Position numbers and translations under genes: made by a program
Notes under the pieces: model-generated
Databases searched by the model: none
Told to the model about the DNA's origin: nothing
What the model saw: only the letters and a program-made list of their open reading frames with translations
Origin: an uncultured Clostridia bacterium
GTDB lineage: Bacteria > Bacillota > Clostridia > TANB77 > CAG-508
Direction of reading: 5' to 3'
Length of the DNA: 64,000 nucleotides
NCBI GenBank assembly: GCA_944391865.1
Contig: CALXVD010000003.1
Location: forward strand, 6,375-70,374
In this document: one piece after another, positions 1 through 64,000 of the stretch
Position numbering within the stretch: the first letter of the stretch is position 1
How the letters are laid out: each line of letters starts with the position of its first letter

Positions 1-1216
1 AACGGACATATCTGACACACAACAGCAAAACGCAGTAGCTCTTATCACAGTATATACCCTTGACAGCCGTAACTCAGAAGACAATCAAGAGCATACACTA
101 TACTATTGCATTGAATGTAATCCATATACAAACTTCTACGGCACTTCTATTTATGATAAGACTACAAATCAAGATGCGACTTCTGAGTATAAGACCAAAA
201 TAACTTTGAAAGAAGAAAAACAAAGCACTCATAACATTCCAACTTTTAGTGTATTTGAACCAGACCCACAAGTAAGTATCATTGACCCAATAATCTCGCT
301 AGTATCAAATTATGAAGAAATAATGAACAACCTAAATAATTTATATCACTATAATGATGCAGATGCGAAGTTAAAGATTTCTGGATACCGACCAGAAAAC
401 CCACTAACAATACCTAATCCAGACTTTGACCCTGAACAACCAATCTCATCTTCCAACCCAGAGAAGATATTAAACCCTGCACGTGAATTAGAGGACCAAT
501 ACCTTATCGACTCAAAAACATTCTACGTGCAAGAAGGAGGAGACGTAGGCTGGCTACTAAAAGAAATACACGCAGAGGATGCGACGAAGTATTTGAAATA
601 TTATGTTGACAGCATCTTCCAGATTTCGGGAATACCAAATACCTCAGACGCAGCGTTCAACTCAGGAGACATGAATGCTAGTGCCATAGACAGAAAATTT
701 TATACAATGGCGCTAATGTTAGACGACGTAAGACAAGGGGTTACAACCCTAATAAAACATAGATGGGCCAACTTCTTCGCAAGAATAAACTTAGTCTCTC
801 CAACTCATTATAATGTAGACGACATAACTATTGAAATAGGTACAAATTTACCATCAATGACAGATGAGACGATAAATCAACAATTAGCACTAAACGGTAT
901 TCTATCACAAAAAACGCTATTATCAAATCTTGGTTATGATTACGCTACAGAGAAGAAGAACAAGGAAGAAGAAACAGAAATACCATACGCCACAGTTACA
1001 CCAGATACGAACTTCGTATCACCAAACGATGTGGATTCTTTATCTTCTGCTGCTACCGACACCACACCTTCACAAAAAACTTCGACTACATCAACCACTT
1101 CTTCACAGACTAATAATCAGATTGAAGCAAGGACACAAAATAGCACACAAACAGTAAAAGATAGAACTAATAATATTAAAAAAACCCAAACAAGAGAGGG
1201 TAGACCTAATAAATGA
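1..1216 (+). CDS. Portal protein (SPP1 gp6-like), 3' partial; the frame is open from the window start, so the ATG at 206 is not the true start
   Basis: The frame is open from nt 2 with no stop codon. The C-terminal region (YTMALMLDDVRQG..KHRWANFFARINL) resembles phage portal proteins. An acidic, S/T-rich tail follows. Confidence 0.7.
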   Translation, partial: TDISDTQQQNAVALITVYTLDSRNSEDNQEHTLYYCIECNPYTNFYGTSIYDKTTNQDATSEYKTKITLKEEKQSTHNIPTFSVFEPDPQVSIIDPIISLVSNYEEIMNNLNNLYHYNDADAKLKISGYRPENPLTIPNPDFDPEQPISSSNPEKILNPARELEDQYLIDSKTFYVQEGGDVGWLLKEIHAEDATKYLKYYVDSIFQISGIPNTSDAAFNSGDMNASAIDRKFYTMALMLDDVRQGVTTLIKHRWANFFARINLVSPTHYNVDDITIEIGTNLPSMTDETINQQLALNGILSQKTLLSNLGYDYATEKKNKEEETEIPYATVTPDTNFVSPNDVDSLSSAATDTTPSQKTSTTSTTSSQTNNQIEARTQNSTQTVKDRTNNIKKTQTREGRPNK

Positions 1217-1310
1217 TAATAAATAATATATCACGTTATTAATTTTGATACCGGCACAAACACCGGTGTCAGATAAATATATAAAAATATTATAATAGGA
1301 GGATTTAAAC

Positions 1311-1985
1311 ATGAATGAAGATGAATTAAACCAAGGGGGAAACCAAAACATGGAGCAAGACCAAAACAATAACAACAATTTACCAAATTCAGTGGAAACA
1401 CCTACACCAAGTGAAACACAAAACTTAGATGTGTTACTTCAAGACCCAAAATTACAAGCTGAGTTTGATAAAAAATTAGAAAAAGCTATGAACAAAGCTA
1501 TAAGAGCGAAAGAGCAAGAGTTTGCTAAAAGAGAATCAGCACTTCAGGCGAGCATTTCTACTGAAAAAGAAAAAATGAGACAAAATATCTTAGAAGAAAT
1601 TGAACAAAAAAAGAAAGAAGCCGAGGAAATGGCCAAAATGTCAGTGGAAGAAAGGTACAAAAAGCAAATAGATAACCAAGAATTGAAGATTGCCGAATAT
1701 GAAAAAGAGTTATCTTTAATCAGAAGAAGGGATAAAATCGCAGAAGTAGTAAAAGAAAAGAATTATGACCCACGCTTATTATCATTACTTAGAGCCGAAG
1801 ACGTTTCAAGTGATGAAGAAATCGAAGATTATGTAGATAAAAGAAATCAAATTTTCTTAGAAGCTACAAATGCTAGAGTACAAACACTTCTAAAAGACCA
1901 CCCAGACGTATTATTAGGCGATTCTAAAAAGAAAAAGGCTGAGCCTGAGTTCAATTTTAACTTTACAAGTAAAAAATCACAATAA
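1311..1985 (+). CDS. Acidic coiled-coil protein, possible scaffolding protein
   Basis: Strong RBS (taggaggatttaaacATG). The protein is K/E-rich with heptad-like periodicity and sits downstream of the portal gene. Confidence 0.35.
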   Translation: MNEDELNQGGNQNMEQDQNNNNNLPNSVETPTPSETQNLDVLLQDPKLQAEFDKKLEKAMNKAIRAKEQEFAKRESALQASISTEKEKMRQNILEEIEQKKKEAEEMAKMSVEERYKKQIDNQELKIAEYEKELSLIRRRDKIAEVVKEKNYDPRLLSLLRAEDVSSDEEIEDYVDKRNQIFLEATNARVQTLLKDHPDVLLGDSKKKKAEPEFNFNFTSKKSQ

Positions 1986-2031
1986 TAAATACGTCAACTA
2001 TAAAAATAAAATTAAAAAGGAGGAGAATTAG

Positions 2032-2472
2032 ATGGCAAGCAGAAAAAAATCAACAAATTCAGAAGAAATCGTTGCTAAAATAGATATACCTGTAGAAGAA
2101 ACAGCTACAGAAATAGCAACAGATGAGTTAGTTTCAGAAGTAAGACCAGAAAAAGAAGAAACTACAGTTGAAATCGAGGAAAAACCTAAAAAAACTACTA
2201 AAAAATCACAAAAAATTCAAAAAACAGAGGAGAAAACACCAAAATATCCAATTGGCAGCATAGTTTTTGTGTCAAAAGATGCAGAAGCCGATTTAAATGG
2301 ATTTAAATTATTTCCACCATATAAAAAATCAACATATACTGTAGAGGCCTACAATCCAATTTCAGGCGTTTATTCTTTGAGGAGATTAAATTTATCATTG
2401 AAGCTAAAAGAAGCCGATATAGTGGCTCCTAATGAGCGTGCGCATGACCCAGTGAATAGAAAACAGTTTTAA
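2032..2472 (+). CDS. Hypothetical K/E-rich protein
   Basis: RBS aaaggaggagaatta before the ATG. No recognisable motifs. Confidence 0.3.
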   Translation: MASRKKSTNSEEIVAKIDIPVEETATEIATDELVSEVRPEKEETTVEIEEKPKKTTKKSQKIQKTEEKTPKYPIGSIVFVSKDAEADLNGFKLFPPYKKSTYTVEAYNPISGVYSLRRLNLSLKLKEADIVAPNERAHDPVNRKQF

Positions 2473-2499
2473 AATAAATTAAAATAGGAGGTAAGTATA

Positions 2500-2802
2500 A
2501 TGAATGAATTTATTAATATTGAAATTTTAGGTACAATCGCAGGATGTAGTGCGATAATCACATTACTTACTCAAGTATTTAAGCAATATTTACCAGAAAA
2601 ATTCGACACAAAGTGGCTTGCGCTAATATTTTCAGTGATAATCGGAGGATTAAGAATTATTTACGTAGGACAGTACGATTTTGCAGGAATTGTGTCTGGT
2701 ATAATTAATATATTTGTACTATTAGGTGTATCTATTGGTATTTATGAGGTAGGTACTTCTGTAGTAAATAAAATAACAGGAGGTTCAAACGATGCTAAAT
2801 AA
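2500..2802 (+). CDS. Holin (phiLC3/phage_holin_1-like)
   Basis: 100 aa with two or three TM segments and a charged C-terminus. It lies immediately upstream of the endolysin. RBS ataggaggtaagtataATG. Confidence 0.6.
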   Translation: MNEFINIEILGTIAGCSAIITLLTQVFKQYLPEKFDTKWLALIFSVIIGGLRIIYVGQYDFAGIVSGIINIFVLLGVSIGIYEVGTSVVNKITGGSNDAK

Positions 2803-2876
2803 TAAGAAAAAAGAAGAAGAAATCAAACAAGGAAATGGAGAACTCCAAAGAAATTTTGAAAAGGAGGAAAAAGAAA

Positions 2877-3959
2877 ATGGCTAAAAGGGGTATAGATATA
2901 AGTGCTCATCAAGGTAATATTGACCTAGAAGCACTAAAAAGTCAAATCGACTTCGTAATAATAAGAGTAGGATATGGTACAAAAGGTACTATAGACGCTA
3001 AATTTACTAGAAATGCTGATTTATGTCGCTCTTTAGGTATTCCAGTAGGATTTTATTGGTATTCATACGCGTTAGACATAGAAGGAGCTAAAAAAGAAGC
3101 TCAAGCTATGATAAATGCTATAGCACCATACAAAGACATAGTAAAATTTGGTGTATGGTTTGATATGGAAGACGCTGATGGATATAAAAAGAAAAATGGT
3201 ATGCCTTCAAATCAAACATTAAGACAAATGTGTGCTGCATTCTGTGAAGCTACAGAAAATGCAGGATATTATTCAGGAATATATGCTTCAGAAAGTTGGT
3301 TTAATAACCAATTAAAAGGAAGTGAAATAACTCCATATGATAAATGGATAGCTCAATGGCCTACAAGTGGAGGAAAACAAACTGGTCTAGATACTAGTGC
3401 TTCTAAAAGAAGCGACGTTCACTTATGGCAATTCACTTCACAAGGTAAATTTTCAGGATATTCAGGAAATCTTGATACAAACTATGCTTATTTAGATAAT
3501 TTCCCAAATCCAGGAAGTTCAACAGAACCTTCTACACCTACTCCTGAACCATCAACACCAGTTTCTACACAAAAATTTAATATTGGAGACAGAGTTGTGA
3601 TAAGTGGAAATCTATATACAAGCTCAAACGCTAAGTCACCAGCAGGTAGTGTATCTAAAACAACTACAAATATTACTAGATATGCGGCAGGAGCAGCTCA
3701 TCCATATAATACAACTGGAGATTTAGGTTGGATGAATGAGAGTGATATACAATTAGCTAGTAATGAAACACCTACTGCAATTGTGAAAGGATGTAAAGTT
3801 AAATTTACAGGTACAAAATCTTATTCTGGTATAAAATTAGCAAGTTGGACCACAAACAGTGTGTTTGACGTAATTGAAGTATCAGGAGATAGAGTAGTAA
3901 TAGGTAAAGGTACAGCAGTTACCGCAGCTGTTAATATGAAAGACTGTGTGAGAGTATAA
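2877..3959 (+). CDS. Endolysin: GH25 muramidase with C-terminal SH3b-like cell-wall-binding domain
   Basis: GIDISAHQG..IDF..FVIIRVGYG..DAKF and the DxE-containing GVWFDMEDADGYKK are GH25 signatures. The start is probably the ATG at 2877, 9 nt after AAGGAGG; the track start at 2835 lacks an RBS. A P/T-rich linker precedes a C-terminal beta domain. Confidence 0.8.
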   Translation: MAKRGIDISAHQGNIDLEALKSQIDFVIIRVGYGTKGTIDAKFTRNADLCRSLGIPVGFYWYSYALDIEGAKKEAQAMINAIAPYKDIVKFGVWFDMEDADGYKKKNGMPSNQTLRQMCAAFCEATENAGYYSGIYASESWFNNQLKGSEITPYDKWIAQWPTSGGKQTGLDTSASKRSDVHLWQFTSQGKFSGYSGNLDTNYAYLDNFPNPGSSTEPSTPTPEPSTPVSTQKFNIGDRVVISGNLYTSSNAKSPAGSVSKTTTNITRYAAGAAHPYNTTGDLGWMNESDIQLASNETPTAIVKGCKVKFTGTKSYSGIKLASWTTNSVFDVIEVSGDRVVIGKGTAVTAAVNMKDCVRV

Positions 3960-3962
3960 TTA

Positions 3963-3986
3963 AAGGCGGGATAACCCGCCTTTTAG
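3963..3986 (+). terminator. Rho-independent terminator after the lysis cassette
   Basis: aaaggcggg-ataa-cccgccttt hairpin followed by a T-run. Confidence 0.7.
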
Positions 3987-4004
3987 TTTAATTTAATAGG
4001 AGGA

Positions 4005-4283
4005 TTGTGTATGGCTAAATTTAAAATGAAACCGATGATAGTTGAAGCTGTCACTTTTGATGAACTTATTCAATATGGCCTAGAGCATACAAATAATGTT
4101 TATAATAATATGCCTTGGTCATTTGAATTTATGAGTATTCCAGTAACTCATAAAACGGATGATTGTTACATTGTTGGCACAGAAAGATTTACAAAAAATC
4201 ATCTATTGGTAATAAAAGATAATGAAATATCAGTCGTGGAAAAAGACGCGTTTGATTTAATTAGTGAGCCTTTGGAGGAATAA
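4005..4283 (+). CDS. Hypothetical protein
   Basis: RBS ataggaggattgtgtATG. No motifs. Confidence 0.3.
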   Translation: MCMAKFKMKPMIVEAVTFDELIQYGLEHTNNVYNNMPWSFEFMSIPVTHKTDDCYIVGTERFTKNHLLVIKDNEISVVEKDAFDLISEPLEE

Positions 4284-4286
4284 ATT

Positions 4287-4808
4287 ATGAAATTAAAGTG
4301 GCAGTGGTTTTTAGGAGGTCCAATTATGTTTTGGGTAGGAATTATATTATTTATTCTTCTTTTTATATTGTTTACACTTACTTATTTTGTAGATATAACT
4401 TCTTTCAGTACAAAATCTCGAAAAGAGATAGATACAAAAATTATTTCAGATATATCAGAAGAATATGTGAAAAATCTTGGTATGATTATAAATAAACCAA
4501 TTGAATATAAATTTGTTCACTTTAATTATAATGATAAAGCTGAAGATGAAGTTTTATTAGGCACATTTCATGAATGGAATAAAACTTATTATATAAATAT
4601 TTCTATTGATTTATACGAAAAACCAGATTTACTAAAAGATATTGTAATTCATGAAACTCGACATATGGTAGTAGAATATTTAAATGATGAAGATATTATA
4701 GATTTGACTAAATATACTGAAAACATTGCCCAAGGGGAAGATATTTATTATAATAATTTATTCGACAGTGGTGTATATTTATGGAAAAAGGAGAATGAAA
4801 ATGGTTAA
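4287..4808 (+). CDS. Membrane-anchored protein with an HExxH motif (putative Zn-metallopeptidase)
   Basis: N-terminal TM helix. IVIHETRHMV carries an HExxH motif. Confidence 0.35.
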   Translation: MKLKWQWFLGGPIMFWVGIILFILLFILFTLTYFVDITSFSTKSRKEIDTKIISDISEEYVKNLGMIINKPIEYKFVHFNYNDKAEDEVLLGTFHEWNKTYYINISIDLYEKPDLLKDIVIHETRHMVVEYLNDEDIIDLTKYTENIAQGEDIYYNNLFDSGVYLWKKENENG

Positions 4809-5247
4809 ATTTGAAAAAGTAAAAAGAATGAAAGAAGATATAAAACTTCCAGAGCGTTCCACATTAAATAGTGCTGGATATGATTTTTTCGCATTAGAAG
4901 ATATAATATTTAATCCAGAAACAATTACTAGAGTATTCACAGGTGTTAAATGTGAATTAATGCCTAATCAAGTATTAATTTTGGCAAATCGTTCATCTAA
5001 TCCAAGTAAAAAAGGATTAATATTATTAAATGGAATTGGTGTAGTAGATGCTGATTATTATGGAAATCCTGATAATGACGGGGAAATAGCATTTGAATTT
5101 TATAATATGTTAGATGAAATAGTAGAGATTAAAAAAGGAGAAAAACTTGGTCAAGGTATTATTTTAAAGTTTGATAAAACTGAAGATGATTATGTTTCAG
5201 ACCCTTATAAAACAAGAGCTGGAGGCTTTGGTAGCACAGGAAAATAA
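4801..5247 (+). CDS. dut: dUTPase
   Basis: Motifs SAGYDFFA and GVVDADYYGNPDNDGEIAF match dUTPase. The start is taken at the ATG at 4801 after aaaaaggagaatgaaa; the track ORF begins earlier inside the preceding gene. Confidence 0.8.
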   Translation: MVKFEKVKRMKEDIKLPERSTLNSAGYDFFALEDIIFNPETITRVFTGVKCELMPNQVLILANRSSNPSKKGLILLNGIGVVDADYYGNPDNDGEIAFEFYNMLDEIVEIKKGEKLGQGIILKFDKTEDDYVSDPYKTRAGGFGSTGK

Positions 5248-5305
5248 ATACTTGTACTCCATTTGAAAAAAATAATAAAATAAAGTATACTGTTATTATA
5301 AGCAA

Positions 5306-5345
5306 AATCACAATTGACTAATTTATGTAATAGCAATTCAATTGT
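5306..5345 (+). promoter_or_regulatory. Putative sigma-A type promoter flanked by an 8-bp inverted repeat (possible operator)
   Basis: TTGACT-N17-TTCAAT. The inverted repeat cacaattg..caattgtg flanks it. Confidence 0.3.
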
Positions 5346-5375
5346 GTTAGATTGGATAGCAGTATCGGATTTAGT

Positions 5376-5405
5376 CAGATTGTGTTAAGCAATCTGATTT
5401 TTATA
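5376..5405 (+). terminator. Rho-independent terminator-like hairpin
   Basis: cagattg-tgttaag-caatctg followed by atttttatattt. Confidence 0.5.
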
Positions 5406-5426
5406 TTTGAAAAAGGAGGAAACAGT

Positions 5427-6344
5427 ATGCTTACAACAGATATAACAGTAGAAAACATAGTAGAAAAAACGAAACGTATGTTGGGGAAAAATTATAGAGG
5501 TGATACAGAGGTTGTACCTGTTTATTCAACGTTTTCTCCAATTGAAGGACATACAGACTCGTTTTTAACTATATCTAATGGTAGTTTTACTAACGAAGAA
5601 ATCACTTTAATTCAAGATAAAGTAAAAAATTATGCGTGGTGGATAGCAAACAAAGGATTTTTAGTGAACAGTGCAAGGCAAGAAATTCCAGCATTATTTA
5701 TATTTGGTTCAGAAGTTGGAAATGTTACACCAGATGTTTTAAATTTTAATGGATTAACTAGCAATAGTTTTTATCTACCAATAAACAGAACAGATACAAA
5801 AGGTGATGTAAATAATTCATCAAACCATGTATATGTTCAGTTTATGTTAGATGAAGAATTAATAAAATACGAAACAGATATAACAGGAACTAATCATGGA
5901 ATAATTGAAATAGACGAGGTTAGCTATGAATTTTATCCAGGACGTCTATATCCAGAGGATAGAGTTATTATAGAAAACAATATAACATATCCTATCCATT
6001 TAATTTCTAATTTAGAGTATTATTATATACCAACTGTTGGAGAAGAAGGAGAACCTTTAGAAGGAGCTCATGATTTTGAACCAACAGAAAGAAATAATTT
6101 AGAAATACTAGAAGATGTATGTGAAATGGTTATACATGAAGCTGCTCAATGGACAAATAGATTAATTAACACCAGGTTTTTGAATGATTGTTGGCCAGTA
6201 ATAGTAAAATGTTCATGTATGGCATATTTGAACAGAGGTGCAGAAGGATTAGCTTCACAATCTGAATTAGGACAACAAAATGTATATAATGACTGGGTGA
6301 CACTTATGCATCAACAAATAACAAATAGAAGATATTTATTATAA
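5427..6344 (+). CDS. Hypothetical structural protein
   Basis: The start is taken at the ATG after aaaaggaggaaacagt. No firm motif. Confidence 0.3.
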   Translation: MLTTDITVENIVEKTKRMLGKNYRGDTEVVPVYSTFSPIEGHTDSFLTISNGSFTNEEITLIQDKVKNYAWWIANKGFLVNSARQEIPALFIFGSEVGNVTPDVLNFNGLTSNSFYLPINRTDTKGDVNNSSNHVYVQFMLDEELIKYETDITGTNHGIIEIDEVSYEFYPGRLYPEDRVIIENNITYPIHLISNLEYYYIPTVGEEGEPLEGAHDFEPTERNNLEILEDVCEMVIHEAAQWTNRLINTRFLNDCWPVIVKCSCMAYLNRGAEGLASQSELGQQNVYNDWVTLMHQQITNRRYLL

Positions 6345-6355
6345 AGGAGGTAACT

Positions 6356-6775
6356 ATGGACCAAGCATATGAATTAAGTAAAGCACTACCAAATAAATGG
6401 TTAAATCCAGACGGTAGTATAACAGACAGTCAAGGAAATATTATTTCACCAGCTACAACAACTATGGCAGCAGTTTATAAGACTTCAAAATCTATAGTTA
6501 ATAAATTTATAGACGTAGACGGTGAAACAAAAACTTATGAACAAATATCTATGGATATTTTCGTACCAGTAGATAAATTACCTGAAACAGGTGAAAAAAA
6601 TAAAATTTATTTAGTGCCAGCTGAAAATGGTACATTTGATGAATATTATTGGATAAACGATAAATGGGAGCTACTAGGAAATGTATCTTTAGATTTATCT
6701 GATTATCCAACATTTGAGCAAATGAATGCAGCTATAAATGAAGCTATTTATGGAGCATTAGGAGGTGAGTATTAA
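6356..6775 (+). CDS. Hypothetical protein
   Basis: RBS aaggaggtaactATG. Confidence 0.3.
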   Translation: MDQAYELSKALPNKWLNPDGSITDSQGNIISPATTTMAAVYKTSKSIVNKFIDVDGETKTYEQISMDIFVPVDKLPETGEKNKIYLVPAENGTFDEYYWINDKWELLGNVSLDLSDYPTFEQMNAAINEAIYGALGGEY

Positions 6776-8337
6776 TGGCAGATACAAGTAATTTAACTAA
6801 TTATTTAACAGATGTGGCAGATGCAATTAGAGAAAAAAAAGGAACAGATGCGCAAATACCAGCTGCTAATTTTGATACAGAGATATTAAGTATATCGACA
6901 GGTTTAAATACTTGGGACGCTACGGCAACTGCAAATGATATTATTTCTGGTAAAACTGCATATGTTAAAGGTCAGAAAATAACAGGTGCTATTGCGGAAG
7001 AAACAGAAAATATAGGAACTAATATTATGAATTATACTTTATCAAAATTTGCAAATGGTGAAGTGTTTGGTATAAACAGTGATAATATAGTTTTATACAA
7101 TGATACTCAGAATAGGTTAACGATAGGACGTATAGCAGATGATTACACAGGAGTTAGTGTGATTAACGCCTTAACCATTACTGGTGCAACAATAGCTTGT
7201 ATATCTAATTTTTATCAAGTTTCTACTGAAACTGAAATTGCAGCTGTTTTATATAATACACCAGATGAAAACTTGAAATTAGCTACATTATCTAAAACGG
7301 GAGAGAGTTATACATTTACAGAAGTTTCTGATATAGAAAAAATCATAGTGGGGTCAACTCAATTTAATAACTGTAACGGATTAGGTGTATATTGTGATGT
7401 AGACAATATATATCTTTGTATCACTTATCCGATTTATAATGACAGACAGTTTATACCTAGTATGTATAAAATAACTATTTCTGATAGTTTAGAAAATAAA
7501 ATTTCGTATGAGTTATTAGCAGTATCTTCTGATAGGATATATTACGCTAATAGTAATAATAGTACTTTACCTGTAAATATTCAAATGGTAAAAAACAATT
7601 CTAGAATTTCTATGGGGTTCTGGTCATCAGAATTTCATTATATATCAGGTGGTTATACAATAGGAGGAACTTTTGTAGCAGACCTTGTTAGTTTTGCAGA
7701 TTACTTCTATTTTGCTCATGGAAATAATTTAGAATTGTGTACAATAACACAGATAGATGATGTTTGGACATTAAGTATGGGGAGTAAACAAATTCCTATC
7801 TCCATATCAAAAAATCCTAATTATTATTATATGTATAAATGTAATAATTTTTATATTGTAATAGCTTATGTAAGTGGAGATGCTTGTTATTTATATTTTG
7901 TAGATAATAATACATTAGATTTATTAAAAACAGAAGTTGTAGAACCTGTACTTCTTAAGAGGTATCCAATAATTCTTAGTGATAATGTTATACTTAGAAA
8001 TGATAATGTTAATTTAATTTTATATAATTATGATACTTCTGCTACTAGAAGATTAAGTTTAAATGATGGTGAATATACATATTACAATACATATGACAGC
8101 GATGTGCTAACAAATAATATATTAATCGACAAAATAGCTTATAATGCTGATGGAAAAGTTGTTGGTACTATGCCAAATAATGGAGAATTAACTTATAATT
8201 CTTCTACCGAAGTACAAACTATTCCAGAAGGATATACATCAGGAGGAACAATTGCAGCCGCACCATTAAGTGATACAGAATATGAAGAATGTTTAGATTT
8301 ATCAGAACAAATATTAGGGGAAAATGCTTCATTGTAA
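6775..8337 (+). CDS. Fibre-like protein with an N-terminal ATANDI..KTAYV.G.KITG module (head or tail fibre candidate)
   Basis: The N-terminal motif is shared with the ORF at 9407. The rest is N/Y/T-rich and beta-rich. Confidence 0.4.
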   Translation: MADTSNLTNYLTDVADAIREKKGTDAQIPAANFDTEILSISTGLNTWDATATANDIISGKTAYVKGQKITGAIAEETENIGTNIMNYTLSKFANGEVFGINSDNIVLYNDTQNRLTIGRIADDYTGVSVINALTITGATIACISNFYQVSTETEIAAVLYNTPDENLKLATLSKTGESYTFTEVSDIEKIIVGSTQFNNCNGLGVYCDVDNIYLCITYPIYNDRQFIPSMYKITISDSLENKISYELLAVSSDRIYYANSNNSTLPVNIQMVKNNSRISMGFWSSEFHYISGGYTIGGTFVADLVSFADYFYFAHGNNLELCTITQIDDVWTLSMGSKQIPISISKNPNYYYMYKCNNFYIVIAYVSGDACYLYFVDNNTLDLLKTEVVEPVLLKRYPIILSDNVILRNDNVNLILYNYDTSATRRLSLNDGEYTYYNTYDSDVLTNNILIDKIAYNADGKVVGTMPNNGELTYNSSTEVQTIPEGYTSGGTIAAAPLSDTEYEECLDLSEQILGENASL

Positions 8338-8363
8338 ATAAAAGAGAAAGGATTGTATAATAT

Positions 8364-8594
8364 ATGTTAAAAAAATTTAAAAATTTGGATAATATAGATA
8401 AAGCATTAATAATAATCACAATTATTATTATGGTCCTTTTAATAGGAAATTTAATTATAAGTATAAAGCATATAAGTCAATTTAATTCTATAAGAAACTC
8501 TGGTAATGACAGATGGTTTCAAGTGGAAGAAAGAATAGTTACGTATGAACATAAAGTAGACCAACTAGAAGAACAGATTAAAAATCTAAAATAA
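8364..8594 (+). CDS. Small single-TM protein with a coiled coil
   Basis: 76 aa with a TM segment IIITIIIMVLLIGNLII. Confidence 0.3.
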   Translation: MLKKFKNLDNIDKALIIITIIIMVLLIGNLIISIKHISQFNSIRNSGNDRWFQVEERIVTYEHKVDQLEEQIKNLK

Positions 8595-8607
8595 AGGAGG
8601 AGCCAGT

Positions 8608-9390
8608 GTGGAGTGGGCAGAATTAGCTAAAATATATGTTGAAATAGGTATCCTTGGTCTATGTGGTATTCTCACAGTAATGATAGCTTATCTTGGTTTT
8701 AAAAGGTCAAAAGAAGATAATAAAAATAAAGATAAAAGATTAGAAAATAATCAAGATAAGCTAGACAATAGATTTGACGCTATGTTAAAAATGATACAAG
8801 AGCAAAATCGTGCTTTTCAAGAGCAGCAGTTGAAAAATAACGAAATGCTTATAAATAATATAGTGCAAGGTGTAACAAATCACGTTCCTTCTTCAGAAGA
8901 AAATACAAAATTAACTAGAATAACAGAAGAAATAGATAAAACATTACAACAATTATTGATATACACTGACGCAGATAGAGTTGACTTAGTCCAATATCAC
9001 AATGGTGGTAAAGGAGTAAATAAACAAAGTTTTCTGAAAATGTCTATGACAAATGAACAAGTAAAAATTGGAGTAAAACCTTTTATGTCTGAGTTTAAAG
9101 ACCAGTTTAGGTCTGTAATAGCTTATATAACAAGGTCTTTGAATGAAAAAGGTTTTTGCTATATCAATGACGCAGAAGAAGTAAAAGAGAAGGACCCTGG
9201 TACATATGAATTTTTAATAAATAGAGGTATTGAATCAAAATATTGTATGGCAATACATAATACACAAGACGGTTCTGTTATCGCTTTTGTGTGTGTAGAA
9301 TACATTAAAAAAGAAACTGCTAGACCAGATTTAGTAAATAAAGTATTTAAAGAAAAGCAAAATGTTTTTGAAACATTATTAAATTTATAA
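8608..9390 (+). CDS. Membrane-anchored protein (GTG start)
   Basis: GTG start after aaaggaggagcca. One N-terminal TM helix and a cytoplasmic domain. Function unknown. Confidence 0.3.
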   Translation: MEWAELAKIYVEIGILGLCGILTVMIAYLGFKRSKEDNKNKDKRLENNQDKLDNRFDAMLKMIQEQNRAFQEQQLKNNEMLINNIVQGVTNHVPSSEENTKLTRITEEIDKTLQQLLIYTDADRVDLVQYHNGGKGVNKQSFLKMSMTNEQVKIGVKPFMSEFKDQFRSVIAYITRSLNEKGFCYINDAEEVKEKDPGTYEFLINRGIESKYCMAIHNTQDGSVIAFVCVEYIKKETARPDLVNKVFKEKQNVFETLLNL

Positions 9391-9406
9391 AAGAAAGGAG
9401 AAAATT

Positions 9407-9892
9407 ATGTCAGATTTAAAAACTAACTTGCAAGAAATATTACAAGAAAAGCAAGACAAGATTATCCCAGAGAATATCAAAAAAGATGTGCAAATATTAG
9501 GTGTAACTGGTACTATGGAAGGTGGTGTAGATACATCAGACGCAAATGCTACAGCAAATGATATAGTTAAAGATAAAACTGCGTATGTAAATGGAGAAAA
9601 AATAACAGGTACATTTGCGCCCGAAGACGAACTACAAATACCATCTATTGTTGACCGACAAGAAAATATAACATTTGGAGACGATGGTTTTGGAAATCAA
9701 TCTGTAATATTTACCGGTGCTAGTACTAGATGGTATACACCAAAATATATCAACAATGTAATACCCATAGTTAGCGTTGACCAAAGCATGGTTGCAGCTG
9801 CTATAGGTCTTACTGCTGATAAAATTAAAGCTGGAGAAACAATTTTAGGAGTAACTGGTACATATACTGGAGAAAATGATACAAGTTTATAA
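9407..9892 (+). CDS. Paralogous fibre-module protein (ATANDIV..KTAYVNGEKITG)
   Basis: Shares an N-terminal ~45-aa module with the ORF at 6775..8337. Confidence 0.4.
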   Translation: MSDLKTNLQEILQEKQDKIIPENIKKDVQILGVTGTMEGGVDTSDANATANDIVKDKTAYVNGEKITGTFAPEDELQIPSIVDRQENITFGDDGFGNQSVIFTGASTRWYTPKYINNVIPIVSVDQSMVAAAIGLTADKIKAGETILGVTGTYTGENDTSL

Positions 9893-9899
9893 AAAATAG

Positions 9900-9928
9900 T
9901 CGACATTTTGATATTTATGCTGTATAAT
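9900..9928 (+). promoter_or_regulatory. Sigma-A-like promoter
   Basis: TCGACA-N17-TATAAT upstream of 9955. Confidence 0.5.
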
Positions 9929-9954
9929 AGTCACAGAAAGGAAGAAATATCAAA

Positions 9955-10506
9955 ATGTTAGAACTATTATTAGGACAAATCCCAGAAGCAATTTATTTTG
10001 CACTGTTTATGATATTTACAAAAGAGTTAAAAACAAAAAGAGTGTTATATATTGTACTTATGGTAGTTGAATATTTGTTATTGAAACATTTTATTAAATT
10101 TAATATGTGGTTTCAAATAGCTTATACGATTTTTCAATTTATAATATTGAAAATTTTATACAAGGAAAAAGCACAAGTAACAGATATATTTACATTTGCA
10201 ATAGCTAGTGCTGTATTGATACTGATAAGTTTTGTTTCATATTCTATTATATGGGCAACTTTGAATAATTATTATGCCGCTGTTATACTTTGTAGGATTT
10301 TATTATTTGTATTTTTAGTTTTGTACCACAAAAAACTTTATAAAATTCAAAAATTATATAAGTTATTGTGGAATAGAACTGATAAAAGACCTGTTAATAT
10401 GAAATCAACAACTTTCAGAGCAGTTAATTTGGTGATTTTTAATATTATGTTTTATATTATAAATTTAGGAATGGCATTTATGCTTATTCAAAACGGAGGT
10501 GTGTAA
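9955..10506 (+). CDS. Polytopic membrane protein (~5-6 TM)
   Basis: 183 aa, very hydrophobic. Function unknown. Confidence 0.4.
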   Translation: MLELLLGQIPEAIYFALFMIFTKELKTKRVLYIVLMVVEYLLLKHFIKFNMWFQIAYTIFQFIILKILYKEKAQVTDIFTFAIASAVLILISFVSYSIIWATLNNYYAAVILCRILLFVFLVLYHKKLYKIQKLYKLLWNRTDKRPVNMKSTTFRAVNLVIFNIMFYIINLGMAFMLIQNGGV

Positions 10507-10507
10507 T

Positions 10508-10561
10508 ATGGGAGGATGGGACAGTTGGTTCTGGTTTTACAATCCTGAAGATGGAGAGTAA
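10508..10561 (+). CDS. 17-aa Trp/Phe-rich micro-ORF (MGGWDSWFWFYNPEDGE)
   Basis: ATG lies 8 nt after GGAGGTG. It sits between two membrane-protein genes and is absent from the ORF track because it is under 60 aa. Confidence 0.3.
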   Translation: MGGWDSWFWFYNPEDGE

Positions 10562-10606
10562 TCCAAACAAATTAAAAAAGTAATAGGAAGAGAAGTGGTG
10601 GTTTAG

Positions 10607-11194
10607 ATGAGTGATAAAACGAAAAACCTCCTTAGTAGTTTAATATTCAATGTTGCAGAGACAATATTAATATTTCTAATGGGTAGACTTCTTAGTCTAC
10701 CCGTAAATTATATAATTATAATAATGTTAACATTTATGATTAGTAGAGGTTGTTTTGGAAAAGTATTACATTTTAAAACATGGTATCGTTGCTTAGTTTG
10801 GAGTTTACTGATACTATTAAGTTTATTTGTGTTATTAAAAGTAGACTTAGTTGTTTCTATAATGTTTGCTATTTTTAGTGCGTTTATAATGACTGGTAGG
10901 TCTAATATCTGTGATATGTATTTATGGACAGGAAAAGTCAGTAAATATGATGCACTAAAGAATTTTGTATCAATAAGTCCTAACCACCCAATACTTCTTG
11001 AACATGAAGAATATTGGAGAAAGAATTATCCAATGAGATATGAAATTTTTCAATTATATTTTAGAGAAAATCAAACTTATGAGTATATCGCAAAACTAAA
11101 AGGTTTTGAAGATAATACTGTTACGAAACGAGAATGTGCTACAATTTATTCTATTTTAGAACGTCCTCTAGGACTTCCACCAGTAGGTAAGTAA
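10607..11194 (+). CDS. Membrane protein (4 TM) with a soluble C-terminal domain
   Basis: 195 aa. Hydrophobic N-terminal half and a ~90-aa C-terminal domain. Confidence 0.4.
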   Translation: MSDKTKNLLSSLIFNVAETILIFLMGRLLSLPVNYIIIIMLTFMISRGCFGKVLHFKTWYRCLVWSLLILLSLFVLLKVDLVVSIMFAIFSAFIMTGRSNICDMYLWTGKVSKYDALKNFVSISPNHPILLEHEEYWRKNYPMRYEIFQLYFRENQTYEYIAKLKGFEDNTVTKRECATIYSILERPLGLPPVGK

Positions 11195-11219
11195 GATATT
11201 TTGAATATCTTATTTTTTT
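11193..11219 (+). terminator. Rho-independent terminator
   Basis: aagatatt-ttg-aatatctt followed by a T7 run. Confidence 0.6.
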
Positions 11220-11233
11220 GTGTTCTAGGAACC

Positions 11234-11264
11234 CTGACAATCATTCTCTCTTTTGAGATATTAT
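11234..11264 (+). promoter_or_regulatory. Putative promoter
   Basis: CTGACA-N18-ATATTA upstream of 11288. Confidence 0.35.
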
Positions 11265-11287
11265 AAAACAAAAAGGAGAGATGAAAA

Positions 11288-11695
11288 ATGTTTAATTCAT
11301 ATAATCAAAATCCATATTTTAGTCCTTATTTTACTCCACAACAACCACAACAAACAACAGTGCCTAGTATGAGATTTAATAGTTTACAAGGAAAGTCAAT
11401 AGATAATTTAGAAGTAGTAAAAGCTATGGACATACCATTAGATGGTAGTATTAGTTATTTTCCACTTGTTGACGGAAGTGCAATAGTAACAAAACAACTT
11501 CAACAAGATGGCACAAGCAAAATTACAATTTATAAGCCTATAGAAGCTGATGAAGCTGCAACAACTAAATATGCTACTATTGAAGACATTGAAAATCATA
11601 TAAAAAATATTAAAATGCCTGACATGAAACCATTACAAGATGAAATCAAAACATTGAAAAAACAAATTAGAATTTTGTTAGACAAGGAGGATTAG
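11288..11695 (+). CDS. Hypothetical protein
   Basis: RBS aaaggagagatgaaaaATG. Confidence 0.3.
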   Translation: MFNSYNQNPYFSPYFTPQQPQQTTVPSMRFNSLQGKSIDNLEVVKAMDIPLDGSISYFPLVDGSAIVTKQLQQDGTSKITIYKPIEADEAATTKYATIEDIENHIKNIKMPDMKPLQDEIKTLKKQIRILLDKED

Positions 11696-11699
11696 TATT

Positions 11700-11921
11700 A
11701 TGAATCCAATGCAAATGTTACAAAATTTTATAATGAAAGGTTTGTCTCCACAAAAAATAGCTGAACAAATGGTAGGAAATAATCCGATGATGGCTAATTT
11801 AGTAAAAATGGCTAATGTTGGAGATACAGAAGGAGTAGAAAAAGTAGCAAGAAATATGTTCAAAGAAAAAGGTAGAGACTTTGATAAAGAATTCTCTGAA
11901 TTTAGAAGTAAGTTTAAATAG
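11700..11921 (+). CDS. Hypothetical small protein
   Basis: 73 aa. Confidence 0.3.
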   Translation: MNPMQMLQNFIMKGLSPQKIAEQMVGNNPMMANLVKMANVGDTEGVEKVARNMFKEKGRDFDKEFSEFRSKFK

Positions 11922-11971
11922 GTTATTATAATAACAAATATAACAAAAATTAAAAGAAGGAGGGAAATGCT

Positions 11972-12071
11972 ATGAGTTATGGTGAAGGTTTATCTGCATC
12001 AGACGTAGCTCTATTATCTAACCCAAATCGCAATGGTTACGACGGTTGGGGAAATGAAGGAGGCGCTTGGT
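11972..12071 (+). CDS. Exon 1 of an intron-split Gly/Cys-rich structural gene (MSYGEGLSASDVALLSNPNRNGYDGWGNEGGAW + first nt of the next codon)
   Basis: Strong RBS (aagaaggaggg). The ORF terminates with a TAA that spans the proposed 5' splice site. Confidence 0.45.
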
Positions 12072-12791
12072 AAACTGAAAATCTGCCAAGGTTAAATCGA
12101 GGTATTAAGCGGGAAGGCTGAAATGCTAATCCGAACCGAAGGCTATAGATACTATAGTCAGGGGCAACGCATAGGTAGTGAAAAGATATAATCTACCCAC
12201 GAGACCTCGACAATTGTTTTTGAATTTGTTATAATAATGTCGGAGGGGATAATAATGAAAAAAGGAAGTTATTATACTTTAGAAGATTATGTTATAACAA
12301 AAAATGGAGAAGTTATAAATAAACATAACGGTCGTATATTAAAACCACAGTTAAATGGAAAAGGGTATTTAAGAGTTTCTATTGGTAAACAATTGATGTT
12401 TGTTCATAGATTAGTTGCTCAAAAATATGTACCTAATCCAGAAAATAAATTACAAGTCAACCATAAAGATGGAAATAAATTAAATAATTATTATAAAAAT
12501 CTTGAATGGGTAACAAATCAAGAAAATAGAAATCACGCTGTGGAAAATGATTTACATCTATGTGGAGCAAGATGTTCTTGGTCGAAATTAACTTCTTCAC
12601 AAGTTTTAGAAATTTTAAATGATGATGTACATACTTTTACTGAATTAGGTAAAATGTATAATGTGAACCGAAATACAATTAGAGATATTAAAATGGGTAA
12701 AACTTGGAAACAATTGAAAAGATATGCTGACCTATAACGAATAAGTAAGTTATAGAAATAGAGGATAAAAAGCCTTTATGATAACAAAATG
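12072..12791 (+). mobile_element. Group I intron (IA-like) carrying an HNH homing-endonuclease ORF
   Basis: A GC-enriched structured block at 12072..12236 contains P/Q/S-like elements (aagcgggaagg, aatccgaacc, gatactatagtcagg). IGS gccaag at 12085..12090 pairs with the exon-1 end cttggt (P1, U-G at the junction). The adjacent atct pairs with ggat at 12792 (P10). Omega-G at 12791. Confidence 0.55.
12237..12737 (+). CDS. HNH homing endonuclease (HNH_3 type) inside the intron
   Basis: KGYLRVSIGK...VHRLVAQKYVPNPENKLQVNHKDGNKLNNYYKNLEWVTNQENRNHA is a classic phage HNH motif. RBS gtcggaggggataataATG. Confidence 0.8.
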   Translation: MSEGIIMKKGSYYTLEDYVITKNGEVINKHNGRILKPQLNGKGYLRVSIGKQLMFVHRLVAQKYVPNPENKLQVNHKDGNKLNNYYKNLEWVTNQENRNHAVENDLHLCGARCSWSKLTSSQVLEILNDDVHTFTELGKMYNVNRNTIRDIKMGKTWKQLKRYADL

Positions 12792-13537
12792 GGATAATTA
12801 TTTTCTTAATCTTTGCTCTTGGTGGTTTCAGAGGTAATGGTTTTGGCTGGGGAAACCAAGGTGGAGGAGCTGCTGATAATTATGTATTAGCTAGTGATTT
12901 CGCTACATTACAAAGACAACTTGATAGTGGTTTTGACAGAAATGGTCAAGCTATTAATCAAGTAAATAATGGACTTTGTGATGGTTTCTACGCTATGAAT
13001 ACTGGTATGTTAAATGGTTTCAGTGGTATTCAAAATACACTTTGTCAAGGATTTGCTGGTGTAAATAATGCTATTACACAAAACGGTTATGAAACAAGAC
13101 TTGGTGTTCAAAATCTTAGCTCACAATTAGCAAACTGCTGCTGCGACGTAAAAACTCAAATAGCAGACTGCTGCTGCACAACTCAAAGAGGAATTGACGG
13201 TATAAACTATAATATGGCTATGAACACAAACAATATTCAACAAACATTATGTAATAACACTAGAGATATAATTGAAAGTAATAATGCTAACTACAGAGCA
13301 TTACACGATGAAATAGTTGCTAATAGAATTGAGGATAAAAATGCTCAAATTCAAGCACAACAAAATGAAATCAACGCTTTAAGATTAGCTGCTAGTCAAG
13401 AAAGACAAAATACTTATTTAATCGACCAATTAAAACCTTGTCCAATACCTGCATATATTACTTGCAACCCATATCAATCATATGGATTTACATATGCAAA
13501 CAATGGTTGTGGATGCAACACTGGATGTGGATGTTAA
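12792..13537 (+). CDS. Exon 2 of the split gene: hydrophobic segment, Gly-rich region, coiled coil, Cys-rich C-terminus (CCC x2, GCGCNTGCGC)
   Basis: The frame is open from 12785 with no start codon before 12995, consistent with an exon. The GWGNxGG motif recurs on both sides of the hydrophobic segment. Confidence 0.45.
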
Positions 13538-13653
13538 TCAAATATATAAAAGCATAAATCTATTTTAGATAACCTTATTTAAAGGACTTGCTAATTGTAA
13601 ATGAGGATAGGCAAGTTCTATCCTCTTATTTTTGAAAGAAAGGAAGTAATGTT

Positions 13654-14112
13654 ATGATACAATCATATATAAATACAATTACACCATTAGATAGTAATAG
13701 TTCTTCTGTGGTTTTCCAAAAAGATTGTATTAGAACTAATAGTTGTAATGGTTGCAGAAGTTGGTTGTGCCACAACGAAGGTTCTGCCAACTATGAAATA
13801 GTTAATGGTGGAATATATAAAATTAGTTTTAATGCTACAATTTCTAGTGCTACCACAGGTGTAGTTGCTTTTGCTTTATTTAACAATGGTGAGCAAATAC
13901 CAGGTACATTAATGGCCGAAACAATTGACGCTGCTGGAGATTATGCTGATATTGGAATAAATAAAAAGGTTAGAGTATGTTGTAATGGGACATCTACTAT
14001 ATCAGTAAGAGCTGTGCCAACAATACCTACTGCAACTGCTCCAACTACACCAATCACAACACAAGTTCCAATCATAGGAAGTGCCAATTTAATAATCGAC
14101 AGAAGATGTTAG
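13654..14112 (+). CDS. Possible C1q/BclA-C-terminal-like beta-sandwich protein
   Basis: ANYEIVNGGIYKISFNATIS..VAFALFNNGEQIPGT..VRVCCNG resembles TNF/C1q-like fibre tips. This is a weak call. Confidence 0.3.
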   Translation: MIQSYINTITPLDSNSSSVVFQKDCIRTNSCNGCRSWLCHNEGSANYEIVNGGIYKISFNATISSATTGVVAFALFNNGEQIPGTLMAETIDAAGDYADIGINKKVRVCCNGTSTISVRAVPTIPTATAPTTPITTQVPIIGSANLIIDRRC

Positions 14113-14123
14113 GAGGTGGCATT

Positions 14124-14669
14124 ATGGAAGAAAAAGAAACTACAGTTGAAGAACAAAATACAATGCAATCTTTGAAAGAATTAGTTGAAGCTGAATTAAA
14201 AGAAATAGTAAATACCGGTATTCAACAAGAAAATCTTGATAATTTAGACAAATTGATAGATATACACAAAGACATTGAAAACGAAGAATACTGGAAAGAA
14301 AAGAAGGAGGTATATCGTATGAGATATTATGATGAAAACAGATATGGTGATGACAGATACGGAGACAATTATAGAATGGACCGTTCTTATGGAAGAAGGG
14401 GTAGACCTATGAACGCACCAAGAGATAGCAGAGGAAGATATAGAGGTCCAGAAGAGAAAATGCACGAAATGATGGAACATTATGGTGATTATACAGTTGC
14501 TTCAGATGCTGCAAATAGAGGTAATTACGGCGCAGAAGAAGACAGTATGAAAAGCCTAGATAGTATGTTAAGGTGTGTTGTTATATTTATGGATATGTTA
14601 GAAGAAAATGCTGATTCACAAGAAGAAGCTCAAATGATTAAAAAATACAGAAAGAAAATAAGTGAATAA
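14124..14669 (+). CDS. Acidic protein with an RYG/RGR-rich disordered segment
   Basis: The start is taken at the ATG after taggaggtggcatt. RYGDDRYGDNYRMDRSYGRRGRP repeats. Confidence 0.3.
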   Translation: MEEKETTVEEQNTMQSLKELVEAELKEIVNTGIQQENLDNLDKLIDIHKDIENEEYWKEKKEVYRMRYYDENRYGDDRYGDNYRMDRSYGRRGRPMNAPRDSRGRYRGPEEKMHEMMEHYGDYTVASDAANRGNYGAEEDSMKSLDSMLRCVVIFMDMLEENADSQEEAQMIKKYRKKISE

Positions 14670-15028
14670 TGTATAAATTCTTAAATGTTAATCAAAATAA
14701 TAATTTTGTGAATGACTGTGTTATTCGTGCTATATCTGTAGCTGAAAATAGAAGTTGGGGAGACACTTATGACGATTTGAGTAGAATTGCTAAGAAAAAT
14801 GGAATTTTACTAGATGACGTAAATTTTGTTGAACCTTTATTAGATTATAGATATGACCGAGTAAAAACATATCCTGGTGATACAGTTCAAGACATTTTAG
14901 AGGATTATCCAATAGGTACTTATTTGGTTACAATGAGAGGTCATATTACTGTTATAAGAGACGGTGTTGTATATGATACTTTTGATTGTAGAGATAGGGT
15001 GGTAAAAAATGTTTGGGAAGTGATTTAA
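14669..15028 (+). CDS. Hypothetical protein
   Basis: 119 aa. Confidence 0.3.
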   Translation: MYKFLNVNQNNNFVNDCVIRAISVAENRSWGDTYDDLSRIAKKNGILLDDVNFVEPLLDYRYDRVKTYPGDTVQDILEDYPIGTYLVTMRGHITVIRDGVVYDTFDCRDRVVKNVWEVI

Positions 15029-15237
15029 TGGGAAATGATAATTATTTTATCCTGAGCATAATTGCAAATATGTGCCAATTAATGGATTTTCAAATGAATA
15101 TGTCTCAGTTAAGTAATGACGACTTAATGAAGCATTTACTTCAGCAAGATAAAACATTAGATGAGCAGACAAATATTTATTTAAAAAAGATAATTGAACA
15201 GAATGAAGAAATCATTAAATTGTTGAAAAATAAATAA
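15013..15237 (+). CDS. Hypothetical small protein
   Basis: 74 aa. Confidence 0.25.
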   Translation: MGSDLMGNDNYFILSIIANMCQLMDFQMNMSQLSNDDLMKHLLQQDKTLDEQTNIYLKKIIEQNEEIIKLLKNK

Positions 15238-15244
15238 ATATCTA

Positions 15245-15273
15245 TTGACAATTGTTCAGTATTATTATAAAAT
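15245..15273 (+). promoter_or_regulatory. Promoter upstream of the capsid operon
   Basis: TTGACA-N17-TAAAAT. Confidence 0.55.
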
Positions 15274-15289
15274 ATGAACAGAAATAGAT

Positions 15290-15425
15290 ATGTCCTGGGG
15301 GCATACGAATTGGTTTTTTGAATTTACCAAGTTCGTGGCAAATGGGATGGGTAATATTTCTACACAATGTAACAGTTATGTAGTAAGCCCATTTCCGGTT
15401 GCTACGAACTTGTTTTTAGTTAAAA
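15290..15425 (+). other. Highly structured 5' leader RNA upstream of the major capsid gene
   Basis: Long-range stem caagttcgtggcaa..ttgctacgaacttg plus atggg/cccat, with inner hairpins (ctaca..tgtag, cgaattgg..ccaagttcg). Confidence 0.4.
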
Positions 15426-15451
15426 ATATATTATAAAAGGAGGAAACAATT

Positions 15452-16360
15452 ATGGCAGCAGTAAATTACGCTGAAAGCTACGAAAGAGCCTTAGCTCAAG
15501 CATATCCAAATGTGCTTAACTTTGGTGAATTATACAATGTAGCTAATAACCAAGTTTACAAATTCGTAGACTCAAAAACAATTCACATTCCATCAATTTC
15601 TGTAACTGGTAGAAAAAACGTAAACAGAGATGCTATAGATGGAACATTCTCAAGAAACGTAGATAACAGTTTTGAAACAAAAACTTTAACATTCTACAGA
15701 GAGTGGTCAACAAGTATTGACCCAGCAGACGTTATGGATACTAATATGATATTAACTATCCAAAACGCAACACAAGTATTCAATGAAACACAAAAATTCC
15801 CAGAAAAAGACGCTTATACAATAAGCAAAATTTATGCAGACTGGGTAGCTGAAGGAAAAACAGCAGATACAACTGTATTAACAGTTGACAATATTTTAGC
15901 CGTATTTGATAAAATGATGGAAGGAATGGATGAAGCATTAGTACCTTCTCAAGGAAGAATATTATATGTAACTCCAGCTGTTAAAACATTATTAAAATCA
16001 GCTTCAAATATTGGTTTATCTAAATCTGTTGAACACCAAGCTAATATCAACAGAGTTGTTGATAGACTTGATGAAGTTAGATTAATAACAGTACCTTCAT
16101 TCTTAATGAAGACTGCTTATGACTTTACAACAGGATTTGAACCATCTTCAAGTGCTAAACAAGTTAACTTGTTCTTAGTACACCCAAGTGCTATCTTAAC
16201 ACCAAATAAATACGCGTTTGTTGGTATGGAAGCTCCAGCAGCTGGTACAAAAGGTGACTATATCTATTATGAAAAAGAATATGCTGACGTATTCATTTTA
16301 AATAATAGAACAGGTGCTATCGCATTTAACATAACAGACGACGCTGACGCTAGTCTTTAA
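15452..16360 (+). CDS. Major capsid protein
   Basis: Very strong RBS (aaaggaggaaacaattATG). 302 aa. It sits in the head module upstream of connector and tail genes and has MCP-like composition. Confidence 0.65.
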   Translation: MAAVNYAESYERALAQAYPNVLNFGELYNVANNQVYKFVDSKTIHIPSISVTGRKNVNRDAIDGTFSRNVDNSFETKTLTFYREWSTSIDPADVMDTNMILTIQNATQVFNETQKFPEKDAYTISKIYADWVAEGKTADTTVLTVDNILAVFDKMMEGMDEALVPSQGRILYVTPAVKTLLKSASNIGLSKSVEHQANINRVVDRLDEVRLITVPSFLMKTAYDFTTGFEPSSSAKQVNLFLVHPSAILTPNKYAFVGMEAPAAGTKGDYIYYEKEYADVFILNNRTGAIAFNITDDADASL

Positions 16361-16396
16361 TAAAAAATAGGAAGTTGTAAGTAGAGGAGGGAGGAT

Positions 16397-16729
16397 ATGC
16401 TACTATCAAAGTTAACACCAATAACACTATATAATATTAAGTCTACACGTGGAGAAGATGGTGACTTAATCGAAGAATATGAAAACATATTTGAAGCAGA
16501 AGGTGCTATTCAGTATCTTGCGTCAGACGAAGTAGCTTTTAGTGCATATGGAGCTAATCTTGATAAAACATATCGTTTCAAATCTATTTACAACGACCTT
16601 GAACCTTTTTTATTGGAAAAAACAAATAATTTTCCAGATAACTTAACAAAGTATTTAGTTGAGTGGAAAGGAAATAAATATGCTGTTGTGAAGGTTACTC
16701 CATTATATATAGATATACAATGGAGGTGA
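16397..16729 (+). CDS. Head-tail connector-like protein
   Basis: Position and size (110 aa). Confidence 0.3.
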   Translation: MLLSKLTPITLYNIKSTRGEDGDLIEEYENIFEAEGAIQYLASDEVAFSAYGANLDKTYRFKSIYNDLEPFLLEKTNNFPDNLTKYLVEWKGNKYAVVKVTPLYIDIQWR

Positions 16730-16733
16730 TATT

Positions 16734-17363
16734 ATGGCAAAACCAACACTAAGAGATAATGTAGGTAGATTTCAAAAAACAGCCACAATATATATCACAA
16801 AACAACTCGAACAAATAGCGAATGATTTAGAGAGGGATGCTACTCAAGTTATTGAAGATAAACTACTTGAAACATATAAAACAAATGTATTAGCTTCATA
16901 TTCTCCAAGGTCAGAAACAGGGCGAGAAACCCAAGAATACAATAAATCTAAAAAATCTCGTGAAGCAAAAGAAGGATATAGAAGACGTTTACATAGAAAG
17001 AAACTAACTTATAAACATACTAATATATTTATAAATAGTATTTATACAGAAGTAGACAATAAGACTGTAAAAATTAAAATTAGAGATGAGAAATATCCTG
17101 ACGGTGCATCTACCACTCAAGTTTATGAATGGTTAACAAAAGGAACTATGGGCAGTGAAAAATCATATCCGTATATAAAAACTACAGGAAATAATACAGG
17201 TGACCCAAATAATTATAGTACAGGATGGGCACCTAACTATCCAACACCAGCTCATTTATTTGAAGAACATACAAAAATACAAATGCAAGGGTTTTTAGAA
17301 AACTTTAAAGGTAATATTAAGAATGATTATAACAGTAAACGATACAGGAGGAAAAGGAGGTAA
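16734..17363 (+). CDS. Head-tail joining / neck protein candidate
   Basis: Position only. Basic C-terminus. Confidence 0.25.
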   Translation: MAKPTLRDNVGRFQKTATIYITKQLEQIANDLERDATQVIEDKLLETYKTNVLASYSPRSETGRETQEYNKSKKSREAKEGYRRRLHRKKLTYKHTNIFINSIYTEVDNKTVKIKIRDEKYPDGASTTQVYEWLTKGTMGSEKSYPYIKTTGNNTGDPNNYSTGWAPNYPTPAHLFEEHTKIQMQGFLENFKGNIKNDYNSKRYRRKRR

Positions 17364-17369
17364 TACCAA

Positions 17370-17756
17370 ATGGCCAGATTAGTAAATCCATTACGTAAAA
17401 TGATACAAGCAAAATTAAATGAAATAGAAGGTTTAAAATCTGGAATAATTGTTTCTCAGGATATGGTTGAAATTGGTAGATATTATTTTGGTTATGACCT
17501 TCGTATAAGTCTAAATAAAAGAGATTTATCTTATGATAATGAACAATATATAATTTCAATTGTTGGATATTTATCTACAAAAGGTGGTACACAAAGACAA
17601 TTCGATGATTATTTAGACGCAATATGTGAGAAATTAGGAGAATTAAGATTTAGAACTACAACCCAAGATAGTCCAATAGCTCCAGATACAGGTTATCGTG
17701 AATGTATGTTAACTGCATACGCTCAAGCTAATACATTGGAGAAAAGTCTTAGATAG
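17370..17756 (+). CDS. Tail completion-like protein
   Basis: Position. Confidence 0.25.
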   Translation: MARLVNPLRKMIQAKLNEIEGLKSGIIVSQDMVEIGRYYFGYDLRISLNKRDLSYDNEQYIISIVGYLSTKGGTQRQFDDYLDAICEKLGELRFRTTTQDSPIAPDTGYRECMLTAYAQANTLEKSLR

Positions 17757-17815
17757 TTTCTATTCAACTAAATACTTTGTTAAGAAAAAAAAAATTTATA
17801 TAGGAGGTATGTAAT

Positions 17816-18361
17816 ATGGACCCAGATGCAAAAGTTCAAGTAGCCACACTTGGTACTGCGTTATATTATACAACAAAAATGAAAGCAGATAAAACATTTG
17901 AATTTATAGGAGTTAACGGTTCATACGATGGAGAAGAAGCGTTGATAAATAAACTTGACGCAAATGAATATCATCGTGTTTATGGTTTAGCTTCTACACC
18001 AGATTTTGGTGGACAACCAAACACAATAGATACAACAACTCTTGATAATACTAAAGCAGAAACATCCGTTTTAGGATTACAACCAGCAGCAGAAGTAACA
18101 TATGAAATCAATATGATGACTTTTGCTGATGTACCAAAAGACGGAACAGTACATAACCTAAGAGCGGTCAAAGCATTAGCAGATGACAAAGTTAAAGCTC
18201 ACTGGGTAGTTGTGAAGGCTTCAGGTGTTATTATAGAATATGACGCAACAACTAATATTTCATATACAGCTGACGCTCAACAAGATATTGAAAAATTCAG
18301 TATCTATCATGACGTTAAGTCTGATATAGTAGTTTCATTACCAAATGAATCTAGTATGTAA
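17816..18361 (+). CDS. Major tail protein candidate
   Basis: Strong RBS (taggaggtatgtaatATG). 181 aa, beta-rich. It lies immediately upstream of the tail chaperones. Confidence 0.45.
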   Translation: MDPDAKVQVATLGTALYYTTKMKADKTFEFIGVNGSYDGEEALINKLDANEYHRVYGLASTPDFGGQPNTIDTTTLDNTKAETSVLGLQPAAEVTYEINMMTFADVPKDGTVHNLRAVKALADDKVKAHWVVVKASGVIIEYDATTNISYTADAQQDIEKFSIYHDVKSDIVVSLPNESSM

Positions 18362-18457
18362 TAATTGAATAATAAACTAAACTTCGGTGGGCAGTTTAGC
18401 CAGTGCAATCTTCGGGCGTTTACATCCACCACTTTAATTAATAGGAGGATTACAATT

Positions 18458-18808
18458 ATGGACAATGTAGTAATTATCAAAATTGAAGGAACTGAATATG
18501 AGTTTAAATTAAAAAGCTCATCTATTTTATATTTAGAAAAAAAATTAGGTAGAAATATATTTGAAGCGTTTCAAAATCCAGATTTTACAGTAATGGTTAA
18601 TATTTTTTATGCTTGCGCAAATGACGCTTGTAAATTAAAATATAAAAATGAAGCTGATTTATTTGACGCATTATTAGCTGAATATGGTATGCAAGAATTA
18701 GCTGAAACTTATTTAGCTCAAATCGTTGAAAAATCAGGATTAGTGCAAAAACAAAAAGATATTCCAACACCCAGTGGAGAAGATAAAGAGAAAACTTGGA
18801 ATAAGTAA
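18458..18808 (+). CDS. Tail assembly chaperone (gpG-like)
   Basis: RBS ataggaggattacaatt before the ATG. Position upstream of the tape-measure gene. Confidence 0.5.
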   Translation: MDNVVIIKIEGTEYEFKLKSSSILYLEKKLGRNIFEAFQNPDFTVMVNIFYACANDACKLKYKNEADLFDALLAEYGMQELAETYLAQIVEKSGLVQKQKDIPTPSGEDKEKTWNK

Positions 18809-19157
18809 AATATTTGAAGATGAAAACAAGTACGACCCTTTAGCAGGATTTCACGTTGTTCATGATTTATATGCTGAATTAGTTAAGCAAGGTTGTGAAT
18901 TAAAAAATTTATATGATTATTCTTGCAAAGAATTATTATTTATTTTAAAATATAAACGAGAAGGTATAGCCTATAAACTTTGGCGTATGGGTAGTATGAA
19001 TAGGGCTGCTTTTGGAGATAAAGTTTATCCAGCTAAAATCGAAGAAGCTATACCAGAATTGTTTGAAAAGAAAACTCAAAATGCTCCAATGCCAGAATGG
19101 TTAAGAGAAGATTATGAGAGAAAAATAAATAAAGCTGTAAAGAAATCAAAGGGTTAG
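18717..19157 (+). CDS. Tail assembly chaperone frameshift extension (gpT-like), in the +1 frame relative to gpG
   Basis: The frame is open from 18717 and overlaps the gpG 3' end by about 90 nt. This is the classic G/GT arrangement before the tape-measure gene, but the shift here is +1 rather than -1. Confidence 0.4.
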
Positions 19158-19193
19158 TGTTTATATAGATTTAGGTTGTAGGAGGTAGTAAAT

Positions 19194-22100
19194 ATGGCTG
19201 ATAAAGAGACAGGATTAAATATTCCCGTCAGTGCTGTCGCTGACAAAGAAAGTGCTAAAGAGGCTGTAAATGAGCTAACTAAGGGCATCCTAAGTTCTCT
19301 AAAAGACGGCTATATTGAAATTCCTGCTGAATTAAAAGTACCAATAAAAGGTGCGTCAAAAGACTTAGAGAAAGCCCAAAAGGACGTTATTAATCAATGG
19401 GAGAAAACGTTCAAAGAGGGCTTTTCTTCGTCTGCAAAAGATTTAGATAATTTAACAAATGCTTATCAAAGATTTAAAAAATTAGCAGGACAACAGCACA
19501 AAGCTAACACAAAACAATCAAGAGGACTAAGTGCTATAATGGGAGGACCCATTCAAGAATATAGTCTATCTAAAAGAGAAGAACAAACAAAAAGAACAGA
19601 ATTAAAAAGACAAATTGAAAAAGCTCAGAAACAAAATGCTAAAAAAAGTACTTCTAAAGAAGATAAATTATTAGCTGAAGAAATAGCTAATGCTATTAAA
19701 CAGGATAATAAAAGAAAAGGCTATGATAAATTAAGTAGAGAATTAGCTAAAGGAGCTAGTCGTGCAAAATCTAGTACTCCTGGAGCTCCTACTAATTTAG
19801 GTATTCGTTCTCCTTCTATGAGTGGACCTTATATGGACGAAAGAACACTTCGTATGAGTGAAATAAGCCCTTATAGAAATATGAATGAAATAAGATTAGC
19901 TAAAGAACAACAAGAAATAAGAAAAATAGAACGTGCAAGTCTAACTAGTAGAGGAGCTACAACAGAAGATATAGCTGATATAGATAAAAAATTAAAGCAA
20001 CGTGAATCTTCTGGTAGGTCTCAAATTGGAACTGAATATGATTTAATTAAAAAAGCATTATTAACAGAAGTAGCTAAAATTCAAGGGGGCTTAATTAAAG
20101 GGAAACCAGAAGCTACATCAGAGAAATTAATAAATCAAGTGCTAGCTAATTTAACATACGATGAAGAACAAGGCGTAGACCCATTAAAAAGTATAATGGG
20201 AATTCATAATATGCTTCAAAAAAGATATGATACTAAAGGTAAAATAGGAATCACTGATGGTACTCCTAAAGGAGAAGGTAAAAATCAAGAAGAAGCTAAT
20301 GAAACATTAAAAGAAATTTATAAAATTTTAGGACAATTTATAGACGCAAGACAAGCAGTAGCCGAAAATGTACGTAACATAAAGGACACATTAAGTACTG
20401 ATAGAGCTTCTGGTAGAAGTAGCTTATACAGTCAAGAATTAAATAGAATAACAAACTCTGACCAAATGCAAGCCATGAAAGAAGCACTTCGTCCACTAGA
20501 AAGTGGAATGACTGGTATTAATAGGTCTGTCAAAATAGGTAATACTAAAGAAGCTGTTGAGTTTGACCAATCTGAAAAAATTGATAAAGAAAATAAAGAC
20601 ATAAATAGAGATACAGCCAGAACTGTTAAAAAAGATGCTGTTACAGGTTTTAACACTGATTCAAAAGCTGACACATTAATACAATTAGTATCTAGTATTT
20701 TACAACATATACAAAAAGGTATTCCTATAACTGAAGATAATAAAAAAGTATTAGGTAAACAAGCTGAACAAGAAACTACAGATAGTGATACTTCATCACT
20801 TTCACAACAAAAAACTAAAAGTTATTCTATGGAAATGGCAAAAGTATATGATGAAATAGAAAAAGTGATTTCTCCTATAGAAAACGCATTAGTACCTTTA
20901 CAAAATTCTGCACGAGCTTCTACAGAAATACCGAAAGCTATATCTAAGTCTGAATTTGACAAAATTGTTCCTGAACTTACGAAAGAAGAATATCAAAATC
21001 AGGTTCAGAAGTCAACAATTTATGCATCACCTCTTAGACAAGGAATTAGAGCAAAACTAGAAAGTGCGTTCGATGATTTAATTGGAACTACAAAAAAATA
21101 TGAAAAAATACTAAAAGCTGATGCAGATGAACAGGATACAATGGCTGCTGAACGTATTAGAACTTATGGTTTGAATAATGGTAGAAATCCAAATGATACT
21201 GGTGATATAGCTGGTATGAGACGTATTTTACAATTATACAGAACTAATAAAGCTAGTATTGAACAAAATCCAGAATTGGCTCAAAAAATACAATTAACAC
21301 CTGGTAGAGATATTGATACTACAGAAATAACAAAAGCATTAAATGAAGCATTATCTGGTAAAAATATGCGTAATGCTCAAATGGGTGGAAGTATACCACG
21401 TCAAATACTAGGAGGAATGACTGCTTTTATAGGTATGCCATCTCTTGAAAAAAGTAGAGCTCAAGCAGACGGATTAAATCAAATTCTTGGTAATATTAAT
21501 AATGCTTTACAATCAGTATTAATTAACATTCAAACTAAAGAAACAGAACTTGCTGGTATGGAAGCTTCTGGTCAAGCTAAGTTCACGAAAGAAGGCTATT
21601 TAACTCCAGATTCAACTAGTGCCGCATTCAAAACATTAGCTGATTTGGAAGAAGAAAAATTAGTATTAGATTCAATTAAAGCTGACTTGCTAGCAAATGA
21701 CAAAATTATAGACCAAACTGGTGGAAAATTTAGTAAGTTAGTTAAAAACCTTTCATTTACATCTCCTGTATTGAAAGAAAATAACGGTATATTAAGAAAC
21801 ATCAATTCAGGTCTAGATAAAAACGGAAAAGCACTTAAATTTCAAACTAGAATGGCTGAAATATTAAATTATACTTTCCAATTAATGTCTCGTAGTATAG
21901 GGCAAATGTTTAAAAATTGGATAAGTATGTTAAATCCACTTAATATAGTTAAAAGAATATTTGAAGATTTTGCAAGTTATGACCCTAAATGGCAAAGAAC
22001 AATGAATGTGATTAAAAATAATTTTAGAGAAATTATTTTACCATTTATGGAGAAAATTGCACAATTTTTAGTAAATATCATAGGATTTTTAGATATAATT

Positions 22101-24215
22101 TCTATGAAAATACAAGAAGCATTTGGATATACACCAATAAGTTTGTTTGACCAAAAAAATGCAAATGATTTTAAAAAGACCTATGAGGAAATTTCAAATA
22201 TTACAGCTGGTTTTGATGAATTGCATGATATAGGTTCTTCTGGAGGAGAGAACGACCCAGATAATTTATTAGGTGAAATATATAAACCACAATTATCACA
22301 AGAATGGATAGATTTAGCAAATAAAATCGGAGATTTATTTGCAGATGTAATTAAAGGTGATTTAGGCTTTGGCGAAGCAATGCTTAGAATTTTAGAGATT
22401 TTAGGAGAAACTTTGGCGATAATAGCTAAAAAACTTTGGGATTGGTTTAAAACAACAGATTTTGGTAAATGGTTAATTGAAAATTGGAAAACTGTATTAG
22501 CAACTATACTAGCGTTGTTTTTAGGATGGAAATTACTTAAAATATTTGGACCTACATTACTTAGTACTATAGGTGGAGCATTCAAAACATTATTGACTAA
22601 AGTTGGAGGCTGGATAACTACATTATTAGGAGCTAGCGGATTTGGTCAAGGTATAATGTTAGCTTTTCAAAGTTTACTTGCTGGTGGTAAATATAGTTTA
22701 GTGGGCACATTAAAAGAAATGTTTACTAATTCAGCAGCGATAACACAAGCAGGTTCTTGGGGCTCAATGATAGGTTTCGCATTAGTAAAAGGATTAGTTG
22801 GAGTATTATCTATAGCACTTGGTGGAAAAATGGTAGCAGACGCATTTGATTCTGCCGCAGATAAAACTTCATATAATATTGGACTGGAACAAGCTGGTGG
22901 AAATGAAGAAGATAAAAAAGGTATTGGTGGAGACGTCTTAAAGGGTGCTGCTGGAGGTGCTGCGATTGGTTTTGGTGTTGGACAAATCATACCAGTAGTT
23001 GGCCCACTTGTAGGTGCAGCAATAGGTGCTGTAGCAGGTGCTTTGACGACATCTTTAGCTCCAGCATTTGAAGCAGTAGAAGTATCAGCAAGAGAAGCTA
23101 ATAATGAAATGCAAAAAATAGAACACTATGAAGGATTAGTTCAAGGGTATTCTACACAAGTCAGTGAATTAGAAGAATTACAGCAAGTGCTAAATGATAC
23201 TCTACAAAAACAAACAGAAAATGTTTATGCGGAAGGTGAACAACTTGGTATCACAAAGACGCGTATGGATGAATTAGTAACGTCTGTTCAAAATGGTACA
23301 TTTAATACAAGTATGTTATCGGGTGCTGAACTAGGATTGAAAGATAGTTTAATTCAATTAAGTGAACAACAAACTAAAAACCAAGAAGCTACTGAAAGAT
23401 TAGAGGCTGCAAAACGAAAATTACAAAAAGCGGAAATAGATTTAGCGATTGCAGAAGATGTTGCCGCAGGTAATTTTGAAATGGCCGCGGCTAGAATTGA
23501 TTATGCTGAAGCAGCTTCGTTGTATACTACAGAAGAAGCTACTAAAAAACGTATTCAATTATACAAAGAAGCTGGTGAAGAAGAAGCCGCTGCATTATTA
23601 CAAGATTTAACTCCACAACAAAGACAAAAAATGGCAGACATAAACGAAATGACATCAGAGGAATTAGCTAGTTTTGTAGAAACATGGAGAAAATCTAGTG
23701 ACGAAGCAAAAGAAGCATTCTTAAGTGGAGTAGACCAAGATACACAAAATCAATTTGAAAGCCAAATGAATGAAATTGATAGTATTATAGAAGAACATCA
23801 AGGATTCTGGCAAGGCGTAGGAGATACATTGAAAGAAATATTTACATTTGGTATCGCGGATACTTGGACATATAATGGCGAGAAAAAGGCTACTGCTGAG
23901 TATAAATCAAGAGTAGTACCATCTGCCGCGGTAGGTATGAATTATGTACCAAATGATGGTTTGGTTTATTTACATCAAGGAGAGGCTGTTATACCTAAAA
24001 AATATAACAAACCTTATGAACCAACTAATAATATTAGTCAGGCTTATTTAGACCAAATGATGAATACTATGAAATCTTTAGATAATACTATTCAACAAGG
24101 TATAGACGTCAGAGGGGAATTTAGACAAAAAGGTACTGACTTAGTTGCAACAGTAAAAAAAGTAGAAAACAGAAATGGAAATCAACCATTAAATAATCCT
24201 GTTTTTGCTAGATAA
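19194..24215 (+). CDS. Tail tape measure protein
   Basis: 1673 aa with long coiled coils and a central glycine-zipper TM block (GAAGGAAIGFGVGQIIPVVGPLVGAAIGAVAGAL). Confidence 0.85.
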   Translation: MADKETGLNIPVSAVADKESAKEAVNELTKGILSSLKDGYIEIPAELKVPIKGASKDLEKAQKDVINQWEKTFKEGFSSSAKDLDNLTNAYQRFKKLAGQQHKANTKQSRGLSAIMGGPIQEYSLSKREEQTKRTELKRQIEKAQKQNAKKSTSKEDKLLAEEIANAIKQDNKRKGYDKLSRELAKGASRAKSSTPGAPTNLGIRSPSMSGPYMDERTLRMSEISPYRNMNEIRLAKEQQEIRKIERASLTSRGATTEDIADIDKKLKQRESSGRSQIGTEYDLIKKALLTEVAKIQGGLIKGKPEATSEKLINQVLANLTYDEEQGVDPLKSIMGIHNMLQKRYDTKGKIGITDGTPKGEGKNQEEANETLKEIYKILGQFIDARQAVAENVRNIKDTLSTDRASGRSSLYSQELNRITNSDQMQAMKEALRPLESGMTGINRSVKIGNTKEAVEFDQSEKIDKENKDINRDTARTVKKDAVTGFNTDSKADTLIQLVSSILQHIQKGIPITEDNKKVLGKQAEQETTDSDTSSLSQQKTKSYSMEMAKVYDEIEKVISPIENALVPLQNSARASTEIPKAISKSEFDKIVPELTKEEYQNQVQKSTIYASPLRQGIRAKLESAFDDLIGTTKKYEKILKADADEQDTMAAERIRTYGLNNGRNPNDTGDIAGMRRILQLYRTNKASIEQNPELAQKIQLTPGRDIDTTEITKALNEALSGKNMRNAQMGGSIPRQILGGMTAFIGMPSLEKSRAQADGLNQILGNINNALQSVLINIQTKETELAGMEASGQAKFTKEGYLTPDSTSAAFKTLADLEEEKLVLDSIKADLLANDKIIDQTGGKFSKLVKNLSFTSPVLKENNGILRNINSGLDKNGKALKFQTRMAEILNYTFQLMSRSIGQMFKNWISMLNPLNIVKRIFEDFASYDPKWQRTMNVIKNNFREIILPFMEKIAQFLVNIIGFLDIISMKIQEAFGYTPISLFDQKNANDFKKTYEEISNITAGFDELHDIGSSGGENDPDNLLGEIYKPQLSQEWIDLANKIGDLFADVIKGDLGFGEAMLRILEILGETLAIIAKKLWDWFKTTDFGKWLIENWKTVLATILALFLGWKLLKIFGPTLLSTIGGAFKTLLTKVGGWITTLLGASGFGQGIMLAFQSLLAGGKYSLVGTLKEMFTNSAAITQAGSWGSMIGFALVKGLVGVLSIALGGKMVADAFDSAADKTSYNIGLEQAGGNEEDKKGIGGDVLKGAAGGAAIGFGVGQIIPVVGPLVGAAIGAVAGALTTSLAPAFEAVEVSAREANNEMQKIEHYEGLVQGYSTQVSELEELQQVLNDTLQKQTENVYAEGEQLGITKTRMDELVTSVQNGTFNTSMLSGAELGLKDSLIQLSEQQTKNQEATERLEAAKRKLQKAEIDLAIAEDVAAGNFEMAAARIDYAEAASLYTTEEATKKRIQLYKEAGEEEAAALLQDLTPQQRQKMADINEMTSEELASFVETWRKSSDEAKEAFLSGVDQDTQNQFESQMNEIDSIIEEHQGFWQGVGDTLKEIFTFGIADTWTYNGEKKATAEYKSRVVPSAAVGMNYVPNDGLVYLHQGEAVIPKKYNKPYEPTNNISQAYLDQMMNTMKSLDNTIQQGIDVRGEFRQKGTDLVATVKKVENRNGNQPLNNPVFAR

Positions 24216-24229
24216 GGAGGTAATTAATT

Positions 24230-24724
24230 ATGGGTTTATGTCCTAAAACAAACGCATTTGCTCCGTTAATATTAATAAACGGTAAAGAATTCAAGTTTCA
24301 AGACCCTAACGGAGATTATTTAACTGAATATTATGACGGTAAATTATTCAATACTGTGAATAACCCAGCAATTGGTTACACAGAACAATCTGAGCAATTA
24401 GTTAAATCCACTAGAAACGCCAAAGGTCAAGTAGTAGCTCAGGTAATAAACAGACGTTTAAATAAATTTGAAAATTTATATTGGCCTTATATGTCAAGAG
24501 TAAATGTCAATTGGCTTAAAAAAGAAATTGCTAAATTTTACTGTGATTTAAGCTATTGGGATGACGAATTAGAACAGTTTATAACTAGAAGATATTACTG
24601 GGGTGACTTTGAAGCCACCCCATGCGAATGGGAAACTGTTAAAATTACAGGAACAGACCAATATTTCAAAAGACCGATTTGGTATAAAGACGTAAAATGT
24701 AATTTAATCGATTGTGGATATTAA
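24230..24724 (+). CDS. Tail component
   Basis: Position after the tape-measure gene. Confidence 0.3.
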   Translation: MGLCPKTNAFAPLILINGKEFKFQDPNGDYLTEYYDGKLFNTVNNPAIGYTEQSEQLVKSTRNAKGQVVAQVINRRLNKFENLYWPYMSRVNVNWLKKEIAKFYCDLSYWDDELEQFITRRYYWGDFEATPCEWETVKITGTDQYFKRPIWYKDVKCNLIDCGY

Positions 24725-24745
24725 TACTAAGAAAGGAGCAAAAAG

Positions 24746-26560
24746 ATGGCACTAGAACAAAAATATCTTAATATACCTATAAGGGCTGAAGGTTATATTG
24801 ATATAATTATGTATGCTCAAGACGCAAAAGTAAATATTGCGAATATTTCATCTAATAGTGTAAATACTTATTCTAATATAGAAACGTTAAAAGATATTAA
24901 AAGTTATACTAACACCACTATTGCTACATTAGAAGAAAATATGTGGTTATTAAATGGAAAATTTCCTAATCCAACTCCTGGAGTTAGATATAATGGCTAT
25001 ATCAGCAATGAAGTATCTGATGAACAAGGAAATTTTACAACAAATCCTAAAATAGATATTGAATTAGCAACAATATCAGAAATAGAAAGTTTTAGTTTAA
25101 TCTTAAATTCAGCTGTGCCATCTGGCTATCCTAAACAGATTAAATGCACTTTTTATAATGGAGAAACTATTTTAACAGATATAACACAAGATTTAACAAC
25201 AGTAGACACATTACCAAATGTTATTTTCGACGTCAATCAAGAAAATGTAACAAAAGTTACAGTTGAATTTATAGGAACAAGACGTGGAAAAAGAAGAATA
25301 AGATTATCTAATTTAATGTTTGGTAGAGTAATAAATTTAGACCAAAATCAAGTAATAAGTACTGATTACACTGATAAATGTAGTTATGTGCCAGATAGCA
25401 TACCTAGTAGAATATTTAGTTTTACAATGAACAACTATAATCAAATTTATAATATAGATAACCCTGAAAATGGTTATATAAATTTAGATAGAAATACAGT
25501 AGTATTAATTAGAAATGGTTATAATATATTCGGGTATGACGAAGAAAATCAAAGAATGGATAATCCTGATAAATTTCAACAAATTGAATGGGATGACTGG
25601 AAAGAGTTAAGACTGCTAAACATTACAACAAGTGATGATACTTGTACATTTGAATGTGGTTCTGTATTAGATATGATGGAAGATACATACACAAATGAAA
25701 CCTTTATAAATAATAGAAGTGTAGAAAGTATTACAGACACACTAATGCAATTTGAAGGTCTTCCTGATAATACAGTTATATTTAGTAATGACGACGATGG
25801 AAAAAGTTATGGAGCTTATACTATTAATACAGTACTTCCAGAATTACCAGTAAGAGAGCTCATTCAATTATTAGCTTTTTCAGTGGGAGCCACGTTATTA
25901 ATTCAAGATGATGGTACTATTAAGTTTGCAAATTTAAAATTAAATGATTTAAATTCTTTTACAAATCATCATGAATTTAATTATAAAGATTTTGCAAGTG
26001 TTCCAGCGGCTGAACAATTAGAGAATACAACAAATATCTCTTTACCTAAATATAATTCTACTACTGAAAATGACGTTACTGAGATAGTTAGAACAACTGT
26101 AGCACAAAACCAAGTAGAAATTACATATAGCGAGTGTGTACCAGTAAGTGCATTACCTGAAAATAAGGTTGTACCAATTAGTATGTTTTGTAAAAGAGCT
26201 AATTTAAATGTATCTGTTAGTGAAGCAGAACCTCAAATAGAAGTTACTATCATGGGGCATAAAATAAGTACGGTAGAAACTCAAGAAAGAAGTGTCACAA
26301 AAGATACTTTAATTATAGATACTAAATTAATGAAAGAAGACCCAGGTGATAAAATAAAAGAAAAATATAAGTTATGGTATAGTAAAAAATTCAAATATAC
26401 TATGGACACTAGAGGAGAACCATTAGTTGACGCAGGAGATATAGCTAAAATTCAAACACCTTTTAGTGGTGAAGACCAATTAATTAATGGTTACGTATTA
26501 CAAAACCATATCGCATTTGATGGTAGTTGGAGTGGTGATATGGAGGTGGTTAAACTATGA
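24746..26560 (+). CDS. Distal tail / baseplate protein candidate
   Basis: 604 aa. Position. Confidence 0.35.
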   Translation: MALEQKYLNIPIRAEGYIDIIMYAQDAKVNIANISSNSVNTYSNIETLKDIKSYTNTTIATLEENMWLLNGKFPNPTPGVRYNGYISNEVSDEQGNFTTNPKIDIELATISEIESFSLILNSAVPSGYPKQIKCTFYNGETILTDITQDLTTVDTLPNVIFDVNQENVTKVTVEFIGTRRGKRRIRLSNLMFGRVINLDQNQVISTDYTDKCSYVPDSIPSRIFSFTMNNYNQIYNIDNPENGYINLDRNTVVLIRNGYNIFGYDEENQRMDNPDKFQQIEWDDWKELRLLNITTSDDTCTFECGSVLDMMEDTYTNETFINNRSVESITDTLMQFEGLPDNTVIFSNDDDGKSYGAYTINTVLPELPVRELIQLLAFSVGATLLIQDDGTIKFANLKLNDLNSFTNHHEFNYKDFASVPAAEQLENTTNISLPKYNSTTENDVTEIVRTTVAQNQVEITYSECVPVSALPENKVVPISMFCKRANLNVSVSEAEPQIEVTIMGHKISTVETQERSVTKDTLIIDTKLMKEDPGDKIKEKYKLWYSKKFKYTMDTRGEPLVDAGDIAKIQTPFSGEDQLINGYVLQNHIAFDGSWSGDMEVVKL

Positions 26561-29500
26561 GTTATTCTGTAGAATGGATAGAACCTATTTTTGATAGAAC
26601 TTATGGAGATGTCCAAATATTAGAAATGGACACAATGAATTCTAATACAAAAGGTGCATATAATTATAATGATTTAAACAGAATTGAACAGAATACAAAA
26701 TATTGTATGGAATACATGGTAGACCACAGAATAATAAGAGTACCCCCATCTATGGCCATTAAAATGAATTGGGTAGAAACAGATATTCCTACAAGAGACG
26801 ATATGATACGTATTGTCAGAAATGTAATGATACTCATGGAAAGTTCAAATCCAGTTATTAAAGAAAATTTTACAGAATTACATGAAGCTACACAATTTAC
26901 ATATCAAGTAGCTAATGCAATTGAACATAACTTGGATTTAATGCATAATCAACCAGATTTACCAATTCAGAAATGGTTATTGACTATTGAAAATGGTATT
27001 ATCCAAGAATATGGAGTTTCTTCTGCACAAATAGCTGAAGATGAAACCGTGCATATACAAGGTGTACCATACGGTGAAAATGCTCAATATATGATATTTA
27101 CTAATTGGAGTGGAGAAACAGACGACCTTCAATATGTTGGAGATGTGAATTCTCAAGTAACTACTTTTCAAATGGTATATCATGACAGTGAAAATTATGA
27201 AGTAAAGTTAACTGCTAATTTCAAAACTAGATTTCCTAGAACTTTAACATTACATGGTGGTACCATTTATGATGACATTGGAGGTACAACTAGACAATTC
27301 TTTGCCGGAGATGAAATCAGACTTTTAGCTGACATAGCAGCGCCAGGAAAAGTATTTTATGAATGGCAAGGAACAGAAGAAGGATTGGAAAATTTAACTG
27401 GTGGTGCAGAGCCGTCTACCTCTTGGTTAACGATGCCAGATTGTGATGTAGAGTTAACTTCTTTTTATATAAATGCTGGTCAACATAGTGTAACTGTGGA
27501 TGGTACTATTCAAGGGTGGTATGATTATGGAGAAAATGTATATTTAAGTGCAAGTTCGAGAGGTTCGAAATGGTCATTTGCTTATTGGAGTGGTGATACA
27601 GCTTATTTAGATGATGTTACTTCTAATTCATTGACTATGCCAGATATAAATATAAGTTTTACTTCACATTGGGATTATAATTATTCATACAATACTGTAA
27701 CAATGGTGCAAGGTACTATTGACGGTGAAAGCATAATAGAAAATGCAAAAGAACAAAGTAGTCATCAAATTATAGCACCAGCTGCACCAGAAGGTAAGGT
27801 ATTTGGGAAATGGATATTGGAAGGTGTCGGACGCTTTTTAGATAGTGAAAGCTCAACTACTACATTCTATGTTGGCGATGGAAATGCAGTAATTGATTGT
27901 GAGTTTGTAGACACTAAAACAGTTACAATTGAAAATGAAGATAATAATGGTGGTACAAGAACATTTTTAGTTGGTGTAGGAAAACCGTATAGTATTAGTA
28001 CTACAACAGTACTCAGTGATTATATGTTTGATTATTGGACTAAAGACGGAACTAGATATGGTTCATCATCTCATTATAGCAGAATTACTATGGGTGAAAC
28101 TGATGTTACTTATCATGCATATTATCGTGATAGAAATTCGTATAATTTAACAGTAAATAACGGTACTGGTAGTGGAGTATATAAAGAAAGACAATCAGTA
28201 AGTATATCAGCAAATGACCCACCAGAAGGTTATAATTGGTCAGGTTGGAGTGGTAACTATTATAGTATAACAAATAGATATAATATGACTACTTCTATCA
28301 CAATGCCAAGTAATGATTGTGAAGTTACTGCTAATTACTCAAAACCATCAGACCCAGACCCAAAACCATATCATAATTTAATAGTTATAAATGGTAGTGG
28401 TAGTGGTTCATATAGAGAAGGAACTACAGTTAGATGTTATGGTGACCAAGCCCCAGATACATATGAATTTGCTTATTGGACTGAAGGAGACGATATTATA
28501 TCTTATTCTAATCCTATGTCAATTACTATGGGAACTGAAGATAGAACTGTTCAAGCAAATTATAAACCTATTCCATATTTTAATGTTACAGTCATAAATG
28601 GTAAATTAGCAGATGGTACAACTTCTGGGTCATTTTTACGAAATTCAAATCCTCAAATTATTATGGACCCAGCACCAGATGGCATGAAGTTTTTACAATG
28701 GGAAATAATAACCGGTGACGATAATGATGTATATCAACCATTATCTGAAAACACTACAATTAGAAATTTGACACATGATGTAGTTGTACAAGCTACATAT
28801 TATGTACCAAATCCAGATATAAAATACACATTAACTATTACTGGAAAAGATGGAGAAATAAAAACTAATAATTATCCAATTGGTGAACAAGTAGATATAC
28901 GAGCAGATAGTCCTGACGAAGGATGGGAATTCACAAAATGGACAGGGGATACACAATATGTAAATGACCCATATTCAGAAGAAGCTGTAGTAAATATGCC
29001 GGGTAAAAACATAACACTTGGAATGAAATATACTGAAATTGGAGCAATTCCTACTTACCACGTTTTTCTTGAAGGTGGTAAAATAAAAATGCCAGATGAA
29101 GAAGATAGGTGGGAATTTGAAGGTGAATTTGAGGAAGGCACAGTATTAACAATTAAAGCAGATGACCCAATGCTTGGTTGGGAATTTGTTCAATGGAAAA
29201 AACCTGAAAATGCATCAGCAGATGATAAGTCAGAAGAAACAGTAGCAAATTTAACAGAACCTGAAACTACATTACAAGTACGAAATTTTAAAATAACTTT
29301 ATCTGTAGTATGGAAAGAAAAAGATAAATACATAATGACTGTTAATGATGGTTTTGGAAGTGGTAGTTATTATCCTGACCAACCAGTACAAATATATTTC
29401 AATTTAGAAGATACACAAACAAATCATTATAAATTTACAAGATGGTCTGGAGACGATATTGCTTATCTAGAACTTATGGATGGTAAAGCCTTTGACGTAT

Positions 29501-29985
29501 TTAAACCAGAAGAACAAGCTGTGAAAATGCCATCAAGAAATATTGAAATAACTGCATTATATGACGTTAGCTATTTACTTTCTATAAATAGTATAGAAAA
29601 TGGATATTATCTAGAGGGTGAAAAAATTCAGATTTCAGCAGAAGAAGTTGAAGGTAAGACGTTTAGATATTGGGATGGAGATATTGACTGTGTAGATAAT
29701 AGGTATAATCCAAACATAGTAGTTACTATGCCTAAAGGGTCTGTGAATTTAATTCCTGTTTATAGTAACACAAATGAAAGAAATAATATAGGTTATACAT
29801 TGACTAGTTTATATGATAATGATACAATACTTCAAGAGGATATAATAATTATTTCTGGTGAAATAGGAACAGGGTTTATGATTACAGACATTGATGGTCA
29901 TATTTATGTAATTACTTCTATGACAGAAAGCCAGATTAATATACTAAGATTAACAAGTAAAAATACAGGCACTGATATAACATAA
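26557..29985 (+). CDS. Large tail fibre / receptor-binding protein with at least 10 tandem Flg_new-like beta repeats
   Basis: Recurrent ~80-aa modules with (F/Y)xxWxG..(S/T)xTMP..xVxAxY, for example YEFAYWTEG..SITMG..VQANY and WEFTKWTGD..VNMPG..LGMKY. Confidence 0.55.
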   Translation: MSYSVEWIEPIFDRTYGDVQILEMDTMNSNTKGAYNYNDLNRIEQNTKYCMEYMVDHRIIRVPPSMAIKMNWVETDIPTRDDMIRIVRNVMILMESSNPVIKENFTELHEATQFTYQVANAIEHNLDLMHNQPDLPIQKWLLTIENGIIQEYGVSSAQIAEDETVHIQGVPYGENAQYMIFTNWSGETDDLQYVGDVNSQVTTFQMVYHDSENYEVKLTANFKTRFPRTLTLHGGTIYDDIGGTTRQFFAGDEIRLLADIAAPGKVFYEWQGTEEGLENLTGGAEPSTSWLTMPDCDVELTSFYINAGQHSVTVDGTIQGWYDYGENVYLSASSRGSKWSFAYWSGDTAYLDDVTSNSLTMPDINISFTSHWDYNYSYNTVTMVQGTIDGESIIENAKEQSSHQIIAPAAPEGKVFGKWILEGVGRFLDSESSTTTFYVGDGNAVIDCEFVDTKTVTIENEDNNGGTRTFLVGVGKPYSISTTTVLSDYMFDYWTKDGTRYGSSSHYSRITMGETDVTYHAYYRDRNSYNLTVNNGTGSGVYKERQSVSISANDPPEGYNWSGWSGNYYSITNRYNMTTSITMPSNDCEVTANYSKPSDPDPKPYHNLIVINGSGSGSYREGTTVRCYGDQAPDTYEFAYWTEGDDIISYSNPMSITMGTEDRTVQANYKPIPYFNVTVINGKLADGTTSGSFLRNSNPQIIMDPAPDGMKFLQWEIITGDDNDVYQPLSENTTIRNLTHDVVVQATYYVPNPDIKYTLTITGKDGEIKTNNYPIGEQVDIRADSPDEGWEFTKWTGDTQYVNDPYSEEAVVNMPGKNITLGMKYTEIGAIPTYHVFLEGGKIKMPDEEDRWEFEGEFEEGTVLTIKADDPMLGWEFVQWKKPENASADDKSEETVANLTEPETTLQVRNFKITLSVVWKEKDKYIMTVNDGFGSGSYYPDQPVQIYFNLEDTQTNHYKFTRWSGDDIAYLELMDGKAFDVFKPEEQAVKMPSRNIEITALYDVSYLLSINSIENGYYLEGEKIQISAEEVEGKTFRYWDGDIDCVDNRYNPNIVVTMPKGSVNLIPVYSNTNERNNIGYTLTSLYDNDTILQEDIIIISGEIGTGFMITDIDGHIYVITSMTESQINILRLTSKNTGTDIT

Positions 29986-29994
29986 AGGAGGTAA

Positions 29995-30267
29995 TTGAAG
30001 ATGTCTAATAATATTGGAATTACAACTGAAAATTTACCTAGAGTAATTGGTCAAACAATGGACTTTGATACTACAGGCGAATGGAATTCAATTACTATGA
30101 TTTCTGGTCAATTAGATTTGGGAGCGATTATATCTGACGAGAATGGTACAATAGGTGTATGTTCAGGTTTCACAAGAGATGAAAATAATAATCCAATTTA
30201 TACAATACGAACAGTGACACTAGATACACAAATAGATGTCCAGGCTATATTAGGAAAAAGTTATTAA
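29995..30267 (+). CDS. Hypothetical small protein
   Basis: RBS aaggaggtaattgaagATG. Confidence 0.3.
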   Translation: MKMSNNIGITTENLPRVIGQTMDFDTTGEWNSITMISGQLDLGAIISDENGTIGVCSGFTRDENNNPIYTIRTVTLDTQIDVQAILGKSY

Positions 30268-30281
30268 AAGGAGATGTTAAA

Positions 30282-30497
30282 ATGAACGAACAAGTAAATC
30301 ATCCTCAACATTATAACGCCGGAAAAATAGAAGCAATAGATGTAATTGAAGATTGGAAATTAAATTTTTCATTAGGTTGTGTTATAAAATATATTTGTAG
30401 AGCAGAGTATAAAGATTCAACTATTCAAGATTTGGAAAAAGCGTCATGGTATTTAAATCGAGAAATACAAAGACGAAAAAATGAGGAAACTAAGTGA
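30282..30497 (+). CDS. Hypothetical small protein
   Basis: RBS aaaggagatgttaaaATG. Confidence 0.3.
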   Translation: MNEQVNHPQHYNAGKIEAIDVIEDWKLNFSLGCVIKYICRAEYKDSTIQDLEKASWYLNREIQRRKNEETK

Positions 30498-30567
30498 AGA
30501 TGACCTCTTAAAATCCATTTCTAGCAACTTAAAAACTTAAGTGATATAATTTGTCGTCTAAGACATG

Positions 30568-30617
30568 AAATCGCTATATGGGCATTATAGAGGCTTATAT
30601 AGCGATTTGTTGTTTTT
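30568..30617 (+). terminator. Strong rho-independent terminator ending the structural operon
   Basis: 12-bp stem aaatcgctatat..atatagcgattt followed by gttgttttt. Confidence 0.7.
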
Positions 30618-30710
30618 GAGTTAATTTTAAGGAGTAATTTCCTTAATTATGGTAACATAATTTAATTTTTATTAAAAATAAACACAAAAGTGAACAGATT
30701 GGAGGAGTTT

Positions 30711-31172
30711 ATGAATAGTAATAAAAGAGCTAAAGAAAAACTTATTAAACTTTATGGAGCAGAATGCTTTATTGACAAATTAAAATTAAGAACAGGTACA
30801 GAACTAAAACGATATAAAGGTAAAGGTCAAATGAAAAGAATGCAACAACTAACATATCATCATATACGAATGAAAAAGGATGGTGGAAAAGCGACTGTAG
30901 AAAATGGAGCATTATTATCTGCTGAAAATCACGCTTGGTTTCACAAACAGAGTCCTCAAACTCAAGATGAGATGAATCTGATATTTCAAGAATATAAAAA
31001 ACAATGTTCTCAAGAATGTCAGGTAGTATTTGTAGATGAATTAGAACTTCCATTTGAAATAAGAACGACTGAATTTTACATAGATGAAAAAGAACAGAAA
31101 AAAGCAAAATATAATAGAGCAAAAGAGAAAAGAGAATTTCAAAAACGATTGGACGAAGAATTAGACAAATAA
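30711..31172 (+). CDS. HNH-family nuclease (terminase-associated HNH type)
   Basis: LTYHHIRMKKDGGKATVENGALLSAENHAWFH is an HNH motif. Start taken at the ATG after ggagg. Confidence 0.5.
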   Translation: MNSNKRAKEKLIKLYGAECFIDKLKLRTGTELKRYKGKGQMKRMQQLTYHHIRMKKDGGKATVENGALLSAENHAWFHKQSPQTQDEMNLIFQEYKKQCSQECQVVFVDELELPFEIRTTEFYIDEKEQKKAKYNRAKEKREFQKRLDEELDK

Positions 31173-31239
31173 CGACAAATTCGACAAAAGTGAACAGAAT
31201 AAGATTCATTTATGCAACTTACAGTCAAGTTAAAAAATA

Positions 31240-31265
31240 TGGTACCGACATTTTTGTCAGTACCA
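31240..31265. terminator. Bidirectional terminator between convergent blocks
   Basis: tggtaccgaca-ttttt-gtcagtacca flanked by A-runs and T-runs. Confidence 0.55.
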
Positions 31266-31272
31266 TTTATAA

Positions 31273-31704
31273 TTAAACAAGAGTTAAAGATACATTTCTA
31301 AAATTACTAGCTCCTGTTGTTTTTATTTCCATATTAACTCGTGTCCCAACTAATTTTTCAGCTTCATTTGTTATAACTTCTATATCATTACTGCTGACAT
31401 CTACACCTAATTTTTTTAATTGACTTACAGTTCTTGCTATAGCAGTTCTTGTAGCTTTTAAATCTTTACCTGCTAACATTAAATGTAAATATTCTTTTTT
31501 ACCATCTTCAACTGCAACTACTACGTCTATCATAGGTCTTCCTGTATTTTTTGAATTTTTAGATTCTACTGATTCTATTTCTCCAATGTAATCACCATCT
31601 GGTAATTGTTCAAAATTACTTGTAAAGTCCTCTACTTTCTCTACGCCACCCATTTCTTTGAATATTTCGTTTAATTCTGATAAATCATCTCTTTCAAGAG
31701 CCAT
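31273..31704 (-). CDS. DUF669-like protein (usual partner of Sak4 recombinases)
   Basis: 143 aa. Position immediately downstream of the AAA_24 ATPase. Weak composition similarity. Confidence 0.35.
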   Translation of the reverse strand: MALERDDLSELNEIFKEMGGVEKVEDFTSNFEQLPDGDYIGEIESVESKNSKNTGRPMIDVVVAVEDGKKEYLHLMLAGKDLKATRTAIARTVSQLKKLGVDVSSNDIEVITNEAEKLVGTRVNMEIKTTGASNFRNVSLTLV

Positions 31705-31733
31705 TTTAAATTCCTCCTTTAATAATATATAGA

Positions 31734-32453
31734 TTATCCTATTACAGATTTTCTTTTGACTGGTGCTTCATCTTTCTTTGCGTAAGTATCTTCAACTTTT
31801 AATTCACCAGTCATTATTTTTTCTGCATCAAATTTCTTTGAAGCTACCACAAAGTTATCGTCAAATGCCTTTTTAGTTAATGGTATAGCAGTTTCTTTTA
31901 TTGCTAATCTTGAACCACCAAACTCATCATCTGAGTGACTAATGTGAAGTTCGTATTTCGCTTTTCCGTCTTCTCCAATTGATTTTACAGTTCTTGCTAT
32001 TATACCCATTAAACCTGACATTTGGTCTCTAAGTTTTTCTTCAAATACCGGTTGAAATTTAGAAATTTCTCTACCAAATTTGTTCTTTTCGATTATTTCT
32101 TGTTCGTGTGAAATGAACATTACGTTGTCACAATAATCGTTTGCAATACGTACGATAGTTTCCCATAAGAAACTTCTTAACATTGTATAACCTTTGTATG
32201 CGATTTCTGATTCGTGTTCAACACCATTTTTATCACACCAGTAAAATCTTAAATAGTCAATTAGATATGAAGTAGTGTCAACTATCAACCAGTCTGGTTT
32301 TATTTTTCTTACTTTTTCTAATGCGTCATTTAATTCTTTATAGTTTCTAACTCTTAATATTCTTTCTGGTGGGAATGTATATTCCGCATTTCCGTCAGTT
32401 GAAATTATGTACGCATTTTCAAATTGAGAAGCAAACGTAGTTTTACCTGACAT
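31734..32453 (-). CDS. Sak4-like RecA-core ATPase (AAA_24)
   Basis: MSGKTTFA is a Walker A remnant. hhhhD at LIVDTT is Walker B. Size ~240 aa. The N-terminus is truncated at the P-loop by the upstream HNH gene. Confidence 0.5.
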   Translation of the reverse strand: MSGKTTFASQFENAYIISTDGNAEYTFPPERILRVRNYKELNDALEKVRKIKPDWLIVDTTSYLIDYLRFYWCDKNGVEHESEIAYKGYTMLRSFLWETIVRIANDYCDNVMFISHEQEIIEKNKFGREISKFQPVFEEKLRDQMSGLMGIIARTVKSIGEDGKAKYELHISHSDDEFGGSRLAIKETAIPLTKKAFDDNFVVASKKFDAEKIMTGELKVEDTYAKKDEAPVKRKSVIG

Positions 32454-32482
32454 TACTTTTCCGATAAACCCAAATCTTAATT

Positions 32483-33019
32483 TTAATCACCTCCTAATTT
32501 TAAGTAGGACCATATATAGTTACCTGCTGTTTTACGACGACCTTCACAACAAGAGCATATATTACCGTGATTTATACCTGTGATTAAACTCGCCTGTACT
32601 ACACTAGGATAATTATTTATTAAATGATATTGTCTATCATATTGATATACAGGTTTACTTTGGTCTAAACCTTTTTTCATATTATCAGTAAATTTCCATA
32701 AACCAGTGTCTTTAGCGTGGTTCATATTTTCTTTTCTTGTCATCCATTCAAGTTTATTGATTTTATTATTCATCTTATTTCCGTCAATATGATTAATTTC
32801 TGGCTTATTTTCTGGATTAGGTATAAAAGCAGTAGCGATGAGTCTATGAAGATATAGATGCTTTACTTTATTATTTTTACAAAGTGCTACACGAATATAT
32901 CCTTTTTCGTTGTGAGGTTTTATATATTTATTTGATTGTATTCGTTTAACATTTCCAAAATTACTTATTTGGTACAATCCTTCATATCCTTTTATGTCTT
33001 TCCATATTTCTGCCGGCAC
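32483..33019 (-). CDS. HNH homing endonuclease with NUMOD4-like N-terminus (GTG start)
   Basis: EIWKDIKGYEGLYQISNFGNVK...LHRLIATAFIPNPENKPEINHIDGNKMNNKINKLEWMTRKEN. RBS AAGGAGG 9 nt before the GTG. Confidence 0.8.
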   Translation of the reverse strand: MPAEIWKDIKGYEGLYQISNFGNVKRIQSNKYIKPHNEKGYIRVALCKNNKVKHLYLHRLIATAFIPNPENKPEINHIDGNKMNNKINKLEWMTRKENMNHAKDTGLWKFTDNMKKGLDQSKPVYQYDRQYHLINNYPSVVQASLITGINHGNICSCCEGRRKTAGNYIWSYLKLGGD

Positions 33020-33154
33020 TATATTTGAAATCCTCCTTTCTTTAAAATAAAAAATAGACCCTTACGCACAAACATTATAGGTCTAAACAAAATATAATAT
33101 ATTTTACAATTTATTTTACTGCGTTTAGCCTGAAAAACGTCTTACGTTATATTG

Positions 33155-33190
33155 TTCTCTATTTTCTATTATGGTTGTATTTTATAACAC
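33155..33190 (-). promoter_or_regulatory. Sigma-A-like promoter (TTGACT-N17-TAAAAT)
   Basis: Seen on the minus strand. A hairpin plus T-run follows at ~33030..33070, before the HNH RBS. Confidence 0.45.
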
Positions 33191-33215
33191 AAAAATAAAA
33201 AAGTCAAGAGATTTC

Positions 33216-33557
33216 TTAACTTTTTTTCAATTTTCTTCTTACTTCATTAAACAAAAATGATAAGAAATTACTATGTATTCTTAGTTTTTCAGCATAATAG
33301 CCTGGGTCAGTATCATAAATACTTGTTGAAAATCCATATGTACCAAAGCCTATTACACCAATTATTAAGTCATTTGCTAATATTCCTCTTTGGTGTCTAC
33401 CAAGGTTTTTAAAATTATATGAAAACAACACATCATATTGTGAAAATTCTTCTTCAATTTGAATGTTTATTAAAATACTACTTTTTTCTTGTAAAGCTAT
33501 TACTATAATTGTAGCATATTGTTCAATTTTATCTTTTATTTCTTGGTCTATTTCCAT
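33216..33557 (-). CDS. Hypothetical protein
   Basis: 113 aa. Confidence 0.3.
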   Translation of the reverse strand: MEIDQEIKDKIEQYATIIVIALQEKSSILINIQIEEEFSQYDVLFSYNFKNLGRHQRGILANDLIIGVIGFGTYGFSTSIYDTDPGYYAEKLRIHSNFLSFLFNEVRRKLKKS

Positions 33558-33558
33558 T

Positions 33559-34011
33559 TTATCCCCTCTTTTCTAACTTATCTATACATTTTTCTATAAT
33601 TTCTCTTTGCTTATTTGCTTTTCTTATCGCTTCATCGGATATTTTAGTATTTATTACTACTAAAAACATTAATACGGTAGACCCAAGCGCACCTGCCATT
33701 GATATTACCGCTCTAAATTCACTGAATAAGGCCTGACATACAAGACTAATAGTTAATATCACTAATTGTGCTCCAATAATCATAAAATTCATTTTATAAC
33801 ACGTGTTTCTATTCATATCATATACTAAATCCATAAGAGTCATTTTAGCCATCATTTTATAACCTAACATTGTGCCTGTTTTAATTTCTTCTTTTTCTTC
33901 ATAATCTACCATTTCTAAATTTTCATTAATTATTTTCATTTTCCTACCTACCTTTATATATGAAAAATGGTGAGGTTTATTTCTTTTATCCCCACCTGCA
34001 ACGTCCCGCAA
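33559..34011 (-). CDS. Membrane protein (2-3 TM)
   Basis: 150 aa. Hydrophobic core. Confidence 0.3.
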   Translation of the reverse strand: MRDVAGGDKRNKPHHFSYIKVGRKMKIINENLEMVDYEEKEEIKTGTMLGYKMMAKMTLMDLVYDMNRNTCYKMNFMIIGAQLVILTISLVCQALFSEFRAVISMAGALGSTVLMFLVVINTKISDEAIRKANKQREIIEKCIDKLEKRG

Positions 34012-34351
34012 TGAGGCGAGCTTTGAAACGTCACGCTAAATACCTTAGGCGAGGGATACCTTCCAGTGGTATTTGCCAACGAAGCATACTTTCGATATAC
34101 TTGCCCTACTTCACATAGTTTTCTATGCTTATACACTTACAAAGAGCTACTTTGTACCACGTACCTTACGAGGGTTATTCTCTACTGCATATGTAAGGAT
34201 TTGCGATTAACCACGCTAACCTCCCTTTTGTTAACGACACAAGGGACCTGCTGTCGCCCACTAATTAATAGGATACCGGCTGTTTTTTCATACAGTACAC
34301 ATTTAAGAAGACTGTGCTGTTAAAGGCATATTCACTTCACCGGTTATATAA
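34012..34351. ncRNA. Candidate structured non-coding RNA (GC-enriched non-coding stretch)
   Basis: ~340 nt with no credible ORF. GC is clearly above the genome background. The only ORFs are short and antisense-overlapping. It is adjacent to the tRNA cluster. Confidence 0.3.
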
Positions 34352-34624
34352 TTAGCTACATCTTATACAGATATTAGCTTTTCTTCTTGCATTCAATATT
34401 TTAGTATAATGTTCACTTGCGGTATCATTTCTAGCGTGTTCTTTTAATGCTGTGGTCGACCAATAAATTTTTGACCACATATATTGAATTGCGTGTGGCG
34501 TTCTTCCTAGTACAACTGCTAATCTATTAGCATTATCCCAGTTTGGTAGCATACTCGCTACTAGGTCCACCTCTTCTTGTGACCAAGGTTTTCCAGCATT
34601 TAACGGTTTATTACCTTCGCTCAT
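34352..34624 (-). CDS. Myb/SANT-like DNA-binding domain protein
   Basis: KPWSQEEVDLVASMLPNW...LAVVLGRTPHAIQYMWSKI matches the W..EE..L...W..R Myb repeat pattern. Confidence 0.4.
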   Translation of the reverse strand: MSEGNKPLNAGKPWSQEEVDLVASMLPNWDNANRLAVVLGRTPHAIQYMWSKIYWSTTALKEHARNDTASEHYTKILNARRKANICIRCS

Positions 34625-34675
34625 ATTGAGCCTCCTTTCTACCTGTAAATAATCTTACAGACTTATTTAATATAT

Positions 34676-34760
34676 AGGAGACTGTAGGATTTGAACCTAC
34701 GCCTGATAAATCAGATAAGATTACTCTTACTCCCCTCCACAGCCTTTGGGGAAAGTCTCC
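34676..34760 (-). tRNA. tRNA-like gene (type II, long variable arm; possibly Leu) with a non-canonical anticodon arm
   Basis: Acceptor stem GGAGACT/AGTCTCC, T-arm GTAGG-TTCAAAT-CCTAC and a variable-arm stem are present. The anticodon region folds as a 6-bp stem with a 4-nt loop rather than 5 bp with 7 nt. Confidence 0.4.
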
Positions 34761-34833
34761 ATATAATAACATAACTTTTGATTCTGGCTTTCAAACAGGT
34801 GGATTGGTGAGTTATGAGAACACCATTAGCCAT

Positions 34834-34920
34834 TGGCGCCGTGGTGAGGTGTCGAACCCCCACGCTTTCACGTGTATCTGCTTTCAAGGCAGAGTGTGAC
34901 TAGCCGGTCACAACCACGGC
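34834..34920 (-). tRNA. tRNA-Ser (anticodon TGA), CCA encoded
   Basis: Acceptor GCCGTGG/CCACGGC, anticodon arm TCTGC-CTTGAAA-GCAGA, long variable arm CACG..CGTG, T-loop TTCGACA, 3' GCCA. Confidence 0.7.
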
Positions 34921-34931
34921 ATATTTTCATT

Positions 34932-35018
34932 TGGTGGGTGAGGATGGATTCGAACCACCGTAGCCACAAGGACGCCTGATTTACAGTCAGGTGCAATTGA
35001 CCACTCTGCCACTCACCC
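34932..35018 (-). tRNA. tRNA-Tyr (anticodon GTA), CCA encoded
   Basis: Acceptor GGGTGAG/CTCACCC, anticodon arm CCTGA-CTGTAAA-TCAGG, long variable arm, T-loop TTCGAAT, 3' ACCA. Confidence 0.75.
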
Positions 35019-35336
35019 ATATTTTTTATGAAGCTGCGCGTGAATACAATTTTCTTGATTTGTCACCCATTCTAAATTATCTGCATTATTATTTGTTTTA
35101 TTAAAATCTTTATGATTAACTTGAGGTTTATTTTCTGGATTAGGTATGAAAGCCTCTGCTACTAATCTATGGACAAAAACTTGTCTAGTATTACTTCTAC
35201 TACCCATTGATAAGTTAACACTCAAATAATTATCTTTATCTAATTTTTGATTTAAAATTTTATCAGTATCTACACGTTTTACTATACCATCAGTTGATAC
35301 CATATATGAATTATTTATTTTGCATTTCTTCCACAT
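35013..35336 (-). CDS. Truncated HNH endonuclease (stop codon overlaps the 5' end of tRNA-Tyr)
   Basis: VHRLVAEAFIPNPENKPQVNHKDFNKTNNNADNLEWVTNQEN. It is only 107 aa compared with 166..178 for its paralogs. Confidence 0.6.
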   Translation of the reverse strand: MWKKCKINNSYMVSTDGIVKRVDTDKILNQKLDKDNYLSVNLSMGSRSNTRQVFVHRLVAEAFIPNPENKPQVNHKDFNKTNNNADNLEWVTNQENCIHAQLHKKYG

Positions 35337-35490
35337 AATCTACCTCTTTTAATCTATCTAAATGAATTACATAATGATGTTTTTCACAAAAATTTTTATG
35401 ACATTCTTCACTTCCACAAATTATATTCTCTTGTACCTTTTAATCCGTGATATTCGTAGTTTGTTTGTCCTGCCATTGTATTTCTCTCCC

Positions 35491-36117
35491 TTAACTTTTC
35501 AAACTATCCAACAGTAATTTCACGTCGTCAAGATTTTCAAAGTGGTCTTTATTCAAAAATATTATTCTGATACCAGCTTTTTCAGCTCTCTCCATTTTTT
35601 GTTTTATATTTTCTTCGTGTTTTTTCTTACTAACATACGTAGCTCTTTCTGAAATATGAATTGCTAGATTTGAATATTCTCCTAATAATAATGCGTCTAT
35701 TGACACTCCTTCTAATATAGTTCTATCATTTGGTTTATAAGGAATGTTATTCTTTTTTAACCAATCATATAATTTATTTACATATGCTTTCAAAGACTTT
35801 TGTGTTCTAGTTTCTACATATTGTCCTAATTCTGGATATTTAATAAAATAAGAAGGAGATAATTTAGTCTTTCCTATTACAGCCGCTAATTCAGTTCTTG
35901 TTACTAATCTACCTTGAGCTTTAGCCCATTCAAGTAATTTTTCTCCATCTTGAATATACAACTCTCCTTTTTTCCTTGAATCGTGCCTTAGTTTTACATT
36001 ATTTCTTTCTAAAACACGCTTTATAGAAGTAGGGTAAGTACCAAATACTTTTGCTATACTATTTATAGATTGACCATTTTCGTACGCTTCAATTATCGCA
36101 CTTGTTTCAATTTTCAT
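35491..36117 (-). CDS. HTH protein with a C-terminal restriction-endonuclease-like (Vsr/DUF559-like) domain
   Basis: N-terminal HTH (SINSIAKVFGTYPTSIKRVL). A C-terminal D..E.K-like pattern. This is a weak call. Confidence 0.3.
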   Translation of the reverse strand: MKIETSAIIEAYENGQSINSIAKVFGTYPTSIKRVLERNNVKLRHDSRKKGELYIQDGEKLLEWAKAQGRLVTRTELAAVIGKTKLSPSYFIKYPELGQYVETRTQKSLKAYVNKLYDWLKKNNIPYKPNDRTILEGVSIDALLLGEYSNLAIHISERATYVSKKKHEENIKQKMERAEKAGIRIIFLNKDHFENLDDVKLLLDSLKS

Positions 36118-36122
36118 ATCTA

Positions 36123-36536
36123 TTACTCCTTTATCTTTGATATAGCATTTTCATAAATCTTTCTATTATCGTTGTTTAAATCACATAATCTTATATTATT
36201 CAATGCTTCTGCGTCATCTCCTAATATATCAGTTATTTTTTCTTTTGGTATATTCATTTCTGCTATAATCACATCTAAGAATGTATTTTTCCTACCAAAA
36301 AACTCTGAGTCTAATAAGTCATAAGCTATATCTATAAACGGTTTATGTAGTTTTTTACTAAAAAATTTAAACATATCTGCTATATAAGGAGAACGACCTT
36401 TTCCTAAGTACGTGCTTTCACCATATAAAACACGTCTATATGAAGTTATTTGCATATTTGGATAGTCATATGTTTGCTTGAATTCTCTGTATAAGCTAGC
36501 TTTGTTAAGCACTCTGTATTCTGACAAATCCTTCAT
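36123..36536 (-). CDS. Hypothetical protein
   Basis: 137 aa. Confidence 0.3.
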   Translation of the reverse strand: MKDLSEYRVLNKASLYREFKQTYDYPNMQITSYRRVLYGESTYLGKGRSPYIADMFKFFSKKLHKPFIDIAYDLLDSEFFGRKNTFLDVIIAEMNIPKEKITDILGDDAEALNNIRLCDLNNDNRKIYENAISKIKE

Positions 36537-36584
36537 TTTAGCTTCGTTCCTTTCTTTTTTATTTATAAATATATAATATCATAT

Positions 36585-37058
36585 TTATTTAAAAACGTCA
36601 ATTGGTTTCTTGTCTTTATCTTCATATTTAACGTATTCTTGTTTGATATCTCCTCCGTCCAACATATATAATAATATAGATAACCAGTGGGCGGATTTAT
36701 TTGGATAAAACATATTATAATACACATAAAGTTTACCTTGGAGAGCTAATGTTGCTATTTTGTCGATATCATTTACAGATGTATCTTCTGGAATTAATAA
36801 TTCTAATCGTTCCATACTTTTTTTATCTTTATTTAATCGAAAACGTGGTAATGTTCCTACTGCACTTCTAGCAGTTATTATATCTATGTCTGAAAATCCA
36901 TAGTAAGTTTCTCTTAATTTTGGTGTTATCCATTTTGGGTTTTTTTCTATTTCATAAGTTGTTTTTCTAATAATAAATGGAAATATTATGTACTTCCATA
37001 ATTTTAACAATATAAATCCAATTAATATTAGTATAATTAGAACGAATACGTCTTTCAT
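36585..37058 (-). CDS. Membrane-anchored protein
   Basis: N-terminal TM helix. Confidence 0.3.
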   Translation of the reverse strand: MKDVFVLIILILIGFILLKLWKYIIFPFIIRKTTYEIEKNPKWITPKLRETYYGFSDIDIITARSAVGTLPRFRLNKDKKSMERLELLIPEDTSVNDIDKIATLALQGKLYVYYNMFYPNKSAHWLSILLYMLDGGDIKQEYVKYEDKDKKPIDVFK

Positions 37059-37825
37059 TATTTATATCCCTCTTTCTGTAGTATCATTCGTTGGTCTAAT
37101 AAATATTGTCTTACTTTATTTGACATTTCAGTGTCTTTATATTTGAAGTGATGACTATCTGGGTGTCTTAAATGGTCTATACATATTTCTTTACTACCAT
37201 ATTGTTTATATTTAGCTTTATATAATTCTGTATAAAATGCCACATTTGGAATTGCAATTTCTGGATATAATGGACACTTATCTTCGTCAAATATAGTATA
37301 TGCACAATAACCACCCCAATCACCAGGATGAATATCTTTATATGAAGTTATCGGTCTAGTAGCAGCAGTAAAATTCTTAGCTCCTTCTGCAACAAAAAAT
37401 TTAAACATACAAGCAGAAGGTTCTGTAGCTCTACTTAGTTTAATAAGTTCTAATACAGCTTCTGGTCTAACACTATCATCAATTGGAAAATAGAAAAACA
37501 CTTTCTTTTCAGTTGGATAAGTTTTTCTAAACTCATTTCTTAAACGATTTCTTGTAGAATACATTATTTTATCTGTTGTATATTTATGTTTGTCACAAAC
37601 TAGTATAAGTTTTTTACCAGTTCTAATTGTTAAAGTTTTAATTGCGTTTTCTACTTTTGGTCCTGGTGTATCATTATTATATATAATTTTAGGCTCTGCA
37701 ATATCTTCATAATTTATTCCTAATGAAATTAATTTTCTATAAATTGTAGTATAGTTATTTATAAAAATATCTACATATCTTTCTAAATAACCATTCCAAC
37801 AAACTGTACCAAAACAAAACTTCAT
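37058..37825 (-). CDS. Hypothetical protein; possibly a nucleotide-sugar/glycosyl-transferase-like fold
   Basis: 255 aa. The DD/DxD-like motif is weak. Confidence 0.2.
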   Translation of the reverse strand: MKFCFGTVCWNGYLERYVDIFINNYTTIYRKLISLGINYEDIAEPKIIYNNDTPGPKVENAIKTLTIRTGKKLILVCDKHKYTTDKIMYSTRNRLRNEFRKTYPTEKKVFFYFPIDDSVRPEAVLELIKLSRATEPSACMFKFFVAEGAKNFTAATRPITSYKDIHPGDWGGYCAYTIFDEDKCPLYPEIAIPNVAFYTELYKAKYKQYGSKEICIDHLRHPDSHHFKYKDTEMSNKVRQYLLDQRMILQKEGYK

Positions 37826-37827
37826 AT

Positions 37828-38193
37828 TTATACATTCCTTTCTTTTCTAATTTCTTGTAATATATGTTCTATACCGCCTATATTCATGTCATCTAAATAT
37901 TCGTTACAGAATATCTTACGTGGATTATTTTTAAAAAATTCTTTCATATGAGGCAAATTATCATTCACTGCGTCAAATTCAATGTTTTGTTCTCTACACC
38001 ACTTTACGGCCTGGTCTAAAACGTCTCCTTCACGCATAGTTACTAAAATCAAATAAGCCCCTTTTCTTTGTTCTTCTAATATATAATCTATAACTTCTTG
38101 AATAGGTTTCTGTATTTTAGGATAAGTACCCTTAGTTACAGCTAGGGTACCGTCAAAATCTACACCAATTATTCTATAAGGATTTTTCTTCAT
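37828..38193 (-). CDS. HAD-superfamily phosphatase (Pnkp-phosphatase-like DxDGT)
   Basis: IIGVDFDGTLAV is HAD motif I. RBS AAGGAGG 6 nt before the ATG at 38193. Confidence 0.55.
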   Translation of the reverse strand: MKKNPYRIIGVDFDGTLAVTKGTYPKIQKPIQEVIDYILEEQRKGAYLILVTMREGDVLDQAVKWCREQNIEFDAVNDNLPHMKEFFKNNPRKIFCNEYLDDMNIGGIEHILQEIRKERNV

Positions 38194-38533
38194 CGTCGAC
38201 CTCCTTAGCTTTGACCACACCTTTTTTAGGTTTCTTTTCTATTGGTAAAAATAACATTTCTTTATTATCAAAATATATTTTGCCATTTCCATTTTCCTTA
38301 TCTGGACCTTCATATTGAGGTCTCATAAAAGAAATATACCCTGTTCCATATTTTTTAACACATTCTCTTGTACGAGCAATTCTTTGGCAATCATTTTTAA
38401 AACCAAGATTTATATAATCAATATCAGTAGCTTTATCTTCTGGTAATTTATCTAAGTCAACGAAAACAGAAAAGCAATCCGCTACTTCAAATTGTTTCTT
38501 TTTTGTTCTGTGCAAATACACTTTTATTTCCAT
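38174..38533 (-). CDS. Hypothetical protein
   Basis: 119 aa. Confidence 0.3.
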   Translation of the reverse strand: MEIKVYLHRTKKKQFEVADCFSVFVDLDKLPEDKATDIDYINLGFKNDCQRIARTRECVKKYGTGYISFMRPQYEGPDKENGNGKIYFDNKEMLFLPIEKKPKKGVVKAKEVDDEEKSL

Positions 38534-38536
38534 TTA

Positions 38537-38683
38537 TTCTTCCTCCAAAAATATATTTTTTATAGATAAGTAAGCAGCTTTCATTCCTTTTAATATATTT
38601 GTATCCAATGTTTTATTTTCTTCTATTACTTTTAATTCATTTTTAATATAATCACTCAACGCCTCTTTAAATGGGTCCATTAA
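38537..38683 (-). CDS. Small 48-aa ORF with an RBS
   Basis: aaaggtgggg..ATG gives MDPFKEALSDYIKNELKV... It is not in the ORF track. Confidence 0.25.
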
Positions 38684-39790
38684 TTATTCCCCACCTTTCA
38701 ATAAAAATTTATTAGATACTACTTTAAACGAATATGTCATATCATTTTTTCTAAATACTAATCCTTCTGCTATTTGATTTGGCGAAGCGTCATCAAAGAA
38801 TGTTCTATATTTTATACCATCTACATATTTTAATAACATTTCTACAGTTTCATCTATATTGGTTGTAGTTTTAAAATCAAATTTTGCTCCTACTGGTATA
38901 ATTGGTACGTGTGGTAATCCAAAATCGTTACACATATTTAAAAAACGAAGAAAATCTAATTTTTTATAACTATCCATTTTACCCGTATCACTGACCCATA
39001 CGTTGAATATAAACCATTCTTTCTCTTTTAATCCTAATCTATTTGATTGAATACCAGGGCCACATAATTCTCCTTGAAATACTATATATTTTCCAGTTAA
39101 TTTTTGATAGTCTCTTAAATGTTTTTCTATGTCTCCATATTTTTTAACTGTAGTTGTGTACATATTTTCATCTTTATACCATTGATTTCTTCCACCAATT
39201 AGAAATGCGTCTTCAAATAATCCAACTGTACAAGAGGTTCCATCTAATTTTACACTCGCATACCAATCACCTCGTTCACTTTTCATATATTCTGGTAATA
39301 CGTCTTGAGCACAAACTTGTATTCTTTCTTCATCTGTTTTCGGTACATACCATTCATGATTGATTATTTCTCCAAGCGGACCATTAGAAACGGGTGGTTC
39401 ATATTTTTCTATTTTCAATAATTCAGTTAAATCGTCACCTTCATCATAGTCGATTGAAGAAAAAGATGTATCGTTTATTTGATTATATATTTCTCTTAAT
39501 TTGTGAATAGGTATAACTAAACCTTGTGAAATTTGTCCTCTAAATTTATGTGTACTTATTTTATATTTATTTAATTTTTGTGACCAAGAAGAACCTTTTA
39601 AAAATGTAAAAGCTGGTATATCTGGAAGTAAGCTATCTATTTCAAAATATATAACCATATCTCCAACTTGATATTCTCCTTTTTGTGCTACACAATCCCA
39701 ATTCAAAACTTGAACAATCTCAATACGGTCTGCTCCTTCAATTGGTTTTATAGCTTTTATTTTTTGTATACTTGCTAATTTTCTACTCAT
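38684..39790 (-). CDS. Rnl2-family ATP-dependent RNA ligase with an N-terminal OB/tRNA-binding-like domain (DraRnl/Rnl5-like architecture)
   Basis: Motif I SVKLDGTS, motif III VFQGELCGPGIQ, motif IV EGLVFRKND, motif V KVVSNKFLLK. The N-terminus IKAIKPIEGADRIEIVQV..VGDMVIYFEIDS resembles a Trbp111-type OB fold. Confidence 0.7.
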   Translation of the reverse strand: MSRKLASIQKIKAIKPIEGADRIEIVQVLNWDCVAQKGEYQVGDMVIYFEIDSLLPDIPAFTFLKGSSWSQKLNKYKISTHKFRGQISQGLVIPIHKLREIYNQINDTSFSSIDYDEGDDLTELLKIEKYEPPVSNGPLGEIINHEWYVPKTDEERIQVCAQDVLPEYMKSERGDWYASVKLDGTSCTVGLFEDAFLIGGRNQWYKDENMYTTTVKKYGDIEKHLRDYQKLTGKYIVFQGELCGPGIQSNRLGLKEKEWFIFNVWVSDTGKMDSYKKLDFLRFLNMCNDFGLPHVPIIPVGAKFDFKTTTNIDETVEMLLKYVDGIKYRTFFDDASPNQIAEGLVFRKNDMTYSFKVVSNKFLLKGGE

Positions 39791-40007
39791 TTTCTTCTCC
39801 TTTCGGTTCTAGTAATTCTTTACATAATTTCATTGAAAAATCATTTACTTTTTGTTGAATATATTCTGCGTCTTTTTTATCATTACAGATAATTTTGGGT
39901 GCTTGTATAATATATAAAATACTGTGATTATCTGTATTTGTAGGTTCACATATTATATTTTCCATACTTATTTGTATAGATTTATCACCTTTACTAAGAG
40001 TAGTCAT
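39783..40007 (-). CDS. Hypothetical small protein
   Basis: 74 aa. Confidence 0.25.
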   Translation of the reverse strand: MTTLSKGDKSIQISMENIICEPTNTDNHSILYIIQAPKIICNDKKDAEYIQQKVNDFSMKLCKELLEPKGEENE

Positions 40008-40219
40008 TAACCATTTCCTCCTTCCTGTGTTATTGGTGGTCCAAATCCTAATGTCGCTTTAGAGTTAGTTATAGTGGCTATTCTTTCATAGACACTAAGT
40101 TTAGCTCTAGCGCTAGCAAGTTCTTGTTTCAATTGAGCATTTTCGTTTTCTAACGAAAAAACTCTTTCTAATACAATATTTTCTATTTTTTCATATACGT
40201 TTTCTTTTTTGTTAGCCAC
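40007..40219 (-). CDS. Hypothetical coiled-coil protein
   Basis: 70 aa. Confidence 0.25.
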   Translation of the reverse strand: MANKKENVYEKIENIVLERVFSLENENAQLKQELASARAKLSVYERIATITNSKATLGFGPPITQEGGNG

Positions 40220-40239
40220 TATATATTCTCTCCTCTCTG

Positions 40240-40536
40240 TTATTCTAATTTTCTCTTCATTATTCTTTGGTCTACTTCCATATCTATTAATTTACTGATT
40301 TTTCTTTTTTCATCTTCAATAATTTCGTCTATTATCAAAAGCATTGTGCGTGGAGAGACCTCTAGTTTATTTTTTATTCTACTGATATAAGGCTCCCACA
40401 CGCGAAAGATACGCCTTGTTTCTATACGAAAACGTACCACATCATCTATATTTTCTGCGACGTTTTCTTTTATTTCTTCTAGCTCTTTTATTGTCATTTG
40501 ATGTAGCGCTATTGAATTAGCAATTTTATCGTCCAT
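40240..40536 (-). CDS. Hypothetical protein
   Basis: 98 aa. Confidence 0.25.
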   Translation of the reverse strand: MDDKIANSIALHQMTIKELEEIKENVAENIDDVVRFRIETRRIFRVWEPYISRIKNKLEVSPRTMLLIIDEIIEDEKRKISKLIDMEVDQRIMKRKLE

Positions 40537-40545
40537 ACTTCACCT

Positions 40546-41349
40546 CTATTGTCCTAAATTAAATAATGCGTTAGCATTTTCACCTAACATATATGTAGGC
40601 ATAACACCATTCCATTTGTCAATCATAGCTCTTTCATTTTCTAATCTTAATTGTTCTAATGATTGTTCTGTTACAGATTGTGATTGAAGTTCTCTAACTT
40701 TCGCTTCTGCTTCAGCTGTATTAATTTTTTGTTCATTTTGTACTTTTATAATTTCTAACTGAGCTTTCTCAGCCTCAGCTTTTTGTTGATTAGTTGTCTT
40801 GGCTTCAACAGCCGCATTAAATTCCTCTGTAAACCCTATGTTTTCTAAATTTACAGCACTAATTAAGAAATATTCTTCTAATCTTGAATTTAATTCTTCT
40901 GTAATAGAAGCTGCTACTTCACTTCTTCTTGTTACCATTTCTTCTGCTGTGAATTTAGCAATCGCAGCTTTTAATCCACTTTGTAATGCAGGATTTAAAA
41001 CTGTATCATTATAGTTTTCTCCTACATTTGCGTACAATTCTGATGCTTTCTCAGGTTTAATTTGATAGTTTATTGACACAGTCATATTTACAATTTGTAA
41101 ATCTTTAGCGCTTCCTTCTACTGTGTTTTGGTATTTTTGCGTTCTAATATCTACATCATGTACACTTTCAACAAATGGTGCTATAAAGTGAAATCCAGCG
41201 TCTAAATATTTATCTTGAACTTTTGAATACAATGTCACTACTCCTATATGTCCTGTTGGTACTATTGTTGTACTTGCAAATAGTATAATTAATCCTATAA
41301 CTAGAGCTATACATATTACTCCTACGATAACTTTTGATTTTGTTTCCAT
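40546..41349 (-). CDS. SPFH/band-7 (prohibitin/HflC-like) membrane protein
   Basis: N-terminal TM helix, a band-7 core (GHIGVVTLYSKV..LDAGFHFIAPFVESVHDVDIRTQ) and a long A/E/Q-rich coiled-coil tail. Confidence 0.6.
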   Translation of the reverse strand: METKSKVIVGVICIALVIGLIILFASTTIVPTGHIGVVTLYSKVQDKYLDAGFHFIAPFVESVHDVDIRTQKYQNTVEGSAKDLQIVNMTVSINYQIKPEKASELYANVGENYNDTVLNPALQSGLKAAIAKFTAEEMVTRRSEVAASITEELNSRLEEYFLISAVNLENIGFTEEFNAAVEAKTTNQQKAEAEKAQLEIIKVQNEQKINTAEAEAKVRELQSQSVTEQSLEQLRLENERAMIDKWNGVMPTYMLGENANALFNLGQ

Positions 41350-41351
41350 CT

Positions 41352-41591
41352 TTAATCAATCCTCCTATTATTTTTCTTTTCTTCTAACTGTTTATGTAAA
41401 TCTTCATTTGCAATTTTTAATGCTTCAATGTCTTCTCGTAATGTCACAATAAGTCTTTCCTGTAAGTCAAATTTTGTTTTTGAAGGTACTGATTTTATAT
41501 GACGATAATACACATACGCTAATAGCATACCAGCGAAAAGACCTATCATAAATATCGGAAACATTGCCATCTGATTATTTCCTCCTTTCAT
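41352..41591 (-). CDS. Small membrane protein with a coiled coil
   Basis: 79 aa. One TM. Confidence 0.3.
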   Translation of the reverse strand: MKGGNNQMAMFPIFMIGLFAGMLLAYVYYRHIKSVPSKTKFDLQERLIVTLREDIEALKIANEDLHKQLEEKKNNRRID

Positions 41592-42106
41592 AAAAATTTA
41601 ATATTTCTTCTTTTGTCATTGGTTCTTGTATTACGTCTATCCCTACGTTATATGAATTTGGTATTTCATATTTCATAGGATGCATAGTACCTGTATTTGA
41701 ATGAACGTGTCCATAAAAATGTAATGCTCCGTGATGTTGTTCGTTCCATACTTGAATTGGATAATGAAATAATGAAATTCTATGGTCTCCATCTTTAACC
41801 ATTGCGGTATCTCGCACCCATCTAAATAAAGTTTGGTCAAATTCTTCATCGTCTAAGAATAAATGGTCGTGATTACCTCTAATTAAAAATTTCATACCAT
41901 TAAGACGTTTTAATATTTTATTAGTACCGTCTCCTTTATAAAAAGATAAATCTCCTAAAATATATATTTCGTCTCCTTTTTTAATTTTATTATTCCATCT
42001 TTTTATATATTCTTCGTCCATTTCTTCTACAGTTTCAAATGGTCTATTTTCAAATTTTAGTACGTTTCTGTGTCCGAAAATGAGTATCTGCTATATAATA
42101 TTTCAT
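41575..42106 (-). CDS. Calcineurin-like metallophosphoesterase (Ser/Thr phosphatase family), interrupted by a +1 frame change near 42075
   Basis: The N-terminal fragment is MKYYIADTHF(R..*). The downstream frame gives GHRNVLKFENRPFETVEEM..ILGDL..GNHD..GHVH. One extra C follows TTTT at cat-ttt-c-gga. Confidence 0.55.
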
Positions 42107-42426
42107 TATCTCTCCCTCACTGAAAGTAAATGCTCAATAGCTTCTTTAATATCTTGTCCTGCCTCTACTTTACCTTCTTTTTCTATTTTATTTATAAATT
42201 CTTTTAATTTATCTACATAAGGCTTTGGGTCTGTGTCAGCCTCTAATATATTTCCTAACATTTTATATATTCTTCTTACTCTACGTCTAGGAATATAACT
42301 CCCTAACTGTTCTTTCATATTATGGTTTTCTGCTCTTAGTTGTTTTAATTCTTCTTCCACTGTTTTCCTCCTCTGACAAAATATGTTCACATTTGATATG
42401 TAATTCATCTTTACAGGCTTTATCAA
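42106..42426 (-). CDS. Hypothetical protein
   Basis: 106 aa. Confidence 0.3.
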   Translation of the reverse strand: MIKPVKMNYISNVNIFCQRRKTVEEELKQLRAENHNMKEQLGSYIPRRRVRRIYKMLGNILEADTDPKPYVDKLKEFINKIEKEGKVEAGQDIKEAIEHLLSVRER

Positions 42427-42547
42427 AACTTGTTACAGAATAAAACTTAGTAGGTGCTTTCCAATAGCGTAAATTTCTTTTACATTTTTCTTGTATACAA
42501 TTTGTGTTACAATAACTTATATCTGCTGGTCCTGTTTTTCTTCTCAT
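42320..42547 (-). CDS. Cys-rich small protein (zinc-finger-like)
   Basis: CNTNCIQEKCKRN...CKDELHIKCEH. Confidence 0.25.
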   Translation of the reverse strand: MRRKTGPADISYCNTNCIQEKCKRNLRYWKAPTKFYSVTSFDKACKDELHIKCEHILSEEENSGRRIKTTKSRKP

Positions 42548-42858
42548 AATCCAATCAACCCTTCCTTTTCAACATAATCTTTTATGTCTTGTACACTTGT
42601 TGCTATTATGAAATGTCCTTTAGCTTTTTTTATTCTGGCTCCTTGTGCTAATTGAATTGCACTAGGCTTTCCATTTGGGTCTTTTACTTCTATACCAAAG
42701 AATAATCCTCCCCAACAACAAAGTAAATCAGGAATACCACTTTCTTGATATAAATCCCCACCGTGAATTTTATAACAAAGTCCTCCACACGATTTTATAT
42801 AGGCTTTAATTTCATTTTCGATATCTTTTTCTCTATGACGTTGATAATTACTCGCCAC
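42544..42858 (-). CDS. VRR-NUC domain nuclease
   Basis: GIPDLLCCWGGLFFGIEVKDPNGKPSAIQ is a PD-(D/E)xK motif with a VRR-NUC signature. Confidence 0.6.
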   Translation of the reverse strand: MASNYQRHREKDIENEIKAYIKSCGGLCYKIHGGDLYQESGIPDLLCCWGGLFFGIEVKDPNGKPSAIQLAQGARIKKAKGHFIIATSVQDIKDYVEKEGLIGL

Positions 42859-43240
42859 GTTTATACAATCCTTCTTTTAATCTAAGCATAATTTCGTCTG
42901 CTGTTTTACAAATTAAAGGCGCTGCTACGCTCATAATATCGCAAAGTTCTTCTTCGTCATATATGTGTCCTTGGTGTCCTGTTTCCCATAAATAAACGTG
43001 TGTAAGTTCGTGTCTAAGAGTTTTTATTAATAAGAACCCGTCTAAATCCTTATCAATATAAATAGTAGAAGTAACATATTCTGTTATTCCGTGTAATCTT
43101 GTTTCCTCATCTACTGGTCTATTTTCATAATAAATTTTGTTCATTTCTGCTCTATCTCTAAAACATAATTTCCATATGTTTTTAGGTATAACAGATGATT
43201 TGAATGTAAACATAATATTAGCCGTCTCCTTTCTTTCCAA
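42848..43240 (-). CDS. HExxH protein (ImmA/IrrE-like metallopeptidase candidate)
   Basis: LRHELTHVYLWETGH. Confidence 0.3.
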   Translation of the reverse strand: MERKETANIMFTFKSSVIPKNIWKLCFRDRAEMNKIYYENRPVDEETRLHGITEYVTSTIYIDKDLDGFLLIKTLRHELTHVYLWETGHQGHIYDEEELCDIMSVAAPLICKTADEIMLRLKEGLYKRGE

Positions 43241-43415
43241 ATAATAATGTTTTTAATAAAGTTGCTAATAAACATAATCCAAATGATTGAAACCATGTTA
43301 TTCTCAATGTACTATGAAATAACCACAGTACAAAATTTGCAACTAAATATAAAGGAAGCGACCATATAGCACATATAATCACAAATATCAATAATAATAC
43401 TAATATTTTTCCCAT
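43218..43415 (-). CDS. Small 2-TM membrane protein
   Basis: The ATG at 43415 follows aaggagga. Confidence 0.3.
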   Translation of the reverse strand: MGKILVLLLIFVIICAIWSLPLYLVANFVLWLFHSTLRITWFQSFGLCLLATLLKTLLFGKKGDG

Positions 43416-43493
43416 CTGATTTCCTCCTTTGTTTGGCATTATATCATATACTATTGAAAAAGTTAATAGTCTCATTGTCTTTTTTTTTATAAA

Positions 43494-44198
43494 TTATTCG
43501 TCAAAAACAGATGGGTCTTTTTTAATTGTAAATATATCCTCTTTTAACTGACGTGGAATAATTGTTTCAAACTCTAAATAATTATTTCCGTATGTATCTG
43601 GGTCAATGATTTTAAGGTCTACTCCTCTCATTGTATCTATTTTTATTTCATCTGGAAGACGTCTGCCATACTCATCAAAACACGCTACGAACGGTGTTTT
43701 TTTACCATACATTGAAATTTTTCTATAGGCCTTTATAATGTTATCTTTTACCATTGGACTCATTTTACATTCGATGTTAGTCACATGAACTGGCATACAT
43801 TCTATCATAAGTCTGCTTTTCATAACAGATAATGTTTTTAAAATTCTTTCTGGAGATAAATCAGAATAATTAAAACAGCCTACAGCATATCTATAATTAT
43901 CAGTCATAGCTATTCTATTTTCTTCTACTTTCATTTCTGGGATATCCTCCTTACTAAAACCACTTTTCGCAATTGGTACACCGTTTTCATCTATATATGG
44001 CATATCCATATCTATATCAAACGCGTTAATATCTGGGTTAAATTTATAATTTTTATAAACAACTCCTCCGTCAAGAAGCGTTTTCTGTATATTTTCATAA
44101 TCTGTATATGTGACTGTAGGCTCATATGTAAACGGACTTTCTTCTGCCCAATAAGGTTTCCAAATAGGACCATTTGTAAGCATACTATCTTCACTCAT
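43494..44198 (-). CDS. Hypothetical protein
   Basis: 234 aa. Confidence 0.3.
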   Translation of the reverse strand: MSEDSMLTNGPIWKPYWAEESPFTYEPTVTYTDYENIQKTLLDGGVVYKNYKFNPDINAFDIDMDMPYIDENGVPIAKSGFSKEDIPEMKVEENRIAMTDNYRYAVGCFNYSDLSPERILKTLSVMKSRLMIECMPVHVTNIECKMSPMVKDNIIKAYRKISMYGKKTPFVACFDEYGRRLPDEIKIDTMRGVDLKIIDPDTYGNNYLEFETIIPRQLKEDIFTIKKDPSVFDE

Positions 44199-44199
44199 A

Positions 44200-45567
44200 T
44201 TACTTACCTCCTTCTTCTAACCATTTTTCAAATAATCTTTGGTCAAAGTTTTCTCCAGATAAAAGAGTTCTATATATTTGAGGTTCTACACTTCCTGCTA
44301 TTTCTAAATAATAAAACACAGGTTGTTTTGTTTGACCAGTTCTATCCAAACGACCTTTACTTTGAACGAAATCAATATAATTTTCTGGATATGAAAACCA
44401 GATACCAATATTAGTTTTTATGAAGTCATTTAATCCAGCAGAACCTGCTTGTATGTTCACTATTGCTATACAATCATCATATTTTTCCCAATTTGTTAAG
44501 TCTTTTGTTGAACCGTCATATATGCACCAATGTCTTTTCTTTTTATCACAAACTTCACTTATGATTTTTGTTTCGTTAATAAAATTTGTAAATACTACAA
44601 GTCGACCTTCATTTCCGTCCAAAAAGTCTTCTAACCACTGAGCTTTTGGATTTTTATCTAAAAACATATCTCTTATAAACCCACTACAGCTTTCACGCAT
44701 ATAAATTCGGTGTAAGGTTGGTCTATTAGCGATTATAAAGTCTGTATCAATATCTTCTATATCCCCAGACATTAAAACTTCTTCTAGGGCCTTCTCGTCC
44801 ATTTTAGGCCATACTTTTTTCTCCTTAAAGTATTTCATTTCTGGTGTCATTTTAAAAGTCTGTTTGATTTCTATTGGTCGGTCATATATACTTTCGTATT
44901 TTTTATAATAAGTGTATTTTAATATTTCTTTATCCATTAATTCTGTATTTTTGTAACCTACAATTTCATTAAATGGAAATCTAGATTTTCCTGCATATAC
45001 TAAATTCCAGTTTTGTGCTTCAATACAAAATTCTTTTTTGAAATCTCTAGCCGAACGGTTAAAGACTTCACTATCAAGTGCTTTATATTGTGGATATAAA
45101 TCTATATACTTTTTATTTTGAGAAGTAGCACTTAATATTAATATATTTATATTAAATTTTGCAGAAAGCATTTGTATGAATTTACTCTGTTTAGAGTCAT
45201 ATGTTTTCATTTTATGACCCTCATCTACGATTATAAGACTTTTTCTTCTCACTAATTGTTCTTGAATTTTCTTTGAGTTTTTTTCTCTCCAAGCACTTTG
45301 AAATGAAGTTACAAATGTAGTTTCAATTTCAGGTACTTCTTTTTTTAAATCATTTTTCCAGTCGTCTACTTTAGATACAGGACAAATGACAACTATACCA
45401 GTAATATAACCAGCATCATATAATCTTTCTGCTACTGATAAAGATGTTACGGTTTTTCCTGTACCTGTGTCAAATCCTAAATATGCACCTTTAATTTCTC
45501 CATTTTCTATTCTTTTAAAAATGTCTTTTGCTGTTTGTTCTTGATAATCGTATAACTTTGTATACAT
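44200..45567 (-). CDS. SF2 (SNF2/DEAD-like) helicase
   Basis: Walker A GFDTGTGKT, motif II IIVDEGH, and C-terminal helicase motifs. Confidence 0.7.
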   Translation of the reverse strand: MYTKLYDYQEQTAKDIFKRIENGEIKGAYLGFDTGTGKTVTSLSVAERLYDAGYITGIVVICPVSKVDDWKNDLKKEVPEIETTFVTSFQSAWREKNSKKIQEQLVRRKSLIIVDEGHKMKTYDSKQSKFIQMLSAKFNINILILSATSQNKKYIDLYPQYKALDSEVFNRSARDFKKEFCIEAQNWNLVYAGKSRFPFNEIVGYKNTELMDKEILKYTYYKKYESIYDRPIEIKQTFKMTPEMKYFKEKKVWPKMDEKALEEVLMSGDIEDIDTDFIIANRPTLHRIYMRESCSGFIRDMFLDKNPKAQWLEDFLDGNEGRLVVFTNFINETKIISEVCDKKKRHWCIYDGSTKDLTNWEKYDDCIAIVNIQAGSAGLNDFIKTNIGIWFSYPENYIDFVQSKGRLDRTGQTKQPVFYYLEIAGSVEPQIYRTLLSGENFDQRLFEKWLEEGGK

Positions 45568-45573
45568 TGATAA

Positions 45574-45891
45574 TTAATCCTCCTTGTAATCTTCCATAGT
45601 AATTCCTAATTCTTCTACATTCATTGTCATTTTACCTAAAATACATTCCACCGGATATTTATTTTCTAATGTATGAATTATAGATTGAAGTGTAACATAC
45701 AAACAAGCCACTTCTGTTGGACCACAATCATGTAGACAAGTTCTAACAATTGGTACTCGACTTGTTTTATTACCTTCATCTTTTTCTTCTGCTTCAATTA
45801 AAACATTTAATTCTATATATTTTCCTGTAGCTTTTATTGATTTATAACGTTGTTTTTCCATTTCAGGTATATCTATATCATAAAATTCCAT
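45574..45891 (-). CDS. Hypothetical protein
   Basis: The start at 45891 follows aaaaggagaac; the longer track ORF lacks an RBS. Confidence 0.3.
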   Translation of the reverse strand: MEFYDIDIPEMEKQRYKSIKATGKYIELNVLIEAEEKDEGNKTSRVPIVRTCLHDCGPTEVACLYVTLQSIIHTLENKYPVECILGKMTMNVEELGITMEDYKED

Positions 45892-46198
45892 TTTTGTTCT
45901 CCTTTTCTGCTTTTTTTCTAGCATAATACTCTCTATAATATTGCTGTCGTTCTTCTTTGTTTTCTTTATAATGTTGTCTATAATATTTTTTTCGTTCTTC
46001 TTTATGTGTTTCATAATATCTATTATATATATCTTTTTTACTCATTCTTACTTCTTGTTTTTCTGCATATCTTTTGTTGTTACGCTCTTTTATTTTCTCT
46101 TTATTGTTTTCGTAATATTTTCTAAAATATTCTTGTCGTTTCTCTTTATTTCGTTTATAGTAATTGTGTTGATATTCTTTTCTATCTGTCGACATCAT
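45878..46198 (-). CDS. Highly basic Tyr-rich tandem-repeat protein
   Basis: Repeats of YY(K/R).NKE(K/E)RQ.YY... with underlying ~48-nt DNA repeats. Confidence 0.4.
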   Translation of the reverse strand: MMSTDRKEYQHNYYKRNKEKRQEYFRKYYENNKEKIKERNNKRYAEKQEVRMSKKDIYNRYYETHKEERKKYYRQHYKENKEERQQYYREYYARKKAEKENKNGIL

Positions 46199-46209
46199 AC
46201 ACCTCCTAC

Positions 46210-46653
46210 CTATATTTCTTCCAATCTTACTGTTGCACGAACATTACTTGTTTTAGTAAATTTTTTCGCTAATTCTGGTTCTTCTTCTTTTAATTTTTTG
46301 CTGTCAATTGTGCTCCTTGTACTAGGAGAAATATACGTGAGTTTTGTACCTCCCACAATAACGGTTTTTGGTAAATCTTTATGTGTTTTATGTAATTCAA
46401 TTATATTTTCTTTAAATGGTACATATACTTTTTCAAATTCTTCTGTTGCTTTTTTATAAGCTCTGTATTTTTCAGTAAATACCTCTGGGTCACAGTTTAA
46501 CGCTTGACTAAATATATCAATAATACTTGCGTCTATCGTTTTATCTGTTTCACCCTCTTCTTTGATAACAACTTCTCTCATCTCTAGTGTATCCTCGTCT
46601 ATAACTTTTATAACTTTCATTTTAAATCCATCCTTCCCTATCTGTAGTTTCAT
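46210..46653 (-). CDS. Hypothetical protein
   Basis: 147 aa. Confidence 0.3.
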   Translation of the reverse strand: MKLQIGKDGFKMKVIKVIDEDTLEMREVVIKEEGETDKTIDASIIDIFSQALNCDPEVFTEKYRAYKKATEEFEKVYVPFKENIIELHKTHKDLPKTVIVGGTKLTYISPSTRSTIDSKKLKEEEPELAKKFTKTSNVRATVRLEEI

Positions 46654-46996
46654 CCCAATCTTTCTTTATGCGTTTATATACATTTTTCGCAGTAAGAAAT
46701 CCAATAGGAGAGTCACCGTGTTTGAATTGCTCCCACGGTGTAAATCCTCCTAAAATTTCTAATCTATCTTGTTCACGTCCGTGAGTACCTAACCCTTCAA
46801 TTACACTTATCTTCATATTTTTTCGAGATGGGTAACATATTTGATAATGGTCCATTAAATCAGGAAATTCCTCTTTTAATGACTTACCATAACCAAATCC
46901 TTCTATAAATTCAAATGGAATATCTGCTTTTTCTAACATACGTTTTAATTTGAATATTTCTTTACAAGGTTTATCATATAATAAAAAATCACTCAT
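46622..46996 (-). CDS. Hypothetical protein
   Basis: 124 aa. Confidence 0.3.
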   Translation of the reverse strand: MSDFLLYDKPCKEIFKLKRMLEKADIPFEFIEGFGYGKSLKEEFPDLMDHYQICYPSRKNMKISVIEGLGTHGREQDRLEILGGFTPWEQFKHGDSPIGFLTAKNVYKRIKKDWDETTDREGWI

Positions 46997-47431
46997 TTAC
47001 TCACCCTCTATATTATAAGTATAATCACGTACTTGAAATTTATCTTTGACGTATTCTAAAAACTTTTCAAATTCTTCTTTTGTTCTATTAAATTCTCTAT
47101 CACGTAAGTCTCCTTGAATTGAAATCACAACGCAACTTTGATATTCACCAGAACAGTCGTAATTATCTGGAGCGTCACATTCTTGACCTTCTTCTCCGTC
47201 AATTGTTATTGCTCTTAATGTTTCTTTATATTTACAATGCTCGCAATCGTGACTTACGAACCAGTTAAAACCACTTTGAATATTTACAAACACATCTGCA
47301 TTTCCTTCACTTCCTGTTATTTCAGGAGCTTTTGCTAAAACTGCGTCTACTTTTCTTTTCAATTCTCGTTTTTTAGCTGCAATTCCTGTTTCTACACTAA
47401 GACAAGCTGTTATATGTGTCCAATGGCTCAT
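46997..47431 (-). CDS. Hypothetical Cys-containing protein
   Basis: 144 aa. Confidence 0.3.
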   Translation of the reverse strand: MSHWTHITACLSVETGIAAKKRELKRKVDAVLAKAPEITGSEGNADVFVNIQSGFNWFVSHDCEHCKYKETLRAITIDGEEGQECDAPDNYDCSGEYQSCVVISIQGDLRDREFNRTKEEFEKFLEYVKDKFQVRDYTYNIEGE

Positions 47432-47433
47432 AA

Positions 47434-48309
47434 TTATTCCTCCTCTTTGTTATCAGTACTATCTATAAACCCTTGAACTCCTTTTTGAGTTCTTGCAAAA
47501 GCTCTTTCTCTATTCGCATTATTTAATTCTACTTGACGTCTTCTTCTTTCTTCTTTAACTAAATGTGCTATAAAGATTTTTTTATCTAATCCTAATCCGT
47601 AGTTATAACAATTTTCTACTTCTTTTTCACAATCAGTATTTAACACCCAAGGTGTAGCATTATAAATATATTTTTCTACACTATATCTAAGTCTTTCTTT
47701 GTCTACCTCTGGATAATCATAGTAATAAACCAAAGTTTGCATTAACATTACTACACTACCTGGTAATTTTTTATCGTCAATTTCTTCAAGAATTGGTTTG
47801 ATATATTCTAATCTTGGTACAGCAGCTCTATATTGTTCTTCTGTTAATTGAAGTGTACCTTGCTTTATATCTCTGTGTTTAGATTTTGACACTCTGTATA
47901 CGGCTGTTGATATAATATCTAAGTTTCCATTTGCGTATCTTTGCATTAAACTTAGTAATCTTTGATAATTTTCATTTCCTTGTTCTGCATAAGATTTAAT
48001 GAAATCTGGTAACTTCCAGTTAACCATATTCATATTCATATAAATACATTCTTTGTTACCAGCACCCTCTGCAATTATATATTCTACTGGCATTTTTAGT
48101 CTTTGAAGTGCTGTCAATCTTCCTTGTCCGTCAATTACCTCCATTTTTTCATTTACAATTATAGGGTTATGTACCCAACCTATAGTTTGAATACTCTCTA
48201 CTATCTTTGAAATTCTACTTTCTGGTATATCTCTATTACCTACTAATCTCTTGAATATACTGTAGTCCTTTGTTACATATACACTATATGTTTTTTCTTT
48301 TTCTTCCAT
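47434..48309 (-). CDS. ParB-like nuclease domain protein
   Basis: LVGNRDI..IIVNEKMEVIDGQGRLTAL is the ParB/Srx N-terminal motif. Confidence 0.55.
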   Translation of the reverse strand: MEEKEKTYSVYVTKDYSIFKRLVGNRDIPESRISKIVESIQTIGWVHNPIIVNEKMEVIDGQGRLTALQRLKMPVEYIIAEGAGNKECIYMNMNMVNWKLPDFIKSYAEQGNENYQRLLSLMQRYANGNLDIISTAVYRVSKSKHRDIKQGTLQLTEEQYRAAVPRLEYIKPILEEIDDKKLPGSVVMLMQTLVYYYDYPEVDKERLRYSVEKYIYNATPWVLNTDCEKEVENCYNYGLGLDKKIFIAHLVKEERRRRQVELNNANRERAFARTQKGVQGFIDSTDNKEEE

Positions 48310-48322
48310 AATTTTAATCCTC

Positions 48323-48679
48323 CTATTTTATAATATAATGATTTTCTATATTTAATTCTTCATTTAATTTTCTTTCGTATTCTTTTAATAATTCACGTTT
48401 CTTTGTAATGTTTTTTCTTCTTTGCATTTCTTTTTCAGCTTCTTCTTTAGTCTTAAAACAACTCTTACCCACATTTCTATTAAAATAAGAGCGACCTTTG
48501 TTGTCATGATAATACCAATGTCCAAAAGTACCACCAGTAAATTCTGCAAATGTTATTTCTATACGTTCTATATAGAGTTCTTTACTTTTTGAAAATTTTG
48601 TTACTCTATAAGCTATATCGCCTTTTTTAAGTAATTGTGTTTTATCGTCAACTTCTTTCATAAGAACTTCCTTCACCAC
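48323..48679 (-). CDS. Hypothetical protein
   Basis: 118 aa. Confidence 0.3.
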   Translation of the reverse strand: MVKEVLMKEVDDKTQLLKKGDIAYRVTKFSKSKELYIERIEITFAEFTGGTFGHWYYHDNKGRSYFNRNVGKSCFKTKEEAEKEMQRRKNITKKRELLKEYERKLNEELNIENHYIIK

Positions 48680-48787
48680 CTTCTATCATTTCGTCGTATA
48701 AAATTTCCTTTTCCACTTCTGTCATATATTCTGGGTCAATGTCATATAGAATTAAGTCCATAAACGGGTCCATTTTGTACACCTCCT

Positions 48788-49039
48788 TTATTTATACTTT
48801 TCAGTATATTTTTTATCAAGTGCTTCTAATTCTTCCATCAGACCGTCCCATTGTACTCGTCCTTCAAAAACTTCTACCAAACGCTTTAATGCTTCTTTTT
48901 GTAATTCATATGTTACTGGTTGGTCTGAAAATTTACCTTTTTTAAGCAAATCTTTTACTACTGTAATTATTTCATTTGGTGTCAAATCAACTATTTTCAT
49001 TTTTATAAACCTCCTTATTAATTTATAAACATTATACAC
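48788..49039 (-). CDS. Hypothetical small protein
   Basis: 83 aa. Confidence 0.25.
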   Translation of the reverse strand: MYNVYKLIRRFIKMKIVDLTPNEIITVVKDLLKKGKFSDQPVTYELQKEALKRLVEVFEGRVQWDGLMEELEALDKKYTEKYK

Positions 49040-49066
49040 AACAATTAATTAAAAGTCAAGTGTTTA

Positions 49067-49258
49067 TCATAAATTTTTTTCATTTTTTAATTTTAACAAT
49101 TCTAATAACTCTTCGTCTGTTATGAAGAATGGGTCATTATTACCTATTAATTCATATGATAAATTTGATATTAATTGTCCTAATCGCCAATTTGGGTGAT
49201 TATTCCAACATTTTTCTAATTCTATAGATATTTCTTTGATTCGTTTAGGATTTCTCAT
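49067..49258 (-). CDS. Hypothetical small protein
   Basis: 63 aa. Confidence 0.25.
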   Translation of the reverse strand: MRNPKRIKEISIELEKCWNNHPNWRLGQLISNLSYELIGNNDPFFITDEELLELLKLKNEKNL

Positions 49259-49260
49259 AT

Positions 49261-51225
49261 TTATACCTCTTTCTTTTTTCGTTTAGTTTTCTTTTCTGGT
49301 TTTATTCCTAAAAAATCATTGATGCGTTTTTGTGCTTCTTCTACATACCATTCATAATCTATATCATCTAATTCTCCTATTTTTTTACCTCTTATATCTT
49401 TATTATAAATAAGTACGTGTTCTGGTGTACCTTCAACTTTATCTAATACATCTGCATCTTTGGATTTTTTATGTTTGTATAAACCACCATTTTTAGGGTC
49501 TGTACTTGGGAAAATTCTATTCACCTTTTGTACTTCTACATCTCCATACTCACGTTTCCAAGTTGGAGTATCATACATATTACCCAGTTTTTTAATCATT
49601 TGATAGTCCGTAGCTAAATTTTCAGAATTACATATAGTACTTCTAATATCTTTACCTTCAATGAAATAATTTACTACTGCCTTTGCTAATATTGCTAATG
49701 TATCTTGTTCATTATCGTCATATTTTGTAACATATGCTCCCTTAACTTTTACTTTTCCATCACTATCTTTAAATACATAATTGTTAACGTCTTTTTCATA
49801 TAAATTATCAGCTACAGTTTTTTCTAAACTAAAACGCCAATCTTTTTCCCACTCAGCACATACTTTATCTATTAAATCTTCTGCGTCGTCTGTTAATAAT
49901 TCTAATGCAATACCGTCAGTATTTGATTGAATAAGTTTAAAATAACTTCCCTCTGAATTAATTTCTAATTCATTTCTTGCCCAAGCAGGTTTAGGTTTGC
50001 GTTTAACATCACGTAGTCTAAATACTAAGTCCATAAGTGATAATTGCCCTAGCATACACATTTTAGTATTATACTCAGGGTCATATAATTTTTTGAATTT
50101 ATCTTTCATACAACCAGAAGTTGTGTTCAATATAAGTTTATATCTAGCGGCCTGGTCTTTTAATTCTTTTTTCTCCTCTTTTGTTAAGCTAGGGTCATGA
50201 AGTTTTTTCTTAATATCCATACGAGTTTGAACCATTCCAGCAAAAGCTATACAACCATTTTTATCTACTTGCCTTGAAAGTAAATCCCACTTAGTTAATA
50301 TGTTTGGATATAGTGAAGATACATCTACCCATATAATTTTCTTTTTATCTTCTGGTCTACATATATAATTTTTAATACCACCATGCACACCACCTAAAGC
50401 AAAAGTATGTGTTACACCTAAAATATCTAAGTCCATACTTAATTTTTTCTTATCACATTTTTTAGTGTCCCATTTATGTTTTTCTAATTCCTTTAATGCT
50501 CCAATGAAAAAATCATAGATGGTTTTTAATTCTGGTACTTCCCAATTTACTGGTAAATCACATAATTGAAAATTTTTTCTTAATCTAGTATTCATTCCTT
50601 TATTCTGTGATAATAAAATAGCCTCTGTTAATTTCGCATTAGTCTTGCATATATAATTTATAGGCAATCCAAATTCTTTTACTAATAACATTTTAGTCCT
50701 AAAGCTATTTTTTCTTTGTTTAAATCTTTCTAATGTACCATATAAATCAGCTCTATTATATTTTTCAACATCTCTTTTTTCTTCCTCTGTTAGTGGTCTA
50801 TCTAAATCAAATGGTACAACACTTTCTACAATATCCATTCCCATGAAGCCCTCATTCTGTTTTAAAGACATAAAGCTACCATCACCCATAACATCATAAG
50901 ATAATATAGGAGAAGAATAGTAGTCAGTGATATTATGTTTTCCTAATACATTAAATACTGGTATGTCTGCGTCTTGTGCCCCAATAACAGAGTTACTGCA
51001 AGCATACACTTTGTCTGGAGTGGTTAATTTTCCAGACCAAATACCATGCAGCAAAATTTTATCATAATGTTCACAGTTATAACCAATCCAAATATTAGAT
51101 AGTTGTTTATTCGCTAAAGTTTTTATCTCTGGTATACTCCAAGTTTGTATTACTTCTCCTGTTTCTTCATTTAATACCCCTAACAAAGTATCATGTTTAA
51201 ATGTTTCAAAATCATATATAAGCAT
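49261..51225 (-). CDS. Family B DNA polymerase
   Basis: Exo I YDFETF, Exo II YNCEHYD, Exo III YNRADL, motif A DVSSLYPN, motif B KLILNTTSG, motif C SNTDG. Confidence 0.8.
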   Translation of the reverse strand: MLIYDFETFKHDTLLGVLNEETGEVIQTWSIPEIKTLANKQLSNIWIGYNCEHYDKILLHGIWSGKLTTPDKVYACSNSVIGAQDADIPVFNVLGKHNITDYYSSPILSYDVMGDGSFMSLKQNEGFMGMDIVESVVPFDLDRPLTEEEKRDVEKYNRADLYGTLERFKQRKNSFRTKMLLVKEFGLPINYICKTNAKLTEAILLSQNKGMNTRLRKNFQLCDLPVNWEVPELKTIYDFFIGALKELEKHKWDTKKCDKKKLSMDLDILGVTHTFALGGVHGGIKNYICRPEDKKKIIWVDVSSLYPNILTKWDLLSRQVDKNGCIAFAGMVQTRMDIKKKLHDPSLTKEEKKELKDQAARYKLILNTTSGCMKDKFKKLYDPEYNTKMCMLGQLSLMDLVFRLRDVKRKPKPAWARNELEINSEGSYFKLIQSNTDGIALELLTDDAEDLIDKVCAEWEKDWRFSLEKTVADNLYEKDVNNYVFKDSDGKVKVKGAYVTKYDDNEQDTLAILAKAVVNYFIEGKDIRSTICNSENLATDYQMIKKLGNMYDTPTWKREYGDVEVQKVNRIFPSTDPKNGGLYKHKKSKDADVLDKVEGTPEHVLIYNKDIRGKKIGELDDIDYEWYVEEAQKRINDFLGIKPEKKTKRKKKEV

Positions 51226-51241
51226 TAGTTAGTCCTCCTAT

Positions 51242-52354
51242 TTATATTTCTATTTTCTTACGTACAATCATTTCTCTAAATTGTTGTAATATCCATGTTT
51301 CCATTTGATAAATCCTTTGTTTTGAGAGGTCAAAATATTTTCCTATTTCAATATATGTATATTCACGGTTTTCGGGATTAAGTCCGTAACGCATTTCTAG
51401 AACTTTTTGATAACGTCGATATGATTCTTTGGTGATTGGAACATACTCTTCTAATTTTTTAAATAAAAATTTGACTATTTCACGTTTGTCTGATATTACA
51501 AGTGTTTCTGGATTAACACTTCCATCTTCATATTTCACATGAACATTATCCGCAGGATAAAGTTCTTCTTCTATGAATTTATCACTCATACGATAACGAC
51601 CCACGTCATTACATGAATATTGTAATTTTGAAATATAAGGTACTATATAATTATTCATTCTACTTAAAAAATTAGACACATGAAATCTATAAGAAGTAGA
51701 TGGTAATCTATTATAATCTACTATTAATGCTTTTAAATTAGTATCTTTGTCCTTATTTTCCCAACACCATGCCCACAACTCTTGTTTCCAATCTTCTTCA
51801 TAGTAATCAATTTTTAAATTGAATTCCTTAGAAACAGTTGGAGTAAATATCGCTATTAATTCGTCAATTATAATAGCTGCTCGTTCATTTAATGATAGTT
51901 CATAACTATGCTTTCTTTCAAAACCAGATTCTGTGTATTTCGGTTTTGTGATTTCTTTTCTTCCTTGCGCTTTTCCAGATTCACGAGATTGAAATTCTTG
52001 ATGTTTTATAGTAATCCATTTTCCTAATTCCTCAGTAGTTTTTTCTCCAGAAGCAACTTTTTTTGTCCATTCAAAAAACTCATTATTGAAATTAATAAGA
52101 AAATCATGATTAATTGTACCACGACGTTCTCTATTGAATACTATTTGACGAATTAAGTCATAAGTATGATGCCATGGTTGTTCTGAAAGTTTTATAGGGT
52201 ATTTCATGCCTTGCTTTTTAATTTTTTTAGGTTTAATCTCTAATTCGTATTCTTCCATTAATTCTAATATATCTTCATCATGAATGTGTGATTTTAGTCT
52301 TTCCCATATATCTTTATATTTATTCATAGACATTCTCTTTTCTATATACACCAA
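51242..52354 (-). CDS. Putative sigma-70-family-like transcription factor (region-4-like HTH at the C-terminus)
   Basis: YTYIEIGKYFDLSKQRIYQMETWILQQFREM resembles sigma region 4. Confidence 0.35.
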   Translation of the reverse strand: MVYIEKRMSMNKYKDIWERLKSHIHDEDILELMEEYELEIKPKKIKKQGMKYPIKLSEQPWHHTYDLIRQIVFNRERRGTINHDFLINFNNEFFEWTKKVASGEKTTEELGKWITIKHQEFQSRESGKAQGRKEITKPKYTESGFERKHSYELSLNERAAIIIDELIAIFTPTVSKEFNLKIDYYEEDWKQELWAWCWENKDKDTNLKALIVDYNRLPSTSYRFHVSNFLSRMNNYIVPYISKLQYSCNDVGRYRMSDKFIEEELYPADNVHVKYEDGSVNPETLVISDKREIVKFLFKKLEEYVPITKESYRRYQKVLEMRYGLNPENREYTYIEIGKYFDLSKQRIYQMETWILQQFREMIVRKKIEI

Positions 52355-52605
52355 AAGTTTAATATGATTTTATCGTTTAGTATATTTTGTAAATACTTTT
52401 TAAGAGTATGGTCATCTCCTGATATTAATTGTCTAACACCTCTGTATTGATTTATAATTTGAACTATTGAATTTTCTGTCATATCTGAATGATGTTCTAT
52501 ACTACCAATACTATTTGGTATTAAATTATATTTTTCATTCACCATATCGCATAAACTATCTACATTATTCGTCATTATTTCTGGTTTAATTCTTTTTCTA
52601 CCCAT
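52342..52605 (-). CDS. Hypothetical protein
   Basis: 87 aa. Confidence 0.25.
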   Translation of the reverse strand: MGRKRIKPEIMTNNVDSLCDMVNEKYNLIPNSIGSIEHHSDMTENSIVQIINQYRGVRQLISGDDHTLKKYLQNILNDKIILNFWCI

Positions 52606-52607
52606 AG

Positions 52608-52847
52608 TTATACATCCTTTCCGTATATTTCTGGACTGTTTAAATTTTTATCTACAAATTCTAACATAGCCATTATAACGTCTTCTCTTTTTGAATTAGA
52701 AGCATACAACATTCTTCTATCTTTTTTATCTCCAAATTCATAAGCTAATAATGTAAACCCCATTCCCTCTGGTAATTTCTTTTTAATGTCATTCATAATT
52801 TCTTGTAGCATATTATTTACTTGTTCTTCTTTTTCTGTCATTTTCAA
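52608..52847 (-). CDS. Hypothetical protein
   Basis: 79 aa. Confidence 0.25.
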   Translation of the reverse strand: MKMTEKEEQVNNMLQEIMNDIKKKLPEGMGFTLLAYEFGDKKDRRMLYASNSKREDVIMAMLEFVDKNLNSPEIYGKDV

Positions 52848-52860
52848 TACCTCCTTTTAT

Positions 52861-53196
52861 TTATAATCTATATCTTTTATCAAGCATATCTCTTGCAGCT
52901 CTATAAAAATTTCTAACTTGTTTCCACAAACGGTCTTTATATTCTTTTTCATTTTCAATACCTTCTGTTCTACCTATAAATTCTAATGGAGCTAACATTA
53001 AAAGTTCCATTGTTTCTTCTATTCCAAAACAAGTAGCAATGTCATCTATAAGACCATCTTTTGGACTTACTTTTATAATTATACTATTTTCATAATAGCT
53101 TCTTTCTAACGCTTCTTCGACACTTAATTCCTCTAAATCTTCTTCTTTTAACGGTTCTTTTATTATTTTTTTAATCTCTTTCTCTACCATCTTCAC
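52861..53196 (-). CDS. Hypothetical protein
   Basis: 111 aa. Confidence 0.25.
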   Translation of the reverse strand: MKMVEKEIKKIIKEPLKEEDLEELSVEEALERSYYENSIIIKVSPKDGLIDDIATCFGIEETMELLMLAPLEFIGRTEGIENEKEYKDRLWKQVRNFYRAARDMLDKRYRL

Positions 53197-54547
53197 CCTC
53201 CTGTGTTAATTCTACTATTGTAGTTTTACTTTTATTTTCATGTAATTGTCTTTCTGACATCCACTTTAAAAACTTTTCATAAGCTTCTTCTTTTGAAGTC
53301 GCATAAAATATACGTGTAAATGGTTTTCTAGTATTAAATATAGTAGAAATACTTTCTGTTGTTATTTGAAATCTTTTTTGAATACTATTTATTCTGTCGC
53401 CAGCCATTAATTGTTTTTCATTTGGGTCGGCTGTGTAAGCATCCCAAGCTTTTTTCATTTCTACTATTGTATTTGTTTGATATAATTTCTTCCAAAAGAA
53501 TATGGCTCCTTTTAATATTCTTCTCCAAGTCAAAAAGCCTTTGAATTTAATATCATCTGCTTCTTGAAATCCATTATACTCCCAATTATGTTGTAATTTC
53601 TTTTCTACAACATTTAACATATGTTCTAAATTCAATATAGTATCTTGATTTTCATCTTTTGCAACAGTCATAAGTATGTCTTTTAATTTATCTGTTGCAA
53701 CTAATACGTCTAATGTTTCCTTTAGACTTTCTTCTGATATAGTACAACCACATTCTCTTAATATAGCAATAAAACTCATTTGGTCTGATAATGGGTCAAA
53801 TTTTCTTAATGTCGGTTTTTGTACTTCTACTGGTTTAGGTTGCTCTACCTGTATAGGTTTTTCTACAATGTGAGCTATTGCTGGATTTTGTGTTGCTTTT
53901 ACTTCATAATAATTTTCAATCATTGGTATATTAGGTATAGGTATTTCGTCTATTACATTTATATTAGTAGTTTCTTCTTTTTTCTTTTTATTATGAGCTT
54001 CTGTATTTGCTACTTGCATATTATCTATTTTTCTTTTTTCTTCTTCTGGTAAATTAATATAAGGTATATACTCTCTATTACGATTTTTTGCATTTGATTT
54101 TCTAGTTCTACATTTAACACATATTCCCTGGGAAGTTATTGTTACATCTTCTTTCCCACAGTCTGGACATACTCCGATATTGGTTTTTCTCATTTTCTTT
54201 TTCTCCTTTTTCAATTCAATTTGTTTTAAATACTCAGGTTTAATGTATTGAGTAATAGGTAAAAATTTTTCTTTTACTTCCATTATAGTAATGGCTACTC
54301 CTGTACCTTTATTATATATAACTTCTACATTTCCATCTGTAATATAACCCATTTGTTTAGATTTTCTACATACATATAAACAGTGTAAATATAATGCGCT
54401 TTCTGGTATTAAATCATCTTTTCCATACCATTTACATGAGCTTTTCATAAGATTTTTAGTATTGTAAATATTATTCGAGGTATTTCTTTCTGATAATCGC
54501 TGTTGTGCGTGTCGTGTTAATTTTATTACTTTCGGTAGCTTTGTCAT
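53171..54547 (-). CDS. Early protein with a zinc ribbon
   Basis: CPDCGKEDVTITSQGICVKCRTRK. It is the first gene of the leftward early operon. RBS aaggagg. Confidence 0.35.
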   Translation of the reverse strand: MTKLPKVIKLTRHAQQRLSERNTSNNIYNTKNLMKSSCKWYGKDDLIPESALYLHCLYVCRKSKQMGYITDGNVEVIYNKGTGVAITIMEVKEKFLPITQYIKPEYLKQIELKKEKKKMRKTNIGVCPDCGKEDVTITSQGICVKCRTRKSNAKNRNREYIPYINLPEEEKRKIDNMQVANTEAHNKKKKEETTNINVIDEIPIPNIPMIENYYEVKATQNPAIAHIVEKPIQVEQPKPVEVQKPTLRKFDPLSDQMSFIAILRECGCTISEESLKETLDVLVATDKLKDILMTVAKDENQDTILNLEHMLNVVEKKLQHNWEYNGFQEADDIKFKGFLTWRRILKGAIFFWKKLYQTNTIVEMKKAWDAYTADPNEKQLMAGDRINSIQKRFQITTESISTIFNTRKPFTRIFYATSKEEAYEKFLKWMSERQLHENKSKTTIVELTQEGEDGRERD

Positions 54548-54599
54548 ATATTTTCTATCCTCCTTTCTTTAATGATTATTTATTAAATTAATTGGGAGA

Positions 54600-54650
54600 G
54601 GAAAATAAGGTGTTGTTTCATAAGTTAATTCCCACCTTATTCCTCATGAT
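54600..54650. promoter_or_regulatory. ~12-bp inverted repeat in the divergent control region (operator or leader hairpin)
   Basis: ggaaaataaggtg..(20 nt)..caccttattcc. Confidence 0.4.
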
Positions 54651-54689
54651 GGTATTGTGAAACGATAGATTTGCTCTATCACTTATTAA

Positions 54690-54720
54690 TATACAACAAT
54701 TTTAACAATAAGTCAATAGG
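54690..54720 (-). promoter_or_regulatory. Leftward early promoter
   Basis: On the minus strand: TTGACT-N17-TATATT. Confidence 0.5.
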
Positions 54721-54938
54721 TTTGTTGTCTTTTTCTTAAATAATATTTTTTTATAATAAAATCATCACGTACAAGTGTTTGTTTTTGTAAAAGTTTACAT
54801 AACTACAAACGCTGAAATATAGCTATGTTGCGAGTTTTAAGTAAGACAAGAAATATTTTGTTTAAATTTGATAAAAATCATTGTAATTTTTTTTGAAATG
54901 AGATATATTATATTAAAGTAAAAAAGGAGAAAATTAAA

Positions 54939-55607
54939 ATGAGAAATTATACAGACAGTGAGTTCTTTGGTTCACCATTCCGTGGTGTAACAAGTGTATT
55001 AAATGCAATATTCGGAAATAAATTTGAAAACTCAGGAATACCAGAACACGTTTTGAGAATGGCTGGTGAAAGAGGTACGGCAGTTCATAAATACATTGAA
55101 GACTGGCTTAACTGGTACGATGGAACAACAGGAAACGAACCCCATATAGGATTAGAATATGGAATTTATGAAACTGTTTGGAAGGAATGGTTAGATGAAA
55201 GAATTAATTGGGATATTAAACCATTATACACTGAACAGAAAATTATAAATAAAAAACTTGGAGTAAAAGGTATTATTGACTGTATTGCAGTAGTTAATGA
55301 TAAAATCTGTATGATAGACTGGAAAACAAGCAGTAATTTAGACGAATGGTCTACTAACTGTCAACTTCAATTATATTATATGATGTTACTAAAAGGTAAT
55401 AAAGAAGAAAAAGAAATAGCAAAGAAGATAGACGAATTAAGATGTTTAAGTTTAACAAAAACTGGTTATCGTTGGTTTAAGTTTGATATAGACAAAAAGA
55501 TAGGTAATTCTATATTGGAATTGTGGAATAAACATTTTAGAGAAATAGCAGAAGCGGAAAAAGTAAAAGAGAAAGCAAAAATATCAAGGGGACCAGTAAT
55601 ATTATAA
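54939..55607 (+). CDS. PD-(D/E)xK nuclease (YqaJ/lambda-exonuclease or Cas4-like fold)
   Basis: GTAVHKYIE...GIIDCIAVVNDKICMIDWKTS (D..E/D-x-K). Confidence 0.45.
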   Translation: MRNYTDSEFFGSPFRGVTSVLNAIFGNKFENSGIPEHVLRMAGERGTAVHKYIEDWLNWYDGTTGNEPHIGLEYGIYETVWKEWLDERINWDIKPLYTEQKIINKKLGVKGIIDCIAVVNDKICMIDWKTSSNLDEWSTNCQLQLYYMMLLKGNKEEKEIAKKIDELRCLSLTKTGYRWFKFDIDKKIGNSILELWNKHFREIAEAEKVKEKAKISRGPVIL

Positions 55608-55624
55608 AAAGGAGAGGTGCACAG

Positions 55625-57154
55625 ATGAGTAATCGTGTTTATAGTAGTACAAAACGTGACCCAACTGTAAACAAACATAGTAATCGAGAATTTACTAAAA
55701 GTGATTGTATAAAATGGTTAGATACATTAGAAGATGAAAGTGTTAATCTATGGATTTTAGACCCACCATATAATGTTTTAACTGGTAATATGACAAATAA
55801 AAATGGAGCGGCTGTATTTCATTCAAGATATACTGCGAAAGTGTCACCTAGTGAAAGTGATTTAGAAAAAGGAATTGTAACACCGAGATTTGAAGTAGCA
55901 ATTCCATGGGAAGAAAAACAAAAACTAGATGATTATAAGGAAACGTGTTATAAATGGTATTGTAAAGCTCATCAGAAACTATGTGATGATAGTTTTATGT
56001 TCATATTCTGGTCAATGAGATATTTATATTTAGCATATCAAATATTTGACGTAAATAGAGTTATCTTCTGGCAACAACCAAATATGATTAGTAGTATATC
56101 AGGAGATTTTTGTTATGATATAACACCTATTATAGTAATAAGAAAAGGAAATCCAAGACTTACTAAGGAAGCAGGATTATGGGATAAATCAAGTGTTTTA
56201 AATTTTACTAAACCTCAGGGAAACTATAAAAAAGATAAACTGACTCATCCTTGTTTTGTTGCAGGTACAAAAGTTTTCGTAAATAATAAATGGGAAAACA
56301 TTGAACAAGTTAAAGTAGGAGACATAACTCCTTATGGTGAAATTCAAGAACTTATGGTATCAAAAAGTAATAATATTTACGAATTAACTACTGAATTAGG
56401 GGTAACTAAAGTAACAGGTAATCACCCTTTATTAACGGTAGATAAGAAAGGAATAATTCAATGGAAACAAGTACAGAATTTAACGGAATCAGATTTAGTC
56501 TTACAAAGGCAGGATATTACAGAAGTACAACAAAACCAAGAAAGTTTATGCACGTTCTTGTGTGGGAATATTATAACGGACCAAAACCAGAAGGATATGA
56601 TATACACCATATTAACGGAATTAAAACCGATAATAGAATTGAAAACCTTGAACTTGTCGAACACGGACTACACAGCTTACATCACCACAGAACAAAAAAA
56701 GGATGGAAAATATGCAGTAAATGTAAACGAGAGCTTCCAGCAACAAGTGAATATTGGTATAAAGGCAGAGGATACTATCAAGGACCGTGTAGAGAGTGTA
56801 TATTGCAAGCCAGTAAAGATATTGAGTTTAAGAAAAGAAGAAATGCAAGAAGACGAGAACATAGACGTTTACAATCTATCAGTAAAAAACAATAATTTTT
56901 ATGATGTAGAAAATATAGGTATAGTACATAATTGTCAAAAACCTCAGGCACTACTTGAACATTTGGTATGGCTTAGCGACGCTGACCACGAAGGAAATGT
57001 TATTGGAGATTTCTTTGCAGGTTCAGGGTCCCTATTAAGAGCAGTGAACAAGGCGGATGTTATACTTTGTGATAAAAATGACGAATATTACGATAAATTC
57101 TTTGACGTAAACGTTACAGATGAGCGTGTTTATAGATGTAAGAAAATAGATTAA
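55625..57154 (+). CDS. N6A/N4C DNA methyltransferase (beta class) interrupted by an intein
   Basis: Motif IV DPPY at aa 46-49, motif I FAGSGS at aa 464-469. The extein junction THP|C..HN|CQKPQALLEHL reconstitutes an HPTQKP-type motif (HP-CQKP). Confidence 0.75.
   Translation: MSNRVYSSTKRDPTVNKHSNREFTKSDCIKWLDTLEDESVNLWILDPPYNVLTGNMTNKNGAAVFHSRYTAKVSPSESDLEKGIVTPRFEVAIPWEEKQKLDDYKETCYKWYCKAHQKLCDDSFMFIFWSMRYLYLAYQIFDVNRVIFWQQPNMISSISGDFCYDITPIIVIRKGNPRLTKEAGLWDKSSVLNFTKPQGNYKKDKLTHPCFVAGTKVFVNNKWENIEQVKVGDITPYGEIQELMVSKSNNIYELTTELGVTKVTGNHPLLTVDKKGIIQWKQVQNLTESDLVLQRQDITEVQQNQESLCTFLCGNIITDQNQKDMIYTILTELKPIIELKTLNLSNTDYTAYITTEQKKDGKYAVNVNESFQQQVNIGIKAEDTIKDRVESVYCKPVKILSLRKEEMQEDENIDVYNLSVKNNNFYDVENIGIVHNCQKPQALLEHLVWLSDADHEGNVIGDFFAGSGSLLRAVNKADVILCDKNDEYYDKFFDVNVTDERVYRCKKID
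56252..56932 (+). mobile_element. Intein (227 aa) in the methyltransferase
   Basis: Block A CFVAGTKV, block B VTGNHPLL, blocks F/G DVYNLSVKNNNFYDVENIGIVHN, and a +1 Cys. Confidence 0.7.
56461..56895 (+). CDS. HNH endonuclease ORF nested inside the intein in the +2 frame (not fused to the intein)
   Basis: FMHVLVWEYYNGPKPEGYDIHHINGIKTDNRIENLELVEHGLHSLHH plus a CxxC..CxxC zinc ribbon. It has its own ATG and an RBS (aagaaaggaataattca). Confidence 0.6.
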   Translation: METSTEFNGIRFSLTKAGYYRSTTKPRKFMHVLVWEYYNGPKPEGYDIHHINGIKTDNRIENLELVEHGLHSLHHHRTKKGWKICSKCKRELPATSEYWYKGRGYYQGPCRECILQASKDIEFKKRRNARRREHRRLQSISKKQ

Positions 57155-57199
57155 TATTTTAAAATATTTTTAGGTAGTTAGGAAGGTAGGTAGTTAGTT

Positions 57200-57529
57200 A
57201 TGGCATTAAAAATAACTAAATTAGATTTTGAATTAGGCGAAAATGATAAAATTCCAAATGGACTTTGGTTTTATGTAGCAGATTATGTGAAAAAAGGAAA
57301 TGATTCTTATGATAGAGCAAAAAGAAGATTTGCTGTTACAACATTAGTTTCAAGATTAAATGAAATCAGAGCTCGTGAAGATGTAGAGGAATCAGATTTT
57401 CGTCTTATTTTAATGGCTGAAATAAATCAAGTTTATAGCAAACGAAAAGAATTAACCCAATTTGAACAAGATATAATAAAATATATAGTCGAAATATTCA
57501 AAATATTAGTAAATGGGGGTGTGTTATAG
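57200..57529 (+). CDS. Hypothetical protein
   Basis: 109 aa. Confidence 0.3.
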   Translation: MALKITKLDFELGENDKIPNGLWFYVADYVKKGNDSYDRAKRRFAVTTLVSRLNEIRAREDVEESDFRLILMAEINQVYSKRKELTQFEQDIIKYIVEIFKILVNGGVL

Positions 57530-59911
57530 ATGAGCAAATATGTAGAATTTGAATTTTGTGAACTACCGGACACACCTTATAGCTTTAACGAAGCTAAATT
57601 TAAAGCTGGTGACCCAGAACAAATAAAATTATATAAAGATAGTAAAGTACCAAGACGTAAAAGAAAACTAACTTATGCAGACATTATGGACGAAGATAAA
57701 TTACCCAATTATGCCAGAGTTGTACCAAAGGATTGTATGTTCATAGATTTTGATAATCCAAAAGAAGCAGAAGAAATGTATGATATAATCGTACGCTCAA
57801 AATTAAAATGCTTAATATTAGAAACAACTAAAGGTTATCATTTTTTGTTTAGGGTCCCTGAGTTTTATAAAAAAGAAATGACAGGTGCCACTAACTGGTT
57901 TGGTTATAAATTTGATACTAAAGGTCCAGGTGCAGTTCAAATAATCAGAGTTTGTGGAATGACCAGAGATGAAAGATGTAGCTGGGAAATAAGTGAACTA
58001 GTTTCACCTGAAGTAATTGACGTAGAAACACTAGACGTGTTACCATATTGGTTGTGGGGTAAACTAAAAGATACTGACCTTCATAAAAAAGGAAAACCAG
58101 GAGAAAGTGAATACACTCTTACTGATACACCATTTACACAATTAATGACTATGAAAGAAGGAGGACGTCATAATCACATAGTTGAAAAGTGTAGTATGTT
58201 TGGTCTTTCAAATGGTTTTGAAATAGACGAATTTAAAAATTTGATTACTGCTATACATGACCAATACTTAGTAAAACTCGGAACACCAATGCCGGATAGT
58301 GATTTATTTGGAGATTTAGAAGATAGATGGGAAGATTATAGAGCAACACTAGAAAGTAGTGGTTGGTCATATGACGAAAAAGAAAGAAAATGGAAAAAAG
58401 CAAAATCTAAGAAAGATGATAAGTTAGATGAACGTAGAGCAGCAGAATGGCTATTCACTCAATATGATTTTTATGGTAATAACAAAAAAATAGACGGAAC
58501 CTTTGATGGTTTATTATATAAAGAGATAGGAGGTCCATACGAATATAGTAGAGATATAACTGTATTTAGAGAAACATTAAAAGAACATAGTGACCAAAAT
58601 TTCAAAGATACATTTTTTAAGGAAGTGGAGGTGCAGTTAATGCAGATGTGTGCTGAGAACAATAAAACAATAGCACGTAATGATAAATACATAATTGTTA
58701 AGAATAAAGTATTAAGCTGTATCACTCCAGATTCTTATGATTTTTCTTGGATAGGAACAAGACCTCCTACTGACGTAGTTTTACCTTGGAATTGGTATCC
58801 TGAGAGTTGGGTAGCTGAACACGAAGAAGATTTGGGTGGATTAATCACTAACTTCATTAAACAACTATCAAGAAATTCAAGAGGGATACCACAAAAAGAA
58901 GTAGAGGACTGGCTTTGGGTAATCGCTGGTGCTTCAATGATACCTGCTAATCAACTTCAAAAAATAGTAATTCTTAGTGGTGGTGGACAAAACGGTAAGT
59001 CTTTGTTTACTAGCTTAATTAGATTATGTCTAGGTGAGCATATGTTCAATGAAAGTAAAATATTCGATTCTTCACCTCACGATGGTTTTTGGGGAGAAGG
59101 TTTAGACAAAGGTATTTTATGTGTAATAGATGACTTGAACAGAGTGTATTCAAGAGATGCATTTAGCTATATAAAAGGTGCTATTACAGGAACAGATAGT
59201 GTAGTTATAAATGAAAAGTTTAAAGCTAAAAAAAGATTAGATATTTTACCACAAATAATTGCTTGTACTAATTTTGAATTTGAATTATACGATAAATCAG
59301 AAGGTATGAAACGTAGAGTATTAATACTTCCTACTGAATTTCATATAGACGATAGTATCAAAGACGGAGATTTGCAACATAAGTTAGTACTAAATACAAT
59401 GGATAAAATAAAAGTTGCAGAATACAAAATGAGTGAGGATTCATTTAATCATAAAGGTGTAAAAGTTATGAATATGTACACAGGAGAAAAAGGTGTATTA
59501 GATAGCTTGGATAACGGAAGCCTTGCGTGGTTTGCGAATAAAGCTAGATATATGTATATTCACTGGGTACTTGGTGAACTAAAAATAGATAGTAGCGAAG
59601 GTATGAAAGAACGTATGGATGGAGTATTCTCTGGTGGATTTGATGCTGAAATCACTGAATTTTTAGAGTGGTATATAAAAGAACGTGCTGAAAGTGTTTG
59701 GACAAAAGAATTATATGTAGCATATGTAGACTGGCATAATGAAATGGCAACAGGAGAAGGACTAATGAAAGAAAAGGCATTTTCTATGAAATTAGGAAAA
59801 ACTGTAAGAGCTATGCAGGACAAAGGCTATAAAGTAGAAATGAAAAAAGCAATGAATGACAAGAGAATGAGTTTAAATAAATTATTTATCGGAGATGATG
59901 TAGGTGCATAA
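57530..59911 (+). CDS. Primase-polymerase (PrimPol) fused to a D5/SF3-type helicase
   Basis: N-terminal LILETTKGYHFLFRV is a PrimPol motif. C-terminal Walker A SGGGQNGKS, Walker B ILCVIDD, and motif C. Confidence 0.7.
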   Translation: MSKYVEFEFCELPDTPYSFNEAKFKAGDPEQIKLYKDSKVPRRKRKLTYADIMDEDKLPNYARVVPKDCMFIDFDNPKEAEEMYDIIVRSKLKCLILETTKGYHFLFRVPEFYKKEMTGATNWFGYKFDTKGPGAVQIIRVCGMTRDERCSWEISELVSPEVIDVETLDVLPYWLWGKLKDTDLHKKGKPGESEYTLTDTPFTQLMTMKEGGRHNHIVEKCSMFGLSNGFEIDEFKNLITAIHDQYLVKLGTPMPDSDLFGDLEDRWEDYRATLESSGWSYDEKERKWKKAKSKKDDKLDERRAAEWLFTQYDFYGNNKKIDGTFDGLLYKEIGGPYEYSRDITVFRETLKEHSDQNFKDTFFKEVEVQLMQMCAENNKTIARNDKYIIVKNKVLSCITPDSYDFSWIGTRPPTDVVLPWNWYPESWVAEHEEDLGGLITNFIKQLSRNSRGIPQKEVEDWLWVIAGASMIPANQLQKIVILSGGGQNGKSLFTSLIRLCLGEHMFNESKIFDSSPHDGFWGEGLDKGILCVIDDLNRVYSRDAFSYIKGAITGTDSVVINEKFKAKKRLDILPQIIACTNFEFELYDKSEGMKRRVLILPTEFHIDDSIKDGDLQHKLVLNTMDKIKVAEYKMSEDSFNHKGVKVMNMYTGEKGVLDSLDNGSLAWFANKARYMYIHWVLGELKIDSSEGMKERMDGVFSGGFDAEITEFLEWYIKERAESVWTKELYVAYVDWHNEMATGEGLMKEKAFSMKLGKTVRAMQDKGYKVEMKKAMNDKRMSLNKLFIGDDVGA

Positions 59912-60158
59912 GGCTAAACATTATAAAAATAAAAAAGAAACTGATAAAGAAATCAAAGAAAGAATATTAAAACTTGCTGAATCTGGGGACTATGGTATAT
60001 TCCCTCCTCCAATGGACGCTCAAGTTGCCTTGAACGAATTGTGCAGGTTCTTTCTTGGCGACGATTGGTATACAATCACGATGAGCAATAAACAAGTAAA
60101 TACAGAAATAGTTTATGAAATCGAATCTAAATATAAAAAAGTGAACAGAAAGAGGTGA
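59904..60158 (+). CDS. Hypothetical protein (GTG start)
   Basis: 84 aa. Confidence 0.25.
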   Translation: MHKAKHYKNKKETDKEIKERILKLAESGDYGIFPPPMDAQVALNELCRFFLGDDWYTITMSNKQVNTEIVYEIESKYKKVNRKR

Positions 60159-60700
60159 GGCATATGGCTAAAAAGAAAAAAGAAGAACCTATTGACGCAG
60201 AAGATATTATAGGTACTTTCTTAAAAGGGGATAGATACGATGACGATGAAAGATACAGACAAAGTGTTGACGCCATTTATAGAAAATTAAAACCTATATG
60301 GCTTAACGAGTGTAAAGACGCAGTATGGTTATTAAAAGACGAATACGTAAGAGACGTTGCTTCAATATTATACTTAGACGACCAAATGGGTGGCAATTTA
60401 GACCCTACAAGTCTTAGTGAAGAAAGACAGAATTTATTAGGCTGGAAGCAAGTGCAAAGTTCAATTGAGAGGTATAGGGCACTTGATTATTCTTTAGTTG
60501 ATGACGAGAGTATCAAAGCCATATTATCCAGTATTATTAAGAACAAGCAAGCAAGGGACGCTGACAGGCTTAAAGCGATTGAAATGTATACTGGTATGTT
60601 TAGCACTGATAATATTGAAGGTATTACGTTTATTAATGATATAAGTAAACCAAAAGAATTTAAAAAAGAAGAAGATGAGGAGGATGAAGATGACGACTGA
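60155..60700 (+). CDS. Hypothetical protein with an acidic tail
   Basis: 181 aa. Confidence 0.3.
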   Translation: MRHMAKKKKEEPIDAEDIIGTFLKGDRYDDDERYRQSVDAIYRKLKPIWLNECKDAVWLLKDEYVRDVASILYLDDQMGGNLDPTSLSEERQNLLGWKQVQSSIERYRALDYSLVDDESIKAILSSIIKNKQARDADRLKAIEMYTGMFSTDNIEGITFINDISKPKEFKKEEDEEDEDDD

Positions 60701-61211
60701 GATTTGGAAAGATATTAAAGGATATGAAGGACTTTATCAAATTAGTAACTTAGGTAGAGTGAAATCAGCAATCAATAGAAGTAATCATAAACACGAGTTA
60801 ATTTTAAAACCAATAAAAGACCGCGACGGATACTATCGTGTTCATTTATATAAAAAATCAAAGTTAACTACATATTTTATACATAAATTGGTTGCCGAAA
60901 CATTTATACCTAATCCTGATGATTTGCCAATAGTAAACCATAAAGATGAAGATAAAACTAATAATTGCATGAATAATTTAGAATGGTGTACCGTTAGATA
61001 TAATAATAGTTATGGTAATCGACTAATAAATATATCAAAAACTTCTGGAAAACCCGTTCAATGTGTAGAAACTGGTTTAATTTATCATTCTATAAAAGAA
61101 GCTAGTAGGCAAACAGGAATTGATTATAGTTCTATTGCAAAAAATTGTAGAGGTAAAAGGAGTGTAGCAGGTAGCTATCATTGGAAATATGCAAAAAAGG
61201 AGGTGATGTAA
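60675..61211 (+). CDS. HNH homing endonuclease (NUMOD4-like N-terminus)
   Basis: EIWKDIKGYEGLYQISNLGRVKS..IHKLVAETFIPNPDDLPIVNHKDEDKTNNCMNNLEW. It is a paralog of the gene at 32483. Confidence 0.8.
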   Translation: MRRMKMTTEIWKDIKGYEGLYQISNLGRVKSAINRSNHKHELILKPIKDRDGYYRVHLYKKSKLTTYFIHKLVAETFIPNPDDLPIVNHKDEDKTNNCMNNLEWCTVRYNNSYGNRLINISKTSGKPVQCVETGLIYHSIKEASRQTGIDYSSIAKNCRGKRSVAGSYHWKYAKKEVM

Positions 61212-61212
61212 C

Positions 61213-62661
61213 ATGAAACGAGCTTTAAGTGAAATAATTCTTCCTAACTATTGGGACTTACTTGAAGATGGTATAGGTGAACAGTTAGAACAGAGTAGGA
61301 AGATGTTTTTAAGAGGAGGTCGTTTCTCTTGAATTAGGAAAAAGTTATTGGGCTGCGCATCACATTATTATTTCATTACTCTCATTAGCTTGCACTCATG
61401 TTGAACGGTGAACCTTGGGCTTGCTGTCTGGCACTAAGAAAATATAGTAACACACTTAAAACATCTGTATACGCAGAGATTGCTAATGCTATAATTAATT
61501 TAGGCGTAGAAAATAAATTTCAAATGCTTACGAACCCAATGGAAATAAGACTAAAAGGCACTAAGTCTGTAATTAAATTCGCTAACTTGAACACGGCTGA
61601 GGATTACGGAAAAGTTAAGAGTATTAAATGGCCTGGTGGCTACTGTAGATTAATATGGTTTGAAGAAGCGGACCAATTTCAATCTAAGCACGACGTTGAC
61701 CAAGTGTTATTAAGTTTGTATAGAGGTGGAGACATATTTGAAACTATATTCACGTATAATACGCCGTTTAGTCCATCACACTGGTTAAACGTAGGCTGGA
61801 ATAATGAACGAGAAATGCTTACGGATGCTGATAGTGGTGAAGTCAGAAAGAAAAGAGAAAAAGTATATTTCAAACACGTTAATTTATATGATATACCAAG
61901 AGGTATCGTCCCTGAACAGGTTTATGATATGGCTGAAGCAATGCGTGAAGAAAACTTGCAAGAGTGGAAACACGTGATTATGCGGAGAAGTGGGTGACCC
62001 TGCTACTATGGTGTTCCCAAATATTAAAGCTGTACGACCTAAGGACGTAGATTTAGAACACGACTGGTTATTAGGTTCACCAAGTAACTGGCGCTGGCTT
62101 GTTGGTATGGACTATGGTTATCGTCCTGACCCAACTGTATGTGTAGTATGTGGCTATAATAAAATCAGAAAAATCTTATGGATAGTAGATGAAACAAGAG
62201 GTATCGGCTGGAGTGAAGAAGGTATCTATATGAACGTAATGGAAATGCTTAAACGTGGTGGCGCTAGTGCTAAAGCACTATCTGGTGGAGGCGGCGGTGT
62301 TGTGAACGCAAGTAGTTTAATTAATTCCGAAATTGATAACAGAATTATAGACGGCTTACGAAGTAAGGGTTTGAACATATACCCAGTTAAAAAAGTTTCT
62401 GGTTCAAGAGATATTTCATATCAGTTTTTGACTGGAGGTTATGGTGATTTACGTGAAATCTGGATTGATAGTGAACAGTGTCCTGGAGTCTGGGCAGAAT
62501 TTATCGGAGCTGAATTCTTAAGACGTGACATTGGAGGCAAAGAAATCATTGTTCAAGAGTGGCCTACTGTTAATGACCACGGAATAGACGCTACAAGATA
62601 CGCAACACTTGACTTATGGCTAGGCAGAGCTATTACTGGGAGCAAAAGAACATTATTGTAA
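61213..62661 (+). CDS. Terminase large subunit, encoded in four consecutive +1-shifted frame segments
   Basis: The segments are 61213..61332, 61313..61411, 61389..61997 and 61978..62661. Strong RBS aaggaggtga at 61213. Walker-A-like ..LRGGR/SLELGKS, Walker B RLIWFEEADQF, nuclease domain VGMDYGY..DHGIDATRYA. Confidence 0.6.
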
Positions 62662-62663
62662 AG

Positions 62664-62692
62664 TTGACATAATTATAAAAATGTGTTATATT
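62664..62692 (+). promoter_or_regulatory. Sigma-A-like promoter
   Basis: TTGACA-N17-TATATT. Confidence 0.5.
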
Positions 62693-62734
62693 TGTTTTAT
62701 AAAATATTTATAAAATTAGGAATGAGGTTAATGT

Positions 62735-62926
62735 ATGATATATGTAAAGAAACTTTACAAAGATAAAGAAGAAGTGTTGACTTTTTCTAATAAAGAAGAT
62801 ATGAATAAATATATAAAAGAGGCAAATTTAAGAAGAGTCAAATGGTATATTTATGAAACAGAAAAAAGTTTTAAAGCAGATTTACCAGACCAACTTATAT
62901 TCAATATTAGTGTAGAATTAAAATAA
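62735..62926 (+). CDS. Hypothetical small protein
   Basis: 63 aa. Confidence 0.25.
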   Translation: MIYVKKLYKDKEEVLTFSNKEDMNKYIKEANLRRVKWYIYETEKSFKADLPDQLIFNISVELK

Positions 62927-62938
62927 AGGAGTGTATAT

Positions 62939-63259
62939 ATGATAGGTATAGGCGACTTTGACGCTAAGGCGCGTAACACAAGAAAAGTAGTAACACGCGA
63001 AGGACAAAAATTATATATGGGAAAAAAGTACGCAGTTGAACAGAAGACTGGTTATTATGTATGTACGAGCGGTTCTAGGCGTCGTTTACATGATATTATG
63101 TGGGAACATGAAAATATTGCAGGTATAAAAAACATACCAGAAGGTTATGTGATTCATCATATAGACTGGAACAAAACACACAACGAAATAAATAATTTAA
63201 CTTGTATTTCTGTATTTGGGCATAATTTAATACATAACCCACCAAAAGGACGGAAGTGA
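62939..63259 (+). CDS. HNH endonuclease (short form)
   Basis: HHIDWNKTHNEINNLTCISVFGHNLIH. Confidence 0.6.
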   Translation: MIGIGDFDAKARNTRKVVTREGQKLYMGKKYAVEQKTGYYVCTSGSRRRLHDIMWEHENIAGIKNIPEGYVIHHIDWNKTHNEINNLTCISVFGHNLIHNPPKGRK

Positions 63260-63308
63260 ATATAAAGTAAAAATTGTACCTGGAGGTGTAAGTGAAGTCA
63301 TACACATT

Positions 63309-63337
63309 TGACACTGGGAGTATATTATGATATAATT
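63309..63337 (+). promoter_or_regulatory. Consensus sigma-A promoter
   Basis: TTGACA-N17-TATAAT. Confidence 0.6.
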
Positions 63338-63366
63338 CTTTTAAATTTTAAAAAAGGAGAACTATC

Positions 63367-64000
63367 ATGAGTAGATTTGATTATGAAACAGATGAAGAAT
63401 ATCGTAGCAGACGCCGTAGAGAGTATGAAAATTGGAGAGCAAGAAAACATGAACATGAATATCAAAATGGTTTAGAATTGTTAGGTAAAAGAATACGAAT
63501 AAGTGATTTTGTAAAAGAAAAAATATTAACCGGCAGAACAAAAGTATTAATGATAGATGATAAATTAGTTTTATTTCATAAAGGGAGTACTGGGCATTGG
63601 TGCAATAGTTCTACATTTGAACACGAAATATTCTTACATAGAGAAATATTTAAGCAAAAAACAGGGCTAACCGAAGACGACTTAAAAGGTATGGAAGTTC
63701 ATCACGTAGATGGTAATAAAGATAATAATGACATAACTAATTTGAAATTATTAAGTAAAAGTGAACATGCTCGACATCATTTAATAACAACACGAATTAA
63801 AACAAAAAAGATATGTGAATGGTGTGGAGAAGAATATGAAACATATATAAGTAAAAGTCGTTTTTGTAGTAGTAAATGTGACCACAAATGGAGGTATCAT
63901 AATGAACGTAAATTACAATTGGATACTCGTATATGCAAAAATTGTGGGAAAGAATTTACCTGTAATAAATATAAACCTACTAAGTTTTGTAGTTTATCTT
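63367..64000 (+). CDS. HNH endonuclease with a C-terminal zinc ribbon, 3' partial (runs off the window)
   Basis: EVHHVDGNKDNNDITNLKLLSKSEHARHH and CEWCGEE..CSSKCDHKW..CKNCGKEF. No stop codon before nt 64000. Confidence 0.65.
   Translation, partial: MSRFDYETDEEYRSRRRREYENWRARKHEHEYQNGLELLGKRIRISDFVKEKILTGRTKVLMIDDKLVLFHKGSTGHWCNSSTFEHEIFLHREIFKQKTGLTEDDLKGMEVHHVDGNKDNNDITNLKLLSKSEHARHHLITTRIKTKKICEWCGEEYETYISKSRFCSSKCDHKWRYHNERKLQLDTRICKNCGKEFTCNKYKPTKFCSLS

Follow-up and report, generated by a model that had tools for sequence, protein, structure and literature searches.

A putative Agr-derived peptide-signalling cassette with a leaderless precursor and an AgrB-HTH fusion protein in gut and rumen phages

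A three-gene cassette and its transcription unit

The cassette studied here lies in a stretch of phage DNA of 64,000 nucleotides, which we call the window. It holds P1, a gene for a membrane protein with six transmembrane (TM) helices, then a micro-ORF of 17 codons, and then P2 (10607-11194, + strand), which encodes a protein of 195 aa with four TM helices (residues 3-103) followed by a soluble helical C-terminal domain (Table 1). A sequence-only reading had described this layout as a 6-TM protein, a 17-codon ORF one nucleotide past its stop with a near-ideal ribosome-binding site, and a 4-TM protein with a soluble C-terminal part, and each of these elements is present. The AlphaFold2 (AF2) model of P1 contains six long helices and one short amphipathic helix. 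The model of P2 agrees with the described topology, and its soluble domain is predicted with confidence (pLDDT about 86-94 for residues 113-190).

Table 1. Coordinates of the cassette features and flanking elements, as window positions
Feature	Position	Strand	Basis or remark
Sigma-A-type promoter, TCGACA-17-TATAAT	9900..9928	+	11/12 match; best promoter-like site in the region
P1, 183-aa six-TM membrane protein	9955..10506	+	AF2 pLDDT 82.7, pTM 0.80
Shine-Dalgarno GGAGGTG of the micro-ORF, within the P1 3' end	10495..10501	+	Direct reading; GGAGG-to-ATG 8 nt
Micro-ORF, 17 aa, MGGWDSWFWFYNPEDGE	10508..10561	+	ATG at 10508, one base past the P1 TAA (10504-10506)
P2 N-terminal half, codons 1-107, four-TM AgrB-like domain	10607..10927	+	Pfam AgrB; R47/H55/C62
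P2 C-terminal cytoplasmic HTH, codons ~113-195, sequence type A	10943..11194	+	AF2; Pfam match of a homologue
Intrinsic terminator: 12-bp A/T-rich stem, 3-nt loop, T-run	11189..11219	+	RNAfold; overlaps the P2 stop
Conserved AGGAACCCT element adjoining promoter-like CTGACA-17-GATATT	11227..11262	+	Faces the next gene (11288-11695)

The same reading had given the cassette a promoter and a terminator of its own, and both are borne out by related loci. Promoter-like sites overall are no commoner than chance in the AT-rich DNA of the window. The site ahead of P1 has a sigma-A-type counterpart at the same distance from P1, matching at 10-12 of 12 positions, in about 20 of 55 distinct related loci, and several of these counterparts are perfect. 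At the other end, the predicted hairpin (stem and loop at 11189-11215) runs into a T-run, and a hairpin with a T-run stands 3' of P2 in 49 of 54 distinct loci; a consensus scanner missed the terminator because it demands at least three G-C pairs. No Rfam family or tRNA was found near the cassette. As judged from these boundary signals, P1, the micro-ORF, and P2 are one autonomous transcription unit.

A conserved peptide gene between two membrane genes

An ORF of 17 codons is meaningless alone, and gene callers leave this one uncalled. Its conservation at the amino-acid level is what sets it apart from chance. The micro-ORF was present in all 90 related loci with enough upstream sequence, and an SD-like site accompanied it in 59 of 60 distinct sequence contexts. 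It was also present in 14 of 15 loci of much more distant phages, in a search that used a subset of very divergent P1 proteins, the full alignment being too variable. The sequence-only reading had held that the ORF would look spurious if relatives neither conserved it nor gave it a ribosome-binding site; the opposite was found. Third codon positions are ~2x more variable than first and second positions, and pN/pS is 0.34. With the conservation and the SD sites, this pattern of substitution marks the micro-ORF as a real gene that is translated and kept by purifying selection.

Across the family, the peptide is 14-19 aa long and ends in the consensus S-[WF]-x-[WF]-x-[FY]-[DNS]-x-x-[DE]-G-E-stop, with 1-6 residues ahead of the conserved core. 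The Ser is invariant in the main family, where both AGY and TCN codons are used for it. Next come 4-5 hydrophobic or aromatic residues and then an acidic tail of 5-7 aa, [FY]-[DNS]-x-x-[DE]-G-E, which is the best-conserved part of the peptide, while the core is variable. The window peptide follows this plan with Ser6, the hydrophobic core WFWF(Y), and an acidic tail ending in G-E. One homologue, at locus L116, is 39 aa long and carries a hydrophobic leader of 25 aa ahead of the same core and tail; searches for further members of a long-leader clade came up empty, leaving this single locus. Considering these features, we regard the 17-aa product as a putative leaderless AgrD-like precursor.

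A conserved short ORF could also act only in cis, as a translational coupler or a Trp- or ligand-sensing arrest peptide that sets the level of P2 and has no function as a free peptide. The spacing lends itself to this explanation, as the micro-ORF stops 2-6 nt from the P2 start in 39 of 60 contexts and overlaps it in some, and the ORF is rich in Trp and Phe codons. Moreover, arrest peptides such as TnaC and SecM are likewise conserved at the amino-acid level. However, the gap in the window is 45 nt, and a core that is free to vary between a fixed Ser and a fixed acidic G-E terminus fits a substrate or recognition pattern. A secretion-type leader of 25 aa, as found in the L116 homologue, would have no purpose in a coupling device, and the adjoining gene encodes a homologue of a peptide-processing enzyme (see below). 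We consider a purely cis-acting role quite unlikely.

A probable AgrB-HTH fusion protein and a new six-TM family

None of the three proteins had been credited with an assignable motif by the sequence-only reading, and for P2 this no longer holds. Its N-terminal half resembles AgrB, the membrane cysteine peptidase of agr quorum-sensing systems. The window protein itself scores 19.3 bits against Pfam AgrB (PF04647; E = 8e-4), which is below the gathering threshold (GA) of 23. Still, 58 of 60 members of the P2 family match the model at E <= 0.01 (best 5.8e-7), the homologue from locus L111 reaches 29.5 bits and so exceeds the GA, many database homologues already carry the PF04647 tag, and the NCBI name of one of them (P0316) is 'accessory gene regulator B family protein'. 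In the window protein, the match spans positions 27-111 of the 185 in the model. P2 has four TM helices vs. six in the ~190-aa AgrB domain; the last two TM helices of AgrB are absent, and its C-terminal third is replaced by the soluble domain. Three residues, R47, H55, and C62, never vary across alignments of 24 and 60 sequences and fall in register with the R...GGFH......C motif of the AgrB of Clostridioides phage phiCDHM1 and with the AgrB of Brevibacillus phage Davies. The catalytic dyad of S. aureus AgrB is His77/Cys84, and the His-x6-Cys spacing in P2 is identical. By the positive-inside rule, both the dyad and the C-terminal domain of P2 are on the cytoplasmic side, as in AgrB.

The C-terminal domain of the window protein gave no significant sigma region 4 match of its own in Pfam, Foldseek, or profile searches. 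Its best Foldseek matches in the PDB were sigma-28, ECF sigma region 4, and the HTH of KorA, all non-significant, and a profile of the C-terminal domain only matched SigF, WhiG, and FliA weakly (E 0.5-2.6). The assignment comes from a homologue: the corresponding domain at L116 matches Pfam Sigma70_r4 (PF04545) at 28.7 bits, above the GA of 24.1, and TIGR02937 at 2.5e-7. Those at L119, L120, and L108 give weak sigma matches. Because two sequence types of this domain, A (the window's) and B, can be aligned column for column with each other and with the L116 domain, we take the P2 C-terminal domain to be sigma-70 region-4-like by homology to a protein above the Pfam threshold. The sigma matches are limited to model positions 108-165 of 165 and region 2 is absent. 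With a soluble part of only ~80 C-terminal residues that lacks region 2, P2 cannot be a sigma factor. The idea that the domain is a copy of the phage's own sigma-like protein was ruled out by comparison. Separately, the first half of the domain shows a recurrent weak similarity to TBPIP_C / PDB 2czr, with E down to 2.8e-4. Judged by its homologues, P2 appears to join the N-terminal, catalytic part of a membrane cysteine peptidase of the AgrB type to a sigma-70 region-4-like HTH. The P2 family comprises about 1,300 clusters at 90% identity.

Just downstream of the terminator, the motif [AG]GAACC[CT]T occurs 32-37 nt past the P2 stop in 10 of 10 loci with a type-A C-terminal domain and in 0 of 33 with type B, which carry other downstream motifs, among them AGTCAGAATGACA. 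We hypothesize that the AGGAACCCT element is a target of the P2 HTH domain. The pairing of motif type with HTH type could equally come from physical linkage alone, since the whole downstream backbone changes at the breakpoint described next. We rejected AGGAACCCT as a repeated phage promoter, as the window holds 3 matches vs. 1.4 expected, which is near chance.

In loci L004 and L022, a recombination breakpoint falls at about P2 codon 107, the junction between the AgrB-like and sigma-4-like parts. This indicates that P1 and the peptide descend together with the AgrB half as a single block, while the HTH travels with the downstream DNA. Covariation follows the same division: Mantel tests of the peptide core gave a partial r of 0.20 against P1 (p 0.0015) and of 0.155 against the AgrB half (p 0.01), both weak and confounded by phylogeny, and no covariation with the HTH domain (-0.10).

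P1 stands upstream of the micro-ORF at every locus examined. An exhaustive profile search placed its family at ~200 clusters at 50% identity; all members are standalone proteins of ~175-190 aa, and fusion to another domain was found in none. Three motifs are conserved: G-Q-[IL]-P-E-A in TM1, L-Y-K-E-K-A-Q-x-T-D in loop 3, and W-N-R...K-S-T-T-F-R-x-x-N in loop 5. No Pfam match was obtained with 64 close and 30 very divergent members, and no relative was found in NCBIfam, in PADLOC, among PHROGs of assigned function, in the PDB (by sequence or Foldseek), or in BFVD (Foldseek). Profile comparisons with P2, phiCDHM1 AgrC, and Davies gp44 and gp45 detected no similarity. We discarded the AgrC sensor domain, CPBP/Abi proteases, and AgrB as identities for P1, similarity to each being absent. 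By all these searches, P1 is a new family without detectable relatives of known function.

The sequence-only reading had also proposed a small toxin with its immunity or transport partner, and a superinfection-exclusion system; neither gained positive support, and both leave the dyad and the HTH without explanation. As a membrane-active toxin or lysis modulator, the peptide, whether processed or not, would disturb membranes or the action of holins and thereby modulate lysis or kill rivals; P1 would be its target or confer immunity. Holin or endolysin genes immediately precede the triad in many phages, as do small membrane proteins (8364-9390) in the window, the peptide is very hydrophobic and aromatic, and P1 lacks a known function, all of which would suit such a role. 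However, a site past the lysis genes is also where accessory genes usually sit, as the phiCDHM1 agr genes do; P1 and P2 match no known holin, toxin, or defence family; and the invariant acidic tail, the AgrB dyad, and the HTH fusion are unaccounted for. We give this explanation little probability.

An exclusion or defence system, in which the two membrane proteins block DNA entry by other phages and the micro-ORF is incidental, is less probable again, to the point of being very unlikely. Autonomous units of membrane proteins inside phage genomes, of which the cassette is one, are a common pattern for exclusion genes. Against this, a PADLOC search at E <= 0.1 with P1, P2, and the genes around them returned no match, the micro-ORF can hardly be incidental given its occurrence in every related locus and the purifying selection on it, and one would not expect an exclusion protein to carry an invariant catalytic dyad and an HTH. 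With no integrase or other lysogeny genes found in it, the window phage appears to be virulent, so there would be no lysogen to protect.

A proposed Agr-derived module

The reading that we favour, and hold to be reasonably probable, is that of an Agr-derived three-gene phage module in which a leaderless AgrD-like peptide is processed by a minimal AgrB, with the fused HTH as output. At the cytoplasmic face of the membrane, the 17-aa peptide would be the substrate of the AgrB half of P2. C62 would attack the bond before the acidic tail, after F10 or Y11, as in AgrB/AgrD, setting free the tail (Y)NPEDGE. The hydroxyl of Ser6 would then resolve the acyl-enzyme into a small hydrophobic lactone with the ring SWFWF or SWFWFY and a short N-terminal tail, (M)GGWD; five and six residues are both possible ring sizes from the alignment. 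No second protease would be needed because the leader is nearly absent. P1, whose conserved basic motifs are predicted to be cytoplasmic, might be the partner that exports or receives the peptide, although this is a guess. The HTH fused to the enzyme would replace the two-component output of AgrC and AgrA and may act on the type-matched AGGAACCCT/-35 element just downstream, thereby coupling the amount of peptide to the expression of neighbouring phage genes.

The sequence-only reading had likewise raised an Agr-like processing and sensing module. The processing half of that suggestion is supported, with the AgrB-like part in P2 and not in the six-TM protein. The sensing half is not, as AgrC and AgrA are absent, P1 is unlike AgrC, and a scan of the larger ORFs of the window, the cassette, and its neighbours found no histidine kinase or response-regulator domain.

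Compared to the cellular agr systems of staphylococci, clostridia, and listeria, P2 shares with AgrB the His-x6-Cys dyad, the upstream Arg, and the cytoplasmic active site, while the peptide, like AgrD, runs from a Cys/Ser through a short run of hydrophobic residues to an acidic C-terminal end and joins a variable core to a conserved tail. There are also differences. P2 has only four of six TM helices and is fused to an HTH, and the cassette runs from peptide to enzyme, lacks AgrC and AgrA, and adds a six-TM protein of a new family. AgrD is 40-50 aa long, with an amphipathic leader of 24-25 aa and a charged tail of 14-15 aa, whereas the peptide is leaderless and far shorter, tail included. This counts against AgrB processing, because the N-terminal amphipathic helix and the 14-15-aa tail, both missing here, have been reported as essential for it. 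The AgrD model TIGR04223 matched neither the 39-aa L116 form nor a 22-aa extended form, while the phiCDHM1 AgrD control gave 1.7e-11.

The nature of the cyclising residue can be argued in both directions. S. aureus AgrB is unable to process Ser-containing AgrD, yet Ser lactone autoinducing peptides (AIPs) are known, e.g., that of S. intermedius. Enterococcus GBAP, made by FsrB and FsrD, is also a Ser-lactone. These two products indicate that cyclisation by AgrB-family enzymes can proceed through the hydroxyl of a Ser, as it would have to here with the invariant Ser. Unlike the cassette peptide, their precursors are full-length AgrD/FsrD proteins, and the products are read by two-component systems.

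The closest published precedents are themselves phage-borne. Clostridioides phage phiCDHM1 carries agrC-agrB-agrD (Hargreaves 2014, PMC3901668). It is likewise an Agr-type module adjoining lysis genes in a Firmicutes phage, and its AgrD also uses Ser, in the sequence ...TTSVWYINQPKMP, which is close to the window's SWFWFYNPEDGE. It differs in its full-size AgrB, its 37-aa AgrD, its histidine kinase AgrC, and its temperate lifestyle. In the Brevibacillus phages Davies, Emery, and Abouo, AgrB stands with a 39-aa peptide and two kinase-less membrane proteins, an arrangement that resembles the cassette. By contrast, the AgrB of Davies (172 aa) is not fused to an HTH, the Davies peptide is of normal length with a leader, gp44 and gp45 bear no similarity to P1, and the locus lies in the lysogeny module beside the integrase.

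Published phage agr loci have been read as tools of host manipulation, and the cassette might be another: an AIP-like product would target the Agr receptor kinase of the host or its competitors, with P1 serving only for export or self-protection. The lack of a receptor kinase and response regulator in the cassette, the moron-like character of the unit with its host-type promoter, and the literature on non-cognate AIPs as well-known AgrC inhibitors are consistent with this. Still, it gives no reason for the fusion of the enzyme to an HTH that is exchanged with the phage backbone, or for the universal retention of a dedicated six-TM partner, and the MAG bins disagree on the host and hence on its agr repertoire. 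We therefore rate host manipulation as unlikely.

The Agr-derived module that we favour can be extended to a self-contained circuit. The cyclised leaderless precursor would be exported or received by P1, and the HTH would respond to the state of the signal and control the adjacent type-matched promoter along with the phage genes behind it. This would allow the density of infection to be sensed with neither a two-component system nor an RRNPP receptor. Signal and output modules would be swapped independently, giving rise to specificity groups as in staphylococcal agr. We put this extension forward as rather unlikely. Its logic would be similar to that of arbitrium (AimP/AimR/AimX), which likewise combines a small phage peptide with a phage DNA-binding regulator. 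In arbitrium, a propeptide is secreted by means of a signal sequence, matured by host proteases, imported through Opp, and bound by a cytoplasmic TPR receptor; these components are all absent from the cassette, and the window phage has no lysogeny genes that we could find. P2 also recalls the membrane-tethered one-component regulators ToxR and CadC, in which a cytoplasmic DNA-binding domain is likewise anchored to the membrane by a signal-handling polypeptide, although DNA binding by P2 is putative. The P2 HTH differs in being C-terminal and of the sigma-70 region-4 type, and the membrane part of P2 is homologous to an enzyme, not a periplasmic sensor.

The phages that carry the cassette form a widespread gut and rumen group, and tblastn found no relative of P1 or P2 in deposited phage genomes. 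A literature search for AgrB-HTH or AgrB-sigma fusions, leaderless AgrD, and phage AIP clusters turned up phiCDHM1, the Brevibacillus phages, and surveys of bacterial AIPs, and nothing else. The cassette is probably a pared-down viral module for peptide signalling that has not been described before.

If the Agr-derived reading is true, this would be the smallest Agr-type system known. AgrB chemistry would work on a substrate of ~15 residues that lacks the leader and long tail thought essential, which would bear on how AgrB recognizes AgrD and how AIPs exit the cell, both still open questions in the literature. The peptide gene goes unrecognized by gene callers, so the entire family has escaped surveys of RiPPs and quorum-sensing peptides, and the peptide motif between two membrane genes offers a simple handle for finding it. 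The AgrB-HTH fusion would provide a one-polypeptide link from peptide processing to transcription, and the abundant uncultured phages of gut and rumen would hold a second family of phage-encoded peptide systems beside arbitrium, mechanistically different from it.

The peptide gene and its conservation

The arrangement described by the sequence-only reading, in which a six-transmembrane protein gene (P1), a 17-codon micro-ORF with its own ribosome-binding site and a second membrane protein gene (P2) follow one another, was borne out, with every element at the position it had given. The micro-ORF and its Shine-Dalgarno sequence also recur in related phages, where, by that reading, their absence would have spoken against the micro-ORF. 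Among loci with enough upstream sequence, the micro-ORF was present in 90 of 90 on IMG/VR, metagenome and MAG contigs, and a Shine-Dalgarno sequence preceded it in 59 of 60 distinct contexts. Each of the 32 IMG/VR loci in which a P2 homologue occurs (45–82% identity) has the order P1, micro-ORF, P2. The micro-ORF stop lies 2–6 nt from the P2 start in 39 of the 60 contexts, the 45-nt gap in the window being extreme.

Features of the phage in the window, with those of the cassette (P1, micro-ORF and P2)
Feature	Positions	Strand	Remarks
Portal	206–1216
Endolysin	2835–3959
Fibre-like proteins	6775–8337 and 9407–9892	+
Promoter-like TCGACA-17-TATAAT	9900–9928	+	11/12, best in region
P1	9955–10506	+	183 aa
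Shine-Dalgarno GGAGGTG of micro-ORF	10495–10501	+	Seen in sequence
Micro-ORF	10508–10561	+	17 codons, encodes MGGWDSWFWFYNPEDGE; ATG one base past P1 stop
P2	10607–11194	+	195 aa
Terminator	11189–11215		12-bp A/T-rich hairpin then T-run, overlapping P2 stop codon
[AG]GAACC[CT]T element	11227–11235		Window copy AGGAACCCT; directly after terminator
Gene after cassette	11288–11695	+	Q/N/Y-rich protein
HNH endonuclease	12237–12737	+	Just 3' of cassette
Cys-rich protein	12995–13537	+	180 aa
Next ORF	13654–14112	+	Cys pairs
Major head protein	15452–16360
tRNA-Ser(UGA) and tRNA-Tyr(GUA)	34834–35018	-	Adjacent
Sigma-like protein	51242–52354	-	369 aa; C-terminus Sigma70_r4 24.9 bits vs GA 24.1; PHROG "RNA polymerase sigma factor" match
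Terminase/endonuclease region (60675–62661)	60675–61211, 61398–61997, 61990–62661	+

Across loci, the peptide is 14–19 aa long and follows the motif (M)-x0-5-[W]-x-S-[WF]-x-[WFL]-[ILFV]-[FY]-[DNS]-x-x-[DE]-G-E-stop. The pN/pS ratio, taken across 27 distinct cores, was 0.34, and third codon positions were twice as variable as the others. The invariant Ser is encoded by AGC, AGT, TCA and TCT, and such a switch of codon family can be kept up only by selection on the residue itself. The micro-ORF is a real gene. Gene-calling software annotates both P1 and P2 and leaves the 55-nt gap between them empty (9946–10000 in locus L122, and likewise in other database contigs), so the peptide family is missing from protein databases.

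The triad is also old. Near distant relatives of P1 (~30% identity, in phages of 40–56 kb), 14 of 15 loci carry a micro-ORF followed by a P2-like protein, with peptides including MVNSWFFFCSEDGE, MPPIISWLGFCDQVDGE, MPFGSYLFFFDAKEGE and MISFFGFYDEDGE. The distant locus L116 encodes a 39-aa peptide, MKKLLVTLAASAAALAALTTTVAANNPISWLICDSRTGE, in which a hydrophobic leader ending V-A-A (a signal-peptidase-like site) is followed by the Ser, hydrophobic core and acidic G-E tail seen in the short peptides. This is the layout of AgrD, and the peptide resembles the Ser-containing AgrD of the Clostridioides phage phiCDHM1 (...TTSVWYINQPKMP). Because this form comes from a single locus and did not match the AgrD model (phiCDHM1 control, 1.7e-11), the peptide appears AgrD-like in layout, yet is no demonstrable member of the AgrD family.

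Two membrane proteins, one of them AgrB-like

The earlier statement that no product carried an assignable motif no longer holds for P2, in which we found an AgrB-like half with invariant R47, H55 and C62. In AlphaFold2 models, built for P1 and P2 on alignments of database homologues, P2 has four transmembrane helices (residues 3–103), an ill-defined linker and a helical domain modelled with confidence (113–190). The window protein scores 19.3 bits against Pfam AgrB, under the GA of 23, with residues 10–95 matching model positions 27–111 of 185. The match recurs in 58 of 60 family members, some of them above threshold (29.5 bits for the L111 homologue), and one member is named AgrB family protein by NCBI. 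The three invariant residues fall in register with R...GGFH......C, a motif of AgrB from phiCDHM1 and from the Brevibacillus phage Davies, and the His-x6-Cys spacing is that of the AgrB catalytic dyad, His77/Cys84. By the positive-inside rule, the N-terminus, the R47–K57 loop and the C-terminal domain would be cytoplasmic, in agreement with AgrB, whose active site faces the cytoplasm. The last two transmembrane helices of AgrB are absent from P2. Several P2 proteins (L023, L024, L028, L030, L032) end soon after the AgrB half (105–130 aa) or lack their end, with similarity continuing in a different reading frame; frameshifts, errors of assembly or natural variants in which enzyme and C-terminal domain are separate could account for this.

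That domain falls into at least two sequence types: the window has A (...ERPLGLPP...), most homologues have B (...RIYCGI). Both align with the C-terminal domain of the L116 homologue, which passes Pfam Sigma70_r4 (28.7 bits vs 24.1) and matches the ECF sigma model TIGR02937 (2.5e-7). For the window domain the case is indirect: it aligns in register with the sigma-4.2 helix-turn-helix (HTH) of Davies sigma-24. Its best Foldseek matches in the PDB were sigma-28, ECF sigma region 4 and KorA (all E > 1), and a C-terminal-only profile matched SigF, WhiG and FliA weakly. We therefore read P2 as an AgrB half joined to an HTH of the sigma-4 type. Sigma region 2 is absent, which rules out a sigma factor, and P2 would instead be a membrane-anchored HTH protein; its HTH has no detectable kinship to the phage's own sigma-like protein. 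A weak similarity to TBPIP_C, the C-terminal domain of an archaeal TBP-interacting protein, recurs at residues ~113–165 (10943–11100), in 17 of 60 members by Pfam and against PDB 2czr with the domain profile (E = 2.8e-4).

P1 is a new family. Its model has six long helices and one short amphipathic helix (pLDDT 82.7, pTM 0.80), and no likeness was found in family libraries, solved structures or viral models, nor any kinship to P2, phiCDHM1 AgrC or the Davies kinase-less membrane proteins. An exhaustive profile search of 1.84 billion representatives returned ~200 clusters, all standalone proteins of ~175–190 aa. Motifs kept across 20–30% identity are G-x-x-P-E (TM1), L-Y-x-K-x-x-I-x-D and W-N-R-(5-8)-[IV]-K-S-[IL]-T-x-R-N; by the positive-inside rule, most of them would be on the cytoplasmic side.

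Modules, transcription and phage setting

Loci L004 and L022 share 93–100% DNA identity from ~380 nt 5' of P1 to P2 codon 107 and ~50% in all DNA 3' of it, so that the breakpoint falls at the junction of AgrB half and HTH domain. In partial Mantel tests, which were weak and confounded by phylogeny, peptide-core divergence correlated with that of P1 (r 0.20, p 0.0015) and the AgrB half (0.155, p 0.01) and not with the HTH domain (-0.10). Breakpoint and correlations together point to two modules: P1, peptide and AgrB half are inherited together as a signal module, and the HTH domain goes with the phage backbone to its right.

The element [AG]GAACC[CT]T occurs in 10 of 10 distinct type-A loci, 32–37 nt past the P2 stop, and in 0 of 33 type-B loci, which have AGTCnGAnTGACA or other motifs at that place. 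It is functional, since it is conserved where the intergenic DNA around it varies. The window copy lies directly against a promoter-like CTGACA-17-GATATT that points towards the following gene, and the motif is not repeated elsewhere in the window beyond chance. We hypothesize that it is a target of the P2 HTH; linkage alone could yield the match to type. A conserved inverted-repeat element (…cgcctattattatc…gaaataggca…) lies ~90–140 nt past the P2 stop in L004, L005, L034, L045, L022, L026 and L036 and is absent from the window.

The cassette promoter (at 9900) and terminator (at 11193) proposed from sequence both held up, the former as the top site of its region; a consensus terminator scanner rejects the hairpin solely for lack of G-C pairs. 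A sigma-A promoter scoring 10–12/12 stands 25–35 nt 5' of P1 in ~20 of 55 distinct loci, P1 abutting the preceding gene in the rest, and a hairpin with T-run directly follows P2 in 49 of 54. The cassette thus acts as a transcription unit of its own, served by the host polymerase. Many phages have it behind their lysis genes, where agr is found in phiCDHM1.

The window, which leaves out ~14 kb of a ~78-kb phage genome, also encodes a scaffold, DNA polymerase, primase, helicase, RNA ligase and terminase. The phage is probably virulent, as its larger ORFs yielded no integrase. No related deposited phage genome was found by DNA or by P1 or P2 protein. At 90% identity, metagenomes contain ~940 clusters of P2 and ~880 of P1, and many of these sit on 76–79-kb contigs of human-gut, rumen or other animal-gut origin.

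The two fibre-like products, encoded on either side of small membrane proteins 5' of the cassette, have in common a repeated motif (D-[AT]-[NT]-A-T-A-N-D-I-x-x-x-K-T-A-Y-V-x-G-x-K-I-T-G), match phrog_38337/13589 (function unknown) and probably serve as fibre or receptor-binding modules. The gene that follows the cassette has the conserved core SLQGKS[IV]D..[ED]VVKAMDIPLDGSISYFPL and a coiled-coil end; homologues in L107–L121 keep their place beside the triad even in very distant phages with other upstream genes. It may be a functional target of the cassette or a partner to it, or just mark a conserved insertion site. Between cassette and head gene, the Cys-rich protein (CCC clusters, CCCDVKTQIADCCCTTQ; C-terminus GCGCNTGCGC; phrog_16490, function unknown) and the next ORF may be unusual disulfide-rich virion components. 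The terminase large subunit is represented by two adjacent overlapping ORFs, the first alone matching Terminase_3, with an HNH/NUMOD4 homing-type endonuclease directly 5' and a second HNH endonuclease near the cassette.

A possible peptide-signalling system

In the mechanism we propose, the AgrB half would cleave the peptide before its acidic tail and the acyl group would pass to Ser6, closing a small lactone whose ring would be SWFWF or SWFWFY. When aligned, most loci speak for five residues between Ser and the polar tail, L116 for four. A leaderless peptide would need no second protease, P1 would export or receive the product, and the HTH fused to P2 would take over the output role of AgrC/AgrA. 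Against this, AgrD of Staphylococcus aureus reportedly cannot do without its leader or its tail length, AgrB of that species does not accept Ser, and a third of AgrB is missing from P2.

The known systems nearest to it are AgrB/AgrD of bacteria, the agr genes of phiCDHM1 and the AgrB loci that Brevibacillus phages carry without a kinase. A truncated AgrB joined to an HTH, a precursor as short as ~15 aa and a partner of the P1 type are absent from all three, and no published description of such a system was found in open-access papers and bioRxiv. The interest of the family lies in its minimal substrate, its fusion of enzyme and regulator, its modular exchange and its abundance in gut and rumen phages.

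Follow-up and report, generated by a model that had tools for sequence, protein, structure and literature searches.

What interrupts the phage gene that begins at position 11972 of the window (the whole 64,000-nt stretch of DNA analysed here), and can that gene still yield its product? Group I introns that carry a homing endonuclease are familiar as selfish elements of phages, and the initial annotation had proposed one at this locus. We consider it very probable that positions 12072-12791 are a 720-nt group I intron that lies within a phage gene and encodes an HNH homing endonuclease of its own, and, with equally high confidence, that this is a mobile intron of subgroup-IA-like layout whose host gene encodes a 281-aa membrane-anchored, helical, Cys/Gly-rich protein. 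As read from the sequence, the locus is laid out as follows:

11957-11964: ribosome-binding site of exon 1, AAGGAGGG
11972..12071, + strand: exon 1, made up of codons 1-33, which are collinear with those of the intron-less homologues P0001-P0004, and one further base, the first of the W34 codon
12072..12791, + strand: putative group I intron, 720 nt, beginning after U12071 and ending in G12791 (omega-G), placed by exact insertion relative to the intron-less allele L001 and by covariation
12207..12235, + strand: promoter-like site upstream of the endonuclease gene and within the intron, TCGACA, 17-nt spacer, TG-n-TATAAT (11/12 matches and an extended -10)
12255..12737, + strand: HNH homing-endonuclease gene, 160 aa, in the P8 loop, with matches to HNH_3, I-HmuI and phrog_59
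12780..12791, + strand: intron 3' tail GAUAACAAAAUG, whose last base is omega-G (G12791)
12792..13537, + strand: exon 2, beginning with the GG that completes the W34 codon; own start codon absent

The boundaries of the insert are unambiguous, and comparison with an intron-less allele places them exactly where the initial annotation had drawn them. In that allele (L001, protein P0001, from a 99%-identical relative), the host gene is one unbroken 281-aa gene in which GCTTGGT runs directly into GGATAATT, and the BLAST alignment breaks between 12071 and 12792 of the window at what are adjacent positions, 3100 and 3101, in L001, with flanks that are 86-97% identical. Removal of the insert gives a continuous reading frame when set against the contiguous gene, and among a total of >7,900 homologues are contiguous 281-aa proteins to which the predicted spliced product (...GGAW-W-IIIF...) aligns with 100% coverage and 98-99% identity. 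Close relatives also include intron-containing alleles (L002, and the exon-2-only gene calls P0014, P0015, P0019, P0024 and P0042), and near-identical phages are thus polymorphic for presence or absence of the intron.

As had been noticed at the outset, exon 1 runs into a TAA (12071-12073) that spans the splice junction, and the exon 2 frame is open from 12785 without a start: for 68 codons, up to 12995, it contains no ATG, GTG or TTG, and a ribosome-binding site is absent too. Alleles of the L002 type have, in the intron 3' tail, an in-frame ATG that could start exon 2 alone (gene calls beginning MVTKNG), whereas its counterpart in the window is out of frame. The 5' part of the insert is also set apart by composition, as initially described, with a GC content of 42.8% (12072-12216) vs 30.7% for the whole window.

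The host protein does have the GWGN motifs, the CCC triplets and the C-terminal GCGC first reported for it, but not an assignable role as a product of a 'structural gene': it has no significant Pfam match, and its PHROG families are without known function. Its AlphaFold model, built from a 62-sequence alignment (pLDDT 46.5, pTM 0.18), suggests one transmembrane helix and a pair of long helices, and nothing more.

The insert is tied to both of its exons by base pairing. In a P1 hairpin (12066..12090, + strand), exon CUUGGU (12066-71) faces an internal guide, GCCAAG (12085-90), with a wobble at the splice site (U12071.G12085), and the P1 loop carries a P10 guide, AUCU (12081-84), that pairs with GGAU (12792-95) of exon 2 directly after G12791. 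All of these elements had been proposed in the initial annotation, and relatives now show that P1 and P10 co-vary. At no fewer than eight insertion sites (>=8) the exon and guide change together (CATGGT/GCCATG, GTTGGT/GCCAAC, GATGGT/GCCATC, CACGGT/GCCGTG, and further CTCGAT/GTCGAG, TTCGGT/GCCGAA and TACGGT/GCCGTA), with the terminal U.G at the 5' splice site kept in every combination, while P10 varies as GGAU/AUCU, GGGUU/AACUU, AAUC/GAUU and ACAAU/AUUGU. The sequence GAUAACA in the intron 3' tail is nearly invariant across the intron family, and its GAUAAC may pair with the J1/3 segment.

Between these outer pairings lies a candidate ribozyme core, which we aligned across 42 distinct ORF-deleted family members. 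Its elements are given below, with the fraction of alignment cells that form standard pairs and the number of pairs changed on both sides:

12097..12103, + strand: P3 5' strand UCGAGGU, pairing with 12204-12210; 6/7 pairs changed on both sides, 91% of cells paired; also recovered by RNAalifold
12104-12108: J3/4, AUUAA
12109..12135, + strand: P4-P5 domain (P and Q elements), with P4 as CGGG (12110-13)/UCCG (12130-33), J4/5 as AA and J5/4 as AA
12116-18/12125-27: P5, GGC/GCU, with a closing U.U and a GAAA tetraloop (12120-23)
12136..12162, + strand: P6 and P6a, with P6 as C12136-C12137 and G12161-G12162
12141-48/12152-59: P6a, GGCUAUAG with CUAUAGUC; 7/8 pairs changed on both sides
12165..12173, + strand: P7 5' strand (R element), CAACGCAUA, with bulged C12168, pairing with 12723-12729
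12174..12197, + strand: P7.1-like hairpin GGUAG/CUACC between P7 and P3'; 5/5 pairs changed on both sides, 99.5% of cells paired
12204..12210, + strand: P3 3' strand ACCUCGA, preceded by J7.1/3, CACGAG (12198-12203)
12211..12217, + strand: P8 5' strand CAAUUGU, pairing with 12710-12716; 7/7 pairs changed on both sides
12710..12729, + strand: P8 3' strand ACAAUUG (12710-16), J8/7 AAAAGA (12717-22) and P7 3' strand (S element) UAUGCUG (12723-29)
12732..12755, + strand: P9 hairpin CUAUAAC/GUUAUAG; 100% of cells paired, 5/7 pairs changed on both sides
12758..12779, + strand: P9.1 hairpin AUAGAGG/CCUUUAU; 100% of cells paired, 7/7 pairs changed on both sides; its loop is the conserved motif GAUAAAAAG

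The P4-P5 domain is paired in 96.6% of cells, with CGGG/UCCG replaced by CUGG/UCAG or CAAG/CUUG and GGC/GCU by CCC/GGG, and both pairs of P6 form in 42/42 sequences (CG, UA and GC types). P7, which crosses P3 to give a pseudoknot, is paired in 100% of cells and changes on both sides at 4/7 pairs (GCAUA/UAUGC, GACUA/UAGUC, GAAUA/UAUUC, GCGUA/UACGC). Beside its bulged C12168, the pair G12169-C12727 (alignment columns 94/173) is invariant in 42/42 sequences; in known group I introns this position binds guanosine, and it would have the same role here. The loop of the P7.1-like hairpin is a nearly invariant AUAUAAU, with a nested extension in some relatives; P8 in ORF-less relatives has loops of ~1-16 nt (P3' and J8/7 being 13-36 nt apart); and P9.1 of the window differs from that of L002 by compensatory change (AGAGG/CCUUU vs AAGAG/CUCUU).

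Of the core elements first named at this locus, the P/Q pairing stands but the S element does not. The sequence given that name, gatactatagtcagg, is really the loop of P6a and its 3' strand, running on into the first part of the P6 3' strand; CAACGCAUAG (12165-74) is the R element, and AAAGAUAUGCUGAC (12718-31), inside the end of the HNH ORF, is the S element. Three other candidates for P7 were set aside. Either the originally named segment (GAUACUAUAGUCAGG) or AAGAUAUAAUCUACC, from the P7.1 loop, would as P7 3' strand leave too little space for P3' and P8 to form, and the real R/S pairing co-varies elsewhere. A pairing of AAGGCU (12140-45) with AGCCUU (12770-75) was dropped because L002 puts the 3' segment in a local hairpin with compensatory changes.

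Over the whole structure, 94.6-95.7% of cells hold standard pairs, vs 32-37% in controls with partners slid by 1-3 columns; 46/55 pairs change on both sides (49/58 with P6 added), and 0/500 shuffles reach the observed values. The structure was partly hand-drawn from the same sequences and is therefore favoured in the slid-partner control, which is offset by the independent recovery of every nested helix by RNAalifold. Folded by itself, the 5' part (12060-12240) has a minimum free energy that is not significant (z = -1.5); the structural support comes from comparison with relatives. Taken with the exact insertion, P1, P10, omega-G, the P/Q and R/S pairings and the pseudoknot, this covariation in 42 relatives argues for the group I reading with which the initial annotation began.

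A covariance-model search, proposed at the outset as a check, scores below threshold: Rfam RF00028 (Intron_gpI) gives no match in the whole window at its gathering threshold (50 bits) or in 11900-13000 at E <= 10, and none in relatives, ORF-less ones included, at the gathering threshold or E <= 10. The same model does detect a different, adjacent intron in one relative (L094, 92.8 bits). Such a score had been held to count against an intron if relatives also carried the two ORFs as separate genes, but the relatives carry one fused gene, so the two findings do not occur together. The miss is a limit of model coverage and not evidence against a group I fold.

As to subgroup, IA introns in the sense of Michel and Westhof have extra pairing(s), P7.1 with P7.1a or P7.2, between the P7 5' strand and P3'. 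The hairpin between P7 and P3' would give the intron a subgroup-IA-like layout: one co-varying hairpin (12174-12197) lies at exactly the extra-pairing position. In the phage T4 td intron (IA2, I-TevI), both P7.1 and P7.2 are present, together with a P2, and the ORF, for a GIY-YIG enzyme, is in P6a; the window intron has a single hairpin at that point, lacks P2 and carries its HNH ORF in P8. As a lead, the order of elements in td (P7, extra hairpin(s), P3', P8, P7') appears to be the same as in the window, as do the J3/4, P4 and J4/5 pattern and the possession by the intron ORF of its own promoter, and the R (AACG-N-CUA) and S (AGAUAU-G/A-N-CUG) elements appear very similar.

The intron ORF is intact and by its sequence matches is an I-HmuI-like HNH endonuclease. 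Enzymes of this kind combine an HNH (His-Me finger) catalytic motif with a NUMOD4-type module at the N terminus and a DNA-binding module at the C terminus. It matches Pfam HNH_3 (9e-12, 44.9 bits, cutoff 24.8), I-HmuI (PDB 1U3E, E = 3.9e-12, residues 13-108, HNH motif included) and phrog_59 (7.5e-44), with a weak NUMOD4 score just below the cutoff (21.9 bits against 23.4) and a hint of a C-terminal helix-turn-helix. The HNH ORF of the initial annotation stands, but its start at ATG 12237 is less likely than ATG 12255, which follows the ribosome-binding site GGAGGGG, gives 160 aa as called in L002 and is the most likely start. Likewise, the ORF does sit in a loop, that of P8, but is not purely peripheral as had been supposed, because its last nine codons (12711-12737) overlap P8', J8/7, P7' and the P9 5' strand. 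The ORF appears to have its own promoter, judging from the site listed above, and TGnTATAAT is also found upstream of the ORF in L004, L006, L008, L011, L014 and L025. ORF-less twins share an insertion site with ORF-containing introns (L018 vs L006), as would be expected had an endonuclease gene entered a ribozyme that already existed. The window also has I-HmuI-like HNH genes that are free-standing, at other places.

We propose that, as group I introns do in general, the pre-mRNA would form helices P1-P10 with the P3/P7 pseudoknot at their centre. P7 would bind an external guanosine, which would attack after U12071, kept in P1 by the U.G wobble, and the freed exon 1 would then attack after omega-G12791, with P10 aligning exon 2. 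Ligation (...GCU UGG U and GG AUA AUU...) would restore the frame ...GGAW-W-IIIF..., with GCUUGGU followed directly by GGAUAAUU in the predicted RNA; unspliced RNA would yield only a 33-aa peptide, because exon 2 has no start codon. By analogy with I-HmuI, the endonuclease would act on alleles that lack the intron, nicking or cutting them close to the insertion site, and repair from an intron-containing copy would spread the intron (homing). The putative target is the L001-type allele (GGAGCTTGGTGGATAATTATT), in which ...GGAGCTTGGT precedes the insertion point and GGATAATTATT... follows it. We infer catalysis, self-sufficiency of splicing, and the activity and target of the endonuclease.

The arrangement could also be read in ways that dispense with splicing. 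It is quite unlikely that the group I intron here is decayed or splicing-dead and the host gene of this phage inactivated: homing-endonuclease and intron elements do degenerate after fixation, and the host gene, to whose product Pfam and PHROG give no function, may be dispensable, but the core helices of the window have a standard pair at every position and keep the invariant positions, and from P3 to P3' the core is one base (in the P6a loop) from that of L002 although the exons differ. Furthermore, the HNH ORF and both exon frames are intact, and the encoded protein retains its 98-99% identity to intron-less alleles. Less probable again, and in our view very improbable, is that a free-standing endonuclease cassette split the gene into halves that are translated separately without RNA splicing. 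Gene callers do annotate three separate ORFs, the window has the free-standing HNH genes mentioned above, and some phage genes are split in this way by homing-endonuclease genes, but exon 2 lacks any in-frame ATG, GTG or TTG for 68 codons as well as a ribosome-binding site, and ~240 nt of non-coding insert are kept as paired RNA with covariation. ORF-less versions of ~245 nt at equivalent sites, and the P1 and P10 pairings that link the insert to both exons, also argue against such a cassette.

Some other intervening element is the least probable reading, and we give it almost no weight. Group II introns, inteins and translational bypasses also interrupt phage genes, and an intein is probably present elsewhere in the window (methylase ORF 55625-57154), but this insert is not an intein because it opens with a stop codon and is out of frame. 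Nor does it hold a reverse transcriptase or an Rfam group II match, and at 720 nt, with group I helices and a pseudoknot, it is unlike the bypass of T4 gene 60, which is 50 nt long. A spliced group I intron remains our preferred reading.

The family to which this intron belongs is common in gut and Bacillota phages: 28 IMG/VR contigs contain its exact 25-nt core, as do 7 Bacillota genomes or MAGs, and its 3' motif is present in >120 IMG/VR contigs. A megablast of 11200-14200 against phage records gave no matches, and a literature search found no description of the family or of an intron in the host gene studied here. In cultured phages the family goes unannotated, as in Staphylococcus phage vB-SscS-F1, where it interrupts the 'major tail protein'.

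Among known systems, the DNA-polymerase intron of Bacillus phage SPO1 (I-HmuI, 1U3E) is likewise a phage group I intron carrying an HNH endonuclease, but its host gene encodes a DNA polymerase rather than a membrane-anchored protein, and the window ribozyme is unrelated to it at the level that Rfam detects. The introns of Bastillevirinae, in Bacillota phage genes, mostly match subgroup IA models (IA2 and IA3, 55/72 hits), and in most of them a loop that encodes a phrog_59 HNH/NUMOD4 nuclease breaks up the intron; among nucleases encoded in the spliced introns of these phages, that PHROG family is the commonest (PMC11878797). According to the same study, parts of such introns escape the Rfam and GISSD models, and the subgroup scheme of 1990 is too narrow for phage introns (PMC11878797). 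The Bastillevirinae introns were found through Rfam or GISSD matches, whereas the family described here is without any Rfam match; host genes and phage lineage differ as well. Group I introns have also been described in Cluster J mycobacteriophages, where capsid genes and tail genes contain them (PMC3706429). They too interrupt genes of the virion-structure region, as in the window, in phages of another host phylum.

We tentatively suggest, as a possibility less likely than the intron reading itself, that the window intron is a typical member of a large, coherent and undescribed lineage of IA-like group I introns. Such a lineage may have a compact core of ~245 nt, in many members without P2, with a single P7.1 hairpin, a very short GAAA-capped P5, and as invariant motifs the loops AUAUAAU and GAUAAAAAG and the tail GAUAACA. 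Gut and Bacillota phages and prophages may carry it in abundance (the >120 IMG/VR contigs above, some with 2-3 copies), and in one host-gene family it may have kept to a single codon position even in alleles that have diverged widely, with the guide tracking the exon. Being invisible to Rfam, it would therefore lead to systematic mis-annotation of split genes.

What is known of intron biology stays unchanged by these observations. At this locus, three ORF calls (33, 166 and 180 aa) become one 281-aa gene and an intron-borne endonuclease. A covariance model built from the present alignment would recover many split phage genes, and would strengthen the case that phage group I introns outgrow current subgroup models.

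The 720 nt at 12072-12791 are very probably a functional, splicing group I intron interrupting a phage gene, a reading carried by comparative sequence evidence; the observation made in the initial annotation is confirmed and its interpretation supported, with the corrections made below. The ORF layout stands as described there, with a short ORF ending in TAA, a middle ORF and a start-less downstream frame:

11972 to TAA 12071-12073, + strand: exon-1 ORF, 33 aa
12237-12737, + strand: ORF between the exons, 166 aa if the ATG at 12237 is used
12785-13537, + strand: downstream open frame, first ATG, GTG or TTG not before 12995

The 5′ part of the insert is indeed GC-rich (42.8% over 12072-12216, compared with 30.7% for the whole window). 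When exon 1 was joined to exon 2 as annotated (...GGAW-W-IIIF...) and the 281-aa product used to query the protein collection, it drew more than 7,900 matches, the best of which (P0001-P0003) are contiguous 281-aa homologues, 98-99% identical at 100% query coverage; this bears out the proposed join. The source of P0001 is L001, a 31-kb metagenomic contig with the gene order of the window, and BLAST alignment of the two breaks exactly at window 12071|12792 (L001 3100|3101), where the intron-less allele reads GCTTGGT|GGATAATT; the suggested comparison with intron-less homologues therefore finds the gene uninterrupted at the predicted junction. Because moving the boundaries a single base to the left or to the right fails to give this junction, the insert is 12072-12791, preceded by U and ending in G. 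The same insert occurs in a second set of close relatives (contig L002 and the exon-2-only gene calls P0014, P0015, P0019, P0024 and P0042, which begin MVTKNGIIIF), so that presence of the element differs among near-identical phages.

From its N-terminus the host protein runs through a short segment, GWGNEGG, the hydrophobic helix WWIIIFLIFALGGF and GWGNQGG to an extended helical stretch that holds two CCC triplets, and it ends in a C-terminus rich in Cys and Gly. Pfam assigns it to no family, its PHROG families (phrog_16490 and phrog_9288) have no known function, and its low-confidence AlphaFold model (pLDDT 46.5) shows nothing beyond one transmembrane helix and a pair of long helices; ‘spike protein/glycoprotein’ appears as an unverified label on distant homologues in crAss-like records. 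The gene, followed by a terminator-like hairpin, precedes the gene of the major head protein (15452-16360, phrog_422; 55% identity to Clostridioides difficile phage counterparts) by a few genes, a position that makes the ‘structural gene’ label plausible. Two multi-pass membrane-protein ORFs without PHROG match (9955-10506 and 10607-11194, +) lie just upstream, forming with the membrane-anchored host protein a membrane-protein cluster beside the head genes. Just downstream, a 152-aa ORF (13654-14112, +) by eye resembles a BclA/C1q-like beta-sandwich C-terminal domain and matches only a PHROG family without known function. The insertion point is the first base of the codon that follows the conserved W, where the hydrophobic helix begins, and the family holds the same codon position in many very diverged alleles (loci L004, L008, L010, L012, L014, L015, L017, L022 and L025).

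The covariance-model check proposed in the initial annotation came back empty: RF00028, the Rfam group I intron model, had no match in the window at the gathering threshold, nor on 11900-13000 at E <= 10. Since Rfam was uninformative, we turned to relatives to test the fold. The architecture, which has no P2, is as follows:

P1: 12066-71 with 12085-90
P10: guide 12081-84 with 12792-95
P3: 12097-12103 with 12204-10
J3/4: AUUAA
P4: 12110-13 with 12130-33
P5: 12116-18 with 12125-27; loop GAAA
P6: 12136-37 with 12161-62
P6a: 12141-48 with 12152-59
P7: 12165-73 with 12723-29
P7.1-like hairpin: 12174-78 with 12193-97
P8: 12211-17 with 12710-16
P9: 12732-38 with 12749-55
P9.1: 12758-64 with 12773-79
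3′ tail: GAUAACAAAAUG, last base G12791

An extra P7-P3′ hairpin is the hallmark of subgroup IA, exemplified by the T4 td intron, and it gives the window intron an IA-like layout. Among core elements named earlier, P and Q were correct and S was not: gatactatagtcagg is the 3′ strand of P6a, and the true S element is 12718-31.

Within the putative P4-P5 region, 25 consecutive nt recur unchanged in 28 IMG/VR contigs and seven Bacillota genomes or MAGs, and a 3′ motif (GATAAAAAGC, 4-8 nt, GATAACA) in more than 120 contigs. Matching the 5′ and 3′ halves per locus by profile searches revealed many compact copies, with 13-36 nt from P3′ to J8/7, and others with inserts of ~490-950 nt there. We aligned 42 distinct sequences with the variable P8 loop removed, and scored P3, P4, P5, P6a, P7 (which crosses P3), the P7-P3′ hairpin, P8, P9 and P9.1. 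Standard pairs fill 95.7% of pair cells, as against 32-37% with the 3′ partners slid by 1-3 columns; both sides change in 46 of 55 pairs (49 of 58 with the short proximal P6 added), and none of 500 shuffles matches any observed measure. RNAalifold, independent of the hand-drawn structure, recovers all nested helices. P7, a pseudoknot beyond its prediction, is paired in 100% of cells through varied R/S combinations (GCAUA/UAUGC, GACUA/UAGUC, GAAUA/UAUUC, GCGUA/UACGC). The invariant G12169-C12727 pair adjoins a bulged base, which we take to be the location of the guanosine-binding site, as in known group I introns. P1 and P10 were examined separately: in relatives, whether at the same site or elsewhere, the final six bases of the exon are in every case complementary to the six-base guide, with U.G as the terminal pair, and the bases immediately 5′ of the guide complement the start of exon 2, upholding the predicted guide, junction U.G and P10.

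It is unlikely that the insert is a free-standing endonuclease cassette with the gene halves translated separately, as the window's exon 2 lacks a start codon, RNA pairing is conserved across the non-coding parts of the insert, and relatives carry ORF-less copies. A relic of a group I intron that has lost splicing is improbable, given that the window keeps every core pair and that constraint still acts on both exons. The sequence does not fit an intein, a group II intron or translational bypass.

That the intron encodes an HNH homing endonuclease is borne out by matches of its ORF to Pfam HNH_3 (9e-12; NUMOD4 weakly), to I-HmuI of phage SPO1 (solved structure 1U3E, E = 3.9e-12) and to phrog_59 (7.5e-44), the commonest intron-encoded nuclease among Bastillevirinae introns shown to splice (PMC11878797). 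Its start is likely the ATG at 12255, seven bases past GGAGGGG, giving 160 aa, the length called in L002. Upstream of the ORF, inside the intron, a promoter-like site at 12207-12235 (+; TCGACA, 17 nt, TG-n-TATAAT; 11/12 matches) is a near-consensus putative sigma-70-type promoter with extended -10, and similar boxes (TGnTATAAT-like) precede ORFs in other ORF-bearing family members. The ORF occupies the P8 loop, and its last nine codons (CAA UUG AAA AGA UAU GCU GAC CUA UAA) double as P8′, J8/7, P7′ and the first part of P9. Versions without and with the ORF share one site (L018 and L006, respectively), which fits invasion of a pre-existing ribozyme by the endonuclease gene.

Further I-HmuI-like ORFs with HNH_3 and NUMOD4 occur in the window:

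32483-33019, - strand: HNH ORF
35016-35339, - strand: HNH ORF
60675-61211, + strand: HNH ORF
63352-63999, + strand: possible fourth, weak

No copy of the intron core was found beside any of them, so they are free-standing or lie within introns of another family. One abuts a tRNA gene (34935-35018); another lies just upstream of the terminase large subunit, which seems split into overlapping ORFs (61398-61997 and 61990-62661, +) and could reflect a frameshift, another intervening element or sequencing error. A DNA methylase ORF (55625-57154, +; Pfam N6_N4_Mtase end to end, residues 40-491) seems to harbour an intein, judging from an Intein_splicing match at residues 235-436 (32 bits, just under the 35.8 cutoff).

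Endonuclease-bearing group I introns (HNH or GIY-YIG) in phage genes are a decades-old finding, with T4, SPO1 and Twort among the examples, and the window intron is one more of this known kind. Others are described in Bastillevirinae (PMC11878797) and mycobacteriophage cluster J (PMC3706429). In some viral contigs introns are clustered (L094; three copies in L031, two in L087). In L094 (introns at 1812-2007 and 2334-2552, both -) the Rfam match (92.8 bits) is a different group I intron, ~330 nt from a family member. Other Rfam motifs in related contigs, namely skipping-rope (L009, 627-764, +), int-alpA (L005, 2566-2633, +) and GP20-b (L026, 3860-3917, +), are unrelated to the intron. In Staphylococcus phage vB-SscS-F1 (MW589261.1, locus 2224-3926) the family splits the ‘major tail protein’: two CDSs so named surround an 888-nt ‘hypothetical protein’ ORF, with a match to the intron core also between them, in what looks like an unannotated intron of this family in a cultured phage. 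In Listeria phage LIS04 a member adjoins the terminase/intein region, and Bacillus phage BpSp also matches. Slightly new are that this family is abundant yet missed by Rfam, compact ORF-less copies included, and that it has gone unannotated in cultured phages.

Follow-up and report, generated by a model that had tools for sequence, protein, structure and literature searches.

Within the 64,000-nucleotide stretch of DNA that was analyzed (the window), a 509-codon phage DNA methylase gene is interrupted by an intein, and inside the intein, in another reading frame of the same strand, lies a gene for an HNH nuclease. The features at this locus are:

55625..57154, + strand: methylase-intein precursor ORF, 509 aa (ORF list, Pfam and Foldseek)
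55625..56251, + strand: N-extein, aa 1-209, ending ...KDKLTHP (aligned with intein-less alleles)
56252..56932, + strand: class-1 intein, aa 210-436, 227 aa (Pfam, block residues, AF2/Foldseek)
56447..56452, + strand: Shine-Dalgarno-like AAAGGA, 8 nt 5' of the HNH ATG (AAAGGAG in most relatives)
56461..56895, + strand: nested HNH homing-endonuclease gene, 144 aa (HNH_3 Pfam match)
56492..56791, + strand: center of the overlap, intein aa ~290-389 (codon-position diversity, peptide identity)
56599..56688, + strand: HNH core, aa 47-76 of the HNH protein, behind an I-HmuI-like N-terminal sheet
56713..56799, + strand: CxxC...CxxC zinc ribbon of the HNH gene (C85/C88/C110/C113)
56792..56895, + strand: 3' end of the overlap, where the Hint C-terminal strands and block F dominate (codon-position pattern)
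56933..57154, + strand: C-extein, Cys+1 (TGT) followed by QKPQALLEHLV..., stop codon included (aligned with empty alleles)

The host gene encodes a beta-class N6/N4 DNA methyltransferase. Pfam N6_N4_Mtase matches it with an E-value of 6e-21, split over aa 40-491 of the precursor, and Foldseek matches the methylase to CcrM, M.MboIIA and M.RsrI. DPPY, at aa 46-49, is presumably the catalytic motif, as in other N6/N4 methylases; FAGSGS, which binds AdoMet, is at aa 464-469. HPTQKP, where the intein sits, had been called catalytic in the initial annotation but is instead a conserved motif directly 5' of FAGSGS. The insertion point is exact because intein-less alleles read HP-TQKP, HP-SQKP or HP-CQKP there (the hyphen marks the point), as had been proposed; HP-CQKP, with TGT at the Cys+1 position, is already present in many of them. 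Among 88 methylase homologs the intein occurs in about 30 and is absent from about 55, and the intein-less set comprises about 55 clusters and 19 viral loci. A Megablast search with the region as query matched none of 50,697 phage genomes, and tblastn against phage genomes found just Campylobacter phage methylases, about 35% identical and aligned to the N-extein only, so that no cultured relative is at hand. A tblastn search with a primase-like neighboring gene gave no useful phage relatives, and an intein-bearing allele of this methylase was not found in IMG/VR.

The intein is an in-frame insertion within a conserved host motif for which uninterrupted homologs exist. Block A is CFVAGTKV, with Cys1 at C210, and block B is VTGNHPLL, with TGNH at 56414-56425 (T264/H267); blocks F and G end ...DVYNLSVKNNNFYDVENIGIVHN, block G being IGIVHN-C with H435-N436 followed by C437 as the +1 nucleophile. 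The match to Intein_splicing (PF14890) over aa 210-436 has an E-value of 1.3e-8 and 35.3 bits, marginally short of the gathering score of 35.8, and a precomputed PF14890 match exists in most relatives. In an AF2 model the Hint beta core has pLDDT values of 70-89, and Foldseek matches it to the Ssp and Npu DnaB mini-inteins, BIL, TvoVMA and gp41-1 (E-values 2e-5 to 5e-4, target TM 0.63-0.78). Residues and fold agree with the intein first noted at aa 210-436. Owing to a shallow alignment, the AF2 model of the whole precursor is poor in the exteins, and phmmer against PDB sequences gave no meaningful match for the intein or the HNH protein. Pfam finds no endonuclease domain in the intein frame, again as noted at the outset. 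A group I or II intron carrying an endonuclease ORF was rejected, since the host frame runs on without a break and codes for the Hint blocks; an Rfam scan of the whole window at gathering thresholds found one tRNA only and no intron RNA.

The HNH gene occupies the loop that in canonical inteins holds an in-frame endonuclease domain. It starts 13 codons past block B, ends within block F, and is offset by 836 nt from the methylase ATG, which places it in frame 3, equivalent to -1. When the two frames were searched separately with HMMs, N6_N4_Mtase and Intein_splicing fell in the outer frame and HNH_3 (PF13392, E = 3e-18) in the nested one, bearing out the earlier description of a complete 144-aa HNH ORF with its own ATG and a zinc ribbon. 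A basic C-terminal helix closes the protein, and its fold is similar to that of a characterized HNH homing endonuclease; it does not belong with the endonuclease VII-like nucleases (IPR004211). Across 25 homologs H31, H50 and N62 are invariant and H49, N58 and H71 nearly so. Six other HNH_3 genes in the window are free-standing.

Could two open frames of this length have arisen by chance? The remaining frame has 20 stops in the window's 435 nt of overlap and 16-25 across alleles. Neither frame is interrupted in any of 11 alleles from separate metagenome assemblies, whose protein identity goes down to about 73%. When the window's HNH gene was resampled synonymously the intein frame acquired a mean of 6.4 stops and in none of 4000 trials stayed open; resampling the other way round put 13.8 stops in the HNH frame, which again never stayed open in 4000. 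Applied to the HNH gene of each allele, the procedure gave an uninterrupted intein frame 0-2 times in 4000 trials. Chance is excluded as the source of the double open frame, and the dual coding suggested by the initial annotation holds. Codon choice keeps the intein frame stop-free: HNH codons for Leu, Ile or Val that precede a codon starting with a purine are NTY in all 107 cases and end in A or G in none, a count summed over phylogenetically related alleles and so not one of independent events. In the window alone 0 of 11 such at-risk codons end in A or G (Fisher p = 2e-5). In safe contexts of the HNH gene NTA makes up 64% of Leu/Ile/Val codons, and genome-wide 62%.

The extein tree has intein-bearing and empty alleles interspersed, and the intein and extein trees disagree. 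Inteins that are 100% identical reside in exteins sharing 86% identity; conversely, inteins sharing 69% identity are found in exteins that match at 93%. The interspersed alleles and the incongruent trees therefore point to lateral transfer of the intein and its HNH gene that is still going on. The HNH gene is strictly linked to the intein and absent from the many empty alleles. In intein-bearing contigs it has been annotated only where the outer ORF is broken. One candidate for a free-standing copy (P0089) proved to be nested as well, its outer ORF being interrupted by a 100-N scaffold gap.

How is the HNH protein made? A purine-rich, AAGGAG-like block 7-8 nt 5' of the HNH ATG is kept in all alleles, and we take it as a putative ribosome-binding site, in line with the RBS originally proposed. 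Since the block lies within coding sequence (K-K-G), its conservation is not independent proof. A scan for promoters and terminators found nothing above shuffled sequences, so that a separate HNH transcript gains no support. An alternative is expression through a -1 frameshift that would fuse the HNH protein to the N-extein and the N-terminal part of the intein. The HNH frame is indeed the -1 frame of the intein, and a natural 2-nt deletion variant (L029/P0030) encodes exactly that fusion. However, most alleles have a TAA 5 codons 5' of the ATG in the HNH frame, so that a shift would have to occur within only 15 nt, and no conserved slippery heptamer was seen there by eye; programmed frameshifting was therefore judged unlikely. 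Domestication of the nuclease for a phage function, for example in packaging or against the host, would have a precedent in the HNH proteins that aid terminases in some phages (PMC11855218), but a gene tied to the intein and missing from empty alleles is not a fixed phage function, and the six other HNH_3 genes of the window also speak against it. Taken together, these alternative modes of expression or use are very improbable, if marginally less so than the other rivals to a separately translated homing endonuclease.

Codon-position diversity separates the two frames along the gene. In the N-extein the pattern is normal (0.157, 0.075 and 0.394 at positions 1, 2 and 3). The intein-frame pattern, with position 3 at 0.39-0.43, gives way in the center of the overlap to an HNH-frame pattern in which diversity peaks at intein-frame position 2, the HNH wobble position (0.26-0.39), and returns at block F, where position 2 falls to 0.048 (gene nt 1227-1287). 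Between alleles, identity is 52-82% for the read-through peptide and 67-92% for the whole 144-aa HNH protein. The intein frame has no Pfam domain in the center of the overlap, and AF2 pLDDT is 28-45 at precursor aa 300-320 and 370-390. In this central part purifying selection thus acts on the HNH frame, and the intein frame provides no more than a linker that is read through without stops. At the 3' end the HNH frame encodes just a dispensable basic tail, absent in L023 and shortened in L026. Both frames are clearly maintained by selection.

These patterns bear on the possibility that the HNH gene is a decaying, unexpressed relic, with only the methylase-intein frame functional and kept open because the methylase is needed. 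Some copies do look damaged: the HNH gene is truncated in L023, and indels that fuse or break the frames occur in L029 (a 2-nt deletion) and P0092 (a frame switch); some of these may be decaying copies, or assembly errors. A relic would not, however, concentrate its substitutions at its own wobble positions, nor be better conserved than the peptide read through it. The catalytic H/N/H residues and the four zinc-ribbon cysteines are conserved in the alleles, with one exception (the third Cys of L022); some 14 stops would be expected in the HNH frame given the intein-frame peptide; and the patchy distribution and discordant trees imply recent mobility. We regard a relic as very unlikely.

Just as unlikely is that the Hint domain no longer splices, the 227-aa insertion being kept as a tolerated loop, like that suggested for the ShiLan domain, or the methylase being dead. 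HNH insertions without a Hint domain adjoin the same methylase motif in L031 and L090, so that read-through insertions close to this position may be tolerated, and the methylase is dispensable in some relatives (PMC11855218). But 28 alleles all keep Cys1, T-x-x-H, the terminal HN and Cys+1, the strongest purifying selection of the gene falls on the C-terminal segment of the intein (diversity 0.043 and 0.017 at positions 1 and 2), and the exteins keep a normal purifying pattern. The remaining idea, put forward in the initial annotation, of an ordinary in-frame HNH intein disguised by two sequencing or assembly indels or by compensating frameshifts has the indels of the isolated contigs L029 and P0092 in its favor, but as an artifact it is excluded and its overall chances are negligible, given that one frame structure, HNH start context and TAA stop are common to 11 alleles from different studies and assemblers, that the intein frame is open in about 28 protein clusters, that indels between alleles are multiples of 3, that stop-avoiding codon bias is a long-term signature, and that the HNH region read in the intein frame has no similarity to endonucleases.

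We therefore return to a class-1 mini-intein at HP-TQKP that shelters an I-HmuI-like HNH_3 gene in the -1 frame, and consider it highly probable that the two work together as follows. The 509-codon frame would be translated end to end, the HNH DNA serving as a stop-free linker under little or no amino-acid constraint. The Hint domain would then excise itself to give a 282-aa methylase with the junction HP-CQKP, which is also found in natural uninterrupted alleles. The HNH protein would be made apart, with ribosomes initiating internally at the Shine-Dalgarno sequence and ATG of its gene. In mixed infections it would nick or cut intein-less alleles in or close to the stretch that codes for HPTQKP, after which repair would copy the intein together with the HNH gene into the cut methylase allele. 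Splicing, internal initiation, the cleavage target and homing are predicted here from sequence.

The initial annotation took this layout to be undescribed. It is not: inteins with out-of-frame endonucleases have been known in other phages since 2025, and kindred cases are reported in 10.1101/2025.01.02.630785 and PMC11855218. Gosselin, Arsenault and Gogarten (bioRxiv 10.1101/2025.01.02.630785) described endonuclease VII-like homing endonucleases in reading frame 3 of actinobacteriophage inteins, whose distribution suggests continuing transfer, and proposed that they arose when a free-standing endonuclease gene invaded an intein; the same work cites antisense LAGLIDADG genes in inteins, known since 1998. 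Those inteins too are contiguous, with a same-strand frame-3 endonuclease ORF between the splicing blocks and the intein frame uninterrupted, but the nuclease here is I-HmuI-like (HNH_3) and not endonuclease VII-like. Out-of-frame HNH genes also occur in phage DNA methylases as the ShiLan domain and the Pacc40 'hidden HNH' (Arsenault et al., Genes 2025, PMC11855218). As at our locus, the methylase ORF around the ShiLan HNH gene is left open, the distribution is patchy and homing-like, and a confident fold is obtained for the HNH frame but little structure for the read-through peptide. The ShiLan cases, however, are from Mycobacterium phages, have a GTG start and no detectable ribosome-binding site, and lack a splicing domain, so that the insertion is thought to be retained, whereas the Hint domain here is complete with all splicing residues. 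In the fractured genes of Dassa et al. (NAR 2009, PMC2677866) a separately translated endonuclease gene likewise sits at the position of the intein's endonuclease domain, but the host gene and intein are split in two ORFs whose products trans-splice; a fractured gene or split intein is ruled out here, as a single continuous 509-codon ORF overlaps the endonuclease gene. I-HmuI itself, the HNH nicking endonuclease of Bacillus phage SPO1 (PDB 1u3e), is encoded in a group I intron and has NUMOD-type C-terminal DNA-binding modules, in contrast to the intein-nested nuclease of the window with its CxxC...CxxC zinc ribbon and basic helix. What is new at this locus is the family of the nuclease, the gene that serves as host, the low-GC group of phages and how strong the evidence is.

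Related HNH genes are found in other settings. Homologs without an intein are nested directly 5' of H-x-T-x-K-P in unrelated N6/N4 methylases of other viruses; they are 41% identical over 119 aa, with the same zinc ribbon and the same relative frame, which fits an HNH lineage that targets this methylase site. Four such loci (L031, L039, L085 and L090) look like ShiLan-type cases outside actinophages. The wider HNH_3 family includes free-standing genes, such as the six in the window, and domains fused in frame in inteins. An example of the latter is the SNF2-helicase intein L060/L063, where Pfam Intein_splicing and HNH_3 match in one frame (L060); it shares with our locus the Hint domain, HNH_3, the HHINGIKTDNRxENLEL core and insertion in a conserved host motif, but its nuclease belongs to the intein polypeptide as a domain and is not encoded by a separate out-of-frame gene. 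It is conceivable, though we would put the chances at somewhat under even, that the HNH_3 lineage with the CxxC...CxxC ribbon is a specialist for HPTxKP-coding DNA that exists both naked (L031/L032, L090) and sheltered by a Hint domain (the window). If so, the locus would preserve, in living form, an intermediate stage on the way to bifunctional inteins, in which an endonuclease gene and a mini-intein with a common target site have merged and fusion is still pending; one- or two-base indels that fuse the frames already occur in the population (L029, P0092).

In the 'protein splicing first' view, inteins became mobile when a free-standing endonuclease gene invaded a splicing-only mini-intein. 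Reports of unfused intermediates are recent and have to date come from GC-rich actinophages, in which a second long open frame arises easily. At the present, low-GC locus dual coding can be shown by statistical means, in a natural population with occupied, empty and differently occupied alleles and with a readable mechanism by which two genes share one sequence. Gene callers and intein surveys overlook nested nucleases of this kind. The alleles, together with the intein-free relatives beside the same methylase motif, make the order of events testable.

The gene for the beta-class N6/N4 DNA methyltransferase (methylase), its intein and the HNH nuclease gene lie one within another:

55625-57154, + strand, methylase-intein ORF, 509 codons (ORF list)
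56252-56932, + strand, intein, C210 to N436 (Intein_splicing match plus blocks A, B and F/G)
56461-56895, + strand, nested HNH ORF, 144 codons (ORF list)

Pfam searches with both frames identified the outer protein as N6_N4_Mtase (6e-21, the match being split over residues 40-491), with an Intein_splicing match between the methylase halves (1.3e-8; 35.3 bits, the gathering score being 35.8), and the nested ORF as HNH_3 (3e-18). The HNH ATG is 836 nt downstream of the outer ATG, i.e. in frame 3 (-1) relative to the methylase. The initial annotation had described, from sequence alone, the intein limits, blocks A and B, the C-terminus and the Cys after it, a complete HNH ORF in a second frame, and an intein centre devoid of in-frame endonuclease. 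All of this was confirmed: block A is CFVAGTKV, block B is VTGNHPLL, blocks F/G are DVYNLSVKNNNFYDVENIGIVHN followed by Cys437, and the outer-frame stretch overlapping the HNH gene matches no Pfam family. It had also called HPTQKP catalytic. We take the catalytic motif to be DPPY (aa 46-49), as in N6/N4 methylases generally; HPTQKP is a conserved motif directly upstream of the AdoMet-binding FAGSGS.

No close genome was found in the phage collection. A deep protein database yielded 88 methylase homologues: about 30 clusters carry the same intein (493-519 aa; 73-97% identity) and about 55 are uninterrupted (~282 aa). Four clusters (P0048, P0049, P0076, P0082; ~625 aa) have a different intein of ~340 aa with a LAGLIDADG_3 domain; its site, mapped in P0048 alone, is directly before DPPY (LWI/CYDE...NGN/CDPPY, slashes marking the intein site). 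The methylase gene family appears to have two intein insertion sites. Empty alleles read HP/TQKP, HP/SQKP or HP/CQKP and occupied ones HP/C...VHN/CQKP; the predicted splice product is therefore a naturally occurring sequence. DNA of ten occupied alleles came from separate ENA and Logan assemblies (L020-L029), and an eleventh (L030) was found through the HNH search. L030 was considered as a free-standing HNH gene and rejected, its outer ORF being interrupted only by a 100-N scaffold gap.

Could the second frame be open by chance? Every allele keeps the HNH ORF open (119-148 aa), and always in the same frame relative to the intein; over this span the third frame has 16-25 stops. When each HNH protein was resampled with synonymous codons at the codon usage of the window's genome (4000 trials per allele), 5.3-7.7 stops were expected in the intein frame, and only 0-2 trials per allele left that frame open. 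In the converse resampling of the intein-frame peptide, 13.8 stops were expected in the HNH frame, which was never open. Mean pairwise diversity in the exteins and the non-overlapped intein ends follows the usual order, position 3 >> 1 > 2 (for the N-extein, 0.157/0.075/0.394 at positions 1/2/3). In the overlap centre (gene nt 867-1167) the peak (0.26-0.39) is at position 2 of the intein frame, corresponding to the wobble position of the HNH codons, and the intein-frame pattern is back from gene nt ~1170. In accord with this shift, HNH proteins across alleles share 67-92% identity with the window copy, against only 52-82% for the read-through peptide of the overlap centre. Where alleles differ by indels, these come in multiples of three. 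Both frames are thus shown to code under selection, and the earlier judgment that two open frames were unlikely by chance is upheld by the resampling, the codon-position diversity and a bias toward NTY codons.

This bias shows how the intein frame stays open. For a stop to occur in it, an HNH codon must end in TA or TG and be followed by a codon with a purine in first place. All 107 Leu, Ile and Val codons in this at-risk context are NTY (11 alleles; as the alleles are related, the summed counts are not independent); in safe contexts of the same genes NTA use is 64%, and in the genome at large 62%. In the window copy taken singly, none of 11 at-risk codons ends in A or G (Fisher p = 2e-5). The single-genome test and conservation over ~27% protein divergence point the same way despite the kinship of the alleles.

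A Hint strand (IQWKQVQNLTESDLVL) shares its DNA with the first ~10-15 HNH codons, where codon positions give a mixed signal. The last ~30 HNH codons specify a basic helix, absent in L023 and shortened in L026; in the intein frame the same stretch encodes the C-terminal Hint strands and block F, which are under strong constraint. For the linker beneath the HNH core and zinc ribbon, freedom from stops appears to be the sole requirement. AlphaFold2, run on the precursor with 28 homologues, gave a confident Hint core (residues 210-300 and 390-430, pLDDT ~70-89) and poor parts of the read-through segment (residues 300-320 and 370-390, pLDDT 28-45). Using Foldseek, the model matched mini-inteins and BIL domains as well as the beta-class methylases CcrM, M.MboIIA and M.RsrI.

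Neighbour joining of the extein sequences intersperses occupied with empty alleles, often as nearest neighbours. The inteins of P0010 and P0012 are 100% identical and their exteins 86%; the exteins of P0015 and P0027 are 93% identical and their inteins 69%. Such discordance would be expected of an element still moving between alleles, though it does not on its own prove the HNH to be the agent. A purine-rich AAAGGA(G) is found 7-8 nt 5' of the HNH ATG in the alleles; searches revealed no excess of promoter-like sites and no intron-like RNA. We infer, as the simplest reading, separate internal initiation of the HNH. Its production as a -1 frameshift fusion is unlikely because most alleles have an HNH-frame TAA five codons upstream of the ATG. 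In the proposed mechanism the methylase precursor would splice itself, and the separately translated HNH would home into empty alleles, a reading well supported by the anatomy and the population pattern. Some copies deviate. A 2-nt deletion in L029 (gene nt ~943) disrupts the methylase and joins the N-extein and the N-terminal part of the intein to the HNH frame; P0092 passes out of the HNH frame into the C-terminal part of the intein; and the L023 HNH lacks everything beyond its zinc ribbon. Either decay of the element or faulty assembly may account for these variants.

The window genome is unusually rich in homing-endonuclease-like genes. Six further, free-standing HNH_3 genes are present in the 64 kb, four with NUMOD4 and two of these also with NUMOD1; they are given here with two neighbouring features:

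12237-12737, + strand, HNH_3 gene
32483-33019, - strand, HNH_3 gene
34935-35018, - strand, tRNA (61 bits), the only Rfam match in the window
35013-35336, - strand, NUMOD4-HNH_3 gene
60675-61211, + strand, HNH_3 gene
61398-61997 and 61990-62661, + strand, large terminase subunit, two overlapping ORFs in different frames, both with PHROG terminase matches
62939-63259, + strand, HNH_3 gene, closest paralogue of the nested HNH (44% identity over 68 aa)
about 63400-63999, + strand, HNH_3 gene

The tRNA overlaps the 3' end of the NUMOD4-HNH_3 ORF by 6 nt. HNH_3 genes flank the terminase ORFs on both sides, and the upstream one (60675-61211) is an insertion between genes relative to contig L001. The terminase frame change may be a frameshift, an error or another interruption. 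In relatives, NUMOD4/HNH_3 modules either precede the PD-(D/E)XK nuclease gene that lies upstream of the methylase or are fused with it; in L022 and L023 a single ORF contains both parts:

L022, 1269-2147, PD-(D/E)XK / NUMOD4-HNH_3 locus
L023, 1313-2281, the same
L026, 1327-1809, the same

This region is another endonuclease-gene hotspot adjoining the methylase. Between the PD-(D/E)XK gene and the methylase, most relatives encode a further protein of 109 aa (L020: 2156-2485). The window has no such gene there, its PD-(D/E)XK gene ending at 55607 and the methylase following at 55625; a 109-aa gene lies downstream of the methylase (57200-57529).

The initial annotation held the arrangement to be undescribed, but the same architecture occurs among the ~800 actinophage inteins surveyed by Gosselin, Arsenault and Gogarten (bioRxiv 10.1101/2025.01.02.630785), with terminase, DNA polymerase, minor capsid and thymidylate synthase as host genes. 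These authors propose that free-standing endonuclease genes invaded inteins and that later fusion via 1-2 bp indels is possible. What sets the window locus apart is its nuclease (HNH_3, I-HmuI-like), its host gene, its phage group and its GC content of 31%. Also described are the ShiLan domain, in which an actinophage methylase without a splicing domain harbours an out-of-frame HNH (Arsenault et al., PMC11855218), split inteins parted by a free-standing endonuclease gene (Dassa et al., PMC2677866) and, to go by the title of a 2026 preprint, an out-of-frame endonuclease in a cyanobacterial dnaX intein. The window locus is a further case of a recently described, rare arrangement.

Viral contigs were also searched with the HNH protein, and its closest relatives there are likewise nested out of frame in longer ORFs. 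HNH-bearing loci outside the window, one of them with the nuclease in frame, are these:

L031, 1128-3059, methylase ORF, HNH nested at 2474-2863
L090 (P0107), 667-1107, nested-HNH methylase locus
L039, 1917-4187, methylase ORF, out-of-frame HNH_3 at 2492-3112, at another position
L085, 61-3633, methylase ORF, out-of-frame HNH_3 at 1955-2698, at another position
L060/L063, 1508-4138, SNF2-family helicase, canonical in-frame HNH_3 intein at the GxGKT motif

The HNH of L031 and L032 (41% identity over 119 aa) has the same zinc ribbon and relative frame as the window HNH; its host is an unrelated N6/N4 methylase, in whose ORF Pfam detects no intein match. It terminates at a TAA 5 nt upstream of the HSTVKP His codon, and L090 has the same layout ahead of HCTVKP; in all three the HNH ends within ~10 nt of the position equivalent to the window's intein site. 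All three resemble insertions of the ShiLan type, here outside actinophages (GC 0.41). In the nested HNH of L039, NTA/NTG are likewise avoided at risk positions (0/25). By eye, the L085 methylase has a putative separate intein (G/CLSEDTEILT...FITGN/SGFP), with no Pfam intein match at E <= 0.001. In the L060/L063 intein (G/CISGNC...HHINGIKTDNRFENLELL...VVVHN/CGKT) Pfam places Intein_splicing and HNH_3 in one frame. Comparison of these loci suggests that the zinc-ribbon HNH lineage targets HPTxKP-coding DNA and is present there with or without a Hint domain. On the few loci compared, HNH genes with and without a Hint domain may represent stages, appealing as a series, in the emergence of bifunctional inteins.
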